From Macrostomum lignano (lineage: Eukaryota), in assembly GCA_002269645.1 (NCBI GenBank), contig NIVC01002254.1, forward strand, positions 73,868 through 137,867: DNA of 64,000 bases, in the 5' to 3' direction. Below the pieces are notes generated by a model. That model was not told the DNA's origin and ran no database searches. It saw only the letters and a program-made list of their open reading frames with translations. Numbering within the stretch: the first letter of the stretch is position 1; the number at the start of each line of letters is the position of its first letter. Shown in pieces: positions 1 through 64,000 of the stretch. The translations under genes were made by a program, and so were the position numbers.

Positions 1-430
1 TGGCTCTGGCGCTTCCTTACAGTATGGCTCTGGCGCTTCCTTACAGTACAGCTCTGGCGCTTCCTTACAGTATGGCTCTGGCGCTTCCTTACAGTATGGC
101 TCTGGTGCTTCCTTACAGTATGGCTCTGGCGCTTCCTTACAGTATGGCTCTGGCGCTTCCTTACAGTATGGCTCTGGCGCTTCCTTACAGTATGGCTCTG
201 GCGCTTCCTTACAGTATGGCTCTGGCGCTTCCTTACAGTATGGCTCTGGCGCTTCCTTACAGTACAGCTCTGGCGCTTCCTTACAGTATGGCTCTGGCGC
301 TTCCTTACAGTATGGCTCTGGCGCTTCCTTACAGTATGGCTCTGGCGCTTCCTTACAGTATGGCTCTGGTGCTTCCTTACTGTACAGCTCTGGCGCTTTC
401 TTACAGTATGGCTCTGGCGCTTCCTTACGC
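1..430. repeat. 24-bp minisatellite (TGGCTCTGGCGCTTCCTTACAGTA)n, about 18 copies, running off the window start
   Basis: Exact 24-bp periodicity is visible; it explains the MALALPYS-repeat ORF 24-434. Confidence 0.95.
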
Positions 431-841
431 CTGACGCTGCTGCACCTAATACATGTTTTTCATATCATTCTTTGGGGTTGCCTGGGGATCTAATTGATCT
501 GGGCGGGTTTATGATTCGTAGAAATAATTTATACATGTATTGTCACTGAACTTACTTCATTATACGATTTGATTATACTTCACGATTCGATAGGCCAGAT
601 ATAATTCGATAGAAACTATCGAATCGAACCCAGGATTGACGTGAGAGTTAATTGCGTCAGTGCTGGGCACCTCAGCCCCATCCGACCACCTCTGTCCTTA
701 TTGGTCCATTTTGAACTTCGATTTCAAAGCAATCCACGGGTATAAATACAGTTTGGAGAGTCAAGAATTGCATGCTTCGCTTCGCAGTACTTCGAACCTT
801 GACATAATTGAGATAGCTTGTACAGTTGAGCAGTTTTAAGC

Positions 842-1081
842 ATGAGTCGCTACGGTTTCCTACTAGTTCTGCTGCTGCATGTAGGCGTGCTTGCGCCTGT
901 GCAGGCGGCTCCTTGGAACAGCCGAATGCTTTGGTACTCGACGCAGCTGTCCTACCAGCCTCTGCTGCAGAGTCGGGACTCAAACCAGCCGGCCAGTTCC
1001 GGAGAGAACAGCTGGCGTTTCTGGTGGAATGGACCGAATGGATATCGCTGGGGCAGCAAAATGCGCTTTGGAAAGCGCTAG
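842..1081 (+). CDS. Neuropeptide precursor (79 aa) with a C-terminal ...GSKMRF-amide; RFamide type, NKY/sNPF-like
   Basis: ATG start, hydrophobic signal peptide (MSRYGFLLVLLLHVGVLAPVQA), and the ORF ends in MRF-G-KR-stop (amidation Gly plus dibasic site). Single exon in a locally GC-rich segment. Confidence 0.8.
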   Translation: MSRYGFLLVLLLHVGVLAPVQAAPWNSRMLWYSTQLSYQPLLQSRDSNQPASSGENSWRFWWNGPNGYRWGSKMRFGKR

Positions 1082-3619
1082 TCTGGCGGATGCTCATTTT
1101 GAGCTGCTGAGGTCTCGGTCTCTTGAAGACAGTTTCTGTTTTTTGTTTGTAAAACACCACATCTCCAATACGTGTACCTACTTGTTGTTTCGTTTCAAAG
1201 CGCTTTAATTTGACATCAAAAGTTTTTGTGGTAACCACACTCAACAAAATAAGTCAGAAAAAATCTACCGAATTTGTGCTTTTGCAATTCGAATTTTTTT
1301 GTAATTTTGTTTTCCAGTTTACTTTTAATTTACTTTTAATTGTGATTTAAATTTACTTTTAATTACTTTTAATTGTAGCTCCTGCATATAACATATACCC
1401 GCACTTTTTTAACATCAGACCCACTTTAAAAAACTATATGCACTGTCAAAACATTGTAACACATTAAAAATACATCATTTTTTCTCTCAATATAAAAAGT
1501 ATTCGCTTTTTTTGCGTGAAAGTGATTCATAAAAATGATTTTGTTTTATTTATTTACTTTTTAAAACTCGAGAAAGGTTAAGCTAATAAATTTCTGTTGA
1601 AATAAAGTAACTTGTCGATTGTCTTTAAACTTTCACAAATACATGCACAGGTATTATACGAGTAGAAGGATGCATAAAAGAAAATAATTAAGCTGTATAT
1701 TTTGACGCACTACGCAGTAATCTGTTAGCGTTGTATAAAGCCTTTTCTACTGAAGCAAAGACGCTGTAATAAACATAAGTAGTCATATTGAGTAGTATAC
1801 ACGGCAAACCGCACTACGCACGTATAAAATATCAATTCACCGAGAGAACCACTGAATATGAATATGCGATGAATATGCAAAAGAACCGATTGACTGGGGT
1901 GATAATGAAAATTTGCAGGAGAAAAGCATGCGAGTAAAACAAAAAGGAAGAAAACTCAGAATCGAACTCCTTGAACGTATATAAAAAAGAAGGAAAAAAA
2001 TTGGTAATCTATGATCGCTATTTGCACTTCTCCTGTGAGCAGATAGCCATTTAATTCATTTAGGAAACAATATTCGATTAAAAACACAAAAGAATACGCA
2101 AGACAGAATATTAACAAAATGTTTTGTAGAAACAAAACAAAAAATTACAACACAAAAGAAATTGAAACGGCGTTTTAAAAGCGATTTTAAAAAAACTGCA
2201 TGTTTATCAAGCGCACGAGCCATATTTCTTGGATAAGATTTACCGCAATTTGCAAAACTGTATGTGTTTTGAATATTCGGTAGTGCTCCGTGAGCCCGTT
2301 TTCCAGTGGAGTATAAGAATTCATGTGAGTACAAAATGACGGGTAAATGCTCACAATGATCGAATGCTATATAGATGAAAAGTAAAAACTAATGCAACGT
2401 GGAGCAAATTATAGAGAAATGGAAAGACAGTATGATTAGACAAACGTAATGAATTTAATTATGAATATCAAGTCAATTTACAAGCACTCATATTGTGCTG
2501 ATTTATTTACATTGTGCAACAGTAACTTTTGTACACTTCTTATGCCAGAATAATGGTCGATTACTTGGTCGCTAAAACTTTCATTCGCTTTTTACTTTTT
2601 TGCACTTGAATTAAAGTTTCTAAACATTGATCCTCGACGTATCGATAAAATTACTGTAACTCAGATGACTATTTACTTGCACGCGAGATGGTTGTTATAG
2701 TTTCTTAGAAAATTTTAATTAACTGCACGAATGCATGTAGCTTTGCTCAAAAATACACTGTGGAGAGACGATCGAAGTTTCATTTATCTGTTCTGCACAA
2801 AAAGAGATTTAATTAGTATATACTGTGGTTGTAACATTGGTTGATGGAAGTTTAGAAAAAATGAATAAGTAAAGTAAAAACTATACATTCGAAAGAATAT
2901 AAAAATATAAATATACATAAAAGTATATATATCTGAAAAATTCAAATAAACTTTTACTAAAAATCCAGTGTAGCAATAGGAGACAATCATATTCAAACTA
3001 TTTATACATCGCTATACGCTCATGAATCTCCGCAGTGAGTTTTTAGAGCGAAATGAAATTTGAATGAATATTCAAATTTTCTAAGAAACGAAGTTTTTAT
3101 CCTATTCGTCTTTGGCGTGCAAAGGTCTAAAAACAAAGCAAAAAGGATTTAAAAATAATTTTAGATAAAACGCCCGGCCTTGCATATTTTTAGAGTTTTG
3201 TTCCTTTCAGAAACGGTGACTTTTACGGTTCACTAAAAAAGGCTTTTTCTCCAGAAATTTTCATACAGTACCGGAAATTATTCTCTTTGAATGCTTTCAA
3301 GACTGGAAACTGGCTAAATCTTGGTACTACACCTGATTGAAGGTAAAATTTGAATCTCAATAGGCTATAAAAGATCAAAGGTTTTTAATTACATGTAGTT
3401 TTGATTTTTCTTGTTTTCAACTGTATAACTACTTACAGTAATCTAGCTATAGCATAACGCTCGTATTTCACTAATCTGCAAGAATATTCCATCCGCAGTA
3501 CTAAAATGCTACCAAAATTCAAACAATTTCTGCGGGTAAGCATTGTTGCCTCTTTGCCTATAATCACTGTCAAAGATATTTTCGATACATATCGGCACAA
3601 ATTCTACTTTACCTCGAGC

Positions 3620-5898
3620 TTAGCACAGCGGAGTGTCAAACAGCAGGTAGTTCTTGAGCACAGTCGGCAGCGGCAGCTCGCCCACCGACTTGGGCAGTGG
3701 AGCTGGAAGCCGGTCACGAATCAGCACCCGGCACAGGCGCATCAAGGACGTGCTGGTCAGGCTGAACACCAGGGCCTTTTGCTCCGGCCCGATCCGGGAC
3801 ATTTTAGCGATGGCAGCTCGGTCAACCTTGACGGCGGCGGATAATAGCAGCTCGGCCAGTTGAGCATTCTCCGGATTGTTCAACACGCGGGACAGGTGGC
3901 CTTGGACACCGTATCTGAGAGGGGGCATTTAATTCGTAAATGTATATGTAGCTTATTGAAAGCAAATGCAAAGAGAAGTTGTAATTTTGCACCTTTGCAT
4001 CATCCTGGCACTTCTACCTGTACATCCTCATGATGTATTATAAACTGATGTATTGTAAATGTACAGAGACCATCATAGACTCACCTGCATCCTCATTCAG
4101 ATCACCATAGACTCACCTGCATCCTCATTCAGACCACCATAGACTCACCTGCATCCTCATTCAGACCACCATAGACTCACCTGCATCCTCATTCAGACCA
4201 CCATAGACTCACCTGCATCCTCATTCAGACCACCATAGACTCACCTGCATCCTCATTCAGACCATAGACTCACCTGCATCCTCATTCAGACCATAGACTC
4301 GCCTGCATCCTCATTCAGACCACCATAGACTCACCTGCATCCTCATTCAGACCACCATAGACTCACCTGCATCCTCATTCAGACCATAGACTCGCCTGCA
4401 TCCTCATTCAGACCATACATTCACCTGCATCCTCATTCAGACCATACATTCACCTGCATCCTCATTCAGACCATCATAGACTCGCCTGCATCCTCATTCA
4501 GACCATACATTCACCTGCATCCTCATTCAGACAACCATGTACTCACCTGCATCCTCATACCGACCATAGACTCACCTGCATCCTCATTCAGACCATACAC
4601 TCACCTGCATCCTTATTAAGACCATAGACTCATGCTCATCCTCATGCATCCTCATGCTGCAGGCCCTGTATCCACGCCCTTCATTACCTAAGAGCATGAA
4701 CTGAAGTCAATCCCCAAGGTATATTAAAAAGTGAGCAACTGACATTCTCTCACCTGTCCAACAGAGTGTACCCGCAAGCTCCCTGACAAAGATTGATTTT
4801 GGCTCCAAACTGTACCAGCAGGTACACAGTAAAGGCGTCGAGCTCCTCGTTGCAGCCGAGGTATTCAACTAGCGGCGGCAGGCAGGGTGCATCCAGGCAG
4901 ATCTTGTCCTTGACGTTGCTATGCTGATTCGGCCGCGCCCCGGCGTCTAATAGCAGTTTGAGCAGCACGTTGCGACTCTCGAGTCGAACTACGGAGCACA
5001 GAAACTGCAGCGGGTAGATTTCGTATCTGCCCGACTGGTTTGGCCGATTCGGGTCGGCTCGATTGCGCAACAGGCAGCACAGCATAGGCGGACTGTTTAG
5101 CTTGATGGCCAGCTCCAGCGCTGTCGTGTCGTTCTGCACAAACTGGTCGGGATCGGCGCCGCTGTTCAGCAGCAGCTGCATAAGGTCGGTACGCCGGTTC
5201 TTCATCGCGTAGAACATGGCCGACTTGCCGCCGAAAGCGAATGACGAACGTAGGTCGACGTTGGCCTTGTGGCACAGCAGCACCATGGCGGCTTCCAGCC
5301 GGCTCTCCTTACAGGCGCGCATCAGCGGGCTGAGGCCCCAACGGTTGAACGTGTCCGGATTGGCTCCGGCTCTGAGCAGCAGCTCGAGGCAGAGCAGATT
5401 CTCCAGGCTCATCACCGAGACCAGGTCGCCCATGAAGTAGCGACAGTTCGGATTGGCGCCAAGCCGCAGCAGGGCCTCCACGCACAGCAGGTGGCCGTTC
5501 TCCACAGCGTAGGACAGCGGGTCCTCGACCGTGTCCTCGGCCGGGATGTCGGCGAAGTCCGCGTCGCGACGATCGTAGCAGTTCGGGCGCTGCCAGTGCA
5601 GGCGAGCGCCGGCCTCGGCCAGTGCCACCAGGGCGCCCGTGCTGCCCCGGCGAGCGGCGATGTGAATCGGCGACAGTCCCTCCTCGTCGGCGCAGTTCAG
5701 ATTGCAGCCGTGCTTAATCAGCAGCTGCAGCAGCTGCAGCTTGTTGTAGTGAGCCGCGTAGTGCACCAGCGACATGCCTTTGACGCGGATCTGGCTCAGG
5801 CAGACGCGGCCGCTAGCCAGGAGCAGCTGAAGGTCAGCCGCTGGTTTGTCGCTGCGCACCGCGTAGGCAAACAGCTTTGTGAAGTCGGCCGTTTCCAT
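3620..5898 (-). CDS. Ankyrin repeat and SOCS box protein (ASB family, Cullin5 E3 adaptor), about 479 aa; exons 5898-4754 and 3914-3620
   Basis: About 8 ankyrin repeats (e.g. GLSPIHIAARRG, GLSPLMRACKES, LLLRAGANPD). Phase-2 intron with CAG|GTGAGA donor at 4753 and TCTCAG acceptor at 3915 restores the frame. C-terminal SOCS box TSLMRLCRVLIRDRL...ELPLPTVLKNYLLF (BC box plus LPLP Cul5 box). Confidence 0.9.
4070..4650. repeat. 29/32-bp minisatellite (ACCATAGACTCACCTGCATCCTCATTCAGACC)n inside the ASB intron, about 18 units
   Basis: Direct periodicity; fills most of intron 3915-4753. Confidence 0.93.
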
Positions 5899-6542
5899 CT
5901 TCTTCTACTCGTAGCGAGCTGGCTAATATTTTTTCTCCCGGTGCAACGAAATTCTGTCGCGGTCCTGGCCAGCCTTGGTGCCGTCGGTTTCGGGATATTT
6001 CTACTTGATTTCTCCTCCACTCTCCCCCCCCTCAGTTCTTGCCCGTCGAGTGTTCGCGCGGGTCACGCGGGAAGAAGCGAACTACAGTTGGAAAACCGGG
6101 GAAGGGTAAGAAGGGAAGGGAGGTGGGTTGGCCAGCATCAGCTGACACAACGAACTGGATCAGCTGACTTCCATCCGGTTGCGTCTCCTAGCGCACTTTC
6201 GCCGTCCTGCTAAGCCTAACTGCAAAGAACGCTGCATGGTTGCCATGCAATGTCTGCGTCGATGTAGTTCGATAGCTACCGATATTCTGTTCTCTAAAAA
6301 TTAGTCTATTATTTATTCATAGGCTTGAATGGTATTTTAAGATTCTTCTACTATAGCTGCCATTCCTAGCGGTTGTTACAACGACAACACCAACAAGTGA
6401 CTCGGTTCCAGTTGTTGGTCGGGAGCTTTAATATCTGTTTGTCTTGAAGGCAAGTTTTGAGACATTGGCTCAAACAGATTAGCTGAGCTGTTGTCTTATA
6501 ATAGCTGTTCCTGGCCCCCTCAGGTGCCAGAAGCCGTTGCAT

Positions 6543-18944
<12,402 letters not shown>

Positions 18945-19239
18945 CTGAAAGTTATTCTCTACTCTCCTCTCCTTCCTAAAGTGAGCTCAGACAGATCAAG
19001 CAGTTTCGGAGTGGAACTTTGGCCTGAATAAACAGTTCTAGATGGCTCAAATCTTTTATAATAGAGATTAGAAAGTTTAACGGAAAAAATCTCCAGATAC
19101 CTGTTCCACTTATCGTTCTCTCACGCTCTCACACTCATGACTTTTATTTTGTTTGGTTCTTTACCGCTCTTGCTATGTACCTCCCCCGTTTGTCTCTCTT
19201 TCTCTCTTTTCTTCTTAGTTCTTCCCTTACTACCAGTTT

Positions 19240-20030
19240 CCGCTCTCTATCTCACCCCCCTCTCCTTCCCACTCTCTATCTCACCCTATCCCTCTCCTTC
19301 CCACTCTCTATCTCACCCTATCCCTCTCCTTCCCACTCTCTATCTCACCCTCCCTCTCCTTCCCACTCTCTATCTCACCCTCCCTCTCTTTCTCCACTCT
19401 CTATCTCACCCTCCCTCACCTTCCCACTCTCTATCTCACCCTATCCCTCTCCTTCCCACTCTCTATCTCATCCTCCCTCTCCTTCCCACTCTCTATCTCA
19501 CCCTATCCCTCTCCTTCCCACTCTCTATCTCACCCTATCCCTCTCCTTCCCACTCTCTATCTCACCCTCCCTCTCCTTCCCACTCTCTATCTCATCCTCC
19601 CTCTCCTTCCCACTCTCTATCTCACCCTATCCCTCTCCTTCCCACTCTCTATCTCATCCTCCCTCTCCTTCCCACTCTCTATCTCATCCTCCCTCTCCTT
19701 CCCACTCTCTATCTCACCCTCCTCTCCTTCCCACTCTCTATCTCACCCTATCCCTCTCCTTCCCACTCTCTATCTCATCCTACCTCTCCTTCCCACTCTC
19801 TATCTCACCCTATCCCTCTCCTTCCCACTCTCTATCTCACCCTCCCTCTCCTTCCCACTCTCTATCTCACCCTATCCCTCTCCTTCCCACTCTCTATCTC
19901 ACCCTCCCTCTCCTTCTCCACTCTCTATCCCACCCTCCCTCTCTTTCTCTATTCTCTATCTCACCCTCCCTCTCCTTCCCACTCTCTATCTCACCCTCCC
20001 TCTCATTCGCCACACTATCTCACCCTCCCC
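19240..20030. repeat. 30/32-bp pyrimidine-rich minisatellite (CCCTCCCTCTCCTTCCCACTCTCTATCTCA)n
   Basis: Direct periodicity. Confidence 0.93.
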
Positions 20031-20584
20031 TTTCTATCTAAACCCAAGCCCCTCACTTTTCTCTCATGCTCTACGTATGCAGTACTAAAATAAGTTGTCA
20101 TCAGCTACACGCAGATTAGCAGAGCTGAGACCAGCTAGCCAGACCTAAAGTGACGCTACACACAGTGTCTTCAGTCAGGTCGCGTCCCCACCAGCTGTGA
20201 AGCAAAGAATATTGTATTCCGGAGGGAAATCTGGATCAATACTGGCACAGCATTCGTATTCCTTATTCAAATAATTCACCGCAGTCTTCTTTCTTCTCTT
20301 GCAGCAAGTGCATTCTTCTTCTAGAAGTGACTGCAATAATTCACAGAGCTACTCAGGACATAGGAGGCGCATTCAATTAAGCTTTTAAGCTCATGCGCTC
20401 TGCAGTTTATTGAAAATATATTTCATGCAAAGTCACACAATGCGGCAACTGAGTCCTTTACGAGCGTATTGAATTTTTTCCTGACTGAACTTTAGCCGCT
20501 GTTAGCGAAATTAATCTGTTCATTTATCTCTGATCGTTCGATTAGGTATTTTCCTTCCCGTGTGTCTGTATCTACTCTCATCTC

Positions 20585-21050
20585 AATTCCGTAATTCCGT
20601 AAGTCTTAGTCATGCTAATCTAATCTCAACTGATCTTAGTTATCTCAGTCTAATCTCAGCTGATCTTAGTTATCTCAGTCTAATCTCATCTGATCGTAGT
20701 CATGCTAATCTAGTCTCATCTGATCTTAGTCATGCTAATCTAGTCTCATCTGATCTTAGTCATGCTAATCTAATCTCATCTGATCTTAGTCATGCTAATC
20801 TAGTCTCATCTGATCTTAGTCATGCTAATCTAATCTCATCTGATCTTAGTCATGCTAATCTAGTCTCATCTGATCTTAGTCATGCTAATCTAGTCTCATC
20901 TGATCGTAGTCATGCTAATCTAGTCTCATCTGATCTTAGTCATGCTAATCTAATCTCATCTGATCTTAGTCATGCTAATCTAGTCTCATGTGATCTTAGT
21001 CATGCTAATCTAATCTCATCTGATCTTAGTCATGCTAATCTAATCTTAAT
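20585..21050. repeat. 30-bp minisatellite (CTTAGTCATGCTAATCTAGTCTCATCTGAT)n, about 14 units
   Basis: Direct periodicity; translates as SHANLVSSDL repeats in one frame. Confidence 0.9.
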
Positions 21051-21127
21051 TCAGCTCAGTCTCTTATCTAATCTTACTTCAGTTATCCCTATCTACTTCC
21101 TTGCTTATCTAATCTATAATCTCTATA

Positions 21128-21393
21128 GGAGGTTTTAGCCTAGTGGTCAGAGTGTCGGACGCACGACTGAAAGGTCGAAAGTTCGATTCTCGACCTACTC
21201 GGAACAAGTTGTGCCCTTGAGCAAGACACTTAACTCTGCATTGCTTCAGTTCATGGGTGCCAGCATTAGCTGGGGTAATTGAGGGTGTGTGTGGCGACCC
21301 CCCAGTCCTTGGACTGAACAGCCGTACGCAGCCTTCAGATGCGCCGCGCAATAGCTGCGGCTGAGCTGTCGGTTGCACATCTCGGTTGCACAT
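21128..21393 (+). mobile_element. tRNA-derived SINE with a CORE-like central domain (family 1, near full length)
   Basis: Pol III A-box-like TAGCCTAGTGGTCAGAGTG and B-box GTTCGATTCTC. Central GTGCCCTTGAGCAAGACACTTAACTCTG...CTTCAGTT resembles the CORE domain. Short 3' tandem (CGGTTGCACAT)x2. A second copy lies at 36248-36469. Confidence 0.82.
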
Positions 21394-21651
21394 TTTTATT
21401 GAAAGGACAGAGATTCGTTTCACAAACAGATTGCATTGAACACTGCTGGCTGCAGAAGACTAAATCATCTGATGCAGAATGGCAACATATTTGCTTGGAT
21501 TCCAATTAAAGGGGGAGTGGGAGAGGGGGATAAGCGAATGGATAGAGATTGGGAAGAAAGGTTATTAAGGATGAAGGCAAAGATAGATGGATGGAAAGAC
21601 TATAAGGGTTAGAAATGCTGAACTTTGCTCGAAGTTTCGGTCGAAGTGCCG

Positions 21652-21838
21652 CTATTCGCAAAGTTTGCCCTTTAGTTGGCACATTAGTTACTGGGGAAAT
21701 ATTTGAGGGATTAAACAAGAGCCACCCCACCAGTCTGTAAAAAAACTATTCGCAAAGTTTGCCCTTTAGTTGGCACATTAGTTACTGGGGAAATATTTGA
21801 GGGATTAAACAAGAGCCACCCACCAGTCTGTAAAAAAA
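21652..21838. repeat. Tandem duplication of about 94 bp (2 copies)
   Basis: CTATTCGCAAAGTTTGCCC...CAGTCTGTAAAAAAAC starts at both 21652 and 21746. Confidence 0.9.
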
Positions 21839-22119
21839 CCGTGCAAGCCTTAGGAAATGATCCGCAATGTTTATGGCTTAACTAAAATTGTGCGTTGCAT
21901 GGCAAATGCGGGTCCTTGTATATTATTGTTAGTATGAAGTTTTCTTGCTCTCTTCTACTGCTCTTGTTGCATCGTACTTCCGCAAAGGATTAATTTCTTT
22001 TTTTTGTTTGTTCGGTATTTTAAGACGCAAGTTATTTTGGCTTAGTAAATCAACCAATTTTCACCTTTCTTCAACATTCTTTCAGAGAGTGTCCATGTAG
22101 CAATAAGATAAGGCCAGAT

Positions 22120-22450
22120 ACAGTGCACAAAAACAGCACCAAAAACAGCATCAAAGAACCGCACAAAAAACAGCATCGAAAACAGCATCAAAAACAGCAT
22201 CAAAAAAGCATCAAAAACAGCACCAAAACAGCATCAAAAACAGTACCAAAAACAGCACCAAAGCAGCATGAAAAACAGTACCAAAAATAGCACCAAACAG
22301 CACCAAAACAGCACCAAAACAGCATCATCAACAGCAATAAAAACAGCGTCAGAACAGCACCAAAAACAGCACCAAAACAGTACCAGAACAGCACCAAAAA
22401 CGTCAATAGAGCACCAGAAACAGCTTCAAAAACAGGGTCGAAAAAGCAGC
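22120..22450. repeat. Degenerate (CAGCACCAAAA)n low-complexity repeat
   Basis: Direct reading. Confidence 0.8.
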
Positions 22451-22979
22451 TAAAATAGTCTTGTTTACGTGGGTCAGGTCAAATATTAAAGAGCTAAAAT
22501 TTTTAGCAAAAGTTCAGCTCTATAGCTCGTAATTACGTAATTACCCCTTGTAATTACCCCTCGAATTTCGACAATCGTAGCCCTGACAAACTTTAGCAGA
22601 ATTTAGCCATATAACAGCTGATCAATAAAATTGTCTCGATTAATCGATTTAAACAAATGAGGCTCGGATGGCCTTGAAGTCACTTCCGGGCGGAAGTGGC
22701 AAGCTGGAACTGACCCATTGAGTCCTGTCCACTTCTGTTATTCATTTTAAACTTCGGGAACAACAGCATCAGTTGGGGAAAGTTGGGTGAATAACAAAAT
22801 TTTACATTCTTTCCGATCTGTAATTTGTTGCACTGGCTTAGCCACTTACTCTCGTATTCATCAGCATTTGCAGTCAGGGATTGCAGGGGGGATAAGCTCT
22901 TGCATATAAGTCTACTGAACTGCTTAAATTGAAGTAGGTTGTGTTCTTCATCTGCCACTTGAGATTCTCCTGTTCATAA

Positions 22980-24000
22980 CTCTCTCTCTCTCTCTCCCTC
23001 TCCTCCCCCCTCTCTCCTCTCGCCTCTCTACTCTCCCCTCTCTCCTCTCCCCTCTCTCCTCTCCCCTCTCTCCTCTCCCCCTCTCTCCTCTCCCCTCTCT
23101 CCTCTCCCCCTCTCTCCCCTCCCCCTCTCTCCTCTCCCCTTCTCTGTTAGGATGAATAAATCCCTCCTCCTCTCCCTATGAATGAATCTCTCCTCTCCCC
23201 TTCTCTCCTCTCCCCTTCTCTCCTCTCCCCTTCTCTCCTCTCCCCTTCTCTCCTCTCCCCTTCTCTCCTCTCCCCTTCTCTCCTCTCCCCTTCTCTCCTC
23301 TCCCCTTCTCTCCTCTCCCCTTCTCTCCTCTCCCCTTCTCTCCTCTCCCCTTCTCTCCTCTCCCCTTCTCTCCTCTCCCCTTCTCTCCTCTCCCCTTCTC
23401 TCCTCTCCCCTTCTCTCCTCTCCCCTTCTCTCCTCTCCCCTTCTCTCCTCTCCCCTTCTCTCCTCTCCCCTTCTCTCCTCTCCCCTTCTCTCCTCTCCCC
23501 TTCTCTGTTAGTATGAATAAATCCCTCCTCCTCTCCCTATGAATGAATCTCTCCTCTCCCCATCGCTCCTCTCCCCTTCTCTCCTCTCCCCCTCTCTCCT
23601 CTCCCCTTCTCTCCTCTCCTCTTCTCTCCTCTCCCCTTCTCTGTTAGTATGAATAAATCCCTCCTCCTCTCCCTATGAATGAATCTCTCCTCTCCCCATC
23701 GCTCCTCTCCCCTTCTCTCCTCTCCCCCTCTCTCCTCTCCCCTTCTCTCCTCTCTCCCTCTCTCTCCTCTCCCCCTCTCTCCTCTCCCCTTCTCTCCTCT
23801 CTCCCTCTCTCTCCTCTCCCCCTCTCTCCTCTCCCCTTCTCTCCTCTCTCCCTCTCTCTCCTCTCCCCTTCTCTCCTCTCCCCTTCTCTCCTCTCCCCCT
23901 CTCTCCTCTCCCCTTCTCTCCTCCCCCCTCTCTCCTCTCCCCTCTCTCCTCCCCCCTCTCCTCTCGCCCTCTGTCCTCTCGCCCTTCTCCCCCAAAGTCC
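22980..24000. repeat. 15-bp CT-rich satellite (CTCTCCTCTCCCCTT)n with three copies of an embedded unique spacer
   Basis: Direct periodicity; explains the SPSLL and ERRG repeat ORFs. Confidence 0.93.
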
Positions 24001-24599
24001 CTCCATCTCATTATCGAATAAAGAGTGAAAAAATAAAATATCAAAATTATTAGATTCAAGTGGGAAAGCAACAGGCATTTATTGGGTTCTTGGAAAGAAA
24101 CTGTCAGTCTACGTCACTGATTATTTTACAAATATCGAGCCATATTTATTTATTTATAGACCCGTTATTCATAAACACAAAGAGTCATTTCAACTGACTG
24201 AAGCATTCAAACTGGCGTGCTTTTATGCGAAAAATGAAGACAGAAAGTTTTTTAAAGAACAAGCGACAGATTTCTTTTGATAGAAAATTGTTTATAATAC
24301 TCTAAAAAAATTTCGAAATTATCAGGGTCAAGTTTGTAAACAAAACTGAATACAAGCGTAATGTCAGTATTTATTTTCAATGTCAGATTCACATAGAATT
24401 AATGGGAACACATCAAAATGCGTGGCTAGATTCGTTTGGGGATTGCGTACTCACAGGGAGCAGAGAGTGCACATGCCTACGGAGCAGAGAGAAAGTCAAG
24501 TGAGCGCGTGCTCAGGGGTCTACGAAATTGGAATAAATGCACGAGCCCATGCGACTCTTCAATGCTGATAATGAGGTTGAAGAGGTCGCATAGCCAGAC

Positions 24600-25215
24600 T
24601 CCCTGGTGCTGGTGCTCCTGGTGCTGGCGCCCCTGGTGCTGGCGCCCCTGGTGCTGGCGCCCCTGGTGCTGGCGCCCCTGGTGCTGGCGCCCCTGGTGCT
24701 GGCGCCCCTGGTGCTGGCGCCCCTGGTGCTGGCGCCCCTGGTGCTGGCGCCCCTGGTGCTGGCGCCCCTGGTGCTGGCGCCCCTGGTGCTGGCGCCCCTG
24801 GTGCTGGCGCCCCTGGTGCTAAAGCCCCTGGTGCTGGCGCCCCTGGTGCTAAAGCCCCTGGTGCTAAAGCCCCTGGTGCTAAAGCCCCTGGTGCTAAAGC
24901 CCCTGGTGCTGGCGCCCCTGGTGCTAAAGCCCCTGGTGCTAAAGCCCCTGGTGCTGGCGCCCCTGGTGCTAAAGCCCCTGGTGCTAAAGCCCCTGGTGCT
25001 AAAGCCCCTGGTGCTAAAGCCCCTGGTGCTAAAGCCCCTGGTGCTGGCTCCATTGGTGCTAAAGCCCCTGGTGCTAAAGCCCCTGGTGCTAAAGCCCCTG
25101 GGTGCTAAAGCCCCTGGTGCTAAAGCCCCTGGGTGCTAAAGCCCCTGGTGCTAAAGCCCCTGGTGCTAAAGCCCCTGGTGCTGGCTCCATTGGTGCTAAA
25201 GCCCCTGGTGCTAAA
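24600..25215. repeat. 15-bp GC-rich minisatellite (GCCCCTGGTGCTGGC grading into GCCCCTGGTGCTAAA)
   Basis: Direct periodicity; lies just downstream of the DEG/ENaC stop codon. Confidence 0.93.
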
Positions 25216-25332
25216 GCAAAACAAATTCCCGAAAAGCACACTGGACGACAAAAGCATTGTATTTTATTAATAAAGAATCACAGTACAGTGCATAACAAGC
25301 AGACTCGCCATCACGCTGCATGTCAGCTGTCA

Positions 25333-28300
25333 TCAGTCGGCCCCCTGCTTCCTGAAGGCCACCATTGAGTCACCATTCTCTCCATCAGCGTCTCTGTCGT
25401 CTTGCCGTCTTCCGCCAGACGGTGCGCGCCTTCGCTGCCACCTGCTCCGAAGGTAATCTAGCAGGTTGAAGACCAGCTCGACCAGTTCGGCCACGCAGAT
25501 CAACGTGATGCCGCTGAACAGGGCCAGAGCTCCACCAATCTGACCAATCAGAGACGAGCTCTCCATCACCCAGTGCTCCTTCTGCTTCACGGCGTGATGC
25601 TTGGAGAAGCTGAGCACCAGAGTTAGAAAATTCTTCTCCAAATAGTCTGTGGAGTTGAGCCAGGCCTCGGCTTCGGCCATTCGATTCAGCTTCTTCATCT
25701 TCATCGCGTTAGCGTACGCTTCGAACGGCGCCGGGTCGCGTCTGTACAGCTCCGAGTTGAAGATGTACTCGCTGAATATCTCCAGCGCCGAGGACTTGGT
25801 GACACCGATCGAGGAGCTGTGAGCGACGGTGTGACGCACAAAAGTGCAGCTGCCTCGACATTCGTAGTTCTCGTTGAGTTTCGCCCGTTCCAGCAGGAAC
25901 TGCTTCACTTTCGGGTTCACGTGACGCCCGTCGTCGCCTTTGCTGTCCACATCAAGGATGCAGTGCAGTTGCTTGTAGTCCAACTGCGATGCGTTCAAAT
26001 CCTGACGCAGGCAGAGCGGGTAGCGGGACAGATCCTCTCCCCGCGGCACCCGCTGCGGCATGGTCTGGGTGCTGCAGCCGCACAGCTGTCTGTACAGATC
26101 CGTGATCTGGGTGAACTTGCACAGGTCCGGGTAGTACTTGCTCCGGTGGTACTGGCCGGCCAAGTAAAAATCCACGAATTCTTCAGCTGGCTTCGGCTCG
26201 CAGTCTTTGACGTGCAGCACCTGTTTCTGTTTCACGTGAATTATGTTCTGCGTGCCGGGCAGCACGAACAGGCCGTCCTCGATTTCAACCTGCAGGGTGG
26301 GAAGGAGAGTTAGCTAGCTACGAGTTAAAAGTTAGTTAAAGCTAGTTATGCCCTGTGAATGGATTACGCGCGCAGAATGTATTTTCTCGTAGTACGCGAC
26401 GATGCTAAATAGCGTTTGATATAGATTCCATGCGGATGTAGCGAAGAGGTGATAATGGTGTAAGGCGAATGGGATGAGGATTAGTTTCTTAGTTAGAGGC
26501 CGGGAGCTGAGCAGGCACACAAGCGCGCGGATACCTATGCAGTCATACGCACAGGCACACTCACACAGGAGTGTACAGCGGCCCTAACTTTATCGATCTT
26601 TAGACATATACACTTCACTGTGCCTTAAGCTGGGCGTTAATTGCACGAGCAGAGCCAAGCCGAGATTCCAATTTAGCCCCAAATCAATGTGACAGCACTT
26701 GGAATCGAGCCTGGGCCGCTGGCACATCAGAGCGCCGCGCTAGAGCACTGGGCTACGGCACCCGGATATGGGATGAGGATGGGACAGAGTAGCTTAAGCG
26801 GCCTCGCTAACCTTGGTTTGACTCTGTGCGTTGCCACATTAATTTGGGGCTTGTGGGTCGTCGTGACATTCACACCCACATGATTGCCAACCCCCAAGGC
26901 ACAGAGACTGTACATGCCAGACGATTTGTAAGCCAGAGGCTGCTGTACACCCTGTGTGAGTGTGTGCCTGTGCGTGTGACTGCGTGCAGCATTGGCGCTC
27001 TTGCATGTGCTCAGGATTGCATGTGCTCGCAGCCAAAAAAATACGCGTATTTGAGATGATGGATGCCAGAAGAATCCGATGAGGATATTTGTAGTAGAAA
27101 TCATAGGCGCCACATCAAGTTCTCTGATCAAAAAAACGTCAGATTTCAAGTACCGGATAGTCGTGATCGTGGTGCAGGTACAGTATGATGCCCTTGCGGA
27201 GCGTGGCCGGGTTCTCCAGCATGCAGTACCAGCAGTTGACATTGTCAGCCGGCGATCTCAGCAGCACGTGCAGCACCACCTTTTTCACCTGGCCGCCCCG
27301 CTTGAGTCGGACAGTTTGGCAGTGCGAGTAGCCGGGGATGTAGCGAAATTCCACCGAGGCAAAGTCCGGATCGTCAGAGCAGCGCTTCACCTGGTTGATG
27401 CTGTTGTTAACGTAGTGCACGTGACAGCTCTCCCGCATAATGAGGCTGTCGGCTTCCGTTAATTTGAGAACTTCGCTCATGTTTAAGTGATCGTGATAGA
27501 CTTGGGGCTCGAGCAGTTTGAAGAGAATATTTAATCTGTCTTCCTCGTCCAGCGAAGAGTTCTGAACTAGGTCGATTATTTTGTGCCTGAAAAGGGTAGG
27601 AAGGATTTTCTATTTTATAACTCGTCTACAAGAAATTTTTGGCTTCTTGAAAAAAATTAATTTCAATTGAAAATTAACCACATTGACTTGCGATAGAACA
27701 CCTTGGAGAACTAACGATGACAGATCCGGTAGAGACATTACAGGAGAATCAGGACCCGTCAAGTGTTCCCACTAATTAGAAACAACTGATGGAGGGACAA
27801 CCGGTGAAGGAAGAACCGGCAGAGGAAGAACCGGTAGAGGAAGAACCGGTAGAAGAAGATCCGGTAGAGGAAGATCCGGTAGAGGAAGATACGGTAGAGG
27901 AAGAACCGGTAGAGGAAGAACCGGTAGAGGAAGATCCGGTAGAGGAAGAACCGGTAGAGGAAGAACCTGATAGAGGAAGTTGCTAAGGTGAGAAACTGCC
28001 GAGCTCAACACGCTCACCTGTACGCATCTGGTGTGAGGTTGGTGTAATGCAGCATGACAGCGGAGATCGGCTTGAAATTGCAAATAGTGAAGGACGGAAA
28101 CGGCGGCAGTGGCTCCCACTTCATGTTGGAGAACATGGTGTCGCCGCGCATGTAGATGCTGACCGTCCCTGTGAGGTTCCACAGGAACAGGACGAACAGG
28201 ACCAACACTGAGGCAGTCCACAGGGTCTTGAGCAGTGGGCTGCGGCTTGAGAAGATTCTCGGAATTCCCCTGACCGTGGATCGGCGCAGACAGTCGGAGA

Positions 28301-28361
28301 AAATTGCGGCCAACGAGACGTCAGAGGCGCCGTCTTCAGAGGGCGGCTGCGCTGTGGCCAT
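25333..28361 (-). CDS. DEG/ENaC (ASIC/FaNaC superfamily) sodium channel subunit, about 577 aa; exons 28361-28018, 27586-27154, 26289-25333
   Basis: N-terminal STVRGIPRI, TM1 (LWTASVLVLFVLFLWNL), post-M1 FPSFTICN, palm motif LYLHHDHDYP|VEIEDGLFVLPG, Cys-rich thumb, NFLTLVLSF, and TM2 LIGQIGGALALFSGITLICVAELVELVF. Introns of phase 2 and 0 with GT-AG ends join in frame. Confidence 0.93.
26521..26765 (-). mobile_element. tRNA-derived SINE (family 2, copy A) in DEG/ENaC intron 2
   Basis: Minus strand has A-box-like GTAGCCCAGTGCTCTAGC and B-box-like GGCTCGATTCCA. The 3' body GGCACAG..GTGTA(C/T)ATGTCT..CTGTACAC..CTGTGTGAGTGTG is shared with 26787-27015 and 58775-58960. Confidence 0.68.
26787..27015 (+). 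mobile_element. SINE family 2, copy B (degenerate), head-to-head with copy A
   Basis: Shares CACATT(A/G)ATTTGGGGCT and the CTGTACACCCTGTGTGAGTGTG body with copies A and C. Confidence 0.62.
27800..27972. repeat. 15-bp purine-rich repeat (GGAAGAACCGGTAGA)n in DEG/ENaC intron 1
   Basis: Direct periodicity; same unit as 33060-33585. Confidence 0.88.
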
Positions 28362-28989
28362 GGCGGTAAAATGGAACAGGGATCATTCCCACTGCAAAGA
28401 AATTGGAGAGGGATTTAAATCCCCAAGCAAACGCGTCTCCCTTTCTCGATCCCCAGTTCAGACGGCAGCGCATTGGCTGTGAGCGGGGGGGTACTTTTGT
28501 CGAGTAATTTTTTAATGGCAGAGGCGCCGATACTGGCACTTAGCCGTCCATGGACTTCTACACTACGTACCTGGATGGGGAAAATATAATTGGGCGAAAA
28601 ACAAAAACACGTCTACGCTCGTAGCAAGAGGAGTCCATGGTTCTCGTTAAACTATTTTTACGATTTACGAGCGTAATGTCAGTCTCTTACTCCGCACGTC
28701 GTCGTTACTGATTGCAAAATCGGGCTGGTATCCCTTACTTAACTGATAGCAGCTGAGCTGGGGAGTAGCAGAGAAGCAGACAGGGTGTGAGTGCAAATTC
28801 ATTCCTGCATAACTGTCGCTGCATTGCAATGCGGAATTCCATCCCAGTCATCGTTATGGGGGCGCTCGGGGGTTTTTGCTAAAAAGTCAAAATGCACTTT
28901 TTTGGCGGTAAAATTCTAAGAGTCTGTCTGTCTGAGTCTGAGCATACAAATTCGGCAGTAATTGACGACTTAAATTGTTATTTGGAGGG

Positions 28990-29470
28990 GAATTCTCTCG
29001 AGGGGAATTCTCTTGTCACTCTAGAACACGCGAGGGAAATTCTCTTGTAACTCTAGAACACGCGAGAGGAATTCTCTTCTTGTCACTCTAGCCCACACGA
29101 GGGGAGTTATCTTGTCACTCTAGAATACATGAGGGGAATTTCTCTATTCACTCTAGTACACATGAGGGGAATTTATCTATTCACTCTAGCACACATGAGG
29201 GGAATTTCTCTATTCACTCTAGCACACATGAGGGGAATTTCTCTATTCACTCTAGCACACATGAGGGGAATTTCTCTATTCACTCTAGCACACATGAGGG
29301 GAATTTATCTATTCACTCTAGCACACATGAGGGGAATTTCTCTATTCACTCTAGTACACATGAGGGGAATTTCTCAATCCACTCTAGTACACATGAGGGG
29401 AATTTCTCTATTCACTCTAGCACACATGAGGGGAATTTCTCTATTCACTCTAGCACACATGAGTGGAATT
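28990..29470. repeat. 33-bp minisatellite (GAGGGGAATTTCTCTATTCACTCTAGCACACAT)n
   Basis: Direct periodicity; explains the MRGISLFTLAH ORF. Confidence 0.92.
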
Positions 29471-29929
29471 TCCGAAAACGATGTTTTAATTAGCTAAATG
29501 AATTATTGCACTGAAAAAAGATTTATCAGCTTGAAACAGCTTTAATTATAACAACTGCTATCAGACAGCAAGCTTTTAAATTGTATTCAATCAATTTTAT
29601 TTTATTTTGATTTTATATTTGTCCCTAGCAAACCTATTTTATTAATGAAGAGGGTATAACAATAGCATGATCAATAAGTAGGTACAACAGACAGAAAATA
29701 TGAAATACAATGTAAAGGGCAATAAAATAAGATTAATATTGTCATAATTCAGTTCTCCAACAAGCTGAAACTCAAAGGCAGCAGATCTTTTATTACAAGA
29801 TTATGTTGCGCATGCACTGTCAAATACAATTGCTGTAGTATAAATTTTTCAAACTTGCGGGCCAGACACCTATAAAGTGTTTCTATTTCGTTTATTTCCT
29901 AGGTCCCCTTCCTGAAACCCACCATGATT

Positions 29930-30912
29930 TTCAGCCCGATCCCGATCCTGATCTCATTTTGAATCACAACCCCTGATCCCAATCTTGATCCGCATCCAGA
30001 TCCCATCCTGATTCCATCCTGATCCCCATGATGCTCTCCATCCTGATCCCCATCCTGATCCCCACCCTGATCCCCACCCTGATCCCTATCCTGATCCCCA
30101 TCCTGATCCCTATCCTGATCCCCATCCTGATCCCCATCATGCTCTCCATCCTGATCCCCATCCTAATCCCCATCCTGATCACCATCCTGATCCCATCCTG
30201 ATTCCATCCTGATCCCCATCCTAATCCCCATTTTGATCCCATCCTGATCCCCACCCTGATCCCCATCATGCTCTCCATCCTGATCCCCATCCTAATCTCC
30301 ATTCTGATCCCCATCCTGATCACCATCCTGATCCCCATCCTGATCCCCATCCTGATCCCCATCCTGATCCCCATCCTGATCCCCATCCTGATCCCCATCC
30401 TGATCACCATCCTGATCCCCATCCTGATCCCCATCCTGATCCCCACCCTGATCTCTATCTTAGTCCTTATCCTGATCCCCACCCTGATCCCTATCTTAGT
30501 CCTTATCCTGATCCCCATCCTGATCCCCATCCTGATCCCCATCCTGATCCCCATCCTGATTCCCATCCTGATCCCCATCCTGATCCCCATCATGTTCCCC
30601 ATCCTGATCCCCATCCTGATTCCCACCCTGATCCCTATCTTAGTCCTTATCCTGATCCTCATCCTGATCCCTATCCTGATCCCCATTTTGATCTCCATCC
30701 TGCTCCCATCCTAATTCCTAATCTGATCCCAATCTTGATCCTCATCCTGATACCCATCCTGATCCCCATCCTGATCCCCATTTTGATCCCCATCCTGATA
30801 CCCATCCTGATCCCCATCCTGATCCCCATTTCGATCCCCATCCTGATCTTCATCTTGATCCACATCCTGATTTCCATCCTGATCCCCACCATGATCCCCA
30901 CCATGATCCCCA
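29930..30912. repeat. 12-bp repeat (ATCCTGATCCCC)n
   Basis: Direct periodicity; explains the ILIP and MGIR ORFs. Confidence 0.93.
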
Positions 30913-30987
30913 CTGTTCTACAGCAGAATCAGTCTAACTAAAACGCTCTTCATATCTTCATCGAAAAGAGTCCACGCCATCCCAGTA

Positions 30988-32464
30988 TCACCGGCCGCTG
31001 CAGACGTCTAGCTGGGGCATGTACAACCGCGGCATCTCCGGCGCCTGTTGCTGCAGCTGGTGATGAAACTGGTAGTGCTGGTGCTGCTGCAGCTGCTGAA
31101 GCTGCTGATGATGATGCTGCAGGTTGGAGTAGGGCGGATAAGCCGGAATTCGCTCCAGAATCCGAGTCAGCTGACCAGGCAGGTGCGGCTCGCGCCAAGC
31201 GCACAGCGTAGCCTCCTCGGTGCGCCTCATCAGCGCGGCTTTGGGGGTCTCACCCCGACGATTCAGGGCGTACATTCCGTCTGCTCCACTCGGGTAGGTG
31301 CGAAACACCTCGTCTAAGGTGCTGTCTATGATTTTGGGACTGGCCTTGGACATGGCGAAGTGCAAGTGGTTGCACCTGTCTGCCAAACTGCCGCACAGGT
31401 GGTGCAACTGGGCTCCGTGGGAGATTAGCACGGATATGAGGTTAGAGTACTGCTCGGTGAGTAGGCAGATGGAGAGCGGAGTCTGGGTGGTTGGGAGGAG
31501 AGATATTTCGTTGCTTTGTCATTCGTCTCCATGTCACTCCGTCTCAATGTCACTCCGTCTCAATGTCACTCCGTCTCAATGTCACTCCGTCTCAATGTCA
31601 CTCCGTCTCAATGTCACTCCGTCTCAATGTCACTCCGTCTCAATGTCACTCCGTCTCAATGTCACTCCGTCTCAATGTCACTCCGTCTCAATGTCACTCC
31701 GTCTCAATGTCACTCCGTCTCAATGTCACTCCGTCTCAATGTCACTCCGTCTCAATGTTACTCCATCTCAGTGCCAGTCTCACTCTGACATACTGACATA
31801 AATTCACAATGTCACTCCATCACAGCGTCAGTACGATGCCATGTCACTCACGCAGCCGCAGCGGTTGGCCAGGTTGATGTAGCTGCCCAAGTAACCAACC
31901 GAGGCCAGGTCAGACAGAAGTCGGCACAGAGTGTCAGCCGTCTGCGAAGGCTTAGATCGACTTTCGGGCGACTCTAACAGCCGGTGAATTGGCCTGGTTA
32001 TTGATAAATTTATTGAAGCGTGACATTTTCATTCTACTGTTGCCAATTCATTGGCATTTTAATCATCGGTAATGTCACTCCATCCAGATGTCACTCTATC
32101 TAGATGTCACTCTATCCAGATGTCACTATCCAGATGTCACTATCCAGATGTCACCTGATGGTGTTCTATCAGTATGTCACTCAGATGTCACAGTTTAGAC
32201 TTGTAAGCTTCAATTCAGTGCCAAGCTATGCTCACTCTGACCCAACACTCACGTGTTCAGCGTGTCCTGATCGATGGCAAACTCTGCTGGCCTTCGCATC
32301 TGCAGGTGCAGCCGCAGCCGCTCTCGCGTCAACTCCTGGCACGAGCCGGAGACCCTCTGCTGCTGGTGCCCCGGCTCACTGCAGTCGCTGTTCGTCCCCA
32401 GCTGCTTGAAATTCAAGGCGCTGCACCGCTGTGAACCTCTTGTAGAAGCTGACGCTGCTGACAT
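30988..32464 (-). CDS. Ankyrin-repeat protein with a Gln/His-rich tail, about 282 aa; exons 32464-32253, 31993-31852, 31482-30988
   Basis: Two GTGAGT donors and two CAG acceptors (phases 2 and 0) join to give ankyrin-like segments LNT|PIHRLL, YINLANRCGC|TPLSICLLTEQYSNLISVLISHGAQ and ALNRRGETPKAAL. GC-rich codon usage. Confidence 0.78.
31520..31770. repeat. 16-bp minisatellite (ATGTCACTCCGTCTCA)n in ankyrin gene intron 2
   Basis: Direct periodicity, about 15 units. Confidence 0.95.
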
Positions 32465-33059
32465 GATTCAATAGTAGATTTTGGAATCTTTCCTGCTGCA
32501 TTCGAAGCGATCCCGGCAGCTTTGATCCGCGCGCTACATAACACAGAGTCGGAGCGGTATCACGTGACTAAGATTGCCCCCAGCCAATGAGAGTCTGGCC
32601 CTCATCCTCCAGCATCCTTATTATTATTAGTAATGTGCGGAGAAAGTGTTTACAAACTAAACTCCACTGCCATTCGCAAATTTAGTCTAAGCAGGAAAAG
32701 TTAGAAGCTTCCGATTCCATGCGCCAGACAGATTCAGGAAATTGAAAAGCTGATTGATAAAAATAGTAGCAAAAATTGTTTCTGGACAAGAATTGTTTAC
32801 AGGGACTGAACAATTATGACTGAGTTTGGTAGCTGAGTTTACATCGTCAGTCGTTGATCGCTTGCCGCTCCAACTGACACAAACAGCATTGGTAGGCAGA
32901 GCTGCATTCTGCCATGTCCTTAAGTAGCATTTCAGGTAGAAATTTCTAAATAAGGAAATAAAATGGAGCGAAATATGGAATATAAGCTTGCCCGATCGAT
33001 ACAGAACTGGTGTACATGTGCATATAGAAAGAAGCAATGCAGGAAGAGCTGCTGCAGGA

Positions 33060-33585
33060 ATTACCGGTAGTGGAAGAACCGGTGATAGAGGAGCCGGTGA
33101 TATAGGAATCGGTGATAGAGGAACCGGTGATAGAGGAGCCGGTGATAGAGGAGCCGGTGATAGAGGAGCCGGTGATAGAGGAGCCGGTGATAGAGGAGCC
33201 GGTGATAGAGGAGCCGGTGATAGAGGAGCCGGTGATAGAGGAGCCGGTGATAGAGGAGCCGGTGATAGAGGAGCCGGTGATAGAAGAACCAGTAATAGAG
33301 GAACCGGTGGTTGGACAGGTGATAGAATTGGTGATAATGATGGTAGCAAGAACCTGTAAAGGAAGAACCGGTAGAGGAAGAAACGGGTAGAAGAAGGACC
33401 GGTAGAGGAAGAACCGGTAGAGGAAGAACTGGTAGAGGAAGAACCGGGGAAGGAAGAACCGGTAGAGGAAGAACCGGTAGAGGAAGAACCGGTAGAGGAA
33501 GAACCGGTAGAGGAAGAACCAGTGAAGGAAGTACCGGGGAAGGAAGAACCGGTAGAGGAAGAACTGGGGAAGGAAGAACCGGTGC
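33060..33585. repeat. 15-bp repeats (GAGGAGCCGGTGATA)n and (GGAAGAACCGGTAGA)n
   Basis: Direct periodicity; explains the IEEPV and GAGDR ORFs. Confidence 0.9.
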
Positions 33586-34599
33586 GATGTGACAATATTG
33601 CATTTGGGACGCTCCGTTTAACAACCGATTTGTAAATAAAGAAATTTGAAAGTGCACCCTACTATCAGTAGAGCAAGGTGTGTATGAATTCAAAATGGAC
33701 AGATTCTGAAAAACATCTCTGGCATACCTCCAGCTGCAAGATGCGCGAGAGAACTATTTTTCAGTAGCAAAAAAACTGTTGCTAATTTTTGAGAAGCATC
33801 TGCCACCCATTCGGGGAGTAGTGGAGTTGCAGAGGATCCGCGGGAACTCTTCAGAAAGATGCGCTTTGCTTGCTGACGACAGGAAGCGAAAGAGAAGAGC
33901 TCCGGGCCGAGTCGGAGTAGCCAGGTGAAGGCAGTGGATTAGGCGAATCGAGTGGCTGGAGTGATTGATGCTGGCTGCAGGTGTATCAAATTCCTTTCTT
34001 TTTGCCCCCTGAAGAGTGTCGAAGCAATTTTCTCTCAGCATCCCAGCATCTAATCTGCATCTGTTCCTGGGCGGAAACTTTGAGAGCTCAAACTGAATAA
34101 GGGATTGGGGATGTTTTCCGCCACACCTGCTCTAGCAGAGTAGCTGACAGGCGCATTGCAGCAAATCCCTGTTCCTTTGCCTGTGCTGCGATCTCTCTGA
34201 TCTCTCTCTGATCTATCCGTCTCAAGGAGAAGCTGTTTTCTCTTTCACAGCCGTCACTAAAGCAATCTGCAGTGACTGAGCTGGGGCGTGATTTTTTGCT
34301 CTAAGGCGACGCGGCAGCTGCGTTGATTAGGAGAATCCCCTCACCCACGGTTGACTAGGAAGCTGCATCCTACATTAGTAGATCCCCACGGCGGTTTCCA
34401 AGAAAGCCAGGACTCTAAGAGACTATAGCTCCCAGAAAGCATTCTACAGTATTGACAGAAAAAGAACTTTTTTGTCGTAGAGATCTGGAAAAGCTGTAAC
34501 TACTAGGCCGAAAATATGGAATGATTGATCTCCTTGGATAGATAGAATAAAGCTAAGAGGGACAAAATATAGATAGAGTGGGAGAGAGATACAACGGGA

Positions 34600-35070
34600 G
34601 AGAAAAATAACAAGAGGGAGATAAAACGGGATAGAGATAGAACAGATCGGGAGAGAGATAGAACGGGAGGGAGATAGAGTGGGAGGGAGATAGAACGGGA
34701 GAGAGATAGAAGGGAAGAGAGATAGAACGGGAGAACGGGAGAGAGATAGAACGGGAGATAGATAGAACGGGAGGGAGATAGAACGGGAGGGAGATAGAAC
34801 GGGAGGGAGATAGAACGGGAGGGAGATAGAACGGGAGGGAGATAGAACGGGAGGGAGATAGAACGGGAGGGAGATAGAACGGGAGGGAGATAGAACGGGA
34901 GATAGATAGAACGGGAGATAGATAGAACGGGAGGTAGATAGAACGGGAGGGAGATAGAACGGGAGATAGATAGAACGGGAGGGAGATAGAACGGGAGAGA
35001 GATAGAACGGGAGGGAGATAGAACGGGAGGGAGATAGAACGGGAGGGAGATAGAACGGCAGGGAGATAAG
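34600..35070. repeat. 16-bp purine-rich repeat (GGGAGGGAGATAGAAC)n
   Basis: Direct periodicity. Confidence 0.9.
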
Positions 35071-35692
35071 ACTAGTGAGAGATATAACGAGAGGACAGAG
35101 ACTAATAGTGGGAGATTTTCAAAACGGGAGAGACAAAAGACAGAAACACAGAAATAGAACACTGAGGATGATGGACAGAAGAGATGACAGAGAAATTTAT
35201 TGAAGAAAGTTATAGGAGGAGCTTCAAACAGAGAAAAAGATTGACAGGTTTAGAGAATGAACAGAAAAATCGCTGAAAAAAGCAAGGCAAAAATAGCAAT
35301 CTGCTCGTACAAAAAGTAGTCAAAAAGAGCAGCCTGAGACCACTATCGAATTTCTAAAGCACAACCGCTGGCTTCAGAAATATGCAGCAATGGAGACTGA
35401 ACTGCATTTGGAGTGGCGCTCTCGTCAACAGCAGATATTTATGAGCATAGCCCATACGAGCTCAAATCCATAGCCTCAATCAGAGTCAGTAATCGCACTC
35501 GATCCCTGGCTGCTAGGGGGATGGTAGGGTGGAGCAATCTGTCACGCAAAGACCATCTGTCCCTGCGTTGTTCTGTCTCTGCCCGCCAGGGAGTATCACA
35601 GATAGTTATCTGGAGTGACAATATAACATTACTATAGAATTATCATTACAGAAATGAAGGCCAACACCAACATATAAGTAAATTATTATTAT

Positions 35693-35731
35693 AGCCAACG
35701 CGTTTCGACACAAGCGGTCATCTTCAGAGCT
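35693..35731 (-). ncRNA. Minimal type I hammerhead-ribozyme motif of the kind associated with Penelope-like elements
   Basis: Minus strand reads AGCT-CTGAAGA-T-GAC CGCTTGT GTC-GAA-ACGCGT-T-GGCT: core CUGANGA and GAAA, 3-bp stem II, palindromic stem III ACGCGT, 4-bp stem I. Confidence 0.62.
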
Positions 35732-36247
35732 TGCACTCATGATTCACAATTCTTTATCGTTCAAGCTTGTCTCGGTTCATCTTGTACTTCGTCCAAAAGT
35801 CTTGGAGCAAGACTTGCTGATTCATAATTAGCCATCTCAACTTTTCTGTTGATACGAGATGATGGAGACCCTTTAGTCAGGCATATTTCTCTGGATTCAA
35901 CATTCTCTGGACGTAGAAAGCAGATCAGAGTGGTAACAAAAGTCTGCATCGTCCCTATCCAGATTAAAATGAACTTTAGTCTATGGCTTCACTCTCTATC
36001 CATCAGCGAATCAAAAACAGGCTTGACCATAGACAATCTCTACTCAACTGCGACACCCAGCCTATCGCAAATAAACCAATTGCATTGTCACATTGTCACA
36101 TCGAGTCGCAGGTTAATTTGGGTCGCTGTAAACTGTTTGTTCTTGACACTATTTGTTATAGTTTTAAATTGTTCAAATTCCGGAAACTTTTGGCTCACCC
36201 TAATAATAATAATTATCTTAACTAATTACACCTGCCCTAATGGCCAG

Positions 36248-36469
36248 ATATGCAACCGACAGCTCAGCCGCAGCTATTGCGCGGCGCATCTGAAGGCTGC
36301 GTACGGCTGTTCAGTCCAAACTGGGGGGTCGCCACACACCCTCAATCACCCAAGCTAATGCTGGCACCCATTTTACAGCTGGGTGAACTGAAGCAATGCA
36401 GAGTTAAGTGTCTTGCTCAAGGACACAAATTGTTACGAGTGGGATTGAGAATCGAACTTCCGACCTTTC
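36248..36469 (-). mobile_element. SINE family 1 (CORE-like), 5'-truncated copy
   Basis: Reverse complement closely matches about 21170-21380 and retains CCCAGCTGTAAA in the CORE-like tail, which is deleted in the 21128 copy. Confidence 0.85.
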
Positions 36470-36939
36470 AAGGACTGGCTTGGAACACGATCGGTACAGC
36501 ACGCATCAGATTTACAGCGTATTTTAAATCAGCTCTCCTGGGTGCAGGTGCAAAAGCCAGTCCTTGAAAATAAGCAGAAGTTGTTAGAAACCAGAGACAG
36601 CACCTATTCCTGACTGTAATCCGATCTTACAGGTGCTGTCTCTGACCATTTTCAGTCAGTTGATATCGTGAATTCTTCAAACTTGGTAAAGGATCTGCTT
36701 CAGGACCCTGGGATTGTTGTGCGTATTTTTCATTCCCGTCAGTCCTTTGCAAAGTGAATAATCAGTTTTGATGGCTTTTTGAGCCGCAGTTGTACTTTTC
36801 CGTGAAACAAATCCATATTGCTAAAATTTTAGTGCAGTTTTATAGTCTAATATAAAGACTGCGCCACATATCGGGAATTGGCTTATGTCTGCTTGTAGGT
36901 TATCGTGTAGGTAGAGAGAGGTAAAGAGAAATATGGGTA

Positions 36940-37400
36940 GAAAAGGGATAGCGAGAGGTAGAGTGGTAGAGAGAGATAGAAAGGTAGAGAGAAGAGATCG
37001 AGAGAAAGAAGTAGAGAGAGAAGTAGAGAGAGGTAGAGAGAGCAGTAGAGAGAGGTAGAGAGAGAAGTAGAGAGAGGTAGAGAGAGAAGTAGAGAGAGGT
37101 AGAGAGAGAAGTAGAGAGAGGTAGAGAGAGAAGTAGAGAGAGGTAGAGAGAGAAGTAGAGAGAGGTAGAGAGAGAAGTAGAGAGAGGTAGAGAGAGAAGT
37201 AAAGAGAGGTAGAGAGAGAAGTAGAGAGAGGTAGAGAGAGAAGTAGAGAGAGGTAGAGAGAGAAGTAGAGAGAGGTAGAGAGAGAAGTAGAGAGATGTAG
37301 AGAGAGAGAAGTAGAGAGAGAGGTAGAGAGTTAGAGAGGTAGAGAGAGAAGAGAGTTGGAGAGTTAAAGAGAGTTGGTAGAGAGAGTCAGAGAGAAGTAG
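36940..37400. repeat. GA-rich repeat (AGAGAGAGAAGTAGAGAGAGGT)n
   Basis: Direct periodicity. Confidence 0.9.
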
Positions 37401-37919
37401 AGCGAGTGTAAGTGCAACCGTTTCTTTTATTTCTCCCCTTCTCTTCTTTCCATTTCCTGATTCCTATTTTAGTTTACAAAAAATGCCCCCAGGGAACCTG
37501 TAATTATCAGTTTCCCCTGACAGTTTTCTAATAATAAAATAGTCAGTTTTGATTTTGCCCTGCTCGAGCAGCATTCGACATGGGTCATTGCACGCGAGAA
37601 AAAGATGCTGTCTTAAGGATGAGAATTAGTACATTTTTCCCTTCGTGGTTGAATTGGCAAAGGCGTTGTTGCCTATTTTTTCAAGTGCTGCCCGAGCGGA
37701 AATCCATTAGGGTTAGGCTTATTTTATGCCTATTTCATGGGCAACTGCCTAGGCCAGAGAGAGGCGATGCTCTCCCCGAGGGTTACTTGTTTGTACTATT
37801 CCAAAGGAGTACTACCAAACTTATCAACTAGTCATCGAACTTGTTTTTGAATAAATTTGTATGATAGAAATAGTGGAATATGATATTATAAGATTTAAAG
37901 TATATTTACAATAATCATC

Positions 37920-38838
37920 AATCTCCCCAGTCTCACCAATCTCACCAATCTCACTAATCAATCTCATCAATCTAATCAATCTCATCAATCTCACCAATCT
38001 CACCAATCTCACCAATCTCACCAATCTCACCAATCTCACTAATCTCACCAACCTCACCAATCTCACCAATCTCACCAATCTCACCAATCTCACCAATCTC
38101 ACCAATCTCATCAACCTCATCAACCTCACCAATCTCACCAACCTCACCAATCTCACCAATCTCACCAATCTCAGCAACCTCACCAATCTCACCAATCTCA
38201 CTAATCTCACCAACCTCACCAATCTCACCAACCTCATCAATCTCACCAATCTCACCAATCTCACCAATCTCACCAATCTCACTAATCTCACCAACCTCAC
38301 CAATCTCACCAATCTCACCAATCTCATCAACCTCATCAACCTCATCAATCTCACCAACCTCACCAATCTCACCAATCTCACCAATCTCACCAATCTCACC
38401 AATCTCAGCAACCTCACCAATCTCACCAACCTCACCAATCTCACCAATCTCACCAATCTCAGCAACCTCACCAATCTCACCAACCTCACCAATCTCACCA
38501 ATCTCACCAATCTCACCAATCTCACCAATCTCACCAACCTCACCAATCTCACCAACCTCACCAATCTCACCAATCTCACCAATCTCACCAATCTCTACAA
38601 TCTCAACAATCTCATCAATCTCATCAATCTCGTCGATCTCACCAATCTCACCAATCTCACCAATCGATCTCTCCAATCTCACCAATCTCACCAATCTCAC
38701 CAATCTCACCAATCTCACTAACCAATCTCATCAATCTCATCAATCTCACCAACCTCACCAATCTCACCAATCTCACCAATTTCACCAATCTCACCAATCT
38801 CATCAATCACACTAATCTCACCAATCTCACCAATCTCA
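37920..38838. repeat. 9-bp repeat (AATCTCACC)n
   Basis: Direct periodicity; explains the VRL and IGE ORFs. Confidence 0.95.
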
Positions 38839-39206
38839 AGGGAGACAGCAGCGTGACTCACAGGGATGCAGCCCTTTGTGGTCTAGGTCTAGGTTTTGTA
38901 ATTTCTAAGAAATTTCTTCAAGTAGCCAAGTAGTTTGAGTTCCAATTTTCGAGAATTAAAAGCATTAGGATAGACTTGTAGTTTCCACAGATTCGAACCT
39001 ACCGAAAGACTTGGGACTTTACTACCGGGCCTTGGAGTTGTGTGACGGTTGGAACGATGACGTTGCAACAGTCAATGAGCATTTGTGCCGTTTGAAAACA
39101 GTTGCGTCGTGCATCGGGCGTTGGCTTTCCTGAAGCTAGGGTTGAGAGAGGGGGGGGGGAGAGAGGAGACAGAAATGAGGCATACTCCCCCCCCCTAACT
39201 CAGAAG

Positions 39207-39219
39207 CCAGCCAATCAGC
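39207..39219 (+). promoter_or_regulatory. CCAAT box (AGCCAATCAG) upstream of the SCYL2-like gene
   Basis: Matches the NF-Y consensus about 135 bp 5' of the proposed ATG. Similar boxes lie upstream of the DEG/ENaC gene (28472-28476) and the ankyrin gene (32584-32588). Confidence 0.45.
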
Positions 39220-39347
39220 GAGCCACGCGAGGATCTTAAAAGCAGCCTGTCTAAGACCAATTCGCTCTGGTTCCTCCGTGTCTTCGCTATAATTTCTTCA
39301 AGCTCCGCAGTCCTCTACTAGAAGAAGATCTCTGTCTATTGATAGAA

Positions 39348-60927
<21,580 letters not shown>

Positions 60928-62728
60928 ACTTTTTATAGATTTTTATTGTTTGTTTTTGTTTGCTGTTGTGAGAATCGCTTTTCCTTCGAATACTCTGGTA
61001 GAGACAAGTCAATGTAGCGGTGAAGCAGGAGGTCGAGCGGACACGAAGTCATTGTGCTAGTAGCTAGAACTCCCAAATGCATTGTTCAGTAGTAATAATG
61101 TATATGTCACGATGGCCAATGCTAGTCGTAAGTTTAAGGACAAACTAAAATCTATCTAAAATGGAAAATCTGCAAAAATCTATGTTCTAAGTCTAGGCTG
61201 TGTTATTGGTAAAGACGGAATCTAAAGAAAGTGGTAAAGTAAGCCAAATAGTTTCTAATTGTTGTATACTTTTGTTCTGTTTCATTAAAAGGCAAAATGA
61301 ACTCTCTCATGCATATAAGTCGTACTTATAGTAGTTTACCGCATTGCTGTGTAGCCGTCAGCTTACCTGTGCATGCCCCTTTGTGTGCGTGTTCGTGCCG
61401 CTGGCCTTATCGAGACCTTCAGACTGAAAATATTTTTCGCTTTGTGCTCATACCCCATTCCCTTCTTTAGTGCTCAACCTACTGAGTCAAAGTAATGCCA
61501 GACAAAACTCAGACTCCTTTTGTGCTTAACTAGAAAGAGTTACTGTAAGCATTGCATGCAGGTCGAAACTGTCAATTACAGGCCAAAATGTCTTTTGAGT
61601 AGAGGAGCTGTCTCTGTGTGCTTTGTTAGAATAGATTAACTGCATGTATTAGTCCGTGTCCTTCCAGACCACGCCTGGATAGCCAATTTAGATTGTGTCG
61701 CAAGGGTTGCCGCGCATTTTAGCTTACTTCATCAAATTTGTTCGCGTTCAAGTTGCTCTGAGGCCTTAAAGTTGTTCCCTTGTTAGTCAGGACAATTCAT
61801 CATAGCCGGGTTAGATTGACAAAATCCTAATTGCCCAAAGGTCCAAGTCAAATTCGTAACCAGCATAGGAGTTTAAGTGACATTAGGCATTTCCATAGTT
61901 TGTCATAGGCGGAGAAATTAGTACTCGGAGAAATTAATTATTAACATCATTACAGTACACAGTATCATGGCGAACAAACTCCTTTATACTCAATAATACT
62001 CCCGAACTAATCCGTCATCCGTTTAGCACGCGTTCAACATTCTGAACTTCGATCAGTGGATTTATAGGCTCAAAAACACCTGTCAAAGAAGTGAGAAATC
62101 GTTAGGTTAAGAATGCAACCAACGGTAGAGAAGTAGAAGGCAAGCGATTTGCCGGAGCCGCAGCCACTCCATGTCTGATAGAGTCGCTTATGGCTGCAAA
62201 GGCTGAGTTGAAGACAAAAAGTGGCAACACGATGCGGGGCTACTTGAGTCGATTGAATGGCCTCCGTATCCAGCCTCCCCCCCCAGCCTGTTGAGAGCTG
62301 TAGGAGAAGGTCTTCACTAGAAAAATCAATGCTTGGCATCGGACTTTTTATGGAGCGTTACAGAGGCCGCTCTTCTCTTGTGGCTCTCTCTGCTTGAATC
62401 CAATCTACTACATTACCTTGTACGATTAACATTTAAGGTTAGCCTACTAATTACTCTAAGCGGTACAATAGCAGCTTAGAAAATGATTTCGGCGATGATT
62501 GACTGCAACACCAATAATAAAGTTTATATGCGCACTCAACAGTTGATTTGCAGAAGTTTGGATCGACTACGGATGCTGAGTTTAATTAGGTTATTCAGCC
62601 AACAGAGTGGCTCGCATGGCAATTTACACGCTTGCACGACATTAACAACTATTAGGAAAATAGGGAACTGGCCAGTGAGTGGTTACTTCAAAATGTATCT
62701 TGTAGCTCGGGCTATTGTTGTTCTCTAT

Positions 62729-63183
62729 TCATTCTTCGTTGCGCTTCTTCCAGTCGTAGGTTCCAGGTTGGACAAAGCGCTCTTCCAGTCGTAGGTTCCA
62801 GGTTGGACAAAGCGCTTCTTCCAGTCGTAGGTTCCAGGTTGGACAAAGCGCTTCTTCCAGTCGTAGGTTCCAGGTTGGACAAAGCGCTTCTTCCAGTCGT
62901 AGGTTCCGGTTGGACAAAGCGCTTCCCAGTCGTAGGTTCCGGGTTGGACAAAGCGCTTCTTCCAGTCGTAGGTTCCAGGTTGGACAAAGCGCTTCTTCCA
63001 GTCGTAGGTTCCGGGTTGGACAAAGCGCTTCTTCCAGTCGTAGGTTCCGGGTTGGACAAACCTCTTTGAATGGGCCGTCTCGCTGTCATCGAGTGAAGCA
63101 GTAGAAGCCGCACCACGAGCCGATCCAATCTCGAAACAGAGAGCGCACATGGCAAGCAGTACCACTATCAGAGCAGGCCTCAT
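62729..63183 (-). CDS. Multi-copy neuropeptide precursor: signal peptide, acidic spacer, 9 x FVQPGTYDW separated by KR/KKR; three small deletions break the frame as given
   Basis: MRPALIVVLLAMCALCFEIGSARG signal, then ...AHSKR, nine 36-bp units encoding FVQPGTYDWKKR, then NEE-stop. Units at 62919-62952 (-2), 62884-62918 (-1) and 62777-62811 (-1) are short; restoring 4 nt gives a 152-aa ORF. Confidence 0.85.
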
Positions 63184-64000
63184 TGCTACGAGTTTTGTTC
63201 CCTATTCACTGAATCTCTCCAAGCAGATTTGCAGATCTTTGCAACTTCCTAATAAACTAGTTGAAACTGGCAAATGATGCAAGCAGTCTTCTATTTCCGA
63301 TGGGCACCTCGTTCATATGTACCTCCCTGTCGACTAAAACTCATTGGCTAAATCCACAGCAAGGACTCTGAGCTCATGTCACTGCCAATGCAATGAACCA
63401 ATGGGATCAGAACTAGCATGCACTCATTAATGGAACGACAAAATCGATCAAAAGTAGCCAAAAGCTTTACGCCTGGACAGTTAAATACAAAAGGAGGGAA
63501 TCATAGCCATGCGTAGAATAAAGAACTCAGATTAAATGGGTCTGAAGTCGATGCAAGTGAATTAATCAAGATACTCGTATTATGACAAGACGACCATAAA
63601 GAATAATCGAAGGACCTACGCTCGTATTTTGAAGTGCCACGATTCAAGCTAGTTTAAGACATTTAAAGTTCGGGAATTAGCCGTAGGTTAGTCTATCGTG
63701 GACAAGATGGACAAAATCTCAATATTAATGAAATCAAGCACTGAGACCGTTCCAAACGGATGTGTTCAATTAGCTAGCTGCATTATTACAAAAATTCTAA
63801 CGTGCTTGAAACGTGAGCTCTTGTCCCGTAAGATTTGATCTAATAAGACCCGGCTTCGACGCCTCTAAATCCTGCTTTGTGATCCCTACCCGCGATACGA
63901 CATTCGCCTGCGCGCATTATGTTTCAGATTGAAGAATTCATTCGAGCCGCCCTATCGTCTCATCACACGCAGGTCAGGAATTTGTGCGACGCATCAGCAA

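Follow-up and report, generated by a model that had tools for sequence, protein, structure and literature searches.

Our analysis makes it likely that a gene for a secreted multi-copy propeptide precursor, present in the Macrostomum lignano genome in at least three nearly identical copies, has one of these copies at the end of contig NIVC01002254.1 (assembly Mlig_3_7, GCA_002269645.1). This reading, which we hold with fair confidence as the best explanation of the locus as a whole, places the gene in a small M. lignano family, has the nonapeptide FVQPGTYDW released by proprotein convertases, and treats the frameshifts in the sequenced copy as artefacts. The DNA that was analyzed, referred to here as the window, is the terminal 64 kb (64,000 nucleotides) of this contig; 817 bp separate the start of the peptide gene from the contig end. 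The gene is already on record as BOX15_Mlig030851g1 (P0003, 145 aa), labelled 'hypothetical protein'; the locus that encodes P0003 is base-for-base the reverse complement of the last 11,289 bases of the window. The features of the gene and its surroundings are as follows, with coordinates of the window and units numbered from the leader.

62729..63183, minus strand: whole coding region with the three deletions repaired, a 152-aa precursor with nine FVQPGTYDW-KKR and then NEE-stop
63112..63183, minus strand: predicted signal peptide, approximately aa 1-22/24, MRPALIVVLLAMCALCFEIGSA(RG) (hydropathy, small residues at -3/-1)
63061..63111, minus strand: acidic pro-region spacer AASTASLDDSETAHS, then the first dibasic site, KR (from the sequence)
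62741..63060, minus strand: array of nine 36-nt units, each FVQPGTYDW plus KKR (TRF, translation)
62919..62952, minus strand: unit 4, 34 nt; AA is gone from TGG-AAG-AAG-CGC between 62926 and 62925, a -2 frameshift
62884..62918, minus strand: unit 5, 35 nt; the Pro codon CC[C/T] is short of one base at about 62908
62777..62811, minus strand: unit 8, 35 nt; one A is gone from AAGAAG at about 62782, a -1 frameshift
62729..62740, minus strand: NEE tail at the C terminus and its TGA, read in frame with unit 9, the same in both sister loci (L001 and L004, below)
62725..62727, minus strand: TAG that terminates the uninterrupted 152-aa ORF as sequenced (from the sequence)
62581..62586, minus strand: ATTAAA, a candidate polyadenylation signal about 145 nt past the stop (sequence reading only)
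61000..64000, no strand: contig-end stretch with indels in excess over substitutions relative to the sister loci (alignment)

On the minus strand, the frame that opens with the ATG at 63183 reads MRPALIVVLLAMCALCFEIGSARGAASTASLDDSETAHSKR and then enters the tandem array at 63060-62741, which TRF resolves into 9.0 copies of a 36-nt unit (96% matches). From shuffles, the unit core, ACCTACGACTGG, would be expected 0.23 times; it is present 9 times. The coordinates given in the original prediction, 62729-63183, are exact for the frame-repaired ORF (ATG at 63183, end of the TGA at 62729, minus strand), and the signal peptide, acidic spacer, KR and FVQPGTYDW-KKR units that it listed were all found in the sequence. 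The architecture of a convertase substrate that it had recognized is likewise present, with a signal peptide, an acidic spacer, KR and a repeated peptide followed by a tribasic site; the term convertase-processed multi-copy propeptide precursor denotes an architectural class here, not a homology family. The signal-peptide-like N terminus, MRPALIVVLLAMCALCFEIGSARG, has a basic n-region, a hydrophobic core of 13-14 residues and a GSA/ARG cleavage motif, and its hydropathy reaches 3.4 over residues 3-12 (Kyte-Doolittle 9-residue means); the signal peptide is predicted from hydropathy and the -3/-1 rule only. The pro-spacer before unit 1 comprises 17 residues, 15 of acidic spacer plus the KR. Each unit is followed by KKR, except that units 4 and 8 lose the site by frameshift. 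As had been claimed, Gly is absent before the basic site in every unit, and Trp is followed directly by KKR. The intact units vary at a single nucleotide, the third base of the Pro codon, which agrees with the one synonymous difference described previously: units 1 and 2 have CCC, and units 3, 6, 7 and 9 have CCT; of the frameshifted units, unit 4 has CCC and unit 8 has CCT.

The units start at 63060, 63024, 62988, 62952, 62918, 62883, 62847, 62811 and 62776, and their lengths from unit 1 to unit 9 are 36, 36, 36, 34, 35, 36, 36, 35 and 36 nt. The deletions in units 4 and 5 together amount to 3 nt, so that the frame is restored at a junction reading ...YDW-EALCPT-GTYDW, in which EALCPT replaces KKRFVQP. 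The deletion in unit 8 puts unit 9 and the NEE-TGA out of frame. As sequenced, the uninterrupted ORF (62725-63183, 152 aa) contains 7 intact FVQPGTYDW copies and has KSALSNLEPTTGRSATKNE as its C terminus before the stop. The nine tandem in-frame units plus NEE-stop of the original prediction are thus upheld as to the number of units, which TRF gives as nine, but three frameshifts had been silently repaired, and the ORF as sequenced has seven copies and lacks NEE. P0003 shares the EALCPTGTYDW garble with the window, and its 145-aa model includes the frameshifts.

Two other contigs (NIVC01001021.1 and NIVC01000415.1) hold colinear copies of the locus, with approximately 98% identity to the window.

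L001, Mlig017890.g3 (protein BOX15_Mlig017890g3, P0001): 8 units; uninterrupted ORF with FAQAGTYDW first, then 7 FVQPGTYDW and NEE stop
L004, Mlig017890.g1 (protein BOX15_Mlig017890g1, P0004): 9 units in the CCC/CCT order of the window; one 1-nt deletion

The leaders of L001 and L004 are identical to that of the window, and paralogues P0002 and P0006 have analogous ones; the spacer of P0002 is divergent, yet its acidic character and the KR are kept. Since the unit number (8 versus 9) and the order of CCC and CCT vary among the loci, unequal exchange within the arrays appears to be ongoing, in line with the recent repeat turnover suggested before. The 2-nt deletion in unit 4 of the window is seen in neither sister locus. 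The 1-nt deletion of L004 is of the same kind as that in unit 5 of the window but lies in unit 4, where it shifts the frame; L004 is interior to a 378-kb contig, and its frameshift counts against a contig-end explanation.

When the window was aligned with L004, its closest sister, positions 61000-64000 displayed 5 substitutions against 23 gap openings, and the ORF itself 0 substitutions and 4 indels. At 63500-64000, L001 and L004 agree at all 502 bp, and the window departs from the two of them by 10 indels, with 0 substitutions. In a three-way alignment of approximately 6.1 kb (window 57887-64000), the singletons of L001 are 41 substitutions and 6 indels, and those of L004 are 15 substitutions and 7 indels; deeper into the contig, at window positions 57887-60999, the pattern is again dominated by substitutions. 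Mlig_3_7 is a Canu assembly of PacBio reads to which Pilon polishing was applied (Wudarski et al. 2017, PMC5730564), and 180 Mb of this assembly lie in blocks duplicated at 95% identity or above (PMC5730564). Polishing with short reads is unreliable in such blocks because these reads cannot be placed uniquely. Given the high ratio of indels to substitutions at the contig end, the frameshifts most likely stem from an under-polished long-read consensus. We therefore consider that the three frameshifts are very probably artefacts, uncorrected long-read consensus errors at the contig end and not mutations, and the support for this is statistical.

The same breaks in the frame (three in the window copy, one in L004) could be taken to mean that the window copy is a genuine pseudogene, a redundant homeologue decaying after a recent genome duplication, and that the full set of peptides would come from the sister loci only. 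Redundant copies would be free to decay in a genome with 180 Mb in duplicated blocks (PMC5730564), and tandem repeats slip readily. However, indels without a single substitution relative to L004, as in the ORF, are the signature of long-read consensus error and are unlike evolution, and the same holds for the flanking 500 bp, where both sister loci agree fully. The locus also lies only 817 bp from the contig end, and its sequence, deletions included, still has an ORF in which the signal peptide is followed by seven intact copies. Pseudogene status is therefore improbable. If the frameshifts are indeed artefacts, the true gene would most likely consist of nine in-frame units followed by NEE-stop.

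The gene models provide a view of the transcripts. The Mlig_3_7 annotation was built with StringTie/TACO on RNA-seq data together with the BLAT-mapped de novo assembly MLRNA150904 (PMC5730564). The deposited models of L001 and L004, both of 92 aa, each comprise four units in frame and end at the NEE stop; on the genome they cover 423 (L001) and 458 (L004) nt, leaving out 144 and 179 nt of the array, respectively. Four-unit models that skip part of the array are what would be expected of a repeat-collapsed short-read transcript mapped to the genome. They constitute indirect evidence of mRNAs with an intact frame, of the FAQA-first as well as the FVQP-first type. The public annotation can be corrected accordingly, as the deposited models hold only 4 of the 8-9 units and the frameshifted model BOX15_Mlig030851g1 probably reflects an assembly error. 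The gene IDs were absent from the supplement text of the Macrostomum papers that were searched, as was Mlig017890 from the searched paper texts, and exact-protein look-up returned no record for the 152-aa ORF of the window or for P0005.

The window holds approximately 30 tandem arrays with a TRF score of at least 400, and many of them yield long spurious ORFs in several frames. The 36-nt unit is itself open in five frames, namely all three on the minus strand and two on the plus strand. In a window full of array ORFs, and with a unit open in five frames, an open frame alone proves nothing, and the array might in principle be a non-coding tandem repeat that is open by accident, like other satellite-derived ORFs in the window. 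Among the arrays, however, that of FVQPGTYDW is the only one to be read in frame from an ATG through a signal peptide, and the FVQPGTYDW frame is the sole one that is continuous with the ATG and the signal-peptide-like leader. A DEG/ENaC fragment is also located in the window, 37 kb from the peptide gene; nothing connects the two.

The paralogues speak for the same frame. Paralogue L002 (BOX15_Mlig001773g8) has eight units that encode FSAPGTYDW. Within the 27 nt that encode the peptide, these units vary at four sites, each of them a third codon position and each change synonymous; among random single changes, only 22% would be synonymous. Amino acid changes among the L002 units are confined to K/R in the linker. 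Between the FVQPGTYDW and FSAPGTYDW types, F1, P4, G5, T6, Y7, D8, W9 and the basic triplet are kept, with synonymous codon changes (TTT/TTC, GGA/GGG and CGC/AGG); divergence is seen at positions 2-3 and in the leader and spacer. Exhaustive profile search brought up a third type in the M. lignano proteins A0A1I8HD77 and A0A1I8IJ07, which belong to the older ML2 annotation: the peptide is FSAPQAFDW, apart from one FSAPHAFDW, and the array is again preceded by KKR, by an acidic spacer that is short and by a leader that is hydrophobic. The family can be described by the consensus F-x-x-[P/A]-x-x-[Y/F]-D-W followed by [KR]-K-[RK], with the types FVQPGTYDW/FAQAGTYDW, FSAPGTYDW and FSAPQAFDW. In paralogue alignments, the peptide and the cleavage sites are more conserved than the leader and spacers, a pattern of purifying selection on the peptide. 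As relatives were found within M. lignano only, conservation is judged here among paralogues. A non-coding repeat can hardly account for peptide units that vary only synonymously in this frame in L002, or for three paralogue types that retain the peptide C terminus and the basic sites and whose gene models are transcript-based. The reading of the array as coding is thus supported by the leader, by the synonymy within L002, by the conservation among paralogues, including the third type, and by the transcript-based models.

In the pathway that we propose, the signal peptide would direct the precursor to the secretory pathway and would be removed around GSA|RG or ARG|AA. Subtilisin-like proprotein convertases would then cleave after the KR before unit 1 and after each KKR, and the basic residues would be trimmed by an enzyme of the carboxypeptidase E/D type. 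The expected product is nine copies of the nonapeptide FVQPGTYDW; because the basic site is not preceded by Gly, the C-terminal Trp would be left as a free acid. The calculated monoisotopic [M+H]+ of FVQPGTYDW is 1112.505, and its calculated pI is approximately 4, making it weakly anionic. Output would be high, since each precursor holds nine peptides and the gene itself exists in three copies or more. This scheme draws on established biochemistry of the secretory pathway. What the data show directly is the architecture of the sequence, the conservation among paralogues and the transcript-based annotation; cleavage, secretion, a signalling role, a cell type and a receptor are inferred.

A repetitive secreted protein need not be cleaved, and the precursor could be read instead as a structural component of an eggshell or adhesive, cross-linked via Tyr and Lys. 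Flatworm eggshell proteins and marine adhesive proteins often consist of K/Y-containing repeats of this kind, and the M. lignano protein is short and presumably secreted and has a tandem repeat containing K, Y and D. Every FSAPQAFDW unit, however, has Phe in place of Tyr, and this replacement throughout a paralogue indicates that Tyr chemistry is not conserved. Moreover, [KR]-K-[RK] is strict at the unit boundaries, KR precedes unit 1, and swaps between K and R are tolerated, which fits convertase sites better than cross-linking through Lys. An uncleaved structural protein is accordingly very improbable.

If FVQPGTYDW is released as proposed, it is most likely an intercellular signal, either a neuropeptide or a peptide hormone, and possibly an exocrine or pheromonal one. 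The latter idea can be made specific: the precursor would be processed as described here, but in gland cells of an exocrine or reproductive type, for example in the prostate or in pharyngeal, epidermal or cement glands, and would give rise to a waterborne or seminal pheromone or to a defensive or allomonal peptide. Reproductive and pheromonal peptides typically come in many copies, are confined to one lineage and diverge fast between paralogues, as is seen here at positions 2-6; lack of amidation is less typical of neuropeptides, and multi-copy pheromone precursors with KR-flanked peptides are known, such as that of yeast alpha-factor. On the other hand, non-amidated multi-copy neuropeptides are well known too (orcokinins/pedal peptides and achatin are examples), and look-ups of the gene IDs in Macrostomum supplements gave no pointer to any gland. 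For the defensive variant in particular, a weakly anionic mature peptide with a pI of about 4 speaks against a cationic antimicrobial role, which we reject. A gland origin is compatible with the precursor model, and we regard it as rather unlikely.

A broader hypothesis is offered here tentatively, as a real possibility. F-x-x-P-x-x-[Y/F]-D-W may define a Macrostomum-restricted, recently evolved group of non-amidated, Trp-terminated ligands, of which the three types might each have a receptor of its own, and which might serve as neuropeptides or as mating or pheromonal signals in this reciprocally mating hermaphrodite.

The peptide had been said not to fit the MIP/Wamide, APGWamide and pedal-peptide/orcokinin consensus, and this assessment stands, as the motifs and the amidation Gly are missing from the units. 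MIP, APGWamide and AKH/RPCH peptides share a C-terminal Trp with FVQPGTYDW, but all of them are amidated via Gly. MIP/allatostatin-B (W-X6-W-amide) was rejected since each unit has a single Trp, with none at -7, and W is followed directly by KKR without Gly. APGWamide and AKH/RPCH were rejected because Gly and an N-terminal Gln/Glu are lacking, and because there are nine copies, the first of which follows a 17-residue pro-spacer; precursors of the AKH type have a single copy right after the signal peptide. The resemblance of FSAPGTYDW to the F-S-P-G-W of RPCH (...FSPGW-amide) is superficial.

Orcokinins and pedal peptides have 13-17 residues, an N-terminal [NP]FD... (xFD) motif and a Gly/Phe-rich C-terminal end, and they show that amidation is not required of a neuropeptide. 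They have in common with FVQPGTYDW the multi-copy layout, the absence of amidation and the release at dibasic sites. FVQPGTYDW differs from them in length and motifs: its 9-residue units carry neither motif, and profile searches recovered no such precursors and detected no sequence relationship. Achatin and kinin were rejected as well, their defining motifs or the amidation signal being missing. Pfam scores for EZH2_WD-Binding and NOPS are sums of 9-residue matches, 0 stretches being significant alone, and these assignments were rejected; P0002 had no Pfam match.

The closest likeness in layout is to lineage-specific multi-copy precursors known from neuropeptidome surveys of spiralians, xenacoelomorphs and flatworms. 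Examples are the MCPs described by Thiel et al. (2018, PMC6188537) and, in Schmidtea mediterranea, the spp/npp genes (Collins et al. 2010, PMC2953531); they likewise combine a signal peptide and an acidic spacer with identical short peptides in tandem between di- or tribasic sites. They also resemble the present gene in being small, intronless-looking ORFs with orthologues undetectable outside a narrow clade (PMC2953531, PMC6188537). Their peptides are unlike FVQPGTYDW in sequence, FVQPGTYDW being non-amidated by prediction and Trp-terminated. Strings containing YDW or FDW are absent from both papers (PMC2953531, PMC6188537). The yeast alpha-factor precursor is alike in that tandem short non-amidated peptides are freed at KR by a protease of the Kex2/furin type; it is unrelated in sequence and kingdom, and the FVQPGTYDW precursor lacks its dipeptidyl (EA) spacers, so that the parallel is an analogy only.

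Relatives were sought at several depths. In a word-indexed search of 5.8 billion proteins, the frame-repaired precursor retrieved two clusters only, both from M. lignano, and a 4-sequence profile run against the same number of proteins in the same manner found related proteins in M. lignano only, as did an exhaustive HMM search of 1.84 billion representatives. Another 22 matches at E<1e-3 were set aside as unrelated low-complexity repeats without periodic basic sites or a leader (8 inspected). A scan of JGI metagenome contigs gave 223 pattern matches, of which 0 were confirmed. Peptide strings such as FVQPGTYDW, FSAPG and QAFDW had no relevant match in the text of 8.3 million papers. The catalogue of Koziol 2016 covers twelve parasitic species, according to a paper that cites it.

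Our results suggest that the FVQPGTYDW family is probably undescribed in the literature. The claim of an apparently undescribed family thus holds in that the peptide is unnamed in the searchable literature and its relatives come from M. lignano only, but the gene and its paralogues have already been deposited, as 'hypothetical protein' in GenBank and as 'Uncharacterized protein' or mis-named entries in UniProt. Flatworm neuropeptide catalogues have been built largely on amidated peptides and parasitic species. To our knowledge, lineage-specific multi-copy peptide precursors are met in every neuropeptidome survey, and given this ubiquity the FVQPGTYDW family is useful to specialists and unsurprising. 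The gene can plausibly be regarded as a lineage-restricted, non-amidated multi-copy secreted propeptide precursor of an ordinary kind, one that may encode a new signalling peptide. M. lignano is a transgenic flatworm model amenable to RNAi, and the three paralogue types supply concrete candidate ligands with which receptors could be deorphanised and behaviour or reproduction assayed.

The GenBank gene models deposited for the sister loci of the peptide gene and for its diverged paralogue, which carries FSAPGTYDW units, are as follows.

L001 10001-10423: deposited GenBank model, sister locus with 8 units
L004 10001-10458: deposited GenBank model, sister locus with 9 units
L002 10001-10402: deposited GenBank model, diverged paralogue with eight units

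These models retain only 4 of the 8 or 9 genomic repeat units, and their false "introns" are 144 or 179 nt of skipped array, apparently produced by the mapping of collapsed short-read transcripts. Because array units are dropped, the peptide copy number in public proteins is too low. Only the older ML2-based annotation contains the third paralogue type, FSAPQAFDW (UniProt A0A1I8HD77 and A0A1I8IJ07), and the names of both entries are misleading: one was automatically named "Coat protein," and the other has an unrelated 1,280-aa model joined upstream.

When the repaired precursor (the frame-repaired protein of the peptide gene) was scanned against Pfam, EZH2_WD-Binding and NOPS scored above their gathering thresholds solely because nine tiny matches were summed. 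Membership in either family was rejected as a repeat artefact, as no stretch was significant singly. The same artefact is visible in the deposited protein as a "faint" precomputed Pfam tag.

Compared with the two sister loci, the contig-end stretch (window 61000-64000) differs by more indels than substitutions, with 10 indels and no substitutions in window 63500-64000. This pattern of sequence differences indicates a poorly polished consensus, and any ORF there should therefore be treated with caution.

Tandem satellites dominate the window, with about 30 arrays in addition to the first listed here.

8831-17399: tandem array of a 35-nt unit (246 repeats, 8.6 kb)
40574-42097 and 43711-45296: examples of further tandem arrays

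Satellite-derived ORFs reach 2,872 aa and occur in several frames; none counts as gene evidence. Other ORFs in the window matched known domains.

25333-26265, minus strand: DEG-ENaC-like ORF (Pfam ASC, E=4e-19)
50626-51951, minus strand: two neighbouring ORFs (DUF3504, phage-integrase, QRICH1-like domain)
4750-5898, minus strand: ankyrin-repeat ORF, 382 aa, multiple repeats (Pfam Ank, E=1e-32)

The first ORF matches an amiloride-sensitive/DEG-ENaC channel, of which it covers the C-terminal half, and is probably a single exon of a larger gene. No connection between this ORF and the peptide gene was found. The neighbouring ORFs, whose phage-integrase (tyrosine recombinase) match is weak, look like a Crypton-derived or ZMYM/QRICH1-type element. 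The ankyrin-repeat ORF is overlapped by an antisense ORF.
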